From the NCBI GenBank assembly GCA_013333675.2, contig JABCOJ020000009.1, positions 204 to 64,203 of the forward strand: DNA of 64,000 nt, in the 5' to 3' direction. Positions 1-64,000 of the stretch are shown piece after piece. Source of the DNA: Candidatus Saccharimonadota bacterium. Lineage in GTDB: Bacteria; Patescibacteriota; Saccharimonadia; Saccharimonadales; Saccharimonadaceae. Numbering within the stretch: position 1 is the stretch's first letter; each line of letters opens with the position of its first letter. The notes below the pieces were generated by a model that saw nothing but the letters and a program-made list of their open reading frames with translations, did no database searches and was not told the DNA's origin. Position numbers and translations under genes: made by a program.

Positions 1-2
1 AT

Positions 3-371
3 GAATCGAGGCAGGCGCGCGCCCAACACGGGTTGATGCGGGCGTTAATCAACAACATGGTCGTGGGCGTAACTGAGGGTTACGAGCGGCGCTTAGAGGT
101 AAAAGGCGTCGGTTTTCGCGTATCGTCTAGCAACAACGAGCTGACGATGAGCCTTGGCTTCAGCCACGAAGTCAAATACAAAGCGCCCGAAGGCGTGAAC
201 GTATCCAACGAAAAGATGGTAATCGTCGTCAGCGGTATTGATAAGCAGAAAGTCGGGCAAACGGCGGCAGAGATCCGCGCGCTCAAGAAGCCGGAGCCGT
301 ACAAGGGTAAGGGCATCATGTATCTCGGCGAGCAAATTTTGCGCAAAGCAGGAAAGGCTGGTAAGAAATAA
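3..371 (+). CDS. rplF: 50S ribosomal protein uL6 (5'-partial)
   Basis: Frame open from the window edge (HGLMRALINNMV); C-terminal KPEPYKGKGI motif; precedes rplR. Confidence 0.97.
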   Translation, partial: ESRQARAQHGLMRALINNMVVGVTEGYERRLEVKGVGFRVSSSNNELTMSLGFSHEVKYKAPEGVNVSNEKMVIVVSGIDKQKVGQTAAEIRALKKPEPYKGKGIMYLGEQILRKAGKAGKK

Positions 372-724
372 TGAGTAATCTTGCAAAGAAACTGTTGAAC
401 CGAAGCTTGCGCAAGGCGCGTGTGCGCGCAAAAGTAACTGGCACGGCGGAGCGCCCGCGTTTGAGCGTGACGATTAGCAATATGCATGTATCAGCGCAGC
501 TGATTGACGATGCAGCTGGCGCGACGCTTGCTGCTGCCACGACAGTCGGCACGAAAATATCGGGCACGATGACTGAAAAATGTGCAGCCATCGGAGCGGA
601 TATTGCGAAAAAAGCCAAGAAAGTTAAGATTAACGCAGTCGTCTTTGACCGCAACGGGCGCCAGTACGCTGGTCGTCTACAGGCGCTTGCTGAGGCTGCA
701 CGCAAGGAAGGATTGGAGTTCTAA
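371..724 (+). CDS. rplR: 50S ribosomal protein uL18
   Basis: GTAERPRL and VVFDRNG..Y.GR motifs; spc operon position. Confidence 0.97.
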   Translation: MSNLAKKLLNRSLRKARVRAKVTGTAERPRLSVTISNMHVSAQLIDDAAGATLAAATTVGTKISGTMTEKCAAIGADIAKKAKKVKINAVVFDRNGRQYAGRLQALAEAARKEGLEF

Positions 725-1324
725 ATGGCAGAACAAGCTACAGAACAAACCACGCCTCGCGCTGACCGCGGACGCGCTTCGCGCGGCGGCCGGCAGAGTC
801 GAGGTGGTCGCCGCGATGACCGGCGCAACAGGCGCGATGACGCGCCAAAAGAATTTGAAGAAGTGGTAATCAATATTGACCGCGTAGCGCGCGTCGTGAA
901 AGGCGGTCGTCGTTTCCGATTCAAGGCGCTCGTCGTCGTAGGTAATCACAAAAATAAAGTCGGCGTCGGCGTGGCTAAGGGTGCAGACGTGCAGGCGGCG
1001 ATTGCGAAAGCGACGGATGTCGCCAAGAAGCACTTGATTACGATTCCAGTCGCGAACGAGACGATTCCGCACGACATGGAAGTCAAGTTGAGCGGCGCCC
1101 GCGTGCTAATTAAACCGGCAGCGCCTGGTACGGGTATTATTGCCGGTGGCGTGGTGCGCGCTATTATCGGCGTTACAGGTATTCGCAACTTGCTTTCAAA
1201 GTCGCTTGGCAGCACAAATAAAGTGAATATCGCTTACGCGACGATTGAAGCGCTCAGCAGCCTGGTGCCGCGCGAGCAGTGGCTCGGCGTCAAAGCGAAA
1301 GCGAAAGCCGGAGAGGAGGAATAG
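725..1324 (+). CDS. rpsE: 30S ribosomal protein uS5
   Basis: RVARVVKGGRRFRF and PAAPGTGIIAGG motifs. Confidence 0.98.
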   Translation: MAEQATEQTTPRADRGRASRGGRQSRGGRRDDRRNRRDDAPKEFEEVVINIDRVARVVKGGRRFRFKALVVVGNHKNKVGVGVAKGADVQAAIAKATDVAKKHLITIPVANETIPHDMEVKLSGARVLIKPAAPGTGIIAGGVVRAIIGVTGIRNLLSKSLGSTNKVNIAYATIEALSSLVPREQWLGVKAKAKAGEEE

Positions 1325-1325
1325 T

Positions 1326-1811
1326 ATGACAAAATACAACGAACTCCAAGTTAGCAGCCACAAGAGCCGCAAGCGTGTCGGACGCGGTATTTCAGCGGGC
1401 GGCGGTAAAACTGCTGGCCGCGGTACGAAAGGTCAAAATGCTCGCACCGGCAAGAAACTCCGCGCGATGTTCCAGGGCGGACAGAATGGCATCGTGAGCG
1501 CCGTGCCAAAAGCGCGCGGGTTCAAGAGTTTGCGCGCACCGGCGCAGGTCGTATACTCAGACCGCCTGAATGGGCTGAAGGGCGAAGTCGATAACTTCGC
1601 ATTGTATGAAGCGGACTTAATTATGACGCCGTTCTACACTGTGAAAGTAATTTCGCGCGGCGAGTTAACCGCAAAAATTACGCTGAAGACGCAAGGTGCA
1701 TCAAAGAGCGTAATCGCAGCGCTTGAAAAAGCCGGCGGCTCATTCGAAAAAGTCGCCGCACCGTTGCAAAAATCAGCCAAGGAAGCTGAGGCGGAAGACG
1801 AAGCAAAATAG
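1326..1811 (+). CDS. rplO: 50S ribosomal protein uL15
   Basis: RKRVGRGISAGGGKTAGRGTKGQ motif; ATG 1326 directly after the rpsE stop. Confidence 0.97.
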   Translation: MTKYNELQVSSHKSRKRVGRGISAGGGKTAGRGTKGQNARTGKKLRAMFQGGQNGIVSAVPKARGFKSLRAPAQVVYSDRLNGLKGEVDNFALYEADLIMTPFYTVKVISRGELTAKITLKTQGASKSVIAALEKAGGSFEKVAAPLQKSAKEAEAEDEAK

Positions 1812-1838
1812 CGCGAGTCTGTTTGTCGACATTACAGA

Positions 1839-1869
1839 AGCGTTCCTGGTTTCTCGGGGGCGCTTTTTT
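1839..1869 (+). terminator. Probable intrinsic terminator after rplO
   Basis: AGCGTTCCTG...CGGGGGCGCT stem (with G-U pairs) followed by a T-run. Confidence 0.6.
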
Positions 1870-1871
1870 GT

Positions 1872-1956
1872 TAATTATAATTATATTTCCAGCGCCGTGC
1901 CAATGGCTGCGATATGGATATGGATGTCGCCTGCCGAAATCAATATGTCGACAATG
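1872..1956 (-). pseudogene. Deletion-eroded remnant of a GrpB-family gene
   Basis: Reverse complement consists of three joined blocks matching 47705-47728, 47853-47895 and 48061-48086 of the intact GrpB gene. Confidence 0.85.
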
Positions 1957-2046
1957 CCGCTCGCGCTGCGTACGCTATCTAGCAATCCCGCGCGCTATCG
2001 TGTATACTATGGGGAGTTATTTATTGTAGAGACAGAGGGTTGTAGT

Positions 2047-3534
2047 ATGAATTGGAGAATTATTGTCCGCTCGCTCAAAAACCGAGATATGCAAAAGCGC
2101 CTGGGGATTGTGTTTGGCTTGATTGTCGCGTTCCGGTTTTTGGCGCATGTGCCGGTGCCGCTTGCGAATCCAACGGAACTAAAAAGTATTATTGAAGGCG
2201 TAGTGAGCAGCAGCGACTTTGGCGGCTTTTTGAACCTAATGAGCGGCGGTGCGCTGAGCCAAATTTCAATTGTACTCGTCGGCATGAGCCCGTTTATCAC
2301 CGCAAGTATTATTACGCAGTTGCTAACGAAAGCGATTCCGAAGCTTGAGGAGCTACATAAAGATGGCAAGTCTGGACGGCGCAAGATCCAGCAATGGACG
2401 CGTATCGTGACAGTGCCGCTGGCTATTGTGCAATCAATTGCGTTCGTATACATTCTGCAGCAATCAGTACTCGCTGGATCAACTACCGGCAGTGCGCAGT
2501 CTACACCGTGGCAATGGGCGATCGCTGTTACGTCAATGACCGCCGGCTCAGTGCTTTTGATGTGGATCGGGGAATTAATGACAGAGCAAGGTATTGGTAA
2601 CGGCATATCACTTGTGATCTTTGCTGGTATTATTAGTCAGTTGCCGACAACGTTTGGCACACTTATCAGCTCGTTATTCTCGACGGCAAAAGGGCAGCTT
2701 AGCGTGTTTGGTTGGTTTAATGTGCCGGTAGACCCGACGACATTTTGGCTCGTTCTAGCGATTGGCATTATCGGGTTACTCCTGTTGTATATGCTCGTGA
2801 AGATTAACGAAGCGCAGCGCGTCATCACTATCAATTATGCTAAGCGCGTAGCGGGTAATACGAGTTATGGCGGGGTCAAGAGCATTTTACCTGTCAAGCT
2901 TATCGCTGCAGGCGTGATTCCGGTTATTTTCGCCGTTGCATTCCTCAGCCTGCCGGCATTTGTCGGGCAAGTCATGAAAGTGATGCCGGGTGCTAATGCG
3001 GCTGTCGCGAATAACCTGGTTAAGTGGTTTCAATCGCCGACCGCTAAAAACTTTGCTAATGGCGACTGGACGGTGATGATTTATCCGGTGTTATACTTTT
3101 TGCTCGTCATTGCGTTCACTTATTTCTACACCGGTATCGTGTTTAATGCAAATGAGATCGCTGAAAACTTGCAGAAGCAAGGCGGCTTTATCGCGGGTGT
3201 GCGTCCTGGCGCGACAACTGAGAAATATTTGAGTACGACCGTCAACCGCTTAGTGCTGTTTGGCTCAATTGCGCTGGGTATTATCGCGATTATGCCGTTT
3301 ATTATGGACTACATTTTCGCACAGCTTGGGCTGAATATTTCGAATTTATCGATCGGCGGCACAGGGCTGCTTATCGTCGTGACGGTTGGGCTTGAAACAT
3401 TGCGCCAGGTCAACTCGCGAGCATTGATGGTGACGTATGACGACTTTGATATCGACGAACTTGGCGGCAGCAATACAAAAAAGCACCGCTTGCCGAAATT
3501 GAAATTCAGCAAGCTTCGCCGCGCCAAAGCGTAG
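2047..3534 (+). CDS. secY: Preprotein translocase subunit SecY
   Basis: Multi-TM protein; GMSPFITASII, GIGNGISLVIFAGI, AGVIPVIFA, GVRPG motifs; start MNWRII after GAGGG. Confidence 0.97.
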   Translation: MNWRIIVRSLKNRDMQKRLGIVFGLIVAFRFLAHVPVPLANPTELKSIIEGVVSSSDFGGFLNLMSGGALSQISIVLVGMSPFITASIITQLLTKAIPKLEELHKDGKSGRRKIQQWTRIVTVPLAIVQSIAFVYILQQSVLAGSTTGSAQSTPWQWAIAVTSMTAGSVLLMWIGELMTEQGIGNGISLVIFAGIISQLPTTFGTLISSLFSTAKGQLSVFGWFNVPVDPTTFWLVLAIGIIGLLLLYMLVKINEAQRVITINYAKRVAGNTSYGGVKSILPVKLIAAGVIPVIFAVAFLSLPAFVGQVMKVMPGANAAVANNLVKWFQSPTAKNFANGDWTVMIYPVLYFLLVIAFTYFYTGIVFNANEIAENLQKQGGFIAGVRPGATTEKYLSTTVNRLVLFGSIALGIIAIMPFIMDYIFAQLGLNISNLSIGGTGLLIVVTVGLETLRQVNSRALMVTYDDFDIDELGGSNTKKHRLPKLKFSKLRRAKA

Positions 3535-3648
3535 TCTCTTACTGTACCGGGCGGGTATATACACGCGAATTGACGCAGTACAGACGCTTTTTCTCGCGAC
3601 CTATTTACTTTTATTATAACCTACGCTATAATAATGAGCTGTATATCT

Positions 3649-3873
3649 ATGGCGAGTTCCAAGGAAGTTATTAAGTTGCGCGGCAAGGTAGTGGAAGCAC
3701 TGCCTAATACGCAATTTAAGGTAGAGTTGGAGAACGGCCTAAGTATTATCGCTCACATTAGCGGCAAAATGCGCAAGCACTATATCCGCTTAGTCCCAGG
3801 CGATACCGTGGAAGTCGAGTTAACCCCGTATGATCTCACCAAGGGTAGAATCGTATTCCGCGCACGTGATTAA
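3649..3873 (+). CDS. infA: Translation initiation factor IF-1
   Basis: [22 protein letters not shown] motifs. Confidence 0.97.
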
Positions 3874-3943
3874 TAACCGAAATCCGACCTGATATCATCG
3901 GATTTCATTAACGCAGGGTTTTTCCTGGAGGTTCGTACACATT

Positions 3944-4060
3944 ATGCATGTATCTGCGAGCGTAAAGATAAGGGGTGGCGGCGACCAGCTCGTGCGTCGA
4001 AAAGGTCGTCTTCGTGTTATCAACAAGCGAAAGCCTAGGCATAAGCAAAGGCAAGGCTAG
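3944..4060 (+). CDS. rpmJ: 50S ribosomal protein bL36 (cysteine-free type)
   Basis: Manual translation [43 protein letters not shown] upstream; between infA and rpsM; too short for the ORF track. Confidence 0.95.
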
Positions 4061-4185
4061 GTGAGTTTGTCTAGCGCGCAGTTTAGTCTCGGCACGTCGA
4101 TAGAATTTGTCGGTCTTGATGTGGCGCGTTTGACGGCTTTTAGCCAGCATAATTATAACAACATTAATGAAAGGCAGGGTTAAGC

Positions 4186-4572
4186 ATGGCTCGAATTGCT
4201 GGGGTTGTTATCCCCGACGATAAGCAAGTGCAGGTGTCGCTGACGTATATTTACGGAATCGGACCGAAGTTTGCACGAGACATCCTTGCGGCGGCTAAAA
4301 TTGAGCCGACCACTCGGGTGAAAGATCTCACCGAGGCTGAAGAGCAAAAACTTCGCGACATCATCGATAATGATTATGTCACCGAAGGAGATTTGCAGCG
4401 CCTGGTGACAAATAATATTAAGCGTCTAAAAGACATCAATGCCTACCGTGGCCTGCGCCACAAGGCAGGTCTTCCGACTCGCGGTCAGCGTACTCGTACG
4501 AATGCACGGACTCGTAAGGGTAAGGCAATCGCCGTGGGTGGCGCGCAACCAAAAGCAGCAAGCAAGACTTGA
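4186..4572 (+). CDS. rpsM: 30S ribosomal protein uS13
   Basis: [27 protein letters not shown] motifs. Confidence 0.98.
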
Positions 4573-4589
4573 TGGGAAAGGATTAGATT

Positions 4590-4979
4590 ATGGCAGAAGC
4601 AAAATCTTCAAAGAAAAAGCAGCGCCGATCTGTTCCGAACGGTCAGCTGCATGTACAAGCAACATTTAACAATACAATTGTGACATTTGCGGACAGTAAG
4701 GGCAATACGCTTACTGCGTCAAGCGCTGGCGCGTGCGGTTTTCGCGGCAGTAAAAAAGGTACCGCTTATGCTGCGCAAATCGCTGCCGAAAAAGCGGCTG
4801 AAGCAGCCAAGAGCGGCTACGGCTTGCGCACGGTCGATGTCTTCGTCAAAGGCGTTGGTTTGGGTCGGGATGCGGCGATTCGTGCGCTCGGTACGTTTGA
4901 TATCACAGTTAACAGTATCAAAGACGTGACTGGTGTTCCGCATGGCGGTGTCCGTCCACGAAAGGCAAGGAGGGCATAA
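4590..4979 (+). CDS. rpsK: 30S ribosomal protein uS11
   Basis: ATFNNTIVT, GFRGSKKGTAYAAQ, DVTGVPHGG motifs. Confidence 0.98.
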   Translation: MAEAKSSKKKQRRSVPNGQLHVQATFNNTIVTFADSKGNTLTASSAGACGFRGSKKGTAYAAQIAAEKAAEAAKSGYGLRTVDVFVKGVGLGRDAAIRALGTFDITVNSIKDVTGVPHGGVRPRKARRA

Positions 4980-5596
4980 TGGCACGAGATAGAAGCCCAA
5001 TAGTAAAGCAGAGCCGCCGCGAGGGCGTTGCGCTTCATCCGAAAGCGCATAAGATTCTTGCGCGCAAAAGTGGTATTCCGGGCGAACACGCGCATGGTCG
5101 CCAAGGTAAGCAGAGTATGTACGCTACGCAGCTGCGCGAAAAGCAGAAAGTGCGCCGCATGTATGGTTTGCTTGAAAAGCAATTTGCAAAGTTGATGAAC
5201 GAAGCGGTTCGCAAGCCGGGACTTGCTGGTGAAAACCTGCTGAAATTCCTGGAGCTGCGCTTAGATAACGCCGTATATCGCGCTGGTTTCGCAACGAGCC
5301 GCCGCCAAGCGCGCCAGCTCGTGAGCCATGGGCATTTCGAACTCAATGGCCGCCGCGTTGATATTCCGTCGATTCGCGTTAAAGCCGGCGATATCATTAC
5401 CGTTCGTCCAAAGAGCGTCAAATCGGGCTACTTCACGAACATAAATGATGTCTACAGCAATACGTCGCAAGTGCCGCTCAGCTGGTTAACGGGTGATGTT
5501 AAAAAACTGAAGATTGAAATCACTGGTGTGCCGAAGCGCGAGGAAGCCGAAGCAGATATTAATGAGCAGCTAATTGTTGAGTACTACTCACGCTAA
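4979..5596 (+). CDS. rpsD: 30S ribosomal protein uS4
   Basis: QLREKQK, LELRLDN, ARQLVSHGH, IVEYYSR motifs. Confidence 0.98.
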   Translation: MARDRSPIVKQSRREGVALHPKAHKILARKSGIPGEHAHGRQGKQSMYATQLREKQKVRRMYGLLEKQFAKLMNEAVRKPGLAGENLLKFLELRLDNAVYRAGFATSRRQARQLVSHGHFELNGRRVDIPSIRVKAGDIITVRPKSVKSGYFTNINDVYSNTSQVPLSWLTGDVKKLKIEITGVPKREEAEADINEQLIVEYYSR

Positions 5597-5616
5597 AAAG
5601 GGTAAGGAGATATAAA

Positions 5617-6540
5617 ATGTCTAAAGTAATTCACAATCCAGCACTTGCTCAGATTATCGATAATAGCGAGTTTTCGAGTACGTTTATTGTTGAGCCTCTG
5701 CATGTCAATTACGGCAACACGCTCGGTAATAGCTTGCGCCGCGTGCTGCTTTCAAGTATTCGCGGCGGTGCCGTCGTGGCATTTCGCATCGAGGGCGCAA
5801 CGCACGAGTTTACGACCGTTCCGGGCATCAAAGAAGATGTCGTCGACATCATGCTAAACCTCAAAGGCGTGAATTTCCGCATTGCGACCGACGAGCCTAT
5901 TGAGCTGCGCCTCGAAAAGCATGGCGCGGGTGAAATCACTGCCGCTGATATTCAAGCGAATGCTGACGTTGAGGTAATGAACCCAGATCACGTCATCTGT
6001 ACTGTTGACGATGACAACCGAACGACCGTTTTTGACCTCGTGGTTGAATCCGGGCGTGGTTACCAAACGATTGAAGAGTCAAGCGAAAAGCGTTTGCACA
6101 GCGACATGATCGCTGTCGACGCGATGTTTAGTCCGGTAACGCGTGTGCGGTTTAAAGTTGATCCGACCCGCGTTGGTCAAGAGACAAACCTTGACAAATT
6201 GGAGCTTACGATCGAAACCGACGGTTCACTCACGCCACGCGAAGCGTTTGAAGAGGCCGCTGCGATTTTAGTAAATCAATATAGTGCATTGGCAGGCAGT
6301 ACGAAAGTTGAAGCCGCTCCGGCGCTTGGCACTAAAGCTAAAGACGACGTAGACGAGCTTGATCGGTCAATTGAAGATCTAGGCTTGAGTGCTCGTACGG
6401 TAAACGCGCTTATTAACAATGGTATTCGCACGGTTCGCGACCTGGTTACGCTTAGCGAGCAAGACCTGCGTGACCTTAGAGGTTTTGGTAGCAAAGCACT
6501 TGACGAAGTTAAAGATAAATTAGCAGAATTGGAGCTCTAA
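5617..6540 (+). CDS. rpoA: RNA polymerase alpha subunit
   Basis: GNTLGNSLRRVLLSSI, DAMFSPV and alpha-CTD (LGLSARTVNAL). Confidence 0.98.
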   Translation: MSKVIHNPALAQIIDNSEFSSTFIVEPLHVNYGNTLGNSLRRVLLSSIRGGAVVAFRIEGATHEFTTVPGIKEDVVDIMLNLKGVNFRIATDEPIELRLEKHGAGEITAADIQANADVEVMNPDHVICTVDDDNRTTVFDLVVESGRGYQTIEESSEKRLHSDMIAVDAMFSPVTRVRFKVDPTRVGQETNLDKLELTIETDGSLTPREAFEEAAAILVNQYSALAGSTKVEAAPALGTKAKDDVDELDRSIEDLGLSARTVNALINNGIRTVRDLVTLSEQDLRDLRGFGSKALDEVKDKLAELEL

Positions 6541-6936
6541 ATGCATCGACACGGATATAAAGGGCGCAAGTTTGGTCGCGAACGCGATCAGCGCAGAGCG
6601 CTTCTGAAAGGTCTAGCGACGAGCTTGGTGATGGAGGAGCGGATCGAAACGACGCTGCCAAAAGCTAAAGAGCTCGTGCGCTACATTGAAAAGTTGATTA
6701 CAAAGGCGAAAAAAGGTGATCTTGCAAATCGTCGCGCGGTTATCGCCGGACTCAGCACGCAGATTGCTGCCGTTAAATTGGTTGATCAAATCGCGCCGCA
6801 GCTAACTGGCCGCACTAGTGGTCATGTTCGCGTTGAGCGCACGCGTTTACGCGTGGGCGATGGTGCTCAAATGGCGGTTATTGAGTTTGTCGACGAGCTG
6901 AAAGACATGTCGAAACCAGAGAAGGAGGCGAAGTAA
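6541..6936 (+). CDS. rplQ: 50S ribosomal protein bL17
   Basis: IETTLPKAKE, EKLITKAK, GDGAQMAVIE motifs. Confidence 0.97.
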   Translation: MHRHGYKGRKFGRERDQRRALLKGLATSLVMEERIETTLPKAKELVRYIEKLITKAKKGDLANRRAVIAGLSTQIAAVKLVDQIAPQLTGRTSGHVRVERTRLRVGDGAQMAVIEFVDELKDMSKPEKEAK

Positions 6937-7373
6937 TGGTAGATCACACCTACAGTCAAAAACCAGCTGATGTCAGCCGGCGTTGGATTTTGATCGACGC
7001 TAAAGACGCAACGCTTGGACGCTTGTCGACCGAAATCGCTAAGTATCTAATTGGCAAGTACAAGCCGACCTACACGCCGCATGTCGATGGCGGCGACTAT
7101 GTCGTTGTCATCAATGCCGCCGAAGTGCCGGTAACAGGCGATAAGGAAACCGACAAAATGTACTACCGCCACAGCGGGTTTCCGGGCGGGCTTAAAGAAG
7201 CGCAGCTTAAAGAGCTACGCAAAAAGAGTCCAGAGAGTATCATTGAACTTGCGGTTAAAGGCATGTTGCCGAAAAATAAGCTCGCTGCAGATCGTTTAGC
7301 TCGACTGAAGATCTTTGCTGGAAGTGAGCATGCGCACGCCGCGCAAAAACCAGAGAAAGTAGAGGTTAACTAA
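6936..7373 (+). CDS. rplM: 50S ribosomal protein uL13
   Basis: KPTYTPHVDGGDYVVVINA, YYRHSGFPGGLK motifs. Confidence 0.98.
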   Translation: MVDHTYSQKPADVSRRWILIDAKDATLGRLSTEIAKYLIGKYKPTYTPHVDGGDYVVVINAAEVPVTGDKETDKMYYRHSGFPGGLKEAQLKELRKKSPESIIELAVKGMLPKNKLAADRLARLKIFAGSEHAHAAQKPEKVEVN

Positions 7374-7777
7374 TGGCTACAAACACTGTACCATATGACT
7401 ATGGGTTAGGTCGGCGCAAAAGCGCAACGGCGCGCGCGCGCCTAACTGCCGGCAAAGGTAAGGTGACGATTAACGGCAAATCTGCCAGCGATTACTTATC
7501 GGATAATAAAACGTTGCTTGCTGAGATCACCGATCCGCTTGCGCTCGTTGGCAAGCAAAAGGAATTTGATGTCAGCGTGCTCGTAAAAGGCGGCGGCCTA
7601 AGCGGGCAGGTTGACGCAATCAAGCAGGCAATTGCTAAAGCGATTACCGTCAGCGCGCCAGACTTGCGTGCTCCGCTGAAAAAAGCCGGTTTCATGAAGC
7701 GCGACCCGCGCGAAAAGGAGCGCAAAAAATACGGTTTACGCAGCGCCCGCAAGCGAGAGCAGTACTCAAAGCGCTAA
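7373..7777 (+). CDS. rpsI: 30S ribosomal protein uS9
   Basis: GRRKSATAR, GGGLSGQ, ERKKYGL...QYSKR motifs. Confidence 0.98.
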   Translation: MATNTVPYDYGLGRRKSATARARLTAGKGKVTINGKSASDYLSDNKTLLAEITDPLALVGKQKEFDVSVLVKGGGLSGQVDAIKQAIAKAITVSAPDLRAPLKKAGFMKRDPREKERKKYGLRSARKREQYSKR

Positions 7778-7811
7778 AGGCTTTCCGTACTACTCCGTCC
7801 AGCGAACTTAC

Positions 7812-7845
7812 AAAAAACCGCTTCTGCAGGCAGGAGTGGTTTTTT
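7812..7845 (+). terminator. Intrinsic terminator ending the ribosomal operon
   Basis: AAAAAACCGCTTCTGC...GCAGGAGTGGTTTTTT hairpin. Confidence 0.75.
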
Positions 7846-7853
7846 CGTAACTA

Positions 7854-7998
7854 TGATATAATAGGTGCATGGTATTATCACAAATCACATTCGCTTGGCG
7901 CACCGGCACGTTATGTGGCGGTTTGCTCTGTGCTTTGTAGATGATTTCTAAAAATTACTGATCAGCCCGCCACACAATCGGCGGGCTTGGCTTTTTTG
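7854..7998 (+). promoter_or_regulatory. Candidate Trp attenuator upstream of trpS (leader ORF 7869-7940, antiterminator, terminator)
   Basis: TGnTATAAT at 7854-7862; leader MVLSQITFAWRTGTLCGGLLCAL; terminator AGCCCGCC/GGCGGGCT; competing TGTGGCGG/CCGCCACA pairing. Confidence 0.6.
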
Positions 7999-8092
7999 GT
8001 TTTATTGTTCAGCGGTTAATCAGGTTGCCGCGCAGCACTACTGGAGCCGATTATTTTTCTAATAAAAATACCTGTTATAATAGGAGTTACTT

Positions 8093-9139
8093 ATGACTAA
8101 ACCCGTTATTCTCACTGGCGTTCGCGCCAACAATGATTTGCACATCGGCAATTATTTTGGCGCGATACTGCCGATTATTGACATGGCGCGGCGCCGCTCG
8201 GCTGAGTATACTGTTAATTTGTTTATTCCCGACCTACATAGTTTTACTACGCCGATTAACCATGATCAACTGTTTGATAGCATTATGAATAACGCGCGTG
8301 TCTACGCGGCGGCCGGCTTGTCGCTTGATGACGACGCGATTCAATTATATCGTCAGAGTTATGTGTCGGCACATAGCGAATTGACGATTATTCTTAATAA
8401 TTTTGTCGGTTTCGGCGAGATGGAGCGTATGACACAGTTCAAAGATAAGTCAGCAAAGCTGTCAAATGATCGCGTGTCGGTCGGCTTGTTTGACTATCCT
8501 GTGTTAATGGCGAGCGATATTTTGCTTTATAATGCCATGTATGTTCCGGTCGGCGATGACCAAACGCAGCATTTGGAGATTACGCGTGATATTGCTGAGC
8601 GTATGAATCATAAGTTTGGCGAATTGTTTACCGTGCCAGAACCGGTTGCAAAACAACATCAATTTTTTGGTAAAGACCAGGGCTTGCGCATCAAAGACTT
8701 GCAAAATCCTACGAAAAAAATGAGTAAATCGGACGAAACAGGCAAGGGTGTGATTTTCTTAAGCGATACGCCGGATGCTGCGCGTAAAAAAATCATGTCG
8801 GCAGCAACCGATTCGCTTGGGCGGGTGCATTACGATAAAGAGGCGCAGTCTGGTATCAGCAATTTGTTAGAAATTTTGACGCTTGTGCGCCAGGCAAACG
8901 GCCGTGCGGTTTCATTGCAGCAGACTATTGACGAATTCACCGGATTAGAGCGCTACGGCAAGTTCAAAACGATTGTTGCAGATGAGATGGCAGAATTTCT
9001 TGCAAGCTTTCAAGCACGTTTGGCGCAGGTCGACGACGATATTATTTTGCGTAAACTTGAATCATCCGAAAACACCGCCAACCAAACCGCTAATCAAACA
9101 CTTTTGCGCGTGCAAAAAGCCGTCGGATTGAGGCGCTAA
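8093..9139 (+). CDS. trpS: Tryptophanyl-tRNA synthetase
   Basis: HIGN and KMSKS class I motifs; YPVLMASDIL, VPVGDDQ.QHLE. Confidence 0.97.
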   Translation: MTKPVILTGVRANNDLHIGNYFGAILPIIDMARRRSAEYTVNLFIPDLHSFTTPINHDQLFDSIMNNARVYAAAGLSLDDDAIQLYRQSYVSAHSELTIILNNFVGFGEMERMTQFKDKSAKLSNDRVSVGLFDYPVLMASDILLYNAMYVPVGDDQTQHLEITRDIAERMNHKFGELFTVPEPVAKQHQFFGKDQGLRIKDLQNPTKKMSKSDETGKGVIFLSDTPDAARKKIMSAATDSLGRVHYDKEAQSGISNLLEILTLVRQANGRAVSLQQTIDEFTGLERYGKFKTIVADEMAEFLASFQARLAQVDDDIILRKLESSENTANQTANQTLLRVQKAVGLRR

Positions 9140-10317
9140 TGAAAGTCACCGCGAGCGACTTATTAGCGATTTTGCGCCGGTTTGATGCGGCAACAGGCGA
9201 TAATGTGCCGCGCCATATTGATCAGATTAACGTTACGAATCCTAGCCTAATCAACCGGCTCGTCTCGTTTCGATTTGACCGCAAGCGTTTTTTTGTTTTG
9301 TTTGACGAGACTGCCGAAGACCGCGAATCATATATCATGCAGCAAATATTTACCGCAAAGAGCGACGCCGAAGGGGTGCTTTATGAAAATCCAACAAGCG
9401 ACTTGACAACTTACGGGTTGCCGTTCAAGGGTAAAGATGTCTATCTGTTTCAGCTAACGAGTCGTAAGCGTCGTCTTGATATCGTGCTCGCTGAGCGCCA
9501 TCCTGAGTATAGCCGTAGCACATGGCAAAAATATATTAAATCTGGCAATATTTTTGTCAATAATTCGCCCGCTAAAAGCCCGAAGCAAGAAGTTACCGAA
9601 GCAGATCGGATTGAAATTAATCTACCGAGTGCGGCAGATCACAGCAACCAGGCACTTCCGATTTTGTACATAGACGACGACGTTATCGTCATTAATAAGC
9701 CGGCAGGAATTTTGACACACAGTAAGGGCGCATTGAACGACGAGTTCACGGCCGCTGACTTTTTTCGGCGCTATACGACTGTTGGGTTGAATACGAACCG
9801 CCCCGGCATCGTCCACCGGCTTGACCGCGACACGAGCGGCGTACTAATTGGCGCGCGGACGCCGGAAGCGGCAGTGCGGCTCAAAAAACAATTTGCCGAG
9901 CGTAAAACGAAAAAATACTACCTAGCGATCGTGGATGGCATGCTGAAGCAGTCGCATGCAAAGATTGACGTTCCGCTTGGCCGTAATCCTGCTGCTCCGA
10001 GCATCTGGCGTCCAGACGTAAATGGCAAGCCGGCGCAAACGATATATAAGGTGCTCGCGCACCGCGGCGGCAAAAGCCTCGTTTTGCTTCGCCTGCTCAC
10101 TGGGCGCACCCACCAGCTGCGCGTGCATTTGCGGCACGTCGGCGTGCCGATCACTGGCGACCGCGTGTATGGCGCGCCAGCGACGCGGCTATTTTTGCAT
10201 GCGTATTCTCTTGAGATCACCATCGCACCAGGCGACCGCCGCACATTCACCGCGCCGGTTCCGCGCGAGTTCATTGAGTTATTCCCAGAGGCGAATGATG
10301 TCGACCTTGCTATTTGA
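9139..10317 (+). CDS. RluA/RluD-family pseudouridine synthase with S4 domain and N-terminal extension
   Basis: NKPAG, VHRLDRDTSG, TGRTHQLRVH motifs. Confidence 0.93.
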   Translation: MKVTASDLLAILRRFDAATGDNVPRHIDQINVTNPSLINRLVSFRFDRKRFFVLFDETAEDRESYIMQQIFTAKSDAEGVLYENPTSDLTTYGLPFKGKDVYLFQLTSRKRRLDIVLAERHPEYSRSTWQKYIKSGNIFVNNSPAKSPKQEVTEADRIEINLPSAADHSNQALPILYIDDDVIVINKPAGILTHSKGALNDEFTAADFFRRYTTVGLNTNRPGIVHRLDRDTSGVLIGARTPEAAVRLKKQFAERKTKKYYLAIVDGMLKQSHAKIDVPLGRNPAAPSIWRPDVNGKPAQTIYKVLAHRGGKSLVLLRLLTGRTHQLRVHLRHVGVPITGDRVYGAPATRLFLHAYSLEITIAPGDRRTFTAPVPREFIELFPEANDVDLAI

Positions 10318-11128
10318 AAGCACAACGAAACGGCAGCTTGACGCGCTCGCTACCGATTTGCCGCAGTCGACGCTGCTAACTGGCGCTGACGGCGCTGGGC
10401 TGCTCGCTGCTGCAAAGTATGCCGCTGGTGCAAATATCGCCGCACTAATTCAACCGACCGATAAAGACGGCGCCGTTGCTCCTGCGGGCTCAATTAAGCT
10501 TGATGCGATTCGCCAGCTGCGCCGGCAGGCGAGGGGGCGAGCTGCTACGCGAACGATTTTTATCATTGATGATGCCGATCGCATGAATCACCGGGCGCAG
10601 AATGCATTTTTGAAATTGCTTGAAGAGCCAACGCCGCATATTCACTTTATTCTAACGTCGCACAAGCCGCATTTGCTGCTCGCTACGATTTTGTCGCGTG
10701 TGGAACGATTTAGCATTAGACCGATTTCGTTGCGCCAAACGCACCAACTGCTTAAGCAGCTTGGCGTCGATGACCCGCGTACAGAGCAGCAGCTTTTGTT
10801 TTTGGCGTCCGGAAAACCCGCTGCACTTACGCGGCTTGCCCGCGATCCGGTGAACTTAGAGAAGATTGGTAATATCGTGCGCGACGCGCAGCAGTTTATT
10901 CGCGGATCAAACTACCAACGCGCTGCAATCGCTATGCGCTACACCGACCGGCAGGCAGCGCAGCAGTTGTTATCGTACTGCCTCGCGATCATTACGCACA
11001 CGCTGCACCGCAATCCATCGCACAGCCTTATCCATAAAAGCGAGCATATCGCCGATGCGTACGAGCGAATTGCCGCCAACGGGAATGTACGCTTGCAGCT
11101 TGTTGCCCTGACGTTGTTAATGGTATAA
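10298..11128 (+). CDS. holB: DNA polymerase III delta-prime-like subunit
   Basis: IIDDADRMN..AQNAFLKLLEEP and TILSR motifs; degenerate P-loop. Confidence 0.85.
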   Translation: MSTLLFESTTKRQLDALATDLPQSTLLTGADGAGLLAAAKYAAGANIAALIQPTDKDGAVAPAGSIKLDAIRQLRRQARGRAATRTIFIIDDADRMNHRAQNAFLKLLEEPTPHIHFILTSHKPHLLLATILSRVERFSIRPISLRQTHQLLKQLGVDDPRTEQQLLFLASGKPAALTRLARDPVNLEKIGNIVRDAQQFIRGSNYQRAAIAMRYTDRQAAQQLLSYCLAIITHTLHRNPSHSLIHKSEHIADAYERIAANGNVRLQLVALTLLMV

Positions 11129-11139
11129 TAGGCGGTAAC

Positions 11140-11796
11140 ATGTTTGGACTATTGTTTGTCGTTGCGGTTGGGATTTTTACTCTGTGGTATACGCAGTCGC
11201 CAAATGAAGCGACGCGGGATTTACCGCAGAGGCTGTCGGCGAAACTTGATAAATTATGGGAAATTGCTCAGGAATCATTGAAGTCACAGCGGTATTTGCG
11301 CGCCGAAAAAGCCTTGTTAACCATTTTGCGTATCGACGAGCGTAATGCTACCGCCTACAACCGGCTCGGTATTTTATACGCCAAGCAGCAAGCGTACAGC
11401 GATGCGATTGAATGCTTTGAAATCGCGCAGAGCTTAGAACCGAGCGCATCAAGCTTGCATAACGTCGGTCTGATTTATTATGAAACTGAAGATTACGAAA
11501 AAGCGGCGCTGGCGTTTGAACAGGCGCTCGCGATGGAAGAAACAGTTGCTTCGCGCCATATCGCGTATGCAAAGGTGCAAGAAAAACTTGACCATCCGAA
11601 GCGAATGTTTGAGCACCTAGAGCGCGCGATTGAGCTAGAACCGAGCGTGCAAAGCTACAATATTTTAGCAGACGCCTACGAACGTAATGGCGAGCACGAA
11701 AAAGCCGGCGCGTTGCGCACGCGAATTAATCGCGCGATTAACAGCAAAAATCCGCCCGCCGCGCGTATCAAGCAGCCTCGCCGCGTTGCGATGTAA
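11140..11796 (+). CDS. Membrane-anchored TPR protein
   Basis: N-terminal hydrophobic helix; TPR-like AYNRLGILY and LHNVGLIYY repeats. Confidence 0.85.
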   Translation: MFGLLFVVAVGIFTLWYTQSPNEATRDLPQRLSAKLDKLWEIAQESLKSQRYLRAEKALLTILRIDERNATAYNRLGILYAKQQAYSDAIECFEIAQSLEPSASSLHNVGLIYYETEDYEKAALAFEQALAMEETVASRHIAYAKVQEKLDHPKRMFEHLERAIELEPSVQSYNILADAYERNGEHEKAGALRTRINRAINSKNPPAARIKQPRRVAM

Positions 11797-11910
11797 AGGG
11801 CTTGCTCTCGCTGCACAAATACGCTACACTATATCTTGAGCGGTAAGCTAGTACCTTTCTAATTTTTTTGAGTAATTTTTAGACCGTCTGTCGGTTATTT
11901 CAGCTAACAT

Positions 11911-11987
11911 GCCGCTTTAGCTCAGCTGGTTAGAGCACCTCTTTTGTAAAGAGGGGGTCCCGGGTTCGAATCCCTGAAGCGGCTCCA
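11911..11987 (+). tRNA. tRNA-Thr(TGT)
   Basis: Cloverleaf; anticodon arm CCTCT-TTTGTAA-AGAGG; GGTTCGAATCC; encoded CCA. Confidence 0.96.
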
Positions 11988-12034
11988 TATTAGGCAGGTT
12001 TTCATATTTATGAACTTGCGTTACTCATCGTCAT

Positions 12035-12119
12035 GCCGGAGTCGTCTAGTGGCAATGACAGGAGACTGTAAATCTCCCGCTTTTTAGCTTCGTAGGTTCG
12101 AGTCCTACCTCCGGTACCA
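12035..12119 (+). tRNA. tRNA-Tyr(GTA)
   Basis: Anticodon arm GGAGA-CTGTAAA-TCTCC; long variable arm; T-loop GTTCGAG; CCA. Confidence 0.95.
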
Positions 12120-12212
12120 TTTTGCTTCTTATCTCCGCGCCTGAGAAGACTTTTTACTTTTGTATAGATGCGTTTGATTGCTTTTTACGTAAAGTTATGC
12201 TATAATTAAATT

Positions 12213-12497
12213 ATGAGAGAGTTTTTGCGGCAATTTGCTGCCGAGTGGAACGGCGACCGAAATCAACGCACGAAATTGCAGCGGGCGTACATAACAGTAG
12301 CCGTACTACTGTCTGCTGTTGCGGGCATGTTTGTGCTGGTCAATGCAGATGTCAGCCGAGTACTAGCGCTTGCTGCCGTAGGTCTAGCAGGCGTGTACAT
12401 TGCAAATGCTGCCATGTGGCTGCTGCTTGACTCTATCGTTTCGCCGAAATTGCCAAAACCCGAAGTTAAGCCTACTAGAGCTCCCCGCCGAAAATAA
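12213..12497 (+). CDS. Small two-TM membrane protein
   Basis: Two hydrophobic helices; TGnTATAAT 6 nt before the ATG. Confidence 0.75.
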   Translation: MREFLRQFAAEWNGDRNQRTKLQRAYITVAVLLSAVAGMFVLVNADVSRVLALAAVGLAGVYIANAAMWLLLDSIVSPKLPKPEVKPTRAPRRK

Positions 12498-12583
12498 CTG
12501 GCGTACTAGGCAGAGACTGTGGAGTTTGGTATAATCTTGAAGTGCTATGCTCCGCAAGTATGTTGCGAAGCGTGGTGATATGT

Positions 12584-12659
12584 GCCGCGATAGCTCAGTT
12601 GGTAGAGCGCATCCATGGTAAGGATGAGGTCTCGGGTTCAAGCCCCGATCGTGGCTCCA
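12584..12659 (+). tRNA. tRNA-Thr(GGT)
   Basis: Anticodon arm CATCC-ATGGTAA-GGATG; GTTCAAG T-loop; CCA. Confidence 0.96.
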
Positions 12660-12711
12660 GAATCGGATTTTTTACGGAAAGGTCGCCCGTGAGGGCAATC
12701 GAATCGCGGAC

Positions 12712-12917
12712 AAATCAAATCTGGAACGTTTTTATGCGCTTGCTAGAACTCGTTTTAGTATAAAAACTAATCTACGGGCCGCGCCACCTGTGCGTGCGGG
12801 CTTGCATGCACGTCATCAGCCGGGGTCCCCACAAAAATTTATTTTGTGGGGTGGAGGAAAGCCCTTTTCGTATTTTTAAAATTTCCCCACCGATTTTTTA
12901 GTTGTAAAAGGTTTTCT
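12712..12917 (+). repeat. Left copy of long imperfect inverted repeat bounding the island
   Basis: Blocks AAATCAAATCTGGAACGTTTTTAT...GCTAGAAC, GCGCCACCTGTGCG and TTTTTAAAATTTCCCC...TTTTTTAGTTGTAAAAGGTTTTCT have reverse complements within 18009-18244. Confidence 0.88.
12817..12865 (+). repeat. REP-like palindromic element A, copy 1
   Basis: CCGGGGTCCCCACAAAAATTTATTTTGTGGGGTGGAGGAAAGCCCT; inverted copy at 14395-14444. Confidence 0.8.
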
Positions 12918-12926
12918 AGCGAGGTG

Positions 12927-12996
12927 TCTACCATAAATGATAGGATGGTGCGGCTTTTAGTCGGCAGAGCCGACCGCGCTACGCGCTCTTGCCCTG
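12927..12996 (+). repeat. Multi-hairpin repeat B, copy 1
   Basis: TCTACCA..TGATAGG...GTCGGCAGAGCCGAC.GCGCTACGCGC..TGCCCTG; direct copy at 14453-14517. Confidence 0.8.
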
Positions 12997-13062
12997 CGTG
13001 TTATGCGGCTAGCAAGAGCACAAAAAGGACGGCTTGCGCCGTCCTTTTGATAAAATAGAGGC

Positions 13063-13875
13063 ATGGAGAAGGTCCTAAATTGGTATACACAGAATAAGGA
13101 TTATATTGACCTTAGCAAAGACATTGTGTTTGTCGTAGGTGCTGTTGCGACATTCGTCGGCTTCTATCAGTTCATTAAATTTCTCATAGAGAGAAAAATT
13201 CTTAATAAAAGACAAGAAATGGACAATGATGCTAGGCTATATCGAGAAATTTATTCTAAGCTAAAGGCTTATGTTGACAGCTATGAGGTAACTCAAGAAA
13301 AACTAAGAGATATAGGTATTCGGTTGCTCTATATAAAAAACTACCCCTACAAGCTAGATAACGACGGTTTTCGGCAAGAGCTTTTTTATTATGTTTTCGA
13401 CGCAGGACATAAAGCTAATGGCTATATATCTGGAAAAGGTATTTATATTTTAAACTTCTTGCGGTACTTTGATAATTGCGTTTACGTGAATCCCAAAAAT
13501 GGTAAATGGTTTATTGACGAAAAAGGACGCTCATTCAGAAAATATAAAGATCTAAAATACGAGCATTTACTAATGCGCATACCGTTTGCGAATATTTTTG
13601 GCTATGATTTTGACTCTGACTGGTCAGATAAAGGCGAACCTGTTTTCTATACTAAGTATAAGTACACAGACTGGAGGCTGTTTGCTGATGATATGGAAGC
13701 TCTCACTCTGAAGAACGGCGAATACCCGTATAATCGTTTTTCTTTACGAAAGAGCAAGAGAACCAGACGAATTCGGTCATTCTTTCGTAAATCGAAGAAT
13801 AAACTCAAAGGTTATTTATATGATAGAAAAATCAAAAAGAAACTCAAAGAAAAACACTCAACGAATCAACGATAA
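13063..13875 (+). CDS. Hypothetical protein with N-terminal TM helix
   Basis: 270-aa AT-rich ORF with GAGG RBS; hydrophobic IVFVVGAVATFVGFYQFI segment; family not recognised. Confidence 0.8.
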   Translation: MEKVLNWYTQNKDYIDLSKDIVFVVGAVATFVGFYQFIKFLIERKILNKRQEMDNDARLYREIYSKLKAYVDSYEVTQEKLRDIGIRLLYIKNYPYKLDNDGFRQELFYYVFDAGHKANGYISGKGIYILNFLRYFDNCVYVNPKNGKWFIDEKGRSFRKYKDLKYEHLLMRIPFANIFGYDFDSDWSDKGEPVFYTKYKYTDWRLFADDMEALTLKNGEYPYNRFSLRKSKRTRRIRSFFRKSKNKLKGYLYDRKIKKKLKEKHSTNQR

Positions 13876-13892
13876 ATAGAAACATCGCCCTG

Positions 13893-14363
13893 CTAAATCT
13901 GAGTGTCCTTGCTCGGTTTCTTTTCTTTCGGCTCCTCATACATTGAGGCCAGACCTGCGATTGATATGCCGAGCGTGAAGAAAGCCACAAATGAAAACAA
14001 TAACCACGCAAGTATCGTTAATGCTATGTGAGCTGAATCCATAGCCCATAGTGCGAAAATATAGGATAAACCGCCACCGACTAATGCAACCACTATCACT
14101 GCAATCATATTTGCAATGTTCAATTTTCTATTTGTTCGACGAAGTAGTCGTTCAGCTTCTATTTTGAGTAGTTTTGCTATATCACCTCTAGCTTTGGTGG
14201 TGTCGGGTAGGCTGGCGTATATATCTGAATACTCTTTTAATCTCTGCGTCATCTTCGTACTAGCGTTCTGCTCGTTCAGAAATTTGACAAACGAAGTCAA
14301 AAACGACAATGCGGCAACGGCAATACCTGAAATAAGTGGAACGTTGTTTGCTAACCAGTCCAT
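13893..14363 (-). CDS. Hypothetical three-TM membrane protein
   Basis: 156 aa; one N-terminal and two C-terminal hydrophobic helices; TATAAT and AAGGAG upstream. Confidence 0.82.
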   Translation of the reverse strand: MDWLANNVPLISGIAVAALSFLTSFVKFLNEQNASTKMTQRLKEYSDIYASLPDTTKARGDIAKLLKIEAERLLRRTNRKLNIANMIAVIVVALVGGGLSYIFALWAMDSAHIALTILAWLLFSFVAFFTLGISIAGLASMYEEPKEKKPSKDTQI

Positions 14364-14394
14364 GTAAACTCCTTATATTATTATACTATTTTAT

Positions 14395-14444
14395 AGGGTT
14401 TTCCTCCACCCCGCAAAAATACGTTTTCGCGGAGACCCCGGCCG
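14395..14444 (-). repeat. REP-like palindromic element A, copy 2 (inverted)
   Basis: AGGGTTTTCCTCCACCCCGCAAAAATACGTTTTCGCGGAGACCCCGGCCG matches the reverse complement of 12817-12865. Confidence 0.8.
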
Positions 14445-14452
14445 GTGGGGCA

Positions 14453-14517
14453 TCTACCAAAATGGTAGGGTGACGCGGTTTTGGTCGGCATAGCCGACGC
14501 GCTACGCGCCTGCCCTG
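14453..14517 (+). repeat. Multi-hairpin repeat B, copy 2; overlaps the RT stop codon
   Basis: TCTACCAAAATGGTAGG...GTCGGCATAGCCGACGCGCTACGCGCCTGCCCTG. Confidence 0.8.
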
Positions 14518-15341
14518 ATGATACCCTTCTGTATAGCGTAAGCCTGCAACTTTATCATAAGCCGCTTATCTATCATATTTAAGTTCGCTAGCCAGCCCTC
14601 AAGGCTCGTTTCGGTCATGCGCCCGTTAGCCACATCTGAGAATATCTCTTTTCGTTTTTGTCGTGTAAGGGCTACGCCCTTATTGACAAGAAGACCACAG
14701 ATAATTTGCGGTGCATGTGCGTGCATAACTTTTATCTTTGCCTTACTGACAGCAAGTCCGGCTCTAGATAGTTGGACAGTAACCAGATTTATGACCTCTG
14801 CGGCATTAACCCGCTGACCCGATAGCGCGATGTCATCGACATAAATAGTCATATCAACACGCTCGCGTCTTAGTAGTCGATTGACTTGCAGTAGTGTATC
14901 GTTTAGACATAAGTTTGTAAGATAGCTACTTGTTGCGAAACCTTGCGGAATGCGATGTCGATAGCAGAGCTTGACTGCGAGACGTGACGCAAGGCCACTA
15001 GACAAGCCAAGTTTGTCGATGAGTGCTCGCTGCACTTCGCGCTGAGTGATAGAACCAAAACAATCGCGTATGTCAATTGCAATAACCGTACTCTTGTTGG
15101 CATGAGGGCGAGCAAAAGACACATAGCTTCGCTTTTTGACACCACCATGAATAAAAGTCGGCCAATCACTACGCTGCCGATACAGCGCACGCTTTATGCT
15201 CTTGAGCCACTTATTGAGTGCTTTGTTCGGCTTAACGACAGGGCGCGACGTACCGTCGCGCTTTGGCTCGGTAGTACAGAATACGCCCGCGCCAGCGGGG
15301 TACTCTGCCAATAGTTTTTCTAGTTCCTCAGTATTCCCCAT
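14502..15341 (-). CDS. Reverse transcriptase, retron-like, 279 aa
   Basis: PKRDG..RP...P, HGGVKKRS, IDIRDCFGSI, IPQGFATSS and catalytic YVDD; FARPH at the retron NAxxH position and ICG at the VTG position; AGGAG RBS. Confidence 0.93.
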   Translation of the reverse strand: MGNTEELEKLLAEYPAGAGVFCTTEPKRDGTSRPVVKPNKALNKWLKSIKRALYRQRSDWPTFIHGGVKKRSYVSFARPHANKSTVIAIDIRDCFGSITQREVQRALIDKLGLSSGLASRLAVKLCYRHRIPQGFATSSYLTNLCLNDTLLQVNRLLRRERVDMTIYVDDIALSGQRVNAAEVINLVTVQLSRAGLAVSKAKIKVMHAHAPQIICGLLVNKGVALTRQKRKEIFSDVANGRMTETSLEGWLANLNMIDKRLMIKLQAYAIQKGIIRAGA

Positions 15342-15523
15342 ATTCTCCTGTATGTGCCTACCTGATAGATAGAAACATAGAGGAGACCAAAGTACTTTTC
15401 GATGATTTTTACCACTGTTTGAACCAGTAGCTTGAAGCCATCACCCATACTGATGCTCATAGATGAGTACTCAGTGTGAGACTTTAGAGTCGTACGTTTA
15501 TATTTAGTACGCTGTAAGTTCAT
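15320..15523 (-). CDS. Small 67-aa protein overlapping the RT start (candidate RT partner/effector)
   Basis: GAAAGGAG RBS 5 nt before ATG 15523; MNLQRTKYKR...YRRIWGILRN; stop lies inside the RT 5' end. Confidence 0.6.
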   Translation of the reverse strand: MNLQRTKYKRTTLKSHTEYSSMSISMGDGFKLLVQTVVKIIEKYFGLLYVSIYQVGTYRRIWGILRN

Positions 15524-15535
15524 CAAAACTCCTTT

Positions 15536-15795
15536 CTCCACGCATACGCGGGGTCTCGCTTTCCGCACTGTCCAGAAAAGGTCATACAACGTACTTTGAC
15601 CTCTAGGAGCGTCTCGGTCTGAGCATAGATCTCGTAACCGGTAGGTCTCGCACCGGCGAAGCCGGGTGCAAATAGTCACACAATAATGCACTACAAGAAT
15701 GACATTAAAGGGGGGCAATTTATGGCATTGTTGCCATGTCACAGCACATTGAGCGAGTAGGAAGATGAAACGTACCGACTACCTGAGTAGTCCCA
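15536..15795 (-). ncRNA. Candidate RT-associated structured RNA
   Basis: Between an extended -10 promoter and the small ORF/RT; stem-loops at 15777-15792, 15722-15737, 15650-15669, 15579-15602 and a weaker one at 15536-15554. Confidence 0.6.
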
Positions 15796-15801
15796 CCTAC
15801 T

Positions 15802-15810
15802 ATTATAACA
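15802..15810 (-). promoter_or_regulatory. Extended -10 promoter for the ncRNA-ORF-RT unit
   Basis: Minus strand reads TGTTATAAT. Confidence 0.7.
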
Positions 15811-15831
15811 TGTCTATGCTAATAGTTAGCC

Positions 15832-16989
15832 CTATAAATCTATAAGTTGCCGGAGGTATTCCTTGCTCTTATTCACGTCAATCTCATTGTTCGGAGTATT
15901 GATAAGAGAGTCTATAGTCTGGCCGCTAAACTGTGCCACGCCTCGCGAGTTGCGTCCAGCCCAGTGCGCAAGTAGGTGAGTTGTATCCCTGAGGTCATTT
16001 TGAAACATAGAGATAAGAATCTGTCCTACTATCTGCTTAGGCATAATGCCAACAAAATAGAACATGAAGACAGAATTTTCCAGAGACAAGAATTCTAAAA
16101 TCTTATCAATATTATATGCCTTAGGAGCAGAATTAAGTATCATCACTTTTGTCTTAATGTCTGTCGCCGTATTATAGTTATCAAAGACTTTTTCAAAATC
16201 GCCAAGCGTATTTTTTGTCCTGAAGCTTGGAATACGTTTAACTCCGGATTGAAGCGCGTCAATCAGCTCGGCTCTCAATTTCTCGTCCTCGCCAGCGATA
16301 ATGTATTCTATAACCCTACCTCGAACATTAACATTATCAATCAGACTTGCAAGTATTATTTCATTTTCGTAGCGCTTTGTTGCTTTGTCTAACTCGTCTT
16401 TCAACATTGCATACTCGGGAGATTCTATAAACGACTGTGCACGTTCTGGAGCTGAGAGTATCACCTCTTTTACTCGAGGAGATACAATATACTTAACACC
16501 GCTTGGAGATATATTATTCGTAGCCTCTACTAGTCGCGCCAGATTACCCTCAAAGCCAATTTCAGCGTGCATAGCAAACAATTCCTCAAAATTATCCGGT
16601 TCGTTCTTTATGCCATTCAGTGCATTCATAATGTCGGAGCCATTGATGCTACCTCTTATATTATCAACTCTCAATGCTTGCGATGAGTGACTAACTTTTG
16701 TGATTAGCGTAGAATTAGCGAGGAATAAATAGTTCTTACTAGGCGTATTCAGGCATACAATAAAAGGTAAGTCATCAAACTTTTGTAAATTTGAAAGTGA
16801 TATAACTGTGTTAGAGAAGTTGGTTGATTTTGAAGAGCTGAACCTTATAGCAAATGTATCTGAATAGTATACAGACCTATCTTTAGTTAGCCCAAACTTT
16901 GCCTGAACTGATTGTACTAGTTGAGCCTTGTCAGTTCTTCCGTTAAGCCCTTCTATGTAGCTAATTAGTGAGTAAACTTGCTTGTCCAT
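15832..16989 (-). CDS. Probable type II restriction endonuclease (by context)
   Basis: 385 aa overlapping the MTase stop; possible PD-(D/E)xK-like GD...TDIKTK; not confirmed. Confidence 0.6.
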   Translation of the reverse strand: MDKQVYSLISYIEGLNGRTDKAQLVQSVQAKFGLTKDRSVYYSDTFAIRFSSSKSTNFSNTVISLSNLQKFDDLPFIVCLNTPSKNYLFLANSTLITKVSHSSQALRVDNIRGSINGSDIMNALNGIKNEPDNFEELFAMHAEIGFEGNLARLVEATNNISPSGVKYIVSPRVKEVILSAPERAQSFIESPEYAMLKDELDKATKRYENEIILASLIDNVNVRGRVIEYIIAGEDEKLRAELIDALQSGVKRIPSFRTKNTLGDFEKVFDNYNTATDIKTKVMILNSAPKAYNIDKILEFLSLENSVFMFYFVGIMPKQIVGQILISMFQNDLRDTTHLLAHWAGRNSRGVAQFSGQTIDSLINTPNNEIDVNKSKEYLRQLIDL

Positions 16990-17959
16990 GAATTATCCCT
17001 GTCGAACCAGTCGTTTTCCTGAGTTTATTTTGCTCTGCTAGAGTGTTACGCTCCCAAAAAACACCATCAGTATAGCCTTGGATGCTAGTATCGCTTGCGG
17101 CATCTTCTAGTCTTTTTTCAGACCAAGCGCAGTAAGTCTTGTCTAATTCCACACCTACATAATTTCTACCTAGCTTCTTTGCTACAACCGAAGTTGTGCC
17201 GCTACCCAAAAAAGGATCAAGCACAACATTGCTCTTGTGAGAGCTAGCAAGAATGAGCTTAGCTATAAGCTTCTCTGGCTTCTGTGTTGGGTGTGCTGTA
17301 TTCTCAGGCATTGACCAGTACGGTATGGATATATCGTCCCAAAAATTTGATGGATGCGTATCGCGAAAATTACCATTTTCTGTTTCTTCCCAGTCTTTTG
17401 GCTTACCATTCACTTTATAGGGAGCAATTACCCTTTTACGCACTTTTACATCATCAACATTAAATTTCCACCGACCATTATTCGTCGCAAACCAAATATC
17501 TTCCATGGAGTTTTTCCAGTTCTCCTTTGCGCCACGACCTTTTTCTCTTTGCCATGTTATCCGATTGCGAACGTTAAGGTATTTTGGCAATATATTGCCG
17601 ATAATGATACTTGTTTTCCAGTCGCAACAGACGTAGACGCTTGCATCATCTTTGAGAAGTGGCAATACAAGGTTTAGCCATTGTTCCGTGTACTTAGCGT
17701 AGTCTCTTTCTTTCATTTCCTTAAACTTCTCGCCGTTATAATCCTTAGACAAATTGTACGGCGGGTCAACGATAAGCAGGTCGACAAATTTTTTAGGCAT
17801 ATTGACCATAATTTCGAACGTATCGCCGTTAATTGTCTTATTTAGAATATTATCTAATGATAAGTTTGTGCCGTCTATGCAACGGTCAAAATATTCTTTA
17901 CCCTCTTCGAGTGAAAAGTCTATCGTTTTATTTCTCTCTGATTTTTTAGACTTCAACAT
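16961..17959 (-). CDS. N4C/N6A DNA methyltransferase, beta class
   Basis: DPPY precedes HPTQKPEKL and VLDPFLGSGTT. Confidence 0.95.
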   Translation of the reverse strand: MLKSKKSERNKTIDFSLEEGKEYFDRCIDGTNLSLDNILNKTINGDTFEIMVNMPKKFVDLLIVDPPYNLSKDYNGEKFKEMKERDYAKYTEQWLNLVLPLLKDDASVYVCCDWKTSIIIGNILPKYLNVRNRITWQREKGRGAKENWKNSMEDIWFATNNGRWKFNVDDVKVRKRVIAPYKVNGKPKDWEETENGNFRDTHPSNFWDDISIPYWSMPENTAHPTQKPEKLIAKLILASSHKSNVVLDPFLGSGTTSVVAKKLGRNYVGVELDKTYCAWSEKRLEDAASDTSIQGYTDGVFWERNTLAEQNKLRKTTGSTGIIHGQASLLTN

Positions 17960-18008
17960 AAAATATATTATAGCTCATAGAATCGCCAATGGCGACATGG
18001 CCACCACC

Positions 18009-18244
18009 AGAAAACCCTTTACAACTAAAAAATAAAAAATCAGCGGGGAAATTTTAAAAAATATTAAAATGGTTTTCTGGTGGGTTGCGTGCGGACTTGC
18101 CCGCACAGGTGGCGCGACTCGGAAGCTATCGCTTATGCCTCGCAGCTTGGGTTAAATTATTTTCAGACCTCCAGCGTGCTTACTTGGCTCGCCAGCGCTG
18201 AAATGGGTTCTAGCGAAAGTATAAAAACGCTCCAGATTTGATTT
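18009..18244 (-). repeat. Right copy of long imperfect inverted repeat bounding the island
   Basis: Reverse complement aligns in three blocks with 12712-12917; also a perfect 13-bp inverted repeat at 18004-18016/18071-18083. Confidence 0.88.
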
Positions 18245-18371
18245 ATTTCAGCTCAGCCTTGGCTGGGTTTTTTATACTATTTATAATAGTGTCCGGCTCT
18301 ATCTTGAAATCTCGCCCCCAATCTGTTATATTGTATAGTTGAAGCTTAGTACAAAGGTAAAAAGGGAAGTT

Positions 18372-18581
18372 ATGGCAAAGAAGAATAACACCAAGCGAAA
18401 GATTGTGGCGCTCGTCAGCGAGCTGACGGGGCATCGTACGTATGTTACGCGTAAAAATACGATGAATACGCCGGATAAATTAAAGTTGCGCAAATACGAT
18501 CCAAAAGCGCGCAAGCATGCAACGTATACTGAAACGAAGAAATCGCTCGGCCGCAACGAGGTGAAGCCGCGCAAGGGCTAG
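18372..18581 (+). CDS. rpmG: 50S ribosomal protein bL33 (cysteine-free type)
   Basis: [24 protein letters not shown] motif. Confidence 0.93.
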
Positions 18582-18595
18582 CAATCTGTTTTACA

Positions 18596-18635
18596 TAATA
18601 AAAACCGCTCTAAAATCACGGGCGGTTTTTTTATT
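18596..18635. terminator. Bidirectional terminator between rpmG and the convergent operon
   Basis: TAATAAAAACCGCTC...GGGCGGTTTTTTATT. Confidence 0.75.
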
Positions 18636-18665
18636 GTCTGCAAGTGGGCCGAAATGACTGTACGC

Positions 18666-19382
18666 TCACAACTCAGCGCCATACGCCGTATCAATCGCCT
18701 CGGCGATCCATAGCGCATTCGATAGAATTCGCTCAAGCTGCACTTCGTTCGGCTGCTCGTTTTCGGAATAAACGTACACTGTGCCGCGGTCGATTTCGAT
18801 GCTCATTTTGCTAAAATGCGAGGTGATGACGCTGGCGATTTGCGGCGAGATCAACTGTTCAATTTCGAGCGCATGCGTCGGCGTGCCGTACACCGTATAT
18901 TTGCTCAAAAACTGGGGCGCGTACGCCGCGAGATTCCCAATCGCGAGCGGCCGCACGTGCGAATACGACGAACGATATACGGCATCGTGCTGCTTGAGCC
19001 CGATGTAAGTGTGCGGAACTGTCCGCGGAGTATGCAAATCAATCGCTACGATGAGCCAATGGCAGCGCTGGCGCTTGGTTTTTGCGACCGTGTTCGGCGC
19101 GTGAAGCTGCACGACATCATTGCGAATAAGCACTGTCGCATCGTAGCCGCGCACTGTACCGATACAAACGTGATTATCAATGTGCGTGTGCGATACCGTG
19201 TGCCCGCGCACCGGGCGGCGGTCGCCATCGCGCTGGTCGACATAGCCAAAATAAACCAGCCCGACTTGATCAGCAAAACTCTGAATCGTTTTCTTCGTCA
19301 GGCGCGTCCGCACAACGTGCGCTGGCGTCATGTGGCGCAGCGCCCGCGCAAGCCTAATCTTTAGGCGGTCGCGCCCAGACAC
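18666..19382 (-). CDS. Hypothetical protein
   Basis: 238-aa ORF whose start overlaps the GH15 stop. Confidence 0.7.
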   Translation of the reverse strand: MSGRDRLKIRLARALRHMTPAHVVRTRLTKKTIQSFADQVGLVYFGYVDQRDGDRRPVRGHTVSHTHIDNHVCIGTVRGYDATVLIRNDVVQLHAPNTVAKTKRQRCHWLIVAIDLHTPRTVPHTYIGLKQHDAVYRSSYSHVRPLAIGNLAAYAPQFLSKYTVYGTPTHALEIEQLISPQIASVITSHFSKMSIEIDRGTVYVYSENEQPNEVQLERILSNALWIAEAIDTAYGAEL

Positions 19383-21337
19383 TATTTGCTTGCTCCTTTC
19401 GTGATTGTGTCAAGCACGGTCGAAACGAATTCTGCTTGGCTCCACGATAACGGCGAAACTGATTCTTCTGCTTCTGTTTCCGGATCAATTTGTTCACACA
19501 ACGTGCCGGTCTTTCGAGCGTGAGCACGCACCCATGCGAGCGTCTTGTGCGCCGATGCGGCATCGCCTTTTTCTAAGTCGTACTGTGCAAGCCATAGCGA
19601 CGTGACGAACCACCAATTGCCGAGGCTCGCTGGATTGCGGCGGCGGTAGTTGTCGTTTTCGTAGCGAGGAACGCCCGGGCGATCGGGCGACACGTTGAAT
19701 ACGCGCCGCGCCGTTTGCACTGCGCGCTCGACAATGCCGCTATCAGCAGAAAAAAGTCCGAACATGAATGCGCCGTAAATACTCGATAAGTCGATCGTTT
19801 GATCCGGCTCGTATGAGCCGTCAGCATGCCGGCGTAAGCCTTTGTAGAGCGCATCGCGGTCGTGATTGACTAAATATTTTTGCGCTGCTTCGGCGATGTC
19901 CGACGCCGCTGAGCGCCAGGCGACCGCATGTCCATCATCATGATTATCGTCTGCTAAATCTGCTGCTGCCGATAGTGCCGCGTACACGACAGCCGTCGTG
20001 TAAGTGGTCGTCATGTATTGCTCCTCCCACAAATCGTACGATGGTTTCGGCAAGCCGGTCGACGAATCAATGTAGCTCGCCAAAAAATCTGCCATTGGCA
20101 CGACCATCGGCTCATAAAAACGTTTCATAAGCCGCTGATCATTTGCACTGCGATACAATTGGCCGAACAAGAATAATACCAGCGCCGTTTCATCTTCTTG
20201 AATTGGCGGTGTCACTGAACCATCATCGTGAATGTATGGGTGCCAGCTACTACCGACCGCACCGTCTGCCCGATATTTATGCATCAGAAATCCGCCAGAG
20301 TTTAGCCCGCGCCGGCAAAAATCGAAAAATTGGTACGCTTCTTCGTAATAGCCCATGCGAATCAGTGGCCATAGCACATATGCACCGTCGCGCGGCCAAC
20401 AGTAGGCGTATGCGTCGCGCCAATAATTCAGCATACCGCTATCGGTGCTAGCGATGATCGCGCCGCGCTTGTCGATGTGAGCTTTGAGCAGCATGACGCT
20501 CCGCAAGAATAGTTCGCGGTACGCTGGATCAATTTTACGAGAGACCTTTTCGGCGGGACGCAGCCAGCGGTACCACCATTTTGTTGTTAGAATGTAGCGG
20601 TCATTCAGGCCGTTATCGCGCAGTTGTTTATGGACGAACAATGCTTCGCGCAGCGTCGTGCCGCACGCGATCCAGTAGTGTATGCGCGCAGAACTATGCG
20701 CTTTAAGCGCTAACTTAAATCGAATCGTCGAGTCGACGCGCCCATGTTCGACAGGGCAGCTCCATAATTCGCCGTCTTCGGCGTCGCGGAATGTACCTTC
20801 GCGCCCTTCGGTGCCGAATAGCCCGATCGTGTACTGATCAAACGCGCGTTTCTGATCGTCGGTGCCGGAAATAACAAAGGTGCGCCTCCCGCGGTAATGA
20901 ACGATTGCTTGGTCATTCGGCAAAAATTGCGCCGTGTCGGTCATGCTAGCGGAGTCGCCAATGACGAATGCCTGGCGGAAAAATAATCGTACATCTTTAT
21001 CATGCATATCAAGATTGACGACATGCACGTTTCGCATAAACGCGTTGAGTTCGCCGTCGACCGTATCGTCAAACTCAAGCATAATGCCGAGCGCCTGATT
21101 TTTCGCGACGATATGCCCGACCAGCGCGTCGTGCGGATAGCTAAATACAAACGTCCACGAGCCGTCATGCAACCACGAGCACTTGCCGTCAACCCACACC
21201 CCTATGTGATGGCTCGTTTCTTTGCCGATAGTATGATTTTCAAGTCCGACATACGGGAAGTAGAAATCATGCACTTCGCCGAACGTATTCAGCCCGACGT
21301 GAAGTTCGCCGTTGCTCAGGATAATCGGTCGCGCCAT
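19382..21337 (-). CDS. Glycoside hydrolase family 15 (glucoamylase-like)
   Basis: YAYCWPRDG, QEDET, SYDLWEE, EQ...SPLSWSQAEF motifs. Confidence 0.93.
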   Translation of the reverse strand: MARPIILSNGELHVGLNTFGEVHDFYFPYVGLENHTIGKETSHHIGVWVDGKCSWLHDGSWTFVFSYPHDALVGHIVAKNQALGIMLEFDDTVDGELNAFMRNVHVVNLDMHDKDVRLFFRQAFVIGDSASMTDTAQFLPNDQAIVHYRGRRTFVISGTDDQKRAFDQYTIGLFGTEGREGTFRDAEDGELWSCPVEHGRVDSTIRFKLALKAHSSARIHYWIACGTTLREALFVHKQLRDNGLNDRYILTTKWWYRWLRPAEKVSRKIDPAYRELFLRSVMLLKAHIDKRGAIIASTDSGMLNYWRDAYAYCWPRDGAYVLWPLIRMGYYEEAYQFFDFCRRGLNSGGFLMHKYRADGAVGSSWHPYIHDDGSVTPPIQEDETALVLFLFGQLYRSANDQRLMKRFYEPMVVPMADFLASYIDSSTGLPKPSYDLWEEQYMTTTYTTAVVYAALSAAADLADDNHDDGHAVAWRSAASDIAEAAQKYLVNHDRDALYKGLRRHADGSYEPDQTIDLSSIYGAFMFGLFSADSGIVERAVQTARRVFNVSPDRPGVPRYENDNYRRRNPASLGNWWFVTSLWLAQYDLEKGDAASAHKTLAWVRAHARKTGTLCEQIDPETEAEESVSPLSWSQAEFVSTVLDTITKGASK

Positions 21338-22563
21338 TAAAGTCCTCCGTGCCGATGGTGCTCATATACGCGGTAACGAATGTCGCGCAGTGCGTTCATG
21401 AAGTACAAAAATGCGTCGTACGGCGAATCGTATGGGCTGAAATACGCGTGTACGTCGCCGTCGGAGAACCATTTCGTACACATGTAATATGGATGGTCGC
21501 TCGTGGTTAAACGCCGCCAATCTGAAATCAAATCAACGTCGTCGGTACGCATGACGTCGTCTTCTAGCGCATATAAATGGCGCATTGCCTCGTGCTGCAT
21601 GCTATTGCCGAGCCACGCTGTGAGGTCGCGTTCCGTGTCTGCCCACGTGGTCGTGTATGGGCAATCAACTTCATCTACTGCGTCGAATGCGTCGCACGCG
21701 CCGCTTGCTGTGTAAAATGTGTTGGCAGGATTCTTCAGCCACCGATCGACGAAATCTGAGAAGAATGAGAAAATACCCGTGTCTTCCCAAATGTTCTCGC
21801 CGAACGTTTCAAAATCCATAAACAAATTTACAATTTGCCCGTCGCTGCCAAGCGCGTTATTCAGCCAAGTGTCGTATTTGCTGGCGCGCAGAGGGAACTC
21901 CTCCCAATCGCGGTTGCCGAAGCGGAATGCAATGTCGTCGCTCAGGCGGTAGTTTTTCATCAGCAACTTGATGTGCTTTGTATTGATCGGACGGTACACG
22001 TAATTCGGGCTGCGCCACCCGAGGATTGGGTCCCAGCCTTCTGCTAAAATGCCTTTGAAGCCGTTGTCGTCCGCCCATTTAGCGAGATTATTATCGTAAC
22101 TGAGTTCGGTGTTACGAAAAACGCGCGTTTCAACGCCGAACAAGTCGCGAATTTTCGCGCGGTATAGTGCGACCTGCCGCTCAAACTCTGCCCGGCTAAA
22201 GAAAAACGCAAGACTATGATAATAGGTGTCAGCGACGATTTCAGTCCGCCCAGTCTCAACGAGCGCGCGAAATGCGTCAATCACATCGGGCGCCCAGGCT
22301 TCGGCTTGCTCAAGCATTGTGCCGGAAATCGATAGCGATACTTTGAAGTCCGGATGTGTATCAAGCAGTTGCTTAAGTAGCTGCGTCATTGGGCGGTATG
22401 ATTTATCTGCGACTTTTTCGAAAATTGCACGGTTATTGCGGTGTGGCTCTTTGCACTCGCCGAAATAGTCGTGGTTTACTGCTGTATCAAACACCGTGTA
22501 CTCGCGCACACGCCACGGCTGGTGAACGTGCAGATATAATACGATTCCGCGCTTGCTACTCAT
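21337..22563 (-). CDS. Glycoside hydrolase family 57 (alpha-amylase-like)
   Basis: HVHQP, FRNTEL, MDFETFGE, TSDHPYYM motifs. Confidence 0.94.
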   Translation of the reverse strand: MSSKRGIVLYLHVHQPWRVREYTVFDTAVNHDYFGECKEPHRNNRAIFEKVADKSYRPMTQLLKQLLDTHPDFKVSLSISGTMLEQAEAWAPDVIDAFRALVETGRTEIVADTYYHSLAFFFSRAEFERQVALYRAKIRDLFGVETRVFRNTELSYDNNLAKWADDNGFKGILAEGWDPILGWRSPNYVYRPINTKHIKLLMKNYRLSDDIAFRFGNRDWEEFPLRASKYDTWLNNALGSDGQIVNLFMDFETFGENIWEDTGIFSFFSDFVDRWLKNPANTFYTASGACDAFDAVDEVDCPYTTTWADTERDLTAWLGNSMQHEAMRHLYALEDDVMRTDDVDLISDWRRLTTSDHPYYMCTKWFSDGDVHAYFSPYDSPYDAFLYFMNALRDIRYRVYEHHRHGGL

Positions 22564-23788
22564 TGACTTCTCCTGTTTTCATGTTGTTATAGACGTGAAT
22601 ACATTTTTCAGCGACATCATTCCAGCTGATACGCGCGTATTCATTTTTGACATTACGCTTCAAGCTGTCGCGCAGCGCCGGCGATGTCGCAAGCGCCACG
22701 AGCTGGTCGGCGAGCTTTTCGGTATCCCAAAAATCATAGCGCAGTACGCTTTGCAATATTTCGCCGACGCCGGACTGCTTAGTGATGATCAGCGCCGTAT
22801 CGTGGTGCGCCGCTTCAAGCGCTGTTAGCCCGAACGGCTCCGACACCGAGCTCATCACGAACACGTCCGATACGCTATATGCATCGCGCCACTGCTTGCC
22901 GCGCACGAATCCGCTGAAAAATACTTTGTCGGAAATGCCAAGATCCGCAGAAAGTTGAATAAGCTCGTCGCGCTGGTCGCCATCGCCGGCAAACAAAAAC
23001 GCGAATCGATCGTAGCGCTCGCACGCCCGCGCCGCGCCGCGCATCAATTGCACTAAACCTTTTTGCGCCGTGAAGCGCGTGATCGTCGACACTACCATGT
23101 AACCCTCGTTTTTTAGCACCTCAAGATAACGATACGTGCGTCGGTCGTATTCGTAATCGCCGAACGAATCGACGTCAATTGCATTGTGAATTACTTCAAT
23201 TTTGTCTGCTGGAATGCCGTATTTCTGCACAATGATTTGCTTGGTGATATTGCTTACAGCAATGATCCGATCCGCCATCATCAAACCATTATATTCAATC
23301 TCATGAATAATCGGATTGCCGCCATTGTGCGAACCAGCGCGGTCAAATTCGGTAGCATGCACATGAACGATCAGCGGCGCGTCGGTCAACTCTTTGGCGC
23401 GCAAGCCTGCTTCAATTGTAAGCCAATCGTGCGCATGAATGATATCAGGGCTACCCGTCTTGCGCACAAAACGCTCAACGTACTTGATGTAGCGTTTTTG
23501 CAAGCCGCGCATTGTCTGCAGATCGCGCATATCGACCTGGTCAAGATCAAGTATATCAACGCCTTTATTGTCATACGCGCCCATCGCGCCGAACCGATGC
23601 AGCGGCGTTAGTTTTGTCGCCGCATGAACGTTCATGTAGTCGACATTTGAATGCCGAGCTGAGTAGGGCAGAATGAAATCAATCGACGCGCCGTGTTGTG
23701 CGAGCGCCTTGGACAGATGGTAGCACGCTACGCCTAATCCGCCGCTGTTGTGCGGTGGAAGTTCCCACCCAAGCATCAAAATCTTCAT
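22556..23788 (-). CDS. GT4 glycosyltransferase (glycogen-synthase-like)
   Basis: GWELPPHNSGGLG, HAHDW, SEPFGLTALEA motifs. Confidence 0.93.
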   Translation of the reverse strand: MKILMLGWELPPHNSGGLGVACYHLSKALAQHGASIDFILPYSARHSNVDYMNVHAATKLTPLHRFGAMGAYDNKGVDILDLDQVDMRDLQTMRGLQKRYIKYVERFVRKTGSPDIIHAHDWLTIEAGLRAKELTDAPLIVHVHATEFDRAGSHNGGNPIIHEIEYNGLMMADRIIAVSNITKQIIVQKYGIPADKIEVIHNAIDVDSFGDYEYDRRTYRYLEVLKNEGYMVVSTITRFTAQKGLVQLMRGAARACERYDRFAFLFAGDGDQRDELIQLSADLGISDKVFFSGFVRGKQWRDAYSVSDVFVMSSVSEPFGLTALEAAHHDTALIITKQSGVGEILQSVLRYDFWDTEKLADQLVALATSPALRDSLKRNVKNEYARISWNDVAEKCIHVYNNMKTGEVNE

Positions 23789-23981
23789 GTGTACACCTTG
23801 CGGTCCGTTGATTCCCCTTATGTTATCTCACCTATAGTTATACACCCCTTAGCAGCGAAATGCAACCGGCGGCGGTGTGGTGCGCAAGATTGGCTGTACG
23901 TTCGCGAAATATTCACACAATTTGACAGCGCGCCCGCTAGTTGTATACAATAGAAATTGTCAATTATTAACAGAGAAAAAC

Positions 23982-25103
23982 ATGAACGCAAGCACGCCAA
24001 CTGCCTCGTCGATTATCGACGAGATCAAACAAATCGTATTATCGCCGCACTCGTTTCGGTCGGTCTTTATTTTGATTATGTCGCTATTGGTGGCGTATTG
24101 GCTGAGCCGCTTTTTAGCGAGAGGCTTGATTTTTATCGCTCAGCGCATCGCCTCGCGCAGCGACAAAGAGTCGGACGAAGCGCGCGCTATGCGGCTGCGC
24201 CAAACTGAAACGTACTTGAGTATGTTTATCGCCATCGTGCGGGCGCTCGTGGTAATTGTCGTCGGGTATATAGCGTGGATTTTGCTGAGCCCGACAGCAG
24301 GGAACAACTCATCGGGCGCGAGCGGGTTAGCGGCTATCGGTGCCGGAGCAATGTTCGCGTTGATTGCTGGGCAGACGATCGGCATTATTTTGCGCGATTT
24401 GACAGCCGGCGCAATTATGATTTCGGAAAATTGGTATAAAATCGGCGATTATGTGAAACTTGAGCCGTATTCGGATTTGTCTGGCGTAGTTGAGCGCTTT
24501 ACGTTGCGGTCGACGCGCGTCCGCTCGCTCAACGGCGAGCTTATCACGGTGCACAATCAAAATATCACCGGCGTACGCGTGGCGCCGCGTGGCGTGCGCA
24601 CTATCGCGGTTGACATCTTTGTGCGCGATAAAGACCGCGGCGTTAACGCAATTCAGCGCGTCATCGCCGCAATTCCAAAAGGTCCAGCCATGCTGGCGCG
24701 TCCGCTGCATATCACCGATATCAACCAGTGGGGAGACAACCGCTGGCACATCACCGTCGTCGGGCAGACGGCGCCGGGACGCGAGTGGCTGATCGAAAAG
24801 TTTTTCGTGAATGCCGTGAGCGCGTTTGATGAAGATAAAGAGCCGAGCGAACGCTTACTGTCGCTGCCGCCTATATCGCACAACGCCGACGAAACGGCTA
24901 ACAAGCGCTTGAAACGCGCTGTCCGCGTGAAGCGAGATCGTCCGCAGACGCCATCGAACGGTAAATCGTCTGAATCTGCACGCCGCACGAAACGCACGCC
25001 TGTGCATGCTTACATCAACCAGCGGTTACGTACGATTAGTAAGAACGGTACGCGCGCACAACAACCAGTGAGCGAATCGCGCCCACCAACCCGAAAGAGC
25101 TAG
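23982..25103 (+). CDS. MscS-family mechanosensitive channel
   Basis: TM helices followed by YKIGDYV, GVVE..TLRSTRVR..NGE. Confidence 0.85.
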   Translation: MNASTPTASSIIDEIKQIVLSPHSFRSVFILIMSLLVAYWLSRFLARGLIFIAQRIASRSDKESDEARAMRLRQTETYLSMFIAIVRALVVIVVGYIAWILLSPTAGNNSSGASGLAAIGAGAMFALIAGQTIGIILRDLTAGAIMISENWYKIGDYVKLEPYSDLSGVVERFTLRSTRVRSLNGELITVHNQNITGVRVAPRGVRTIAVDIFVRDKDRGVNAIQRVIAAIPKGPAMLARPLHITDINQWGDNRWHITVVGQTAPGREWLIEKFFVNAVSAFDEDKEPSERLLSLPPISHNADETANKRLKRAVRVKRDRPQTPSNGKSSESARRTKRTPVHAYINQRLRTISKNGTRAQQPVSESRPPTRKS

Positions 25104-25144
25104 CCAAAACGCCGCCGCTCATGGTATAATACCACCGTCCGTAT

Positions 25145-25220
25145 AGGGGAGTAGCTCAGTTGGTAGAGCACCGGTCTCCAAAACCGGGTGTCGCAGGTTC
25201 AAGTCCTGTCTCCCCTGCCA
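25145..25220 (+). tRNA. tRNA-Trp(CCA)
   Basis: Anticodon arm CCGGT-CTCCAAA-ACCGG; CCA end. Confidence 0.96.
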
Positions 25221-25382
25221 AGCGGATAATGTGCCCAAATGAGGTTTTGTCTATTGGAAATAGCTCTTAGCAGGGGCCATTTTTGTTTTTTCTATCTTGA
25301 CTCTCATTGCTTTGATAGGATGCAGCGATAAACAGGTGGCAACTAAATACACCCGAAACATCGGGTGTATTTTAACTAATTG

Positions 25383-25417
25383 CTATGAGCTATGAGACAT
25401 GAGCCATGAGCCATGCG
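25383..25417. repeat. Degenerate heptamer tandem repeat, 5 copies
   Basis: CTATGAG CTATGAG ACATGAG CCATGAG CCATGCG. Confidence 0.65.
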
Positions 25418-27019
25418 CTAGCGCAAGCTGCGGCGGCTCGCGACATAAGCATATGCCATGCCGGCGATACCGCTGACGCCGAATAGTCCGCTCGCAACAT
25501 TCAACGGTCCAGTCTGCGGCATGACTGTCACAGTCGGTGCCGACGGCGCTGGCGTTGAGGGCTGCGCCGGAGTTGATGGTGTCTGCGGCGCAGGCGGTGT
25601 CGGCTGCGATGGAGTCGACGGCGGGGTCTGTGGTGTTGACGGCGGATTTACCGGTTTAGTTTTGCACTCGTCTGAGTTTTTGTCGACGTGTTTGCTGGCG
25701 TCGTACTCGCTGCGCTTGATCGTACGAATCGTTTTTTCTGCTTTCACGCAGACCTCAATGGTTTCGTCGGTTTGCGTCGTTGCATTGTCGCAAGCATCTG
25801 GTCCGCCGGAGATAGTCGGCGTATCAACGCAAACGTTGTTTTTGTGCGTACCCGCAGCGTACTTGCTGTACTTTGCGGTGAGCACGAAACTTTTTGCTTC
25901 GCCCGCTTTGAACTCAGAAATCGTATATGTCCAGGTATTGTCTTTGACTGCACCCGCGTCTGCCTTGACTAGCGACACTTCTGCCGGCGCGTTGTCGGTG
26001 ACGACGACGTCTTTTAGCGCGACTTTGCCAGTGTTTGTGACGGTAATCTCGTAGGTAAATTCTTGACCGACAGCGACTGCGGCGTGTTTTTGTTTATTGA
26101 CAGTTTTTGTAATTGTAATACTTGGTTTGTCGGGCGTCGGAGTCGGTGTGACTGGTTTTTCCGGCACGGTGATTTGCGCTGTGCACGACGTGCTTGTGAT
26201 ATTGCCAAGGTCGCTTATTGCGTAGACTTGCGCTTTATACGTGCCGGCAGCGTCTGGCAATTCAATCGTTGTCGAGCTTTCTGCGCCAGGCGCCGAAGCC
26301 TGAATGATTGTATTACCGTTCGTGTCAAACACATAGTAGCGGAGCTCTTTTACAACGCCGCCGTTCTGGCCGGACGCTTTACCGCTGATACGAACTTTCG
26401 TGCGCGAGCCTTGAATCGGCGTGACTGTCAAACTATCACACGTTACCGCAGGCTGCGGTTTCGGCTCCGGCTTTGGTGTTGGTTTCGGAGCAGGCGGCGT
26501 TGGCACGCTGTATGTCACTAAATTGCCGCACGCCGACACGATACGGAACGCGCCGCGCGTCGCTGATTTGCCCTCCCAGCCGTTATACCAGCTAAAATCC
26601 CACAAGCTATGTGGCCGCGAATAAACCGTGCGCCCTGCTACCGAATGCTCGCGCTGACCTTGCGCTTCGCTAAAGCGCGGCGTCCAGCCCCACGAATACG
26701 AGCTAGAGTCAACCGTGAAACGTTTCATTGCCGACATACTCGCTAGCTCTGCTCGCGTAATGCCATTGTACGTCATGACATCGCGGAAGTTATTTGTGTT
26801 CGCGTCGTAGTGCGCTAAAATCTGTTCTTTGCTGCCGACGCCACCCGAAATCATATCGTCGCTCGACGCCTGCGCTTGTGCACCCATCACGAGCACGAAC
26901 GATTGCAGCACGAGCGCAATTGCCACGAACGACATGCCTGTCCGCCGTGCAACCATTTGGCGCGACGCGCTTAACGTACGAAGCATCTGTTTCGTACGGC
27001 TTAGTATTGCGATCTGCAT
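25418..27019 (-). CDS. Surface protein with DUF11-like Ig domain, Pro/Thr-rich linkers and LPXTG-like tail
   Basis: Signal peptide; ITKTV...FTYEITVTNTG...VVVTD; MPQTG followed by hydrophobic helix and RRSLR. Confidence 0.85.
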   Translation of the reverse strand: MQIAILSRTKQMLRTLSASRQMVARRTGMSFVAIALVLQSFVLVMGAQAQASSDDMISGGVGSKEQILAHYDANTNNFRDVMTYNGITRAELASMSAMKRFTVDSSSYSWGWTPRFSEAQGQREHSVAGRTVYSRPHSLWDFSWYNGWEGKSATRGAFRIVSACGNLVTYSVPTPPAPKPTPKPEPKPQPAVTCDSLTVTPIQGSRTKVRISGKASGQNGGVVKELRYYVFDTNGNTIIQASAPGAESSTTIELPDAAGTYKAQVYAISDLGNITSTSCTAQITVPEKPVTPTPTPDKPSITITKTVNKQKHAAVAVGQEFTYEITVTNTGKVALKDVVVTDNAPAEVSLVKADAGAVKDNTWTYTISEFKAGEAKSFVLTAKYSKYAAGTHKNNVCVDTPTISGGPDACDNATTQTDETIEVCVKAEKTIRTIKRSEYDASKHVDKNSDECKTKPVNPPSTPQTPPSTPSQPTPPAPQTPSTPAQPSTPAPSAPTVTVMPQTGPLNVASGLFGVSGIAGMAYAYVASRRSLR

Positions 27020-27158
27020 AGATACCCTCCTTACCGTGCCCCACCACTCGCACGTTTATATGTACTTCTCTCTACATTTTGCCACAAATCTTAAGCAAAA
27101 TCAACGCCCGCAAAACCTCACGCGCTTCACCTGTAAATCAGTGTGCTATAATACCTGC

Positions 27159-27719
27159 ATGAAGCCAGTTCATCTATCTCGTCCGCACGCTATCATGATG
27201 GTAGGATTGCCCGGCAGCGGCAAAACGTTTTTCGCGCAGCAATTCGCCGAGACCTTTAACGCGCCGTTTATCAACGCGGCGTACGTGGAAGAGCGCGGGC
27301 GCGACGAGGAGGCGTCAAGCGAACTGAACGCGATGTTTCTGGGCGAAATAGCACGCACTAATCAGACATTCATTTACGAGGGCGATAGTCTCAGCCGCAC
27401 GCACCGCACCGACTTCGCGCGTTGGGCGCGTATGCATAATTATCAGCCGCTTTTTGTGTGGGTGCAGGTCGACGAGTCCACGTGCCGCCGCCGCATACTA
27501 AAAGCGCAAACTATGACCGCCGAACAATTTGACAGTGCCGTCAAGCGCTTCAGCGAACCGCACGTCCACGAAAAACCAATCGTCATTAGCGGCAAGCATA
27601 CGTATGTCACGCAGGCGCGTACTGTTTTGAGCCGCCTGGGCAGTGAAAACCGCTCTGCCGCACGTCCATCGGTGCAGCCTGCCGAGCGTGTTGTGCAGCG
27701 TCCGATTCGCGTGCAATGA
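27159..27719 (+). CDS. P-loop kinase (AAA_33-like)
   Basis: MVGLPGSGKT Walker A; TGnTATAAT 6 nt before ATG 27159. Confidence 0.85.
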   Translation: MKPVHLSRPHAIMMVGLPGSGKTFFAQQFAETFNAPFINAAYVEERGRDEEASSELNAMFLGEIARTNQTFIYEGDSLSRTHRTDFARWARMHNYQPLFVWVQVDESTCRRRILKAQTMTAEQFDSAVKRFSEPHVHEKPIVISGKHTYVTQARTVLSRLGSENRSAARPSVQPAERVVQRPIRVQ

Positions 27720-27755
27720 CGCGGCGCATTTGTACAGCAGTATTAGGGGCTATAT

Positions 27756-28466
27756 ATGCCGCGTAGCCCGCAAACGATTCATGATGTTGAGTTCGGCGAC
27801 ATCATCGTGAAGCGCCGGACGGGAGCGCGCAGCGTGCGGATTCATCTGGGAACGGGCGGACGGTTTACGGTATCGTGCGGGCGGTTGACGCCGCTTGGAT
27901 TTATTCGCAAGTTTATTGATCAATCGCGCGGTGAATTACGCCGTATGGCGGCGCGGACATCAATTACCTCGCCGTATCAGCATGGGCAGGTAATTGGCAA
28001 GCAGCATCGCATCGCCGTTGTACCGACGCAAATGGTAGAAGCACCGAGTGCAGCGATCCGCGGACAGCATATTATCGTGAAGCTGCCGCCAGCGTATGCA
28101 CTTGAAGACGGCGCCGTGCAACAGCAGATTCGCGATGCGGTCGGGCGCGCGTTGCGCAAAGAAGCTAAGCAGCTATTGCCGCCGCTCCTTGCGAAACTTG
28201 CGGCGCAGTATAATTTTCACTACGCTCGCGTCCGCTTTAGTCATGCCGGCAGCCGGTGGGGAAGTTGTAGCAGCACGGGCACAATTAGCCTCAACATTGC
28301 ATTGATGAAATTACCAGACGAACTGATTCGCTACGTGTTAGTTCACGAGCTATGCCACACGCGCCATATGAATCATTCAACTGCGTTTTGGCGCGAAGTG
28401 GAGCGCTACGACCTGCATTACCGCACGCACCGCCAGCAGATCAAGCGCCACACGCCTGTATTGTAG
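27756..28466 (+). CDS. YgjP/DUF45 (M48-like) metallohydrolase
   Basis: SRWGSCS, YVLVHELCH, NHS..FW motifs. Confidence 0.92.
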   Translation: MPRSPQTIHDVEFGDIIVKRRTGARSVRIHLGTGGRFTVSCGRLTPLGFIRKFIDQSRGELRRMAARTSITSPYQHGQVIGKQHRIAVVPTQMVEAPSAAIRGQHIIVKLPPAYALEDGAVQQQIRDAVGRALRKEAKQLLPPLLAKLAAQYNFHYARVRFSHAGSRWGSCSSTGTISLNIALMKLPDELIRYVLVHELCHTRHMNHSTAFWREVERYDLHYRTHRQQIKRHTPVL

Positions 28467-28666
28467 CGCGTCATTGCGGCTGGCGAGGGCGATAGCTAGA
28501 GAAGATATGGTCGTTGAAAATGGCGAGGTATATCTGCCAGATTTGGAGGAACGCGATGTTTAGTATGCGGAATCAGGTTCAATCGATAATTTTGCTTTAT
28601 TTGTGCCATGTAGTACAATAACGGCGATATTGCCAATGGGTGACTGGAGAAAGAAGAGTAATAACA

Positions 28667-29587
28667 ATGTCGGATAAATTACCCTATATCATATCTGCTG
28701 ATACAGAGTATTTAATGAATGCATGGGGTGAGCGTAATAATCTTAAGGTGCCAGATTCTGGTTTTTTTACTGACTTTCAGGCTGGTTGCGTAGAGCACAT
28801 TGCAAATGCATCAGCTTTCAGCGGCAATGATTTTGAACCTATAGTTATACCGCACGATAAACTTGCATCAGAGCTGCAAGGATTAGTTTCGAGATATCGA
28901 CAAGATGGAGTTGTGGCGCTTGATCGAGCCTATATCGGTGATAGTATAGCAAGACACTTTGAGGTGACTCGCGCAGTGAATACCGATCTAGAAAGTATTG
29001 GTACGCAGCCTCGACCATATACACCAGCAATCTCCAAGCAAATTGACCGACTTGTCGCTAATAGCGGCACAGATCTAACGTTGGTTGATGATGTAATCTT
29101 TAGCGGTGATGCAATTGTAGAGATCTCGGAGCTGTTTCGCGCAAAAGGCCTTCAAGTAAGTACAGTCCTTGCGGCTATAGCTATTGGCGAAGGCCGCAGG
29201 AAGATTGAAGAAGCTGGCATAGAAGTCAAGTCAGTGGTCGAATACGAAGACGTGAAAGATGAGATTTGTGAACGGGACTTCCTAGCGGGTGTGCCATTTT
29301 CTGGACGTACTGTGTACCGAGAAGACGGCAGCCATTATTCGGCGCCATACTTTGCGCCATTTGGATTACCTGAACGATGGGCGTCTATTGATGACGCGAC
29401 CGCAGCTCGTAAATTATCTTTGTACTGTATTGAGCGTTCAATTGAATTGTGGCAGCAAGTAGAAAACTTAAATAAAATGAATGTGCCGCACGGCTTCGTT
29501 CCGCGCCGGCTGGAGTATAATGCTGGTGATGAAAATTTTGCTGCGTATTTACTTGCGGCAAAAAGTAGTATTCAGAACGACAACTGA
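28667..29587 (+). CDS. Type I phosphoribosyltransferase-like protein
   Basis: PRPP-binding loop LVDDVIFSGDA; AT-richer than flanks. Confidence 0.75.
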   Translation: MSDKLPYIISADTEYLMNAWGERNNLKVPDSGFFTDFQAGCVEHIANASAFSGNDFEPIVIPHDKLASELQGLVSRYRQDGVVALDRAYIGDSIARHFEVTRAVNTDLESIGTQPRPYTPAISKQIDRLVANSGTDLTLVDDVIFSGDAIVEISELFRAKGLQVSTVLAAIAIGEGRRKIEEAGIEVKSVVEYEDVKDEICERDFLAGVPFSGRTVYREDGSHYSAPYFAPFGLPERWASIDDATAARKLSLYCIERSIELWQQVENLNKMNVPHGFVPRRLEYNAGDENFAAYLLAAKSSIQNDN

Positions 29588-29681
29588 GCCGTAGATAACG
29601 TATTAGTAACTCTTTTCCGGATTACTATCCAACCTTGACGTCATCTTGCTCTTTGCCATGCGCTGCCGTGATGAGTAGAAG

Positions 29682-30227
29682 TTACGCATACTTTCTTCTG
29701 TAGTCCGCTGCCGCATTAAATGCTTTTTTGACAGCTTCTTTTGGGGATGAAGCACCCATGGTTAGCTGGCGTTCCCGGCTGTCAATATATTCATCAGCAA
29801 GTTTGTCGGCCCAGCCTCCGTAGCCCTTCAATGCAACCATAGGGATATCTGCTTGATAAGCAATAGCGAGTTCTGTGAGCGTGCCTGAGCCTCCGCTAAT
29901 AGCAATTACTGCATCGCAGCCTGTCACCAAAACTGTTTCCCGACCGCCACCTCGTTCAAGCCCGCACGGTATAATAATATCCGCGTCCTTTTCCCATACA
30001 TCCTTGCCTTTTCCGTACGTAATTCCTACTGTTAAACCACCGGCATCTTTTGCTCCACGACAAGCAGCTGTAGAGAGTGAATCACTGTCTTTTTCGGCGC
30101 CAAAAAATAGAATTCCGCCCATTTTGGCTACATATTTGCCTACTTCGTAGGCTGCGGCTTCAACCTCTTTTGCGTACTTCAGGTCCGCAGCCGATCCCAT
30201 GACTCCGATTTGAAACTTTCTCGACAT
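29682..30227 (-). CDS. SLOG/LOG-superfamily protein (TIGR00725-like)
   Basis: IGVMGS, AACRGAK.AGG.TVGI, GGSGTLTELAIA motifs. Confidence 0.88.
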   Translation of the reverse strand: MSRKFQIGVMGSAADLKYAKEVEAAAYEVGKYVAKMGGILFFGAEKDSDSLSTAACRGAKDAGGLTVGITYGKGKDVWEKDADIIIPCGLERGGGRETVLVTGCDAVIAISGGSGTLTELAIAYQADIPMVALKGYGGWADKLADEYIDSRERQLTMGASSPKEAVKKAFNAAADYRRKYA

Positions 30228-30426
30228 ATTGCAACTCCTCGTTAGATTTAGCTTTTCTTCGTGTCAATTTTGTAATTTTTGTTCAATACCACCTACTGTA
30301 ACATTTTCTTCAACAAGTAGCACGAGGAGGTGAACTATGTACGGTGTGATTGGCAAGCCGGCGTGCAGAAACTACATTCATTAGCTCTTTGCAATTGTCA
30401 CGCTTACGGTTATACTAAGAATAATT

Positions 30427-32070
30427 ATGGGTGAGCCGTCTCAGAATAATGATATTCTCCTGGAAGTAAATGTACGCCGTGCTAAGATCTTGCGTTACGC
30501 CGGATTGTTTTTGCCGCTGTTATTGGTCGCGTATAGCGTGTACTTGCAATTAGTGCCGGGTGTACGGCATTATCCGCTAACGCCGCTCATTATTGCGATT
30601 AACGCTTCGTGGGTCATTCTAGCGCTTTATCATTTCTTTGCGCCAATGAAAACGCGACACGGCGCGATTGCGCGGATTATATTATTCCATATTATCGCGT
30701 TGCTGTATATATTGTTTGTGTCGGGCTTTGACATGCCGTTTATTTACGTGTGGTCGGTGCTATTTTTGGCGAGCGCTGTGCACGCTGGCGCAGGCGGCGT
30801 GAAGCTTAGTTTGGCGATGTTGTTTGTTGCGGCGAGCGCGAGTGTTATCATTTCGGCGGACGATTTGACGCGCGTGTTTCAAATTGGGCTGCACTTTGCC
30901 GGCACGCTGATAGTGGCGTGTATTATGAATGCGATTGTCACGGCGCAGGCGATTGATCAGCGCGAGTTGCTGCGTTCGCAAACCGAGGAAAAACTGCAGC
31001 GCGACCGCGTGCTGACGATTGTGAATAATTTGGCGGACGCAATTTTGAGTGTTGATAGCCGCGGCACAATTCAATTGTACAATGCGGCAGCGCTTGATTT
31101 GCTTGACACCAACTCCGAGCTGACCGGAAAGAAAATCGACGCTGTGCTCACTATGAAAAATAACGAGGGCGAAACGGTTAAATTTACGCAGCTTTTGCAT
31201 CGTATTCACAGCGTTCGCATGCGCGATGACCTGAGCGCTAAAATATCCGGAGAAGTTGTCCATCTAAGCGTCGTCTACTCGCCGATTCGGAACGCCAACA
31301 GTACGCATGCGAGCGGTAGGGACGGTTATATTATTATTCTACGCGACATAACCAAGCAGAAGTCGCTTGAAGACGAGCGCGACGAATTCATATCGGTTGT
31401 CAGCCATGAACTACGTACGCCGATCGCCATCGCCGAAGGTTCGCTCAGCAATGTTCAGCTCATGATGGAGCGCCCCGACATTCCGCAGGCCACATTGCAC
31501 GATGGCGTCAACGCAGCGCACCAGCAAGTCGTATTCCTCGCGAAAATGGCAAATGATTTATCTACGCTGAGCCGCGCCGAGCGCGGTGTTGCCGACACGC
31601 CGGAGCTGATTGACGTTGCTGAGCTAATTAGCGAACTATACGCTGAGTACTCGCCTGAAGCTACCGAGAAATCACTCTACTTCGATCTAGATCTTGATCC
31701 GCAGCTTGGCGCCGTTAACGAGAGCCGCCTCTATTTGAAAGAGTTATTGCAAAATATCGTTACGAACGCTATTAAATATACCCAAACGGGTGGTGTTACT
31801 GTGTCGGTAAAACGTTCAGCGCCGCGGTTGCTGACATTCACCGTGAAAGACACCGGTATCGGCATCAGTCGCAGCGACCAGCAGCATTTATTCCAGAAGT
31901 TTTGGCGCAGCGAGGACTATCGCACGCGCGAAACAGGTGGTACGGGGCTGGGGCTGTACGTCGCACATAAACTTGCGAAAAAATTAAACACGACGATTGA
32001 GCTAAAAAGCCGTTTGAACCACGGTTCAACCTTTAGCTTCAGTTTGCCGTCGACGAAGCGCAGGAAATAG
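30427..32070 (+). CDS. Membrane sensor histidine kinase with PAS domain
   Basis: SHELRTP H-box, NAIKYT, DTGIGI, GGTGLGL; multi-TM N-terminus. Confidence 0.95.
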   Translation: MGEPSQNNDILLEVNVRRAKILRYAGLFLPLLLVAYSVYLQLVPGVRHYPLTPLIIAINASWVILALYHFFAPMKTRHGAIARIILFHIIALLYILFVSGFDMPFIYVWSVLFLASAVHAGAGGVKLSLAMLFVAASASVIISADDLTRVFQIGLHFAGTLIVACIMNAIVTAQAIDQRELLRSQTEEKLQRDRVLTIVNNLADAILSVDSRGTIQLYNAAALDLLDTNSELTGKKIDAVLTMKNNEGETVKFTQLLHRIHSVRMRDDLSAKISGEVVHLSVVYSPIRNANSTHASGRDGYIIILRDITKQKSLEDERDEFISVVSHELRTPIAIAEGSLSNVQLMMERPDIPQATLHDGVNAAHQQVVFLAKMANDLSTLSRAERGVADTPELIDVAELISELYAEYSPEATEKSLYFDLDLDPQLGAVNESRLYLKELLQNIVTNAIKYTQTGGVTVSVKRSAPRLLTFTVKDTGIGISRSDQQHLFQKFWRSEDYRTRETGGTGLGLYVAHKLAKKLNTTIELKSRLNHGSTFSFSLPSTKRRK

Positions 32071-32156
32071 CGCCGCTTGCAATTTTAGCGTGTGCGGCGT
32101 ACAATAAACTTGACAGTCTGGTTCATACCAGACTTATTTAATTGGGAGAAACCATT

Positions 32157-32591
32157 GTGGCAGCATCAACAAAATCAACGAAAGGCAAAAAAAATAAGCC
32201 AACTGTAACGCGTATTAAGGCGAGCGACAGCAGTGCGCCGAAACGCGCAGCTGCAGTAAAAGCCAAACAGAATGCAGCAATAAAATCCACGCCAAGCGCA
32301 AAAGAGAAGTCCGCCTCTAAAGCCAAAAAACTCTTAGGCGGCAGCCAAAAGTCTACGAATACAGCAAGCAGCAAAAAATCTACAAGTTCGCGCCGTAATC
32401 CGCTGCGCGCCGTTCGCAGCTATTTCGTTGGTGCGTGGCAAGAACTCAAGCAAGTCCGCTGGCCTGACCGCCGCAGCACCTGGGCGATGACGGGCGCGCT
32501 TATCGCGTTTACTGTTGTGTTTGTCGTCGTTATCCTATTGATTGACTACGGATTTTCGTGGCTATTCAAACTAATTATCGGTACAAAGTAG
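32157..32591 (+). CDS. secE: SecE with long basic N-terminal extension
   Basis: ELKQVRWP plus single TM helix; upstream of nusG; GTG start after GGAG. Confidence 0.9.
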   Translation: MAASTKSTKGKKNKPTVTRIKASDSSAPKRAAAVKAKQNAAIKSTPSAKEKSASKAKKLLGGSQKSTNTASSKKSTSSRRNPLRAVRSYFVGAWQELKQVRWPDRRSTWAMTGALIAFTVVFVVVILLIDYGFSWLFKLIIGTK

Positions 32592-32612
32592 AAAAGAAAG
32601 GAATCAATTAGC

Positions 32613-33158
32613 ATGGTAAAAAATCGTTACGACAGCGCACGGCAGTGGTATGCAATCCACACGTACTCAGGCTATGAGGAAAAGGTCGCGGATAGCATCA
32701 AGCAGCGCGCGCAAACCATTGACATGGCAGACAAAATCTTCGACGCGATGGTACCGAAAGAAAAACAAATCCAAATCAAAAACGGTAAGCGAAAGATTGT
32801 TGACGCAAAGATTTTTCAGGGTTATGTGCTCGTTGAAATGAAATTGACCGACGAAACGTGGTATATTGTGCGCAATACGCCAGGCGTAACGGGATTCGTG
32901 GGCAGCGGCACATCGCCGACGCCTGTGTCCGATGCGGAAATGAATAAGATTAAAAAGCGTATGGGCGTGGAAGATCCAAAACATCAAATTGATTTTTCAG
33001 AGGGCGAAGTTGTCAATATTATTGACGGACCATTCAAAGGTTTTGAGGGCGCGGTAAGTGAAATTGACACTGCCAAAGGCAAACTCAAGGTTATGGTTAG
33101 CATGTTCGGGCGCGATACGCCGGTAGAACTGGACGCGCTACAGGTGAAGAAAGTATAG
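32613..33158 (+). CDS. nusG: Transcription factor NusG
   Basis: WYAIHTYSGYE, VRNTPGVTGFVG, KOW domain, MFGRDTPVEL. Confidence 0.98.
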   Translation: MVKNRYDSARQWYAIHTYSGYEEKVADSIKQRAQTIDMADKIFDAMVPKEKQIQIKNGKRKIVDAKIFQGYVLVEMKLTDETWYIVRNTPGVTGFVGSGTSPTPVSDAEMNKIKKRMGVEDPKHQIDFSEGEVVNIIDGPFKGFEGAVSEIDTAKGKLKVMVSMFGRDTPVELDALQVKKV

Positions 33159-33281
33159 CACCTCATGGCACTGTAGCGCATGTTCTGATTGCATAATCAC
33201 GCGAAATAGCGTATAATCAACCTGTTACGCACTTATATATTATTGCTTTCTGTAAATTGCACAAGAAAAGGGACTAACATT

Positions 33282-33707
33282 ATGGCAAAACAAGTTATTG
33301 GTAATCTGAAACTCCGTATTCCAGCTGGTCGCGCGACTGCTGGTCCGCCGGTTGGCAGCACGCTCGGTCAGTGGGGTTTGAATATGATGGATTTCATCAA
33401 CCCGTTTAACGAGACAACTAAAAAGGATATGGGTAAAGACGTTATTGTGCATATCCAAGTGTACGAAGACCGTACGTTTACATGGAAATCGCTCGGGCAG
33501 CCGGTTGACGATATGATTCGCGAGAAAATCGGTATCAAAAAAGGCAGCGGCAAACCGCACGCCGAAAAAGTCGGCAAAATTACACGCGCGCAGCTAGAAG
33601 AAATTGCCGAAATAAAGAAAGATCAGCTCAACGCGATTGACTTAGACGGCGCAGTAAAAGTTATTGCTGGTACCGCCCGCAGCATGGGCGTGGAAGTTGT
33701 CGACTAG
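33282..33707 (+). CDS. rplK: 50S ribosomal protein uL11
   Basis: PAGRAT.GPPVG, IAGTARSMG motifs. Confidence 0.97.
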   Translation: MAKQVIGNLKLRIPAGRATAGPPVGSTLGQWGLNMMDFINPFNETTKKDMGKDVIVHIQVYEDRTFTWKSLGQPVDDMIREKIGIKKGSGKPHAEKVGKITRAQLEEIAEIKKDQLNAIDLDGAVKVIAGTARSMGVEVVD

Positions 33708-33732
33708 ACTTAGACGGTAATGTAAACAGTGA

Positions 33733-33765
33733 GAGCGCTTTGGTCTTTGGCTGGAGCGCTTTTTA
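33733..33765 (+). terminator. Probable terminator after rplK
   Basis: GAGCGCTTT...GGAGCGCTTTTT hairpin with T-run. Confidence 0.6.
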
Positions 33766-33870
33766 TTATCTGCGAAGATGCAATAAGTCGCCGCAAACAC
33801 TTTACGGAAAGAAAATATTATGCTGTTTCATGCCACGCGAAAAAACACGCAAGTGTTATAATGGAGTCAT

Positions 33871-33947
33871 CGGGATGTAGCGCAGTTTGGTAGCGCACAC
33901 GGCTGGGGGCCGTGAGGTCGCAAGTTCGAGCCTTGTCATCCCGACCA
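33871..33947 (+). tRNA. tRNA-Pro(GGG)
   Basis: Anticodon arm CACGG-CTGGGGG-CCGTG; CCA end. Confidence 0.95.
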
Positions 33948-34081
33948 GTTTTTGGTACGGAAAAATCAAGAGAGATTATTTTAAATTTTTAAAGAAGATA
34001 TTAAAGAATATCTTGATTTAATGATTTACGAAATTGCCATCAAATAAAACTTTCCAATATTATAATTAGGGGGAATGTTGA

Positions 34082-35119
34082 GTGAACTATAAATATAAAA
34101 ATCCATACGAGCATTTGTCTGGAAAATTAAATGATAGAAAACTAATTGCCGCCGGTTTTTCAGAAAAAACCTATGATACAGGGAATGTTAAACTGAACTA
34201 TGTCGTCGGTCCTAATAATGGACCAAGTTTATTGTTGATTCCAGCCCAAATCGGTATATGGGAAAGTTATAGGAAAGTACTCTTACCGCTATCGAAAATT
34301 TTTCACATATATGCCATAGATGTGAGAGGTCATGGAAAATCTTCTTGGACACCGGGACATTATTCATGGAAAATTATTGGTGAGGACATAAAGCTATTTA
34401 TAGAAAATGTAATAAAACAAAAGGTAATTATCAGCGGAAATTCATCGGGTGGCATTATCGCTCTTTGGTGCGCCGCTAATATTCCCGAATATGTTTCGGG
34501 GGTTGTTCTTGAGGACGCGCCTATTTTTTCTGCTGAAATGCCGCGGTTTAAAGAGCAAGATAAATTTGTATATAACGGACTAAAACACCTTGTTGATCAA
34601 ATCGGGAATATACCAGATAGAGATTTGGCAAATTATTTTAAAGATATGGAAGTGCCGGCCTCTGATAGGAGGATCAAAAGAATTCCAAATTGGTTTGTCA
34701 GTTGGTTATCACGAAAGATAAAGAAGTTTCAAAATAAATACCCTGATAGCCCAGTCCAAATTGGATTCCCATTCCCAGATAACTTGCGTTTGCTAATTAA
34801 ATCACTATCTATGTTTGACCCAGATTTTGCCAGAGCCTTTGTAGATGGTAGATTTTATGATGGTATTGACCATGCAGAGGCTTTTGAGAAAACGAAATGC
34901 CCCATATTGCTTATTCAAGCCGATTGGAAACGATACGAAAATTACGGGCTTGTAGGAGCGTTTGATGACGATGACGCTCAGCATGCTATTTCTTTAGCTC
35001 CGCAAATAATATATAAAAAAGTTTCTGCTAATCATGTTATTCATGCTTTCAAGCCAAAAGAGTATATTAAACTATTATCAGAATTTAGAGAAATAGTATC
35101 TGATAATTCTATAGTCTAA
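34082..35119 (+). CDS. Alpha/beta-fold hydrolase (AT-rich, beside tRNA-Pro)
   Basis: DVRGHGKS and GNSSGG nucleophile elbow; C-terminal His (ANHVIH). Confidence 0.9.
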   Translation: MNYKYKNPYEHLSGKLNDRKLIAAGFSEKTYDTGNVKLNYVVGPNNGPSLLLIPAQIGIWESYRKVLLPLSKIFHIYAIDVRGHGKSSWTPGHYSWKIIGEDIKLFIENVIKQKVIISGNSSGGIIALWCAANIPEYVSGVVLEDAPIFSAEMPRFKEQDKFVYNGLKHLVDQIGNIPDRDLANYFKDMEVPASDRRIKRIPNWFVSWLSRKIKKFQNKYPDSPVQIGFPFPDNLRLLIKSLSMFDPDFARAFVDGRFYDGIDHAEAFEKTKCPILLIQADWKRYENYGLVGAFDDDDAQHAISLAPQIIYKKVSANHVIHAFKPKEYIKLLSEFREIVSDNSIV

Positions 35120-35186
35120 TGCACTTCGCTATAAAACGTACTCCTTCATAATAAGGAGTACGTTTTGTTTTTTACATTCGCGCCGT

Positions 35187-35942
35187 TTAGTAAATAAACT
35201 GTCCAAACGTCCCGGGGCGCACCGTGCGTTTATTATAATTACCGGCTTTGTAGTTCCAGCCCATTTCGGACACAGTATACGAGCCGTCGGCGTTAACGCT
35301 TTCGACATAAGCGACGTGTCCATTCGTGACGGCGACCGCGCCGGCTTGCGGTGCCGTGCCGGTAGATTTGCCGGCGCGCTGTGCAGCACCGATCCAGTTA
35401 TAACCAGCGTTGCCGTACACTGCAACATCAGGACGGCGGCTATGCACGTAGTCGGTGCACCACATGCCATTACCGACGTAGTAGCTGCTTGAGCTGACCG
35501 GCTTGCTCGTGTACTGGCGCGTCGTATATGTACTGCGCCGAGAGACAGGCGCAGGCGCTGCCTGTGCGCGGACTGTTTGCTGGGCGGCAAGCGCAGCGCT
35601 CGTGCGGTCGGCGAGCTGTTCGTTGGCAGCTGGTACGCGAATTTTATCGCCCGGATTAATTGTGTCTGGGTTGGCGATTGATTCGTTTGCATCAAATAAA
35701 CGCGTCCATGTCGTACCGTTTGCCTCGGCGATTGAGCTAAGCGAGTCGCCCTCCGCCACCGTTACGATAACATCTTTTTTATCGTTTTTTGGCTCTTTGT
35801 CTTTTTTGTCAGATTCTTGTTTACTATCGGTTGACGTTTTGTCGTCCGATGTGGTTGGTGCAGATTCGGCAAACGCCGGAGCACTCCAGAGCGCTGCGGC
35901 AATGGCAACTGCCAACACCGCTAATGCTTTGTTGAAACGCAT
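35187..35942 (-). CDS. Secreted LysM-CHAP peptidoglycan hydrolase
   Basis: Signal peptide; LysM (VAEGDSLSSIA...INPGDKI); CHAP (WCTDYV, GNA..W, GHVAYVE, VSEM). Confidence 0.92.
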   Translation of the reverse strand: MRFNKALAVLAVAIAAALWSAPAFAESAPTTSDDKTSTDSKQESDKKDKEPKNDKKDVIVTVAEGDSLSSIAEANGTTWTRLFDANESIANPDTINPGDKIRVPAANEQLADRTSAALAAQQTVRAQAAPAPVSRRSTYTTRQYTSKPVSSSSYYVGNGMWCTDYVHSRRPDVAVYGNAGYNWIGAAQRAGKSTGTAPQAGAVAVTNGHVAYVESVNADGSYTVSEMGWNYKAGNYNKRTVRPGTFGQFIY

Positions 35943-36177
35943 CGTTTCCTCCTTATACCCCCACGGCAAAAGGTAATAAAATTTATAAATTATCAAACCG
36001 TGGAACGCAATGCTTACGCTTATATGTCAATAGCAAAGTGCAAACATGCAAAGCCGATACTAGCACGCCAAAAATATACTGTCAACGATTTTTTGCGTAA
36101 TATGGCAAAAGAACAGATACAAAATACCTAGACTTTTGATGCGCTTTTTGGTACAATCAAATGTGTAATAATTCAAT

Positions 36178-36224
36178 AGGTTGGGAGATTAGTCAAGGAA
36201 ATGGCTCATCGTTCGCACCACAGA
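36178..36224 (+). promoter_or_regulatory. Candidate L1 autoregulatory leader
   Basis: GGGAG...ACCAC motif pair typical of L1-binding sites, directly before the rplA RBS. Confidence 0.5.
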
Positions 36225-36240
36225 AAGGAATCGCTAAACT

Positions 36241-37251
36241 ATGGCAAGAAAAGCTGAATTGCTTGAGCAGGCAGCTAAGCTGAAACTTGATGTTTCGGCA
36301 AAAAACACGATCGCAGAGATTGAGGCAGCGATTAATGCGGCGAGCGCGTCAGCTGCTGCAAATGATTCAACTAAAGACTCCGGCGTTGTCGCAGAGCGCG
36401 AGGCTGTCGTGGCAAAAAGTGGTAAGCGCAGCGCTAAGGCGCTTGAAGAGGCTGAAGCAAAAGCAGAAAAAGAAGCCCGCAAACAAGCTGGCGATACTAC
36501 GCCGCAAGGCGACGCTGACGCAGCGGTTAAAAAAGGTCCGGCGCCAAAAGTCCGTCCGTTGATTGAGCGCCGCGGCAAAGCCTATCGCAAAGCCGCCGAG
36601 AAAGTTGAGGCAGATAAGATTTATAACCTGCATGATGCGCTTATGCTTGCAGTAGAAACCAATCCAGCAAAGTTTGACGCTAGCGTTGAGGTTCATGTGC
36701 GCTTGGGTGTTGATCCGCGCCAAGCTGATCAAAACATCCGCGCTACTGTCGTGCTGCCGCACGGCACGGGCAAAACCGTCCGCGTTGCTGTCTTTGCGCC
36801 AGAAGCTGACGCCGCTAAAGCAAAGGAAGCCGGCGCCGACGTTGCAGGTGAAGAAGCTATTGTGAAATTGCTCGACAAAGGTACGCTTGACTTTGACGTG
36901 CTGATCGCAACGCCCGCCTACATGCCAAAACTTGGCAAGTACGCCCGTCAGCTTGGTCCGAAAGGTTTAATGCCGAACCCGAAGAGCGGTACTGTCGCTG
37001 CTGACGTTGCCAAGGCAGTTTCCGAAGCCAAAGCTGGTAAGGTTGAGTATCGTGTTGACAAGCAAGCGATCATCCATCTGAGTATTGGTAAGGTTAGCTT
37101 CGGTGTTGATAAGCTTGAGGAGAATGCTAAAACATTCTTTGCTAGTCTGCAGAGTCAGAAGCCGTCTAGCTTGAAAGGCAGTTACGTTAAGTCGACCGCT
37201 ATTGCCACGACGATGGGGCCGGGGATTGCGACCGAAAACCAAGTAAATTAA
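36241..37251 (+). CDS. rplA: 50S ribosomal protein uL1 with ~100-aa N-terminal extension
   Basis: [34 protein letters not shown] motifs. Confidence 0.96.
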
Positions 37252-37254
37252 ACT

Positions 37255-37613
37255 CAGCATTTTCGGGACAACCCCTGAAGAACTAGCAATGACACAGCAT
37301 GAAAGGTATCAAAACCCTGCATTGGCTGCAAGGAAGCTTAATGCCCTCCACGAATCCATAAACGAAGCACTTATCCACGGATGAAACCGAAGGCAATACG
37401 GTATCGCTTGGCAGTGTTGTCGATATCAGATACGACAAAACTGGGAATATTATAACGACTCTTGTGACTGGCGCAACCCATGATGTTAAGGATTTCTGCG
37501 GACGCAGTGATGTTAAAGGCGTGACAATATTTAGCCCTATTGGCAAAGCCATACTTGATCTATCAGTTGGCGACTCTACAGAAGTAACCATCAATAACAA
37601 AAAATACCAATAA
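37255..37613 (+). pseudogene. Frameshifted GreA/GreB-family fragment
   Basis: 37371-37613 translates as ...VSLGSVVDIRY...SPIGKAILDLSVGD...; the upstream part is in another frame; no intact start. Confidence 0.7.
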
Positions 37614-37693
37614 GTATCACCAGGATTCGTAGCCTTAGTGAACTTTCAGCATAACTTTTAGTAAACCAACTTAATACAAGGAATGTGACTACA

Positions 37694-38278
37694 ATGAAAA
37701 CCGAGTATGAAGCTAAATTTGTCAACATAAGTACCTCTGAGATTCGGCAGAAGCTGCGGTCTCTTGGCGGATCATCCGAAAAGCCTGAGCGGCTAATGCG
37801 GCGAGTGACAATTGACAGCCCCAAAATGAAGCAGAACAAAGGCTATTTGCGCGTCCGCGACGAGGGCGACTGCGTGACGATGACTTACAAGCAATTTGAC
37901 AAGCTATCCGTTGACGGCGCCAAAGAGCACGAGGTGAACGTCGATAATTTTGAAGAAACCATCGCTATCCTAGAGGCTGCTGGTCTCCCATATACCTCTT
38001 TCCAAGAGTCCAAACGCGAAACGTGGCGGTTAGGTGATGCTGAAATTGTCATCGATGAATGGCCATGGCTAGCGCCGTATATCGAAATCGAAGCGAATGA
38101 TGAACATGCAGTCAGGGAAACCGCCGAGGCTCTCGGTCTTTCATGGGGCGATGCAATTTTTGGCGATGTTATGGCGGCTTACCGAGCACAATATCCCCAC
38201 TTGACTCCATTTGATACCATCGCCTCAATACGAAACGTCACCTTTGATTCGCCCCTACCAGATATGCTTAAAAAGTAA
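37694..38278 (+). CDS. CYTH-domain protein
   Basis: EYEAK (ExExK), LRVRDE, MTYK, YIEIE motifs. Confidence 0.9.
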   Translation: MKTEYEAKFVNISTSEIRQKLRSLGGSSEKPERLMRRVTIDSPKMKQNKGYLRVRDEGDCVTMTYKQFDKLSVDGAKEHEVNVDNFEETIAILEAAGLPYTSFQESKRETWRLGDAEIVIDEWPWLAPYIEIEANDEHAVRETAEALGLSWGDAIFGDVMAAYRAQYPHLTPFDTIASIRNVTFDSPLPDMLKK

Positions 38279-38364
38279 CTACTGTATTTGTTGCATGCTT
38301 AGTCTAGTTTCGTCTACAAATACAAACTCATAGCAGACCGCCAATTTTCCCGTAAAATAGATCC

Positions 38365-38638
38365 TTGAAGCTCTACAACACCCTCACGCGCCACAAAGAT
38401 GAACTCCAGCCGCTCGATGGGTAGGCGGTTCGCATGTACACCTGCGGGCTGACGGTGTATTCGCAGCCGCACATCGGCAATTGGGTCGGCTATATCTATT
38501 GGGATGTGTTGGTGCGACTATTACGGGCAAGATATTCCAGTTGTCCGAACACAAAATATCACCGACGTTGGGCATTTGACCAGCGATGATGATGACGGTG
38601 AGGATAAGATGGAGAAGGGGGCGCGCCGCGAGGGCGTC
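38365..38638 (+). pseudogene. cysS: Cysteinyl-tRNA synthetase 5' fragment
   Basis: KLYNTLTR...[16 protein letters not shown]...NITDVGHL...GEDKM; TAG at 38422, a frameshift near 38527 and truncation. Confidence 0.9.
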
Positions 38639-38754
38639 ATACCATCAGGACGTCGCTCACTCATTAGTAACAACATTATACACTATATTGTTAATGCTGT
38701 CAATGCTTATGCCGTAGCTAACAGGGGAGTAGGACTATGGCTTTGATGGTACTT

Positions 38755-39660
38755 AACTTAACACCCTAACCGCAACAATTTGCCTTAAAGACTTCAAGCG
38801 GGGTTAAGCCGCCTAGACGCTTTCTGAGTCTGTTATTCAATATATTTTCTAGGTCTAATATACATTAGAGCCGTAAGCTTTTTGAAGTCAGCGCCTTTAG
38901 GATAAAAATCTCTAATTAGCCCATTAAAGTTTTCATTCCTGCCGCGCTGGCTGGATTTATACGGGTTAGCAAAGTAAATATCTGCAGCCAGTGTTTTCTC
39001 AAGCGGCACGGCCAGCTGCTAAACTCAGCCCCCATTGCCGTAAGTAATGGTGGCAACATTACTTTTGCCAAAGACTCTTTCAATATCCACCTTGGTTTGT
39101 TTGGTAATACTGGTGGCATTGTAGCCAATAACTAAACTAATAGAGCCTAATCCGGACTTACGCTCGGTATGGGTTAATAGTCTATCTTTAGTATCTAGTC
39201 CAAAGATGGTATCTCCCTCCAGATCGGTATAACTTTCTAAATTATCTATACTTGCCGGCCGGTCATGAATAGAATGCTTGCCTCTATTGGTATTGTTGTA
39301 TGGTAATTTAGCAGTATTCTTAAATGGTTTACCACGCCTACGGAGCGAACTAATTGCCTTTCTTACCGCTCATTGCCATTAAGACTATAGATGTAACGGC
39401 AGACGGCCATGCGGGATACGGGGCGAAGCCCCGTATCTCCTGTCCAGCCATCGTCATCTTTAAGAGCTTGGCCTGCCAATATGGCATCTATTCGCAGGGA
39501 GATTTGTTCCGGCGACCATCGCAACTTGAGTTTAGCCTTAATATATGCCAGTGTCCGGGCATATATTGGTTCAGTCAGTTTCTTACTAGTCCTAAAGACG
39601 CCCGAATGGTGTTTAGCAGCATATTATATACTTGTTGTTAGACGCGTTTCTAACGTCCTT
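38755..39660 (-). pseudogene. Decayed IS30-family transposase
   Basis: Minus-strand fragments [50 protein letters not shown] across several frameshifts and stops. Confidence 0.85.
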
Positions 39661-39850
39661 GCCGGTTAATTGGCTTTCCAAAAATCCATTAAACCACGGG
39701 GCTAAATTGGAAAGCAAGTCTCCTCGCAGGAGTATGTACTCGGTACATTCTCCTTTTTTTGGGAGCATTACGTTTACTCCCAATGACACCTTGCGCGAGT
39801 GCGAGCGGAGAGCGGAGTCCGATACTCCCGTCATCGCCCCATGACAGTTG

Positions 39851-39907
39851 AGCCGCCCCAGACATAAGCTGTCTGTTCACGCTCCTGTCTGGGGCGGCTT
39901 TTCTTTT
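39851..39907 (+). terminator. Strong terminator-like hairpin
   Basis: Perfect 14-bp stem AGCCGCCCCAGACA/TGTCTGGGGCGGCT followed by a T-run. Confidence 0.8.
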
Positions 39908-39917
39908 GGAATAGGAA

Positions 39918-41076
39918 TGACCAAACTCAAAAAGGTCATAGGCACATTCCTTTAGTAAAATAGTTATTGAAACCAACTAATTTTTCTAAGGAGGAGTAGC
40001 TATGAGCATATGCACTAGCCAGTCTATGACCTTGACTACAATTTTACCAAATAACGCCCGACTTGCGCGAATCAATCCGGTTAGACTATTGAGTGAGGCT
40101 AAGTTTAGACTGCGCTTCATTGAACATTATCTAAACACCTCAAAGAATGCTAGTGAAACCTGTCGTTTGTTTGGTATTGCTCGTAGTCTTTTCTACAAAT
40201 GGTACAACCGCTACGACCCATACAATCTATCTAGCCTAGAGAATAAGTCATCTAAGCCGCACAAAGTCCGCTCAGTATCGTACTCGCTCAAACTGGTTAG
40301 CGTTATTCGCCAACTGCGCCAGTCTAAGGATACGGCACTCTACTCTGCTCACAAGATAGCCTTAGTCTTAAAGCGAGACTATCCAAAAGACACTAACTTT
40401 CATGTTTCAGCCGCTACCGTAGGGCGCATTATTAAGCGGTTCAAGCTGTTCTTTAGCGAAGTAGTTAGACACGTCAAAAAGCGTAAAACCAACCAGAGCG
40501 CAATCCAACCCACCAGAAAGCGTAAGCCAGCTGGTATCCATAAAACCATCTCTAAAGCACGTCAGCTCATTAGAGTTCGACATGAAGCACGTTTATGCCT
40601 CTAGCCGGAAGTACTATGCCTTCTGCGCCATTGACGTATTCACCAGAGAAGCGGTTATTCATGTCGCCAAAAGTGCTTCTAGCCGCCAAGCCAAACTAGC
40701 TCTAGAGAAAGCAGTATCCGTATTTGGTAGGGACATAGCCGTCCTTAACGACAACGGCAGCGAAAACCTCGGCCAGTCTTACCAGTACCTCGAACAAAAC
40801 GGCATCACCCAATACTTTGCCCGGCCACACCAACCCAAAGACAAACCTTACGTCGAAAGGTTCATCGGCAGCTACCAACGCGAATGCCTTAACCAATGGC
40901 AACGCGACATCCACAACCTAGCCGACCTGGATACCTACACCACCCGCTGGCTTAACAACTACCACTACCATCGTCCGCACAACAGCCTAAACGGCCTCAC
41001 ACCCGACGAGTTCTGTGCTACACTAAACCTAACTATTACACGACGGAGAGTGTCTATGGGGTGGTGAGTTTGGACA
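39918..41076 (+). mobile_element. IS481-like insertion sequence with frameshifted transposase (40002-41067)
   Basis: HTH (TCRLFGIARSLFYKW) plus DDE core (EFD, NDNGSE, VERF, YHYHRPH); imperfect terminal IRs TGACCAAACTCA/TGAGTTTGGACA; flanks TAGGAA and TAGGAT; frameshift near 40570. Confidence 0.82.
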
Positions 41077-41141
41077 TAGGATTTGCACTCGTTTTATATT
41101 CGTCGTACACTGGAATTGACGGTAATTTCATGAGGGAACGA

Positions 41142-42083
41142 ATGAGAACGCAAGAACATGCATATCTTGATTTGCTGCGCGATGTGCGTGATAATGGTGA
41201 GAGTAAGGATGATCGTACCGGTACAGGTACGCGCAGCGTGTTCGGGCGGCAGATACGGTTCGATCTGTCGAGCGGCGAGTTTCCCGCACTCACAACGAAA
41301 CGGCTCTATTTTGACACTTGCAAGCGCGAGTTGTTATGGTTTTTAAGCGGCGACCGCAATCTAGAAGCGCTCGCACGGCAGAATGTACACATTTGGGACA
41401 GCTGGCCGTACCGGCATTACGTAGAGGCGACAGAGGGGCGCCAGGTGTCTCCAGAAGAAACGTCTACACCGGAGTGGCGTAGCGGCATGAAAGCGTTTAT
41501 CGGACGCATTGCGACGGACCACGCTTTTGCCGAGCAATGGGGCGATTTAGGCCCGGTTTACGGCTATCAGTGGCGGCATTGGCCAGACGGAAAGGGCGGC
41601 GAAATCGACCAAATCCAGCGCGCTGTCGACACGATCAAAACGAACCCGGCTAGCCGGCGCAACATTGTGAGCGCGTGGAATGCCGCCGATATTGACGAGA
41701 TGGCAGTAGCGGGGCTGCCGCCATGCCATACAATGTTCCAGTTCAACGTGCGCGGCGATCGCCTAGATTGTCAATTATACCAGCGTAGCGCTGATATGTT
41801 TTTGGGTGTGCCGTTCAATATTGCTAGCTATGCGCTATTGCTCTGCATGATGGCGCATGTCACCGAGCTCAAACCGGGCGAGTTTGTCCATACGTTCGGT
41901 GACGCGCATATCTATAATAATCACATTACGCAGGTTGATGAACAGCTTAGCCGCGAGCCGTTGCCGCTGCCAAGGCTATGGTTGAATCCAGAGGTTGATA
42001 ACATTTTCGAGTTTGCGCCGGACGACATTAAACTTGTCGGCTATCAGCATTGTCCGAGTATCAAAGCGCCAGTAGCAGTGTAA
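41142..42083 (+). CDS. thyA: Thymidylate synthase
   Basis: DRTGTGT, LPPCH, YQRSAD.FLGVPFN, GDAHIY motifs; alternative start at 41130. Confidence 0.97.
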
Positions 42084-42112
42084 TCACAGTTAGACCCGCA
42101 GGGCTACATGTA

Positions 42113-42595
42113 TTACGCACGCTTATACGTCACGAAACTATACGCGTACCGATTCGCATCGTCTGCCGGAAACGATTGGCGTCCGCACTCATGCCAGCTG
42201 TCGTCAAGCGGCGGAAAGTAACGGTCGATGCCAGTAAACGAATAATTGACTTCAGTTGCGTAAATAACGTCGCAATCCGCCAGTGCTTGCTTATAAACAC
42301 TCGCGCCGCCGATTACACACGGCTGATGCTGCGCGATTTCATATGCTCGCGCCAGGCTACCAACAGCTATAACGTCTGCCGCGCCAAGCGCCCGATGCGT
42401 CACGACGATATTCTCGCGCTGCGGCAGCGCTCGTCCAATCGACTCAAACGTTGCGCGCCCCATGATGATTGATTTACCTATTGTCAGCGTGCGAAAATGT
42501 TTCAGATCAGCCGGCAGCGCCCGTCCCCACGGCAAATCGCCGCGCGCGCCGATACCACGGTTTCTATCGTACGCCACGACAATACATTTTTCCAT
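42113..42595 (-). CDS. folA: Dihydrofolate reductase
   Basis: GDLPW, IMGRATFESI, LP.R.N, VIGG, D.YFP motifs. Confidence 0.95.
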   Translation of the reverse strand: MEKCIVVAYDRNRGIGARGDLPWGRALPADLKHFRTLTIGKSIIMGRATFESIGRALPQRENIVVTHRALGAADVIAVGSLARAYEIAQHQPCVIGGASVYKQALADCDVIYATEVNYSFTGIDRYFPPLDDSWHECGRQSFPADDANRYAYSFVTYKRA

Positions 42596-42633
42596 ACGTT
42601 CATGATACAATATTGGTAACGTTAGGGGAAATT

Positions 42634-43371
42634 GTGCAGGAATCAACGGCTATTTATAGCGACATTGAGATAAAAAAAGCGCTTGCGAGCGGGCATATTG
42701 TGTGCGATCCGGCACCCGCGCGAATCAACGGCTCAAGTATCGACGTGACGCTTGGCTATTATTTTTACTACGCTGGCGGCGCCAAAAACGGCGATGCGCT
42801 ATTCAACCCGTTCGACCAGGCGGACGTTAAGCGGTATTTTGGCGCGTACAACATCGCGAAACCATGGCGCGACGCGCGGAAACGTTTGGCGAGCTCAATT
42901 GCAAATATCGCAGAGATTACTAACATTCCCAACGACCACCCCGTTATCGTTTTGCGGCCGAATGAACGGATTCTCGCGCATACGCATGAATTTATCGGTA
43001 TTTTGCCGCCTGGCACAACCAGTATGCAGGCGCGCAGCACTACAGGGCGCATTGGTATATCGGCGTGCTATTGCGCGGGATGGGGCGATCCGGGCTATAT
43101 CAACCGTTGGACAATGGAAATTCATAATCTCAATGAGCGCGAACATATCGTATTGCCCGTTGGCTATCGTATCGCGCAAATTGTCTTCAGCGCTACCGGC
43201 CCGGTTGAGACAGAATATTCGCGCGCTTCGGGCAACTATCAATCTGCGCCAAGCGCCGACCTTGCTGCTATCAAAGCTGCTTGGCGCCCCGATATGTTGT
43301 TGCCGCGCGCTTACGCATCGCCCGTTAAGCTGCCGCGGGTAGTTGAGGGGCTTGCTGAAGGATTACTATAA
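42634..43371 (+). CDS. dcd: dCTP deaminase
   Basis: SIDVTLG, ARSTTGRIG, AGWGDPGY...TMEI, RIAQIVF motifs. Confidence 0.9.
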   Translation: MQESTAIYSDIEIKKALASGHIVCDPAPARINGSSIDVTLGYYFYYAGGAKNGDALFNPFDQADVKRYFGAYNIAKPWRDARKRLASSIANIAEITNIPNDHPVIVLRPNERILAHTHEFIGILPPGTTSMQARSTTGRIGISACYCAGWGDPGYINRWTMEIHNLNEREHIVLPVGYRIAQIVFSATGPVETEYSRASGNYQSAPSADLAAIKAAWRPDMLLPRAYASPVKLPRVVEGLAEGLL

Positions 43372-44024
43372 TGATTACGCGCGGGCGCTATATTGTCATC
43401 GAGGGGAATGATGGCACGGGAAAATCGACGCAAGTCCGCCTTTTGCAAACATATTTCCATGAGCAGGGGCGTAGCGTGGTAACTATTGAGGAGCCAGGCG
43501 GCGGCTCAGCACCTACGACGCCTGCCGCGCGTTATCTGCGCGCGGTTATCAAAAATGGACGGCTGCAGCGCGATCCAGAAATTAATCTGGCATTGTTCAG
43601 CGCGGCGCGGCGAGAATTGTGGCAGCACAGCATTGCGCCAGCGCTTGAGCGGGATGCAGTCGTACTGGCGGCGCGTAATTATCTCTCGACGCTCGCGTAC
43701 CAAGGCTACGGCGAAGGGCTTGACCTTGATCATATTCGCAAAACGACCGCGCTTTTCACTGATGCGCGTTATATGGCGCCGGATCATATAGTTGTTCTGA
43801 CTATGAACGACGACGCCGAGCGCAAACGCCGCCTCGCCGAACGTAGCAGTTCAGTGCGTCTTGACGCGTTCGAATCGCGCGCTGATGATTTTCAGTATAG
43901 CGTAAATAACGGTTACGCTGCGCTCGCCCGCGATATGGTGCTGCCCGTCGTTGAGTGTATCGCGCCGGATCACCGCAAGACGCCGGCAGAGATTCAGGCG
44001 GAGATTTTACGGATTATTTCGTAG
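43371..44024 (+). CDS. tmk: Thymidylate kinase
   Basis: IEGNDGTGKSTQ, EPGG, STLAYQG motifs. Confidence 0.94.
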   Translation: MITRGRYIVIEGNDGTGKSTQVRLLQTYFHEQGRSVVTIEEPGGGSAPTTPAARYLRAVIKNGRLQRDPEINLALFSAARRELWQHSIAPALERDAVVLAARNYLSTLAYQGYGEGLDLDHIRKTTALFTDARYMAPDHIVVLTMNDDAERKRRLAERSSSVRLDAFESRADDFQYSVNNGYAALARDMVLPVVECIAPDHRKTPAEIQAEILRIIS

Positions 44025-44034
44025 CAGGAATCAA

Positions 44035-45009
44035 TTAGTCGGCGCTGCTTGCGCTGCTGCCAGATGCGATCCTGCGTGCTTCTACAATTTCTGGGTATTT
44101 TCGACAAAACTCTTCATTATACGCTGCCCGCTCCGCTTCATACCGGCGCTGCTGCTCTTGTCGAACGGTTTGGCTCACTGCGTAGAATGTCGTTGAAATT
44201 GGAATTGCCGCATCACTATCAATTACTGCCGATATACGCGTATCTAAATCATCAACGTTTGCGAGCATCTCAGCCCACGCCTCGGTGCCGTGCGACCTGT
44301 CCGCCGATAAAATCTCCGCTCGAACATCTTTTGATAAATTCGCAAGCGGCAATACATAGGATTCGCGCAGCATAATTCGCGTATCAATCTCGCATGTCGC
44401 TACGTTCGTGCGGCGCGTCACCAAAACTGCTTCCGGCGCCTTTTTCGCGTCTGTTATGTCTACGTTGAATGCCCGGAATTTAATGCGTTCATTTCGCTCG
44501 CACTGTTCATTCGCGCCAACCTCGGCAAAGGTTTCAGCTATCGCCGCGTGCATGCGTTCAAGCAAATGCTCGTCGTTTCCCGTTACGCGCGCTAGCTCCA
44601 CCGATCCCATGCCGATTGCCCGCCGCAAGTATAACAGTTCAGTTGGCGTCGCTAGACCATCAAGTGCTTTAGCTTCAACCCATTCAAGCTCCCTGCCGGC
44701 AAGCGGCGCTTCGCCCTCAATACATTCGTTCAAACGGCTCTCGTAATTCTGCTGATTCTTCGTCGTATGCCGAGCGCCGCGCGACAGCAGGTGCAGCTGC
44801 ACGAAATCGCGGACGGCTGGCGATGTATCGGGGTCCAAACAAGCAAGTACGCGCTCTGCCAGCGTATTTTGAACATCGCGCCATAAATCGCAGTTCTCTG
44901 ATTTAATACGTAGCGGCGTCGCGCTGTAATCCAGCCAGTGCGCTAGCAATATATCACGCGGCTGCTGATACTCCTCGCGCGCCGGCGCTAAACAACGGGA
45001 TTTTATCAT
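44035..45009 (-). CDS. Hypothetical protein
   Basis: 324-aa ORF; no recognisable motif. Confidence 0.7.
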   Translation of the reverse strand: MIKSRCLAPAREEYQQPRDILLAHWLDYSATPLRIKSENCDLWRDVQNTLAERVLACLDPDTSPAVRDFVQLHLLSRGARHTTKNQQNYESRLNECIEGEAPLAGRELEWVEAKALDGLATPTELLYLRRAIGMGSVELARVTGNDEHLLERMHAAIAETFAEVGANEQCERNERIKFRAFNVDITDAKKAPEAVLVTRRTNVATCEIDTRIMLRESYVLPLANLSKDVRAEILSADRSHGTEAWAEMLANVDDLDTRISAVIDSDAAIPISTTFYAVSQTVRQEQQRRYEAERAAYNEEFCRKYPEIVEARRIASGSSASSAD

Positions 45010-45097
45010 ACCAAATGCGTATTTTACTAGAAAAATTACTATCTGTCAATACTATTCTTGTAATCTTGGCGTGTTTCTGCTACAATGCTAGCTAAGA

Positions 45098-45206
45098 CAT
45101 TGCCAAAGACCGTAGCGGGCGAGCCGTGAAAAGCGAAGCGCCGATAAGAATGCTACCGAGGGAATTACTCCGCTTTTCGTCTTTGCGCATGCAGGGGCGT
45201 TTTTTG
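45098..45206 (+). promoter_or_regulatory. L10-leader-like RNA with attenuator hairpin
   Basis: CCAAAGACCGTAGC...TAA...GCTACCGAGG resembles the L10 leader consensus; followed by CGTCTTTGC-GCAT-GCAGGGGCG-TTTTTT; upstream of rplJ. Confidence 0.72.
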
Positions 45207-45266
45207 TCAGTGTCGCACCTTAACAATGCGGTCTCATTTATCAAAGCAAACGAAAGGATTTTGTCT

Positions 45267-45791
45267 ATGGCGATTAGCAAAGACAAGAAACAAGCTTTGG
45301 TCGCAGAAATGAGCGAGCTGTTCGCGAACGCGAAAAGCACGGCTGTCGCAAAATACCAGGGAATCAGCGTGGCTGAATTGCAGGAATTGCGTAAAAACGC
45401 ACGCGAAGCCGGCGTTGTCATCAAAGTGGTGAAGAACCGCCTGGTGCGCGTTGCGATGAGTAAAAGTGACACCTATGAAAGCACCGATACAACGGCGCTC
45501 ACAGGACAGTTGCTTTATGCTGTATCGCAGGACGATGAAGTTATGCCTGCTAAGGTGCTGAATGATTTTGCCAAAACTCATCCAGCACTTGAGCTCGTCG
45601 CTGGCTTCAGCGGTGAAGGCGTGGCGCAAAGCACCGCTGAAGTAACGGCGCTTGCCGGCTTGCCAAGCAAGAATCAGCTTATTGCCGAAACAGTGGCGCA
45701 ATTGCTCTCGCCGGTTCACGACGTTACAAACGCGCTTTCCGGCAATCTTCATGCGCTGCTTGATGGTGTCGCCGATAAAGCTGCTGCGTAA
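45267..45791 (+). CDS. rplJ: 50S ribosomal protein uL10
   Basis: KVVKNRL, LA.LPSK..L motifs; precedes rplL. Confidence 0.95.
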   Translation: MAISKDKKQALVAEMSELFANAKSTAVAKYQGISVAELQELRKNAREAGVVIKVVKNRLVRVAMSKSDTYESTDTTALTGQLLYAVSQDDEVMPAKVLNDFAKTHPALELVAGFSGEGVAQSTAEVTALAGLPSKNQLIAETVAQLLSPVHDVTNALSGNLHALLDGVADKAAA

Positions 45792-45839
45792 GAACCAAAG
45801 TTTAGTATTAATGTTAGAAAATACCAAAGGAGAAATTCT

Positions 45840-46217
45840 ATGGCAGATGTAAAGAAACTTGCCGAAGAGCTGACTAAATTGACAGTTCTAGAGGTGAACG
45901 AATTAAAAACCGTTTTGAAAGAAGAATACGGCATTGAGCCGGCTGCTGCTGCGGTTGCAGTCGCTGGTCCGGCTGCTGACGCGGGCGCTGCTGCCGCCGA
46001 CGAAAAAACCGAATTTACCGTCACATTAAAGGACGCTGGTTCGCAAAAAGTTGCCGTTATCAAAGCGGTGAAGGAGCTAACTGGACTTGGTCTCGGTGAA
46101 GCTAAAGCGCTTGTTGACAATGCGCCAAGCCCGATCAAAGAGAAAGTCTCAAAAGACGAAGCCGAGGCTGCTAAAAAAGCTCTGGAAGACGCTGGCGCGG
46201 CCGTCGAACTGGCGTAA
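45840..46217 (+). CDS. rplL: 50S ribosomal protein bL12
   Basis: [25 protein letters not shown] motifs. Confidence 0.98.
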
Positions 46218-46255
46218 GCTTACTTCTACATATCTACGGAGATCGCATTGTTATT

Positions 46256-46298
46256 ACTAAATTACTCCGCTCTAAAATAGGGCGGGGTAATTTTAGTT
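46256..46298 (+). terminator. Terminator after rplL
   Basis: AATTACTCCGCTCTA...TAGGGCGGGGTAATTTTT hairpin. Confidence 0.7.
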
Positions 46299-46396
46299 GA
46301 TCTCATTGTGAATAACTTCGAGCATATTCATCATTTATTGATTAATGTAACGCAAAATGCTTATATAGTAATATAATTATAGGGAGTAAGTAAAAG

Positions 46397-47560
46397 ATGG
46401 CTAATTTAGAGCTCAGATCAAAGAAAGACTATTCGCCAGTCACTACAGCCGGAATTGAAATCACGAGAGACATAAGCGAGTGGTATGAATTGGCAGATAG
46501 ATACAAAGTACAGCCTGAAGAAATTGGACTTATAGATTTAAATCGGAGCGGCATCCACCTCCCAGACGGCGAAATACCTGAGAATTTTCGAGCAAGATTT
46601 ATCGGAACGGTAAATTATGGAAACGATCTCTCGTGGTTCGCTCTACCCGTTAGAAGACGCGAAGATACAATGTTTCAAGCAAGAGAGGGGGCTATTTATT
46701 TCAACGATAAACAAATTGGATTCATAGACGGTTCAATCGAGCTTGACACGTGTGACACGTCTTACCAACGAGGTCCTCACCTCCTAAACCTCAATAGCCG
46801 CAGCAGGAGTAACTGTGCTGGGTATAGAGCGTGCGTCCATAACGATAAAACACTATACGATAAACGAGTTATAAAAGATCGTCATGAACTTACTACTTAT
46901 GAGGACTTAGAGAAATTTTTTGACACTAAGTCTGCTGAGGGGCTAGAGATAGATAAACTGAAACAGATAGCAGTAGTTACGGGGTTATTTGGAGGTGAAG
47001 CTAACGTTGTAAACCATATGAGGCAAATACATAAAATAATAGAACCGAGGGGTTTTAGAGGTGAGTTAATGTATTTTGGCTGTGAAGTTAATAGCGATGA
47101 AGCGCTACGAGAATTGTCTAATCTCGGTAATACCTCTCTCGTCTATGCAGTAGATAACTTCACAAATAGAGCTAAGTTTCTTGCCCCTTTTAAAGCCGGT
47201 ATTAGTCTAGATGATGCGCATAGTACGATGGCTCGAGCTAGGGCTTTGGGCATGGAAACCTCGTTTGCGTATATCGCAGGCGTAGATGATATTGAAAGCA
47301 TGCATGCTGGTATGAAACTATTCAAAGACGTGTCTTCGCGCTTTCCGATAATTAATGTATTTCATGTACAAACGAGAGTTCAGGGGAAAGTCATGAACGA
47401 GGAGGCGAAGCATCTTGAATATTATTTAAAAGCCAGGGCATTAGTTGAAGATGTATTTCAAGATACATCACTCAGACCTAGAAGATGGGAGAACTACCGA
47501 CCGCTATGGTATAAGACTTTTGGTAACGAGCTATTAAACACCAGCCCTTTCGGAGAATAG
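46397..47560 (+). CDS. Radical SAM-like protein resembling NikJ/PolH; Fe-S motif altered (CxxYxxC)
   Basis: LNLNSRSRSNCAGYRAC and C-terminal RPRRWENYRPLWY; family resemblance recalled, not searched; AT-rich. Confidence 0.6.
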   Translation: MANLELRSKKDYSPVTTAGIEITRDISEWYELADRYKVQPEEIGLIDLNRSGIHLPDGEIPENFRARFIGTVNYGNDLSWFALPVRRREDTMFQAREGAIYFNDKQIGFIDGSIELDTCDTSYQRGPHLLNLNSRSRSNCAGYRACVHNDKTLYDKRVIKDRHELTTYEDLEKFFDTKSAEGLEIDKLKQIAVVTGLFGGEANVVNHMRQIHKIIEPRGFRGELMYFGCEVNSDEALRELSNLGNTSLVYAVDNFTNRAKFLAPFKAGISLDDAHSTMARARALGMETSFAYIAGVDDIESMHAGMKLFKDVSSRFPIINVFHVQTRVQGKVMNEEAKHLEYYLKARALVEDVFQDTSLRPRRWENYRPLWYKTFGNELLNTSPFGE

Positions 47561-47564
47561 CCGT

Positions 47565-48086
47565 ATGGTTGTCGTAATTAATCCGCCCAATGAAGTGTAT
47601 GTTAAATTATTTGATGAACTTGCGTTTCATTTGCGCGCAATATTACCGAAGCGGCAAATTCATCATGTCGGCAGTACAGCCGTTCCAGGACTCGCCGGCA
47701 AAAACATTATTGACATACTGGTTTCAGCGCGTAACATTCACGATATTGCAGCGATAAAACGCCGCCTACAAAAAGCTGATTTTTTCCCTGGGTCACATAG
47801 CGACCCTACGAACGGCTATGTATTTATGGCGTCGCGGCGCGAAGAAACAAGCGCAGGCGACATCCATATCCATATCGCAGCCATTGGCACGGCGCGCCAT
47901 GGCGATTTTTTGCTGCTGCGCGATTATTTGCGCGCCCACCCTGAAGAAGCTAAAGCGTACGCCGCAGCAAAATCTGTAATCGTACGCGATACGAACGGCG
48001 ACCGCAGCCAGTATAAATTGCGTAAGAGTAAATACGTTGCTGAATTACTTAGGCGAGCGCGGCGCTGGAAATATAATCATAATTAA
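47565..48086 (+). CDS. GrpB/UPF0157-family protein
   Basis: HVGSTAVPGLAGK.IIDI, HIH, RDYLR.HP...AY...K, Y...K motifs. Confidence 0.92.
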   Translation: MVVVINPPNEVYVKLFDELAFHLRAILPKRQIHHVGSTAVPGLAGKNIIDILVSARNIHDIAAIKRRLQKADFFPGSHSDPTNGYVFMASRREETSAGDIHIHIAAIGTARHGDFLLLRDYLRAHPEEAKAYAAAKSVIVRDTNGDRSQYKLRKSKYVAELLRRARRWKYNHN

Positions 48087-48259
48087 CAAAAAAGCGCCCC
48101 CGAGAATACCAGGAGCGCTTCCGCGTATCGACAAACGGACTATCGCTATTTTGCTTCGTCTTCCGCCTCAGCTTCTTTGGCCGATTTTTGCAACGGCGCG
48201 GCGACTTTTTCGAATGAGCCGCCGGCTTTTTCAAGCGCTGGGATCACGCTCTTTGACGC
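48061..48259 (-). repeat. Diverged inverted copy of the rplO 3' end and terminator (1698-1896)
   Basis: Reverse complement reads TCAAAGAGCGTGATCCCAGCGCTTGAAAAAGCCGGCGGCTCATTCG...GAAGCAAAATAG...TATTTCCAGCGCC. Confidence 0.95.
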
Positions 48260-48602
48260 GGTCGCTGCATACCCGCAGCAGAACGGCGTTTTCACTGCAT
48301 ATCAGGATGGTAATGTAGTGCTGCAGCAATTTACGGTCAAAAAACCGTTTGATTGCCGCGCGGCGGAAAAACGAATCGCGCACCATTTTCACGAAGTGCG
48401 CATTACTAATGAAATGCTTGAGCCACTCGTCCGTGTACTCAAAATGCATCCAGCCTACACTGCTACCCCAATGTATTTTTATGAAAAGACCCTCACGCGG
48501 ACGACTCGCGATGAACTCGCGCAATCAATAACGCCGCAGGCTTTTCATGACATCGCAAAATCTGCCCGTATCTCTATACAGCCAGTACCGCCTACAAAAT
48601 AG
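48260..48602 (+). pseudogene. Probable 3' remnant of an unidentified gene
   Basis: Open frame whose apparent start lies inside the antisense rplO copy, so it lacks a genuine start. Confidence 0.45.
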
Positions 48603-48752
48603 CAACCGCGATGCCGTACAAAAAATACAACGACTTTTCAGAAACTACTGTTATTCGTGTGGATAAACGATGCAATCCTTGACAGCGAACGATGAAAGCG
48701 TATAATGAAATTGATATCATCAAGAAACATACAAAGGAATGCGAGAACCAGT

Positions 48753-49268
48753 ATGTCAGAATTACCAGAAAAACAAGTCAAACGGCTTAAGTCGCTGATT
48801 CAGGAAGCGGAAACAAATTTAGCCGCCGCTAAAGAATTGCTCATGAGTATTTTGGGCGATGACGGGCAAATTGTGACGCCGGTTAACAGCCGCGACGACG
48901 TTACCGGCAAAATTATTGAGGGCGTGTTCGACGGACAAACCATGGTTGGTCCGGACGGCAAGAATTATCCAGTGCCAGCTAACTATGCGAGCAAATCGAA
49001 ACTGGTTGAAGGCGACATTCTCAAGCTAACCATTGCGAGCGACGGCGGCTTCATCTACAAACAAATCGGGCCAGTTTCGCGCAAGCAAATCATTGGTACG
49101 CTTGTGCAACACGACGGCGCATATTACGTTGAAGCGCAGGGCAAAGAGTATCGCATCTTGCTTGCGAGCGTCACTTACTTCCGCATCAATGTTGGCGATC
49201 AAGTTACTATCATCGTGCCGGAAGATGATCCGGACGCCAGTTGGGCAGCGGTAGAAGCCGCGTTGTAG
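48753..49268 (+). CDS. Hypothetical protein (N-terminal coiled coil, beta-rich C-terminus)
   Basis: IIEGVFDGQ.M...YPVPANYASKSKLVEGD; TTGACA-N16-TATAAT promoter upstream. Confidence 0.85.
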   Translation: MSELPEKQVKRLKSLIQEAETNLAAAKELLMSILGDDGQIVTPVNSRDDVTGKIIEGVFDGQTMVGPDGKNYPVPANYASKSKLVEGDILKLTIASDGGFIYKQIGPVSRKQIIGTLVQHDGAYYVEAQGKEYRILLASVTYFRINVGDQVTIIVPEDDPDASWAAVEAAL

Positions 49269-49276
49269 CCGATAAA

Positions 49277-49663
49277 ATGGCTCGTGAATTAGTTGATTTG
49301 CCGCTTGGAAAGTTTCTATTCACGAGAGTTAGCTTTGACAGTACGTGTAACGCTCCGTATTTTCGGCTGATGGATGCTGACGGTATCTTTGTATATGTTC
49401 GTCCTGCCGGTAACTTTACGCTGACATTTGATCTAAGCCGCAAACGCTGTACTGGTTGGTATGATATGCGAACTGGCGAGTGCTATGAGTGTCCAGGTAA
49501 GCGCTCTGTCTCTGAAAAATATGAACAGTGTCCTGAATGCCAACGGAAGACCGGCTTTAATCCAGCGTTCTACAACACGACAGAATTGAGCGTGCAACAA
49601 GCCGAGCTCAACAAGCTGCTCGGGCAGCTGCTTATTATGGAACAGCAAATTTGGCTTACGTAA
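49277..49663 (+). pseudogene. DUF2797-like protein, apparently C-terminally truncated
   Basis: CTGWY...CP...QCPECQRKTGFNPAFY; ends shortly after this motif, overlapping the queA stop. Confidence 0.55.
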
Positions 49664-50684
49664 TTATCATACTATCGCCATAACTAAAAAATCGGTATCG
49701 CTCGGCGACAGCGTGCTCGTATGCGGGGCGCAGTATATTCCAGCCAGCAAATGCCGCAGCAAGCATGAGGACGGTGCTTTCTGGCAGGTGAAAGTTTGTG
49801 ATTAACGCATCAATTACCTGGAATGTATAGCCCGGGTAGATAAATATATCCGCTTCGCCGGTGATGTCGTGCGGCGGTTCGTGCAGGATTTGCCGGTGGG
49901 CGTATTCAAGCGTGCGCGTCATTGTCGTGCCGAGTGCAATGACGCGATTGCCGCTTGCCTTTGCGGCTTGGATTGCGGCTATGGTGGCGGCAGGGATTGA
50001 AAAATATTCTTGGTGCATCGTGTGCTTGGTGACATCATCTACGCGAATCGGTAGAAACGTACCGAGCCCGACATGCAGCGTAGCGTGCGTGATAATAACA
50101 CCTTTGGCGTGCAGCTGCGCGAGGATCTCGTCGGTCATGTTGAGGCTGGCAGTTGGTGCGGCGACTGAACCAATTTCGCGCGCAAAAACGGTTTGGTAGC
50201 GCTCAATGTCAGTAGGCGTGGCGTCGCGGTTCATGTAGGGCGGTAGCGGCACTGAGCCGTACTCCTCGGCAATGTCAAGCAGGCTGCGCTGGCTGCGAAC
50301 GACAGCAATCCCGCCGCCCAAAATTTCCTCAACAACTAATTCGTCATCGTCAACAAAAAGCGTATCGCCGGCATGCAACTTGCGGCGGTAAATTACTTTA
50401 TGCCGAAACCAGTCGTCGCGTGAGCCGTGCTGCTCAACGAGCACTAGCTCGCGCTCGCCGCCGCTTGGTTTGCGGGCACGCAGGCGGGCTTTTAGTACTT
50501 TCGTATCGTTGATAACGAGCACATCGCCCGCATTTAGGTAGTCAACGATATCAGGGTAATGGCGGTCGTTAATTGCACCGGTGCGGCGGTCAAGTGCAAG
50601 CAGTCGCGATGTCCCGCGTACAGCAGGCGGCTGATCGGCAATGAGCTCGTGCGGAATATCATAATAAAAATCGGATAGCTGCAT
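49656..50684 (-). CDS. queA: S-adenosylmethionine:tRNA ribosyltransferase-isomerase
   Basis: PLPPY, YQTVFA..GSVAAPTA, HVGLGTF, TNFHLP.ST, RFFSYGD motifs. Confidence 0.97.
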   Translation of the reverse strand: MQLSDFYYDIPHELIADQPPAVRGTSRLLALDRRTGAINDRHYPDIVDYLNAGDVLVINDTKVLKARLRARKPSGGERELVLVEQHGSRDDWFRHKVIYRRKLHAGDTLFVDDDELVVEEILGGGIAVVRSQRSLLDIAEEYGSVPLPPYMNRDATPTDIERYQTVFAREIGSVAAPTASLNMTDEILAQLHAKGVIITHATLHVGLGTFLPIRVDDVTKHTMHQEYFSIPAATIAAIQAAKASGNRVIALGTTMTRTLEYAHRQILHEPPHDITGEADIFIYPGYTFQVIDALITNFHLPESTVLMLAAAFAGWNILRPAYEHAVAERYRFFSYGDSMIIT

Positions 50685-50851
50685 AGGCATCAGTATAGCA
50701 CGTCTTTCGGCGGCGAGGGCGCCAATATGCCAATATAAATAGCAAGGAAAGACTTGAGCCGGCGGCCCTTGACAGCGGACGCTGCAATCGCTACAATAAA
50801 ACTATACTAATCCGGCCGGCAGGTCGGAGTTTTTCGTAAGAAAGGAACATC

Positions 50852-51970
50852 ATGCAAGATTTGAATGTAAAACAAATGACGTTAGCAATGCGTACGATCG
50901 CCGAAGAAAAAGCGCTTCCCGAGGATGTCGTGCTAGGCGTGATTGAACAGGCAATCGCTGCGGCGTGGCGCCGCGATAACGGCGAGCGCGAGCAGAACGT
51001 ACGCGCTGAGCTCAACATTAATGACGGCACAGCGAAAGTATCAGTTGTGAAAACGGTTGTCGAGGATGTCGAGAACGACATTAACCAAATTAGTTTGGAG
51101 GATGCGCGAAAAATTGATGGAAACGCCGAGCTTGGCGGCGAAGTCGTAACAGAAACGCATGACGTTACGAGTTTTGGGCGCGTGGCGGCGCAGACTGCCA
51201 AGCAGGTCGTAATTCAACGCCTGCGCGAAGCAGAGCGCGAGGTTGTGCTGGCTGAATTTGAGGATAAAATCGGCACGGTTGTGACGGGCGTCGTGCAGCG
51301 CGTAGAGCCGCGCGTCGTGCGTGTCGAGCTAGGCAAAGCGACGGGTATTTTGCCGCAAAGCGAGCAGATTCAAGGAGAGTATTATTCGGTTGGGCAGCGC
51401 CTCAGGGTATTTATTAAGGATATTGAGCGCGACGGGCGCGGTGCGCAGCTAGTACTTAGCCGCGGCAACGAAGCTTTTATTGAATATCTATTCCGCCAGG
51501 AAGTGCCGGAAATGGAAACCGGCGCGGTCGAAATCAAAGGCATTGCACGCGAGGCGGGCCGCCGCACGAAGTTGGCAGTCGCGAGCTTAGTGCCGGGCGT
51601 TGATCCGGTCGGCACGTTCGTTGGCGGGCATGGCACGCGCGTGAATGCGGTAATGAATGAGATCGGCGATCAGGAAAAAATTGATATCGTAACTTACGAC
51701 GAGAACATTGATACGTATATTCGCAACGCGCTTAGTCCGGCGGAAATTGTGAAAGTTGAAATTGATAAAGAACATAAATCGGCGAAAGTCTACGTCACAG
51801 AGGATCAGCAATCAATCGCGATCGGCCGCGGCGGACAAAACGTGCGTCTGGCAAGCCGCTTGACGGGCTACGAGCTGGATATCGAAACAGCAACTGCCAA
51901 GCCGGCCGAGAAAAAACCGCGCACAAACATTGAAGATGGGTTGTTCGCGGCGATTGAAAATCAAGAATAG
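50852..51970 (+). CDS. nusA: Transcription factor NusA
   Basis: FGRVAAQTAKQV, EVPE, AIGRGGQNVRLA motifs. Confidence 0.98.
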   Translation: MQDLNVKQMTLAMRTIAEEKALPEDVVLGVIEQAIAAAWRRDNGEREQNVRAELNINDGTAKVSVVKTVVEDVENDINQISLEDARKIDGNAELGGEVVTETHDVTSFGRVAAQTAKQVVIQRLREAEREVVLAEFEDKIGTVVTGVVQRVEPRVVRVELGKATGILPQSEQIQGEYYSVGQRLRVFIKDIERDGRGAQLVLSRGNEAFIEYLFRQEVPEMETGAVEIKGIAREAGRRTKLAVASLVPGVDPVGTFVGGHGTRVNAVMNEIGDQEKIDIVTYDENIDTYIRNALSPAEIVKVEIDKEHKSAKVYVTEDQQSIAIGRGGQNVRLASRLTGYELDIETATAKPAEKKPRTNIEDGLFAAIENQE

Positions 51971-51987
51971 AATTTACTACTACAGCA

Positions 51988-52018
51988 GAAAGCCTCCAAG
52001 TCCCCGAGAGGCTTTTTG
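51988..52018 (+). terminator. Terminator after nusA
   Basis: AAAGCCTC...GAGGCTTTTT. Confidence 0.7.
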
Positions 52019-52079
52019 TTTGGCTAGGCGCGCTATCGGCGGTTCTGTGTGGTGAGGCGGGCAAAAAACTATAAGAAAA

Positions 52080-52121
52080 TTAGCACTCTCCCTTGACGAG
52101 TGCTAACATTATCGGTATACT
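52080..52121 (+). promoter_or_regulatory. CIRCE (HrcA operator) overlapping a sigma70 promoter of clpC
   Basis: Perfect TTAGCACTC-N9-GAGTGCTAA at 52080-52106; TTGACG-N17-TATACT. Confidence 0.93.
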
Positions 52122-52166
52122 AGGACACATGGGTTGTTATACCAGAGAAACGGAGCATAGCGAATA

Positions 52167-54638
52167 ATGCCAGAGGATTTTGCAGATTTTATTTCACATT
52201 TGACTGATAATGCGCGCGCGAGCGTGCAGCATGCTGATGCAATTGCGCGCGGTAACGGTAGTAATTATATCGGGACTGAGCACCTATTGCTGGGTGTATT
52301 GGCGCAGGGTTCAAGCTCAGCGGCAAAAGTGCTTGCAGATGCGGGTGTAACACTGCAGCAGGCAGAAATAGCGCTTGATATCAAACCGTCGCGCGTCGTA
52401 ACAAGTACAGGCGTCGTCGGTTTAAGCGAAACGGCGATGTTGACGTTGCGCATGGCGTGGGAGGCTGCTAAAGAATATAATCACGATTTTTTGGGTACCG
52501 AGCATATTCTTTATAGCGTGCTGCGCCAAGGTAACGCGCGGGCTACGACGCTGTTGCGCGATATGGGCGTGGACGTCGATAAAGTAATGAATGAACTTGA
52601 AGACTCGTTTGAAGAAAATCGCAGCGAGCACGGCGATGTTGCGACCGAGCCGCGGCGGCGGGCGGTACGCGGTGGCGCGCTTAGCGCGTTCGGGATTGAC
52701 TTGACGGCGAAAGCGGCGGCAGGCGAGCTTGACGCAATGATCGGGCGCGATAAGGAGCTAGAGCGTATGATCACGATCCTGAGCCGGCGTACAAAAAATA
52801 ATCCTGTGCTGATTGGCGAGCCGGGCGTTGGCAAGACGGCCATCGTTGAGGGTTTGGCGCAGCGTATCGTGCATGAGGACGTGCCGGCGCATTTGCTTGA
52901 CAAACGCGTGATTATGCTAGATATGGCGGCGATGATCGCAGGCACGAAATATCGCGGCGAGTTTGAAGACCGGTTGAAAAAGGTCGTCGCAGAAATCAAG
53001 AAGCACGCGAATATTATCGTGTTTATTGATGAGCTACACTTGCTGGTGGGCGCTGGCGCGGCCGAAGGTAGCATGGATGCGGCAAACATTTTGAAGCCGG
53101 CGCTTGCCCGCGGCGAGCTGCACATGATTGGCGCGACGACGCTTGACGAATATCGCAAGCATATCGAAAAAGATACGGCGTTAGAACGACGTTTTCAGAC
53201 GATTGTCGTAAAAGAACCAACGATCGCGCAAACGATTGCAATTTTAAAAGGGCTGAAAAGCTATTATGAAAAACATCACGGCGCGACGATTACTGATGAC
53301 GTGATCGAATCGGCGGTATACATGAGCGACCGTTATGTGTCTGATCGCTTCATGCCAGATAAGGCGATTGACGTGCTTGACGAAGCGGCGGCGCGCGTGC
53401 GAGTTAAGCAAGGGCATGTGCCTAGCCGGCAGCGCGATTATCTGAAAGAACTCAAACATTTGAACGAACGCATGGAAGAGGCGGTTGCGCATGAAGACTA
53501 TGAACGGGCGGCGCTCTACAAGCAGCGGATTAGCCAAATTAATGAAAAGCTAGAGGTTGAAAAAATCGCGCAAGAAGGTAAACGAGCGATTCAGCTAACC
53601 GATGACGATGTGGCACATGCTATCGCGGTGATGACCAGCATACCGGTCGAGAAAGTGCAGACCAGTGAAGCGAAATTGCTGCGGCAGCTTGAAAAGCATT
53701 TAAGTAAATATATTATTGGACAGCGCGAGGCGATTCAGAAAGTGTCGCGGGCGATTCGGCGCAGCCGCTCTGGCGTCGCAAGCAGCCGCCGCCCGATTGG
53801 CAGCTTCGTGTTTATGGGACCGACAGGCGTAGGTAAAACGCAACTTGCTAAGGTGCTGGCACGTGAAGTGTTTGGCAGCGAAGACGCGCTTATTAAAATT
53901 GATATGAGCGAGTTCGGCGAAAAGCATAATACATCGCGGCTTGTTGGCGCGCCGGCGGGTTATGTTGGCTACGAAGATGGCGGCAAGTTGACTGATAAAA
54001 TTCGGCGTCAGCCTTACAGCGTTGTGCTATTTGACGAGATTGAAAAAGCGCATCCGGATGTATTTAATTTACTATTGCAGCTGCTTGAGGACGGCGTGTT
54101 GACCGACGCAAAAGGCAGGGAGGTAAGCTTTCGTAACACGATTATTATTCTGACGAGTAATCTTGGCGCCGATCAGATGATGAAAGAATCGGAGCTTGGA
54201 TTTCGTGCGCATAGCGTTAAGAACGGGCAGCTTGACTCGCTGCACGAACGTAATGCCCGCTTAACGCATGATGCGCTTGAAAAGTACATGCGACCAGAAC
54301 TTGTTAACCGTTTCGATGGCATCATTACATTCCGTGCGCTCACGCGGGCGGAAGTTGGTAAAATTTTTGATTTGCTGATCGGTGAGTTGCGTCAGCGACT
54401 TGTGCGTCAAGGTTTGGCACTGAAGGTTGCGCCCGCAGCGAAACGGTATCTAATTGATAAGGGGTACACTGTTAAATTCGGTGCACGTCCATTACGTCGC
54501 GTTATTGAAGATGAAGTCGAGCATGCGATTGCCGAGGGAGTTTTGGCAAATTCGTACAAAAAAGGTGATATTCTAGAAGTAGTATTAACCAAGGGAGCGA
54601 TCGCGATTGAACGGAGCAGCGAAACCGAAACGAACTAG
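52167..54638 (+). CDS. clpC: ATP-dependent Clp protease ATPase subunit ClpC
   Basis: Clp-N repeats, two AAA modules (GEPGVGKT, GPTGVGKT), UVR-like middle domain. Confidence 0.95.
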   Translation: MPEDFADFISHLTDNARASVQHADAIARGNGSNYIGTEHLLLGVLAQGSSSAAKVLADAGVTLQQAEIALDIKPSRVVTSTGVVGLSETAMLTLRMAWEAAKEYNHDFLGTEHILYSVLRQGNARATTLLRDMGVDVDKVMNELEDSFEENRSEHGDVATEPRRRAVRGGALSAFGIDLTAKAAAGELDAMIGRDKELERMITILSRRTKNNPVLIGEPGVGKTAIVEGLAQRIVHEDVPAHLLDKRVIMLDMAAMIAGTKYRGEFEDRLKKVVAEIKKHANIIVFIDELHLLVGAGAAEGSMDAANILKPALARGELHMIGATTLDEYRKHIEKDTALERRFQTIVVKEPTIAQTIAILKGLKSYYEKHHGATITDDVIESAVYMSDRYVSDRFMPDKAIDVLDEAAARVRVKQGHVPSRQRDYLKELKHLNERMEEAVAHEDYERAALYKQRISQINEKLEVEKIAQEGKRAIQLTDDDVAHAIAVMTSIPVEKVQTSEAKLLRQLEKHLSKYIIGQREAIQKVSRAIRRSRSGVASSRRPIGSFVFMGPTGVGKTQLAKVLAREVFGSEDALIKIDMSEFGEKHNTSRLVGAPAGYVGYEDGGKLTDKIRRQPYSVVLFDEIEKAHPDVFNLLLQLLEDGVLTDAKGREVSFRNTIIILTSNLGADQMMKESELGFRAHSVKNGQLDSLHERNARLTHDALEKYMRPELVNRFDGIITFRALTRAEVGKIFDLLIGELRQRLVRQGLALKVAPAAKRYLIDKGYTVKFGARPLRRVIEDEVEHAIAEGVLANSYKKGDILEVVLTKGAIAIERSSETETN

Positions 54639-55605
54639 CTTCATACGATCGTTTGCTGTGGTCGTGGTAGCTGCTGGCGGGCTGGCGGCGGCGTATTGGT
54701 TTGGTCCGCAGCTGCTTGACGAGTTTCGCGCGCAGCAATATACGCCGTCATCGCAGATCTCAGCGATTGAACAGCGTGTAACGCTAACGCCGGCGGGTAA
54801 ACGGATTTTTCACGCGACTAGTCCTGAGGTGCAGGACTCAGGGCAATTCAACAGCAGTTGTCATAGCGTGGAGCGGACGACGGCGATCTTGGGGTGCTAC
54901 TACCGCGACCGGATTTATTTGTATAATGTGCAAAACAACGAGCTTGATGGCGCGCTTGACGTGACGGCGGCGCATGAGTTGCTGCATGCGGCGTATGCGC
55001 GGTTGAACGCATTTGAACGGCAGAAAGTGGACGGATTAGTGCGCGCAGCGTATCAAAAAGTGAAAGACGAGCCGACGCTAAAACGCTTAATGGAGTATTA
55101 TAAACAGGCGGAGCCAGGCGCTGAAGTTAATGAATTGCACTCAATTTTAGGTACAACGATCGCAAATCTCGATAGCGAACTAGAGCGGCATTACGCGCGC
55201 TATTTCACGAACCGTGCGAGCATCGTAGCACTAAATCGGCGTTATACGCAAGTATTTTCGGAGTTAGACCAGCAGGCGGCATCGTTAAGAGCGAAGATAT
55301 CTGCTGAAGAATCGTCACTTAAAACTGAAACGGATGCTTACCAGAATGAACTGAATCAACTAAACTCCGATATTCAAAGCTTCAATCAGCGAGCGGTAAG
55401 CGGTGATTTTTCGTCGCAAGAGTTCTATGCGGCGCGAAATGTACTTTCAGGGCGCGTTGCGGCATTAAATCGTCGGCAAAATCAATTAAACGCACGTATC
55501 TCAGCGTATAATACGATGATTATCGAATACAACAAGCTTGCTGTGCGGGCGCAGCAGCTGAATCAAAGCATGAATGGCGTGAGTGCGCCGAGCGAGGTGA
55601 AGTAG
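54607..55605 (+). CDS. Membrane-anchored HExxH metallopeptidase-like protein with coiled coil
   Basis: N-terminal TM; AAHELLH; heptad-rich C-terminus; start uncertain. Confidence 0.7.
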   Translation: MNGAAKPKRTSFIRSFAVVVVAAGGLAAAYWFGPQLLDEFRAQQYTPSSQISAIEQRVTLTPAGKRIFHATSPEVQDSGQFNSSCHSVERTTAILGCYYRDRIYLYNVQNNELDGALDVTAAHELLHAAYARLNAFERQKVDGLVRAAYQKVKDEPTLKRLMEYYKQAEPGAEVNELHSILGTTIANLDSELERHYARYFTNRASIVALNRRYTQVFSELDQQAASLRAKISAEESSLKTETDAYQNELNQLNSDIQSFNQRAVSGDFSSQEFYAARNVLSGRVAALNRRQNQLNARISAYNTMIIEYNKLAVRAQQLNQSMNGVSAPSEVK

Positions 55606-56957
55606 TGGCAAAAGCGCGCAGCCAATTTGTGTGTCAGCAGTGCGGCGCGAGTTACCCAAAGTGGGTCGGCAAGTGTGAGAATTGCGGCGAGTGGAACTCG
55701 CTCGTGGAGCAGGTTGTACGTGCGGCGGGCAGTTCGGCAGTGGCGCGGAGTGCTGCGCACGGCAATATATTGAAAGCGCAGTCAATGCGTTCAATCTCAG
55801 CAGAAGCATCAACCGCGCGTCTTGGCACAGGTATTGCTGATGTAGATGCGGTATTGGGCGGCGGTATCCTGCCGGGCGGCGTTATGCTGCTGGCTGGACA
55901 ACCGGGTATCGGCAAGTCGACGCTATTGCTGCAAATAGCAGCGCATATTTCTGAAGACGCGCTAGTGCTGTACGCGAGCGGCGAGGAGTCGGCGTCGCAA
56001 GTTAAACTGCGAGCTCGGCGCTTGGGGGCAGTAGCGGGCGACCATCTGCAATTTGTCGCAAGCACGAGCGCCGACGACATTGCGGCGACGATTGCTAGCG
56101 GCGCTTACAAACTTGTTGTCATTGATAGTATTCAAACGCTTAGCCTTGAGGAGGTGGCAAGCGCGCCGGGAACGGTCAGTCAAATTACTAACTCAAGCAA
56201 CGTCATTATTCGTGCCGCTAAAGCATCCGGTGCAGCAGTGATTTTGGTCGGACATGTCACGAAAGAAGGTTCAATTGCCGGACCAAAAGTATTGGAGCAT
56301 TTAGTTGATGTCGTGCTACAGTTTGAGGGCGACCGCTATGGTGGCTTCAAAGTAGTGCGCGCGGTAAAGAATCGCTACGGCTCAACTAGCGAGGCGGCGA
56401 TCTTTGAGATGAGTGAACGCGGTTTGAGCGTGGTCGAAAATCCGTCGGCGGCATTACTTGCCGAGCGCCAAAATGCCGATGGATCGGTAGTGCTTGCTAC
56501 GCTTGAAGGTAATCGTCCGATTTTGGTAGAAATTCAAGCCCTTGTCAATTCGACAAATTTCGGGTATCCTAAAAGGACGGCGAGCGGATTCGACTTGAAT
56601 CGCCTCAACCTGTTGATTGCTGTGCTTGAGAAACGCACAAAACTGAACTTATCTGACAAAGATATTTATATCAATGTAGTGGGCGGACTGAAATTGGCGG
56701 ATCCAGCGGCCGATTTGGCTGTTGCGATGGCGATCGCTTCGGCAGCAGCGGGGCGCAAGCTAGATGATGGTTTGGTGGTGTTCGGTGAAGTTGGTTTAGG
56801 CGGTGAAATCCGCTCGGCGCGATTAACTGACAAGCGTGTTGCTGAAGCGAAGAAGCTTGGCTTTACCCAGGCGATTGCTCCAAAATCGGGCAAAAAGAAT
56901 TCATTTGTGCGCGGCGCGCATGATTTGCGCCAGGCGCTCATTGACTACATGAAGTAG
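55605..56957 (+). CDS. radA: DNA repair protein RadA/Sms
   Basis: C4 zinc finger, GQPGIGKST, KNRYG, GEVGLGGE motifs. Confidence 0.97.
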   Translation: MAKARSQFVCQQCGASYPKWVGKCENCGEWNSLVEQVVRAAGSSAVARSAAHGNILKAQSMRSISAEASTARLGTGIADVDAVLGGGILPGGVMLLAGQPGIGKSTLLLQIAAHISEDALVLYASGEESASQVKLRARRLGAVAGDHLQFVASTSADDIAATIASGAYKLVVIDSIQTLSLEEVASAPGTVSQITNSSNVIIRAAKASGAAVILVGHVTKEGSIAGPKVLEHLVDVVLQFEGDRYGGFKVVRAVKNRYGSTSEAAIFEMSERGLSVVENPSAALLAERQNADGSVVLATLEGNRPILVEIQALVNSTNFGYPKRTASGFDLNRLNLLIAVLEKRTKLNLSDKDIYINVVGGLKLADPAADLAVAMAIASAAAGRKLDDGLVVFGEVGLGGEIRSARLTDKRVAEAKKLGFTQAIAPKSGKKNSFVRGAHDLRQALIDYMK

Positions 56958-56997
56958 TTGCTAACAGAGATCAAATCTCGCGAAAAGAAAGGAACGT

Positions 56998-58119
56998 ATG
57001 GAAACAAAAGATATAGTATTGCTAGCGGTGACGCTGTTAATTTTGGGCGAAGTGTCATATTTATTGACGCGGCTGCCAAAGACGAATATTAAAGCGAAAG
57101 ACCGCGCGATTTTAGTCGATACATCGGTGCTGATGGACGGGAGGATTGTTGCGGTAGCGGGCACGGGATTCATTGGCGGCACACTGGTGATTCCGCGCTC
57201 GGTGATCGGTGAACTGCAATTTTTAGCAGACCATGCCGATAGCGATAAACGCGCTCGTGCGCGCCATGGGCTTGACGTTGTGACGGAATTGCAGGCGATG
57301 GAGCGTGTCGCAGTGGAGTTGCTGCAGGACGGCAGCCGCGCCAGCGAAGGTGTTGATAATCGGCTATTATCACTCGCAAAACAACACGGTGCAGTTATCA
57401 TGACGCTTGACTATAATCTTAACAAAGTCGCAGCGGTGGAAGGTACGGAAGTGTTGAATCTGAATGAGCTGGCGCAGAGTCTGCGCATGGAATATTTGCC
57501 GGGAGAAAAGCTCCTTCTTGATCTGATTCAAAAAGGACAAGACTCGCATCAGGCGGTCGGCTATCTGCCGGACGGCACGATGGTCGTCGTTGAACAGGCG
57601 AGCGGCAAAATTGGGCAAACGCATACGGTCGAAATCGTGCGCAGTTTGCAAACAGCGGCAGGGCGCATGATGTTTGCGAAATTAGTAAACGAGGCTCAGT
57701 CGGAAAAACGCCGTACGCAGCGCCAATCGTCAAAATCGCACGACGCAATCTCTGCTGCGGCGTCAGGCGAACTAAATAAAGCGGCAAAATCGCAAGTAGC
57801 AAGCAATACATCAAACGAGTCGGCTGCCCCGTCTACTTCAAATCAACGCCGTCGAGGTAAAAACGCGTCAAGCGTACAACGTAGTAGTACGGTAAAGCAA
57901 GCGCATTCGGCAAAAACAGCGCAGTCGTCGCGCATGCAGCGCGCGCACGAAGACAACAAAGCTTCTCGCCGGACACACACTTCGCGAAAGGGAAAAGATG
58001 GTGCGGCGGTACAGGCTCCGCACTCACAGCCAAATGCAAATTCCGAGCCGCGCCGCACGAGTCATTCGCGCCGCAAAAATCACGAGGATGACTTGATCGC
58101 CCTCGTGAATGAGCAGTAG
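56998..58119 (+). CDS. PIN/TRAM-domain protein (YacL-like) with disordered tail
   Basis: VDTSVLMDGRI, DYNLNKVA, VGYLPDGTMVVVE, QTAAGRMMFA motifs. Confidence 0.9.
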   Translation: METKDIVLLAVTLLILGEVSYLLTRLPKTNIKAKDRAILVDTSVLMDGRIVAVAGTGFIGGTLVIPRSVIGELQFLADHADSDKRARARHGLDVVTELQAMERVAVELLQDGSRASEGVDNRLLSLAKQHGAVIMTLDYNLNKVAAVEGTEVLNLNELAQSLRMEYLPGEKLLLDLIQKGQDSHQAVGYLPDGTMVVVEQASGKIGQTHTVEIVRSLQTAAGRMMFAKLVNEAQSEKRRTQRQSSKSHDAISAAASGELNKAAKSQVASNTSNESAAPSTSNQRRRGKNASSVQRSSTVKQAHSAKTAQSSRMQRAHEDNKASRRTHTSRKGKDGAAVQAPHSQPNANSEPRRTSHSRRKNHEDDLIALVNEQ

Positions 58120-58278
58120 CGAGTGTATTTTCGCTTTCTGCGATTAGACTCCAGCCTTGCTCTGGGAGCAAGTAGCATAGCTAGTGAACGAGGCGTGCCG
58201 CAGGCTGAACCTCTCTTTAGTCTGGAGGTTTAATGCAAAATACGATTGGTTAATTTGTTTACTGCGGTCATTCTTATA

Positions 58279-61020
58279 CTAACTGCCGCTTGATGAACTG
58301 CTGCTCTTTTGGTAGCTCGTGCTATTTGTCGCGGTGTAGTAGCCGACGTCAGTTACCTTTGCGGTGATCGTGCCGCTTGTAGCGGACGCCAAGTCGGTCG
58401 GCGATAATGTCCATGTACCGTTGCTGTCGACCTGTTTGCTGGCAACAACCGTACTGCCGGATAGTAATTCAATCGACTGAAGCGTGTAGCGCCCGTGCGT
58501 ATACGTGACGGAGACGGTGCCACTTGATGTTGTGCTGACTGATACGGTTGGCTTGGCGTCGTCACATTGGTGGGCGTCGTCGTCGGCGTTGGCGTCGTAG
58601 CTGCTATCGGTCGAGGTGATGATTTCTTTTTTAGTAAAATCATCTTTCGCTTTGATGACGCCGATTTCAATTTTCGCATCTTCCGGCGTACATGAGGTCG
58701 CCTTCTTTTTTGACACTTTGTCGAATGTCATCTTTGCCGTTGATGTACCGGTTGATTTGTTGTAATACGACGGAAAGAGTTCGCCTTTAATATTTTGGAT
58801 ACCGCTCGGTGCCGTATACCAATCGCTTAGGGCTAATTTCTTTTGATCGGCGTACGATTTCGACACTGCCGCCATCGTTTTATCAAAGAACATTGCAGGA
58901 ATGAGCGAGTTGCCGCTCTTGAGCACCGATGTGTCGGAATTGCCGAACCATACTGCCATTGACAGGTTTGGCGTGTAGCCGGCCGCCCAGATATCTTTCG
59001 ACGCGACCTTGCCGTTTTTTTCGCCGTTACTTGTTCCCGTTTTGACCGCAGCGTGGACACCGATTCCGGTGAGCGCCGGCAGATAATCTTGATTCCAGCC
59101 AAGCCCGGCGCGCGCCTTCGCATCGCCTAGAATATCGGTCACAATGTACGCTGCCTGCGGGTTGATGACTTGTTTGCTTGATGCTTTATATTCTTTGAGT
59201 GTTTCGCCGTTGCTGTTCGTGACTTTTATGATTGACGTTTGCGGCATGTAAACGCCCTGGCGGCTCAATGTTGAGTAAGCATTGACGTGGTCAATCAGCC
59301 GCGTGCCGCAGCTACCGAGCGCGCTCGATAAGCCAGCCTGCGCGTCGACGCCATTGGTACAGTAATATTTATTGCCGGCGGCGCGAATCAGCGACCAGGT
59401 GCTGCCAGAGTTATTCTGTTCGTTGATTGCCATCGCTTTGACGGCGGGAATGTTACGCGAGCGGTCAAGCGCCTGGCGGATATTAATGTTATCTTGAAAC
59501 TTATTGTCGGCGTTTTGCGGCGTGTAATTACCTGGGAACGTCGTTTTGGTATCGGTGAGCGTCGAACCGCTGCCGTAGTTCTGCTTGCCGCTGCCTTGGT
59601 CGCTGAATAGCTGCGCATAGACGAACGGCTTGATCGACGACCCCGGCTGAATAAACGCTTTTGCGGCGTTATCCTGGCCGAATCCGGTGTAATTGAAGTC
59701 GCGGCTGCCCATTAGCGCTAGCAGCTGGCCGGTTTTCGTGTCTTCAATTGCCGCCGCACCATTCGTAAAGCCGGCATGGTTTGGACAGTTCCGATAGTTG
59801 CAATCGCGGCTCGTCATACTGCCGTTGAACATCGCCGTCATATTCGACTCAAGTAAATTTTGTACGTCAATATCAAGCGTCGTCTTCACGGTTAGTCCGC
59901 CTTCGCCGACGATCGTTTTGCCGAGTTCGCCTTCCAGCTGCTCTTTGACCATTTGCACGAAATGAGGCGCTTTCACATTAGAATACTGATCAGCAAGCGG
60001 CTTTACAGTGTCCATAATAGCGACGCTCTTTGCTTGATTCGCTTGCTCCTTGGAGATATATTTCATCTCGACCATATTATCAATCACTTTGCGCTGGCGT
60101 GCGAGCAGAGCATTGCGCCCGGCGATATTGTACGGATTATAGGCGCTCGGATTGTTCGGAATTGCCGCGAGCAGCGCGCACTCCGACAAATTCAAGTCTT
60201 TCGACGATTTGCCAAAATATGTCTGCGCTGCCGACTCAACGCCATTGCGCCGTCCGCCATACGGCGATTCGTTTAAGTAGAGCCCCAAAATTTGGTCTTT
60301 ACTATACATGCGTTCAACTTCGACCGCCAAAATAATCTCTTTAATTTTGCGCGGAATACCCGCTAGTCCGCGTTTTGCCGCCTCGTCGCGGAAGAACACT
60401 TGCTTGATCAGCTGCTGCGTCAGTGTCGAGCCGCCCTGCACGGCGTTTCCTTGGGCGTTGCTCAGCAGGGCGCGCATGATGCCGGAAATGCTAATGCCGC
60501 CGTGTTTATAAAAGTCTTTGTCCTCAATCGCGACCGTCGCCTGATCCATGCATGGCGCAATATTTTTATGGTCGACGACTAGCGTATAGTCGCCATCGCC
60601 TTTGTCTTCCCATAGTAATTTATTATTGCGGTCGTAATACTTTGTCACTGTGGTGCGTACGCGCTGCGATAGCGTGTCGGGATTGATCTGGTCGAGATCT
60701 TTGCGGAAATAAGCGAAAAGCGCTGTGCCCGCCAGTACGAGCAGCAACATGCATACGCCGATAATCTTCAGGAACATAAATAATCCCTGCCGGCTGAACC
60801 AATACTTCGCTACGCGTTTCGGGTGTAACCGGTACAATAAACGCTTCAGCGGATGTTTCGGCAGCGTCGCTAAGTACTCCGCTTTCTTTCGTGCTTTAGC
60901 GTCTTTTTTAACTTGTCGTTTGCGGGCGAGGTTAGAATAAACGCTCACGCCCTTCTTTGTCGGTCCCTGTTTTTTCCCCACAGTAATTTTCTTCCCATAA
61001 GCAATATTACCCTCCATCAT
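58279..61020 (-). CDS. Class A penicillin-binding protein (PBP1A family)
   Basis: EDKDFYKH, GGSTLTQQ, RKIKE; transpeptidase SSIK, SRN and KTG motifs. Confidence 0.95.
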   Translation of the reverse strand: MMEGNIAYGKKITVGKKQGPTKKGVSVYSNLARKRQVKKDAKARKKAEYLATLPKHPLKRLLYRLHPKRVAKYWFSRQGLFMFLKIIGVCMLLLVLAGTALFAYFRKDLDQINPDTLSQRVRTTVTKYYDRNNKLLWEDKGDGDYTLVVDHKNIAPCMDQATVAIEDKDFYKHGGISISGIMRALLSNAQGNAVQGGSTLTQQLIKQVFFRDEAAKRGLAGIPRKIKEIILAVEVERMYSKDQILGLYLNESPYGGRRNGVESAAQTYFGKSSKDLNLSECALLAAIPNNPSAYNPYNIAGRNALLARQRKVIDNMVEMKYISKEQANQAKSVAIMDTVKPLADQYSNVKAPHFVQMVKEQLEGELGKTIVGEGGLTVKTTLDIDVQNLLESNMTAMFNGSMTSRDCNYRNCPNHAGFTNGAAAIEDTKTGQLLALMGSRDFNYTGFGQDNAAKAFIQPGSSIKPFVYAQLFSDQGSGKQNYGSGSTLTDTKTTFPGNYTPQNADNKFQDNINIRQALDRSRNIPAVKAMAINEQNNSGSTWSLIRAAGNKYYCTNGVDAQAGLSSALGSCGTRLIDHVNAYSTLSRQGVYMPQTSIIKVTNSNGETLKEYKASSKQVINPQAAYIVTDILGDAKARAGLGWNQDYLPALTGIGVHAAVKTGTSNGEKNGKVASKDIWAAGYTPNLSMAVWFGNSDTSVLKSGNSLIPAMFFDKTMAAVSKSYADQKKLALSDWYTAPSGIQNIKGELFPSYYNKSTGTSTAKMTFDKVSKKKATSCTPEDAKIEIGVIKAKDDFTKKEIITSTDSSYDANADDDAHQCDDAKPTVSVSTTSSGTVSVTYTHGRYTLQSIELLSGSTVVASKQVDSNGTWTLSPTDLASATSGTITAKVTDVGYYTATNSTSYQKSSSSSSGS

Positions 61021-61099
61021 ACCACCATTTATGTCGCGTGCCTAGCCTTTTTATGGTACACTGGCACTAGTTGTTTATAAGCGTACGAAAGGATATGAA

Positions 61100-62311
61100 A
61101 TGACGCTGAGCGAAGAGTTGACCTGGCGCGGGTTTGTCAATCAAATGACATTCTCTGATATCAAAGAACTTGACGGCGAGAAGCGTACATTTTATTTCGG
61201 CGCCGATCCGAGTGCGGACAGCATGCAAATCGGCAACCTGGCGGCGATGATGATGTGCCGGCATTTCATCGAGCATGGCTACAAACCGATTTTGCTGGTC
61301 GGCGGTGCGACTGGTATGATTGGCGACCCTGACGGCAAAAAACAGGAGCGCGATTTGCGTAATGCCGAGACAGTGGCGCGAAACGTTGAGGGCTTGCGGC
61401 GGCAATTTGCGCAGATTTTTAACGGCAAAGAGTTTGAAATTGTTGATAACGCTGACTGGTTTCGCGATATTAACTATATTGATTTTTTACACCAAATCGG
61501 CAAGCATGTCAGTATGACGCAATTGCTTGATCGCGAGTTTGTGCAGCAGCGCATCGGCGAGGGCGGCAGCGGCATCAGCTATGGCGAGTTTAGCTACGCG
61601 CTGATTCAGGGCTATGATTTCTTGCATTTATATCGTGAAAAGGGCGCGACGCTGCAGTTGGCGGGCGCTGATCAGTGGGGTAATAGCGTCACGGGCGTAA
61701 GTTTGATTCGCAAACTTGAAGGCGGCGACGCGCATGTGTTTACGGCGCCGCTCATCATCAACAGGCAGACTGGCGTGAAGTTTGGCAAGTCAGAAGGCGG
61801 CGCAGTGTGGCTTGACCCGAATAAGACCAGTCCGTACCAATTCTATCAATTTTGGCTAAACTGCGATGATTTGACGAGCGAAGATCTCATTAAAATTTAC
61901 ACGCTGCTTGAGCGCGAGACGGTTGAAGCGCTGATTGACAACCACCACTTAAATCCGGGCGAGCGAGCACTGCAAAAAACCTTGGCGCGCGAAGTCACCG
62001 ACCTTGTGCACGGGCGCGAGCGGCGCGAGAGCGTCGAGCGTGTCACAGGCGTGCTTTTCGGCGGACTAAGCGTTCAAAAATTGACCGATGCAGACCTTGA
62101 CGCGCTGTCGGCAGAAATTCCGACCGTGTCGCCGCAAAACGTCGTCTCGGCGCTTGTTGAGGCGGGCGTATGCGCGAGTAACGGCGAGGCGCGGCGCTTG
62201 ATCGCAAACAACGCTATTAGCGTGAATGGCGAAAAGATTACTGCCGATCGCGAATTATCAGGCATTAATTTAATTAAAAAAGGCAAAAACGGGTTTGTGC
62301 TCGTTCGTTAA
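61100..62311 (+). CDS. tyrS: Tyrosyl-tRNA synthetase
   Basis: GADPSADS.QIGN, GGATG.IGDP, DQWGN, KFGKS; C-terminal S4 domain. Confidence 0.97.
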   Translation: MTLSEELTWRGFVNQMTFSDIKELDGEKRTFYFGADPSADSMQIGNLAAMMMCRHFIEHGYKPILLVGGATGMIGDPDGKKQERDLRNAETVARNVEGLRRQFAQIFNGKEFEIVDNADWFRDINYIDFLHQIGKHVSMTQLLDREFVQQRIGEGGSGISYGEFSYALIQGYDFLHLYREKGATLQLAGADQWGNSVTGVSLIRKLEGGDAHVFTAPLIINRQTGVKFGKSEGGAVWLDPNKTSPYQFYQFWLNCDDLTSEDLIKIYTLLERETVEALIDNHHLNPGERALQKTLAREVTDLVHGRERRESVERVTGVLFGGLSVQKLTDADLDALSAEIPTVSPQNVVSALVEAGVCASNGEARRLIANNAISVNGEKITADRELSGINLIKKGKNGFVLVR

Positions 62312-62321
62312 AGGAGAATAC

Positions 62322-63080
62322 ATGAAGAAAGTACTGGCATTTGATTTAGACGACACGCTGGCGGTGACAAAATCGCCAATTAGCGACCGCATGGCAGTGT
62401 TGCTAGGCCGTTTATTAGAGCACTACGACGTCTGCGTAATTACAGGTGGCACATTTAAGCAAATTCGTTCGCAAGTAATTGACCGCTTGAGTGTATCGCC
62501 GCAGCAACTGGCGCGCTTTCATGCGATGCCGACCTGCGGTACGCGCTACTACCGGTACGATGCGCTTGAGGGCGAATGGGAACTGCAATACGCCGAGGAT
62601 TTGAGCGAGAAGGAACGCGCACATATCGTTGACGTGCTTGAAAAAACCGCCAAAGATATGGGTATTTGGTGCGATGAGCCGGCAGGAGAAATTATTGAAG
62701 ACCGTATCAGCCAAATCACGATGTCGGCGCTTGGGCAGCAAGCGACGCCCGAGGATAAATATGCGTGGGCAGAGAAGTTCAAAGATGTGCGCCCGGTATA
62801 TCGCGATAAAGTTGCCGAGCAGCTGCCTGGGCTTGAGGTACGAATCGGCGGCACGACGAGTACAGATATTACGCGCCCGGGTATCGATAAAGCATACGGT
62901 ATCGGTAAACTAATCGACGCGCTCGATATTTCTAAGGATGAAGTGCTCTTTTTTGGCGACAAGCTCAATGAGGGCGGCAACGACTACCCAGTTAAGATGA
63001 TGGGCGTTGACAGCATTGCGGTTGACGGCTGGGAAACGACGGCATATGCGTTAGACGGCGTGCTTGGTGTGACGGAATAA
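62322..63080 (+). CDS. HAD-IIB hydrolase (phosphomannomutase-like)
   Basis: FDLDDTL, IGGTTS.D, FFGD...GGNDY motifs. Confidence 0.9.
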   Translation: MKKVLAFDLDDTLAVTKSPISDRMAVLLGRLLEHYDVCVITGGTFKQIRSQVIDRLSVSPQQLARFHAMPTCGTRYYRYDALEGEWELQYAEDLSEKERAHIVDVLEKTAKDMGIWCDEPAGEIIEDRISQITMSALGQQATPEDKYAWAEKFKDVRPVYRDKVAEQLPGLEVRIGGTTSTDITRPGIDKAYGIGKLIDALDISKDEVLFFGDKLNEGGNDYPVKMMGVDSIAVDGWETTAYALDGVLGVTE

Positions 63081-63088
63081 CCAGGAAC

Positions 63089-64000
63089 GTGAATCTAACA
63101 ACCAAATTAGAGCAAGTCAAAGGCGTTGGACCGAAAACGGCGGCGCAGCTGCGTAGTGCGGGGCTGGAAACGGTCGGTGATTTGCTGGTGTTTTTGCCTC
63201 GCAAACACGAAGATTTCACGAATGTTGCGCCGATTGCTGAACTTAAACCTGGCAACGTAACAATTCGCGCCCGCTGCGAGAAGATTAGCACGCGCCCCGT
63301 ACGCCGCGGCTTGCGCTTAACGACGGCAGTACTAGTAGATGACAGTGGAAAGCTAAACGCCGTATGGTTTAACCAGCCGTACCGCACGCAGCAGCTCGGC
63401 GCAAGCGATGAATATTTTTTCTTTAGCGGTGTGTTTGAATACAATTACGGGCGCTACCAATTGACGAACCCGAGCGCTGAGCTTGCAAAGGAGCTGCCAG
63501 TGCAAGCCGAGCGACTACTGCCGGTATATCGCCAACTGCGCGGACTTAAATCGCAAACAGTGCGTAAAATTATTGAGCAATTACGCCCGTTGATGAACGT
63601 GTTGCCGGAGACGCTACCGCCGAGCGTTGTTGTGCATGAAGCGCTTATGTCGCGCGCCGATGCGATCAGCACAATGCATTTTCCACGCCAGGCGGGCGAC
63701 GTGGTGCGCGCTCGCGAGCGGCTAGCGTTTGAAGAACTATTCCAGTTGATCTTGGCAAGCCAATTAAATAAAATTGAGAACCAAAAACTACAGGGCTATC
63801 AGATTACGTTTGAGCCTGATGTGGTACGGCAGTTTGTATCGCAATTGCCATTTGCGCTCACGAATTCACAGCGTCGGGCGGCGTGGGATATATTGCAGGA
63901 TTTCGAGCGTGCTACGCCGATGAATCGGCTGCTGCAGGGCGATGTTGGCAGCGGTAAGACGGTAGTCGCAGGCATCGCGGCGCGCCAAGCGGCGAGCGCG
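63089..64000 (+). CDS. recG: ATP-dependent DNA helicase RecG (3'-partial)
   Basis: GTG start, VKGVGPK, WFNQPY, RLAFEELF, MNRLLQGDVGSGKT; runs off the window. Confidence 0.95.
   Translation, partial: MNLTTKLEQVKGVGPKTAAQLRSAGLETVGDLLVFLPRKHEDFTNVAPIAELKPGNVTIRARCEKISTRPVRRGLRLTTAVLVDDSGKLNAVWFNQPYRTQQLGASDEYFFFSGVFEYNYGRYQLTNPSAELAKELPVQAERLLPVYRQLRGLKSQTVRKIIEQLRPLMNVLPETLPPSVVVHEALMSRADAISTMHFPRQAGDVVRARERLAFEELFQLILASQLNKIENQKLQGYQITFEPDVVRQFVSQLPFALTNSQRRAAWDILQDFERATPMNRLLQGDVGSGKTVVAGIAARQAASA

Follow-up and report, generated by a model that had tools for sequence, protein, structure and literature searches.

Type VI retrons are the closest described relatives of the locus reported here, and two of them have been studied. 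According to the accessible part of its description (10.1101/2025.10.22.683967), Retron-Vpa2 makes a hybrid RNA of ~470 nt with 7-nt repeats and an 86-nt msDNA, whose 23-nt 5' hairpin is needed for toxin translation; its HTH protein represses reverse transcription and HTH mutation is toxic, and how the msDNA activates toxin translation is left open in that paper. For Retron-Sen3 (type VI, cl2075), the available portion of the text (10.64898/2026.04.27.721009) presents the HTH protein as an antitoxin needed for viability and RecBCD as the sensed host component. As far as these two texts extend, loss of the HTH is toxic in both studied type VI systems. The partly available survey of Mestre 2020 describes a branching G as the primer of retron reverse transcription; in ~22% of its type VI entries no HTH was detected, so that RTs like the one below may already be listed there without comment.

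We analyzed a 64,000-nt stretch of DNA (the window) from a Candidatus Saccharimonadota bacterium, in which an original prediction had placed a compact retron-like unit on the minus strand at 15810-14502. These borders were upheld, and similarity to the DNA of genome G677 spans window positions 15810-14524 and ends there, in agreement with them. The predicted extended -10 promoter (TG-N-TATAAT, 15802-15810) is present; inspected by eye, the -10 hexamer lies 4-8 nt upstream of the RNA start in all 32 homologous sequences with an intact 5' end, and TG-N in 28 of the 32. A sigma-70 scan, which requires a -35 box, did not output this promoter. Further downstream, the 67-aa ORF (15523-15320) with its strong RBS (AAAGGAG, 5 nt ahead of ATG) and the overlapping 279-aa RT (15341-14502; overlap 22 nt; YVDD at residues 167-170) were found as first described. 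We conclude that the unit is a real, conserved and mobile two-gene retron of 1.3 kb.

The RT, which is short at its N-terminus, belongs to Pfam RVT_1, and its top PADLOC profile is RT_VI (1.6e-46), followed by RT_III-A (3e-38). Retron profiles scored 4e-26 against 5e-9 for group II introns, 4e-5 for Drt3a and 1e-4 for Drt2, being ahead by 17-22 orders of magnitude. The structure model (pLDDT 92.5) has retron Ec86 as its best fold match, and ranks 18 and above in the fold search are all retrons. Assignments as a DRT/UG, DGR or group II intron RT were rejected, since retron profiles and folds rank first. A frameshift or fusion of the small ORF with the RT was also rejected, as the RT frame in the window has several stops upstream and the frame of the small ORF is conserved; an open RT frame upstream was seen in cluster P0007 alone. 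The altered signature residues singled out in the original prediction (FARPH at 76-80 for NAxxH, ICG at 214-216 for VTG) are present. Among 20 aligned family RTs, YVDD or YIDD occurs in 20, the His of NAxxH is kept in 20 and the Gly of VTG in 19, with Asn replaced by Phe, Tyr or His and Thr mostly by Cys throughout; both motifs also vary in other RT_VI-like proteins. These two kept residues are the most conserved ones in the accessible text of Mestre 2020. The substitutions are family traits that keep His and Gly, and no mark of a different enzyme class.

A homologue search yielded 55 RT clusters (90% identity) at E 0.001 among 1787 candidates, of which 53 have at least 40% identity; most are full length with YxDD intact. 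Searched against 1.84 billion representatives, family members score down to ~190 bits, and the proteins that follow start at 165. In a scan that took in 41 of 150 listed proteins, RT_VI was the best profile for the window RT, for 9/9 family members and for 30/32 of the nearest outside proteins; family scores against RT_VI are low (129-167 bits). The phylogeny called for in the original prediction gave a family clade with support 96-98, nested among HTH-bearing RTs with support 80-84 in a tree of 68 rows and placed on an unsupported backbone in a second tree of 54 rows that left out 22 rows; both were quick searches, with reference rows typed by gene neighbours and PADLOC instead of published lists and no published reference RT among them. 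The sister of the family, P0070, is a 271-aa RT with an equally short N-terminus and FAKSH at the NAxxH position. Family RTs mostly have 26-38 residues ahead of the conserved Arg33, compared with 50-66 in seven HTH-bearing RTs, and are 20-30 residues shorter at the N-terminus than the HTH-bearing relatives compared; they start at helix 2 of these HTH-bearing RTs, the first helix being missing.

The suggested ~260-nt structured RNA exists as a 271-nt non-coding stretch (15794-15524), but it is not notably stable when folded alone (z -0.94; 42/200 shuffles as good). Folded together with the small ORF, it reaches z -3.14 (1/100 shuffles), and values below -2 were obtained in 19/20 homologues (12 shuffles each). 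The structured element is a hybrid RNA of ~450 nt (15345-15794, ends inferred) that comprises leader, msr, msd, small ORF and a 3' hairpin. For covariation analysis we used 20 sequences of <95% identity, drawn from 32, in an unfitted MAFFT alignment. A 52-pair structure is 90.3% paired (0/500 shuffles), and 27 of its pairs change on both sides against 15.1 in shuffled alignments; slid controls are 28-41% paired, a comparison that favours the structure because it was drawn by hand from the same sequences. The eight longest stems of an unguided scan include the 5' hairpin, the msr hairpin, IR1:IR2, and the pairings of the 5' strand with codons 4-6 and of the template loop with codons 9-11.

The 5' part of this RNA has the predicted anatomy of an msr-msd. 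The 18-nt leader forms a hairpin (15777-15792) in which 6/6 pairs change on both sides. The putative priming stem joins 15740-15748 to 15564-15572; seven of its eight pairs change on both sides, the cognate pairing is better in 164/170 comparisons, and 12 coincident changes map to the tree, where random variable column pairs average 0.68 each. The predicted branching G (15740) is invariant in 20/20 sequences and faces an invariant G (15572). G opposite G is also found in the priming stem of Ec86/Eco1. Among solved structures, this type II-A retron is the closest in both sequence and fold; it differs in its 22% identity, its separate ncRNA and enzyme effector, and its msDNA, which is an antitoxin. 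The msr hairpin (15722-15737) is 100% paired, and 2/5 of its pairs change on both sides. From the priming geometry, the msd template would occupy 15573-15711, giving an msDNA that is predicted to start at 15573, to be between 79 nt (to repeat 1) and ~139 nt long, and to carry a 22-nt 5' hairpin; the stem of the first template hairpin as drawn is 73% paired. A direct repeat is present in 19/20 sequences, with copy 1 inside the msd (15644-15651) and copy 2 at 15552-15559; the copies covary (144/146 cognate), and repeat 1 tracks repeat 2 though the template around it is variable. In locus L034, repeat 1 and the bulk of the template centre have been lost (template ~93 nt), and all the locks described next are retained.

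Three helices, which we call locks, connect the 5' part with the beginning of the small ORF. Lock 1 pairs the 5' strand (15759-15775) with the RBS, the start codon and codons 4-6 (15513-15507). It is 97.9% paired, with 2/7 pairs changing on both sides and cognate pairing better in 129/166 (anti-SD) and 56/118 (motif) comparisons; being nearly invariant, it is weakly informative on covariation. Lock 2 is a pseudoknot between the loop of the first template hairpin (15588-15594) and codons 9-11 (15498-15492). It is 98.6% paired, 4/7 pairs change on both sides, the cognate pairing is better in 129/134, and nine coincident changes occurred on the tree, against one and three for swapped pairings. 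It survives amino-acid changes (KHT in L009, KRV in L010, TRT in L027), and by these measures lock 2 is the best-supported of the long-range helices. Lock 3 joins repeat 2 to codons 14-15 (15482-15478) and is 89% paired, with cognate scores of 99/106 and 86/93 in two tests. In addition, IR1 (15600-15605) is complementary to IR2 (15383-15378) inside the small ORF; this pairing (89.6%; four pairs change on both sides vs 1.0 shuffled; one coincident change) is conserved with little covariation. Since it and the priming stem cross each other, there are probably two competing folds. Finally, a hairpin that begins in codons 47-49 covers the RT RBS (15345-15386) and is found in 20/20 sequences despite their divergence, with z below -2 in 19/20.

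Cognate scores come from related, hence non-independent, sequences. Controls gave 36-40%, and one unrelated control reached 96/138 (70%), so that scores below ~80% are weak. Swapped lock pairings were rejected (49/104 and 81/139), as was pairing of the msr 3' end with the repeat copies (33/128 and 47/149), although that helix (helix 5, 79.8%) is counted within the 52 pairs. The msDNA loop and the 5' strand gave no specific covariation (65/124). When everything 5' of the priming arm was removed in silico, predicted RBS accessibility rose in 17/20 sequences and fell from 0.46 to 0.36 in the window RNA, in a model without pseudoknots. A model of the 5' RNA found no canonical type VI locus; its match in L056 (18 bits, E 0.11), a locus of another Patescibacteria genome, shares the msr hairpin motif.

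Compared with the accessible description of Vpa2, the window unit has a hybrid RNA of similar size containing msr-msd and a small ORF, a short direct repeat in the msd and again ahead of the RBS, a hairpin at the msDNA 5' end, a long-range repeat to the 3' end of the RNA, and a small protein with a hydrophobic C-terminal helix. Unlike Vpa2, it lacks an HTH gene, carries the RT RBS in place of that of the HTH, and has a template loop paired in cis to the coding sequence. With Sen3, again as far as its text is available, it shares the 18-nt 5' stem-loop before the 5' repeat, an RBS buried in the basal stem, an IR1 at the 3' terminus of the template arm that pairs with an IR2 at the small-ORF end, and a variable template centre; it differs in that neither an HTH nor a host RecC was found, the small protein has no SP_VI match, and IR2 lies within the ORF, not after it. 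The repeats are spaced at -128/-36 in the window versus -107/-47 (L043, L045) and -129/-45 (L048) in HTH-bearing loci. This template/leader spacing is clear in L043, L045, L047, L048, L050, L055 and L057, equivocal in L051 and not seen in L037, and it also occurs in the HTH-less loci L056, L060 and L061. In L043, L045, L047, L050 and L051, a leader segment at -73 to -111 is complementary to ORF positions +19 to +25. In these HTH-bearing type VI retrons, the segment is possibly the equivalent of lock 2, as judged from complementary stretches of 7-12 nt, a length that arises by chance. Because the RNA and small-ORF features of type VI are present, the HTH is absent and the tree backbone is weak, we class the unit as a variant resembling type VI and not as one of its standard members. 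The suggestion of a possibly undescribed subtype holds insofar as no described type has it as a standard member, and has to be qualified by its closeness to type VI; in the same way, the PADLOC check points to RT_VI, but the HTH gene of that type is missing. Type V retrons (RT plus cold-shock domain) share RT clade 3 with this unit and differ from it in that no cold-shock gene follows the RT here. On a Hafnia plasmid (NZ_CP083739.1; L044:1324-1506), a type V-like RT with a cold-shock gene is directly preceded by an unannotated ORF of 60 aa that has a strong RBS, with a 9-nt repeat at -98/-37; judging from these features, hybrid RNAs that conceal a small toxin may exist in type V as well.

We propose, with a probability of roughly 0.6, that this HTH-less two-gene type VI-like retron is an RNA-controlled abortive-infection switch, in which an RNA-only translational lock is opened by reverse transcription and RT synthesis is coupled to toxin translation. 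Sequence comparison covers the gene order, the HTH absence and the helices; the msDNA, the order of opening, the translational coupling, the toxicity, the trigger and the phage defence are inferred. Both the small-protein gene and the msr-msd would be on a single transcript. In the resting state, the 5' strand, the template loop and repeat 2 would hold the small-ORF RBS and codons 1-15, and the RT RBS would be sequestered in its hairpin, so that little toxin and little RT would be made. The RT would prime at G15740 and copy from 15573. The hairpin with the lock 2 loop would be copied first, so that copying together with RNase H would free codons 9-11 of this lock; the hosts G677 and G663 encode RNase HI. 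With sequences that can pair to repeat 2 and, in the majority of members, to the 5' strand, the msDNA could displace locks 3 and 1. Ribosomes on the small ORF would then unwind the RT hairpin and yield more RT, a positive feedback; the switch would be set off by a phage factor that stabilizes the msDNA or disables the host nuclease, with cell arrest by the small protein as the outcome. The roles of the msDNA as activator, of the small protein as toxin and of phage recombination proteins as possible triggers are taken from analogy with Vpa2. The anatomy of the present locus alone suggests the opening of lock 2 in cis and the coupling of RT synthesis to small-ORF translation, which could stand in for the HTH brake on reverse transcription.

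No Cro/C1-type HTH gene precedes the RT in any of 34 loci with readable upstream DNA; the small ORF there ends at -38 to +33 nt relative to the start of the RT match, which leaves no room for such a gene. The RT RBS occupies the position of the HTH RBS in type VI, and the RT lacks its first helix; both would be explained if a single deletion had run from the start of the HTH into the RT. As HTH loss is toxic in both studied systems, something must replace it here, and the RNA fold alone may keep the toxin off. A protein-level restraint of the kind described for Sen3 offers another answer: the small protein would always be made and be neutralized by the RT-RNA complex or by a host HTH acting in trans, with the helices as a scaffold. 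In favour of it, Sen3 combines a similar RNA framework with post-translational control, according to its available text (10.64898/2026.04.27.721009), and generic HTH genes exist in the two near-complete host genomes, G677 and G663. These generic proteins reach 45-46 bits, compared with 73 for G402's cognate HTH and 43.5 for one in the retron-free genome G001; no cognate-grade HTH was found in G677 or G663. A profile of ten type VI HTHs had no match in the 64-kb window and matched in 5/36 loci, many with short flanks, at 32-45 bits, in scattered positions and on either strand. Also, three helices meet at the translation start. We consider such protein-level restraint unlikely.

HTH-less pairs of a small ORF and an RT were also observed in other Patescibacteria (L041, L056 in G573, L059/L060, L061 and L062); their RTs are full length and their small ORFs (27-88 aa) are unrelated. 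They fall outside the window family in the second tree, and on this grouping HTH loss is probably recurrent in Patescibacteria. A further type VI-like locus, L038 (G305), has an HTH-RT fusion (406 aa) behind a 66-aa small ORF.

The original prediction saw no fused effector domain; an effector is not lacking, being most likely the small ORF, which is itself part of the RNA. The ORF named in the proposed check for a conserved upstream RNA or ORF is present: with its RBS it lies 181-196 nt upstream of the RT in 34 of 36 family loci (40-100% RT identity; the other two have just 1 and 162 upstream bases). The protein (67 aa, core 50 aa) has a profile matched by 75 clusters. It is modelled with low confidence (pTM 0.33) as a beta-hairpin (residues 2-25, turn at residue 13) followed by a long helix. 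No match was found in Pfam, NCBIfam, PADLOC, PDB sequences or ESM Atlas; fold searches returned generic helices only (best Z 4.4; best E 0.56), and profile comparisons with the small ORFs of L043, L044, L056 and L061 were not significant. The canonical small protein of L043 is unrelated in sequence to that of the window, which differs in its predicted beta-hairpin start. None of 21 family members matches the SP_VI profiles, which match the control L048 and fail with four other canonical small proteins too. The presumed toxin function rests on position and amphipathy, in both of which the ORF resembles type VI small-protein toxins. With this resemblance and its presence in 34 of 36 loci, the ORF is not incidental.

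The small ORF could also encode a leader peptide or an RT/RNA cofactor that tunes RT synthesis, with the effector elsewhere or nonexistent. Its conservation largely overlaps the RNA helices (third codon positions in the paired parts score 0.72 and 0.86), C-terminal variation gives it lengths of 52 to 72 aa, and its translation would open the RT hairpin, all of which suits that function. Against it, the middle, less paired codons retain an amphipathic helix in 21/21 members (hydrophobic moment 0.56-0.94), core indels keep the frame, Pro13 is found in 49/50 aligned homologues, and no neighbour gene other than the small ORF is common to the 36 family loci compared. A role confined to tuning RT synthesis thus appears quite improbable to us. 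The one exception at residue 13 is the copy in the window (Leu13, codon 15485-15487), in contrast to the near-identical loci L001 and L011, which have Pro13. The Leu codon retains a U-G pair in a coding-region stem, so that the protein may be weakened without harm to the RNA; alternatively, the change may be a sequence variant.

The unit lies in a 5.6-kb low-GC insert downstream of tRNA-Thr (12584-12659). The insert also holds a type II R-M pair (restriction enzyme, REase_II 2.3e-142, and N6/N4 methylase; 15832-17959, minus strand), a membrane gene of 156 aa with several helices and a promoter-like site of its own (13893-14363, minus) and a 270-aa gene of no family (13063-13875, plus). The earlier reading of an RT-ncRNA unit of retron type in a defence island is upheld. 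As partners of the RT, the neighbours were rejected: the 156-aa gene occurs in 1/36 loci, the 270-aa gene in 1/36 and the R-M pair in 2-3/36. The first two are possibly separate defence genes of the island, and the membrane gene, which the cloning span proposed earlier (13893-15810) takes in, lies outside the unit, its one occurrence being in the identical island. In the nearest genome, G001, both flanks are found at 93-94% with ~0.6 kb between them and the island is absent. Diverged inverted repeats bound the island (12712-12917 and 18009-18244), with a partial third copy after the RT (14395-14447). Related elements occur several times in G001, G677 and G694 and downstream of the RT in L005, L012, L014, L015 and L023. 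No integrase or duplicated tRNA end was seen at the island, and Rfam reported only tRNAs.

A related RT was found in 10 genome loci, all of Saccharibacteria, one of them identical over 274 residues. Among 401 Saccharimonadia genomes, 11 have an RT match, two of them at family level, and the small protein occurs in just these two, adjacent to the RT gene. A phylum-wide sample of 401 genomes gave four weak RT matches and no family member, and viral contigs contained no relative of the RT or of P0070 and no msr motif. This patchy distribution, together with the differing sites of the unit in the window and G677, would suit a selfish toxin-antitoxin module that stabilizes mobile islands without blocking phages. 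We regard such an addiction role as very unlikely: the studied type VI relatives defend against phage, according to the accessible texts (10.1101/2025.10.22.683967; 10.64898/2026.04.27.721009), R-M genes flank several copies, and a toxin that requires activation would fit sensing better than post-segregational killing. Finally, decay of a type VI retron, or an RT of a non-retron class (DRT/UG, DGR or group II intron), is hardly credible, since the lost HTH and first RT helix and the replaced Asn and Thr are set against the mostly full-length RT clusters with YxDD, the 75 small-protein clusters, the compensatory RNA changes and the lead of retron profiles and folds. RecC was found in none of four hosts, so the RecBCD trigger of Sen3 could not transfer unchanged.

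The full-text literature searched, which leaves most subscription papers outside its scope, yielded two mechanistic preprints on type VI retrons and nothing that describes one without the HTH or one from Saccharibacteria. The accessible part of the Sen3 text (10.64898/2026.04.27.721009) has no mention of Saccharibacteria, Patescibacteria or 'lacking HTH', that of the SPIRE survey none of Patescibacteria, and that of PMC11032452 names retrons in passing only. More tentatively, and on balance doubtfully, the unit can be seen as the smallest retron immune switch so far, a toxin mRNA locked by its own template and unlocked by copying, which raises its own RT without a protein regulator or antitoxin; HTH loss would then have been repeated in Patescibacteria, and the template-loop lock may be the general, so far unrecognised core shared by type VI retrons of the Vpa2 kind (and by type V).

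Since both studied type VI retrons need the HTH against self-killing, a natural lineage without it isolates the RNA part of the switch, and covariation pinpoints the helices, the branch G and the template start for mutation. The very short retron RT could serve as an RT-gated translation switch, and for Saccharibacteria, hosts without RecBCD, the unit is a candidate anti-phage system.
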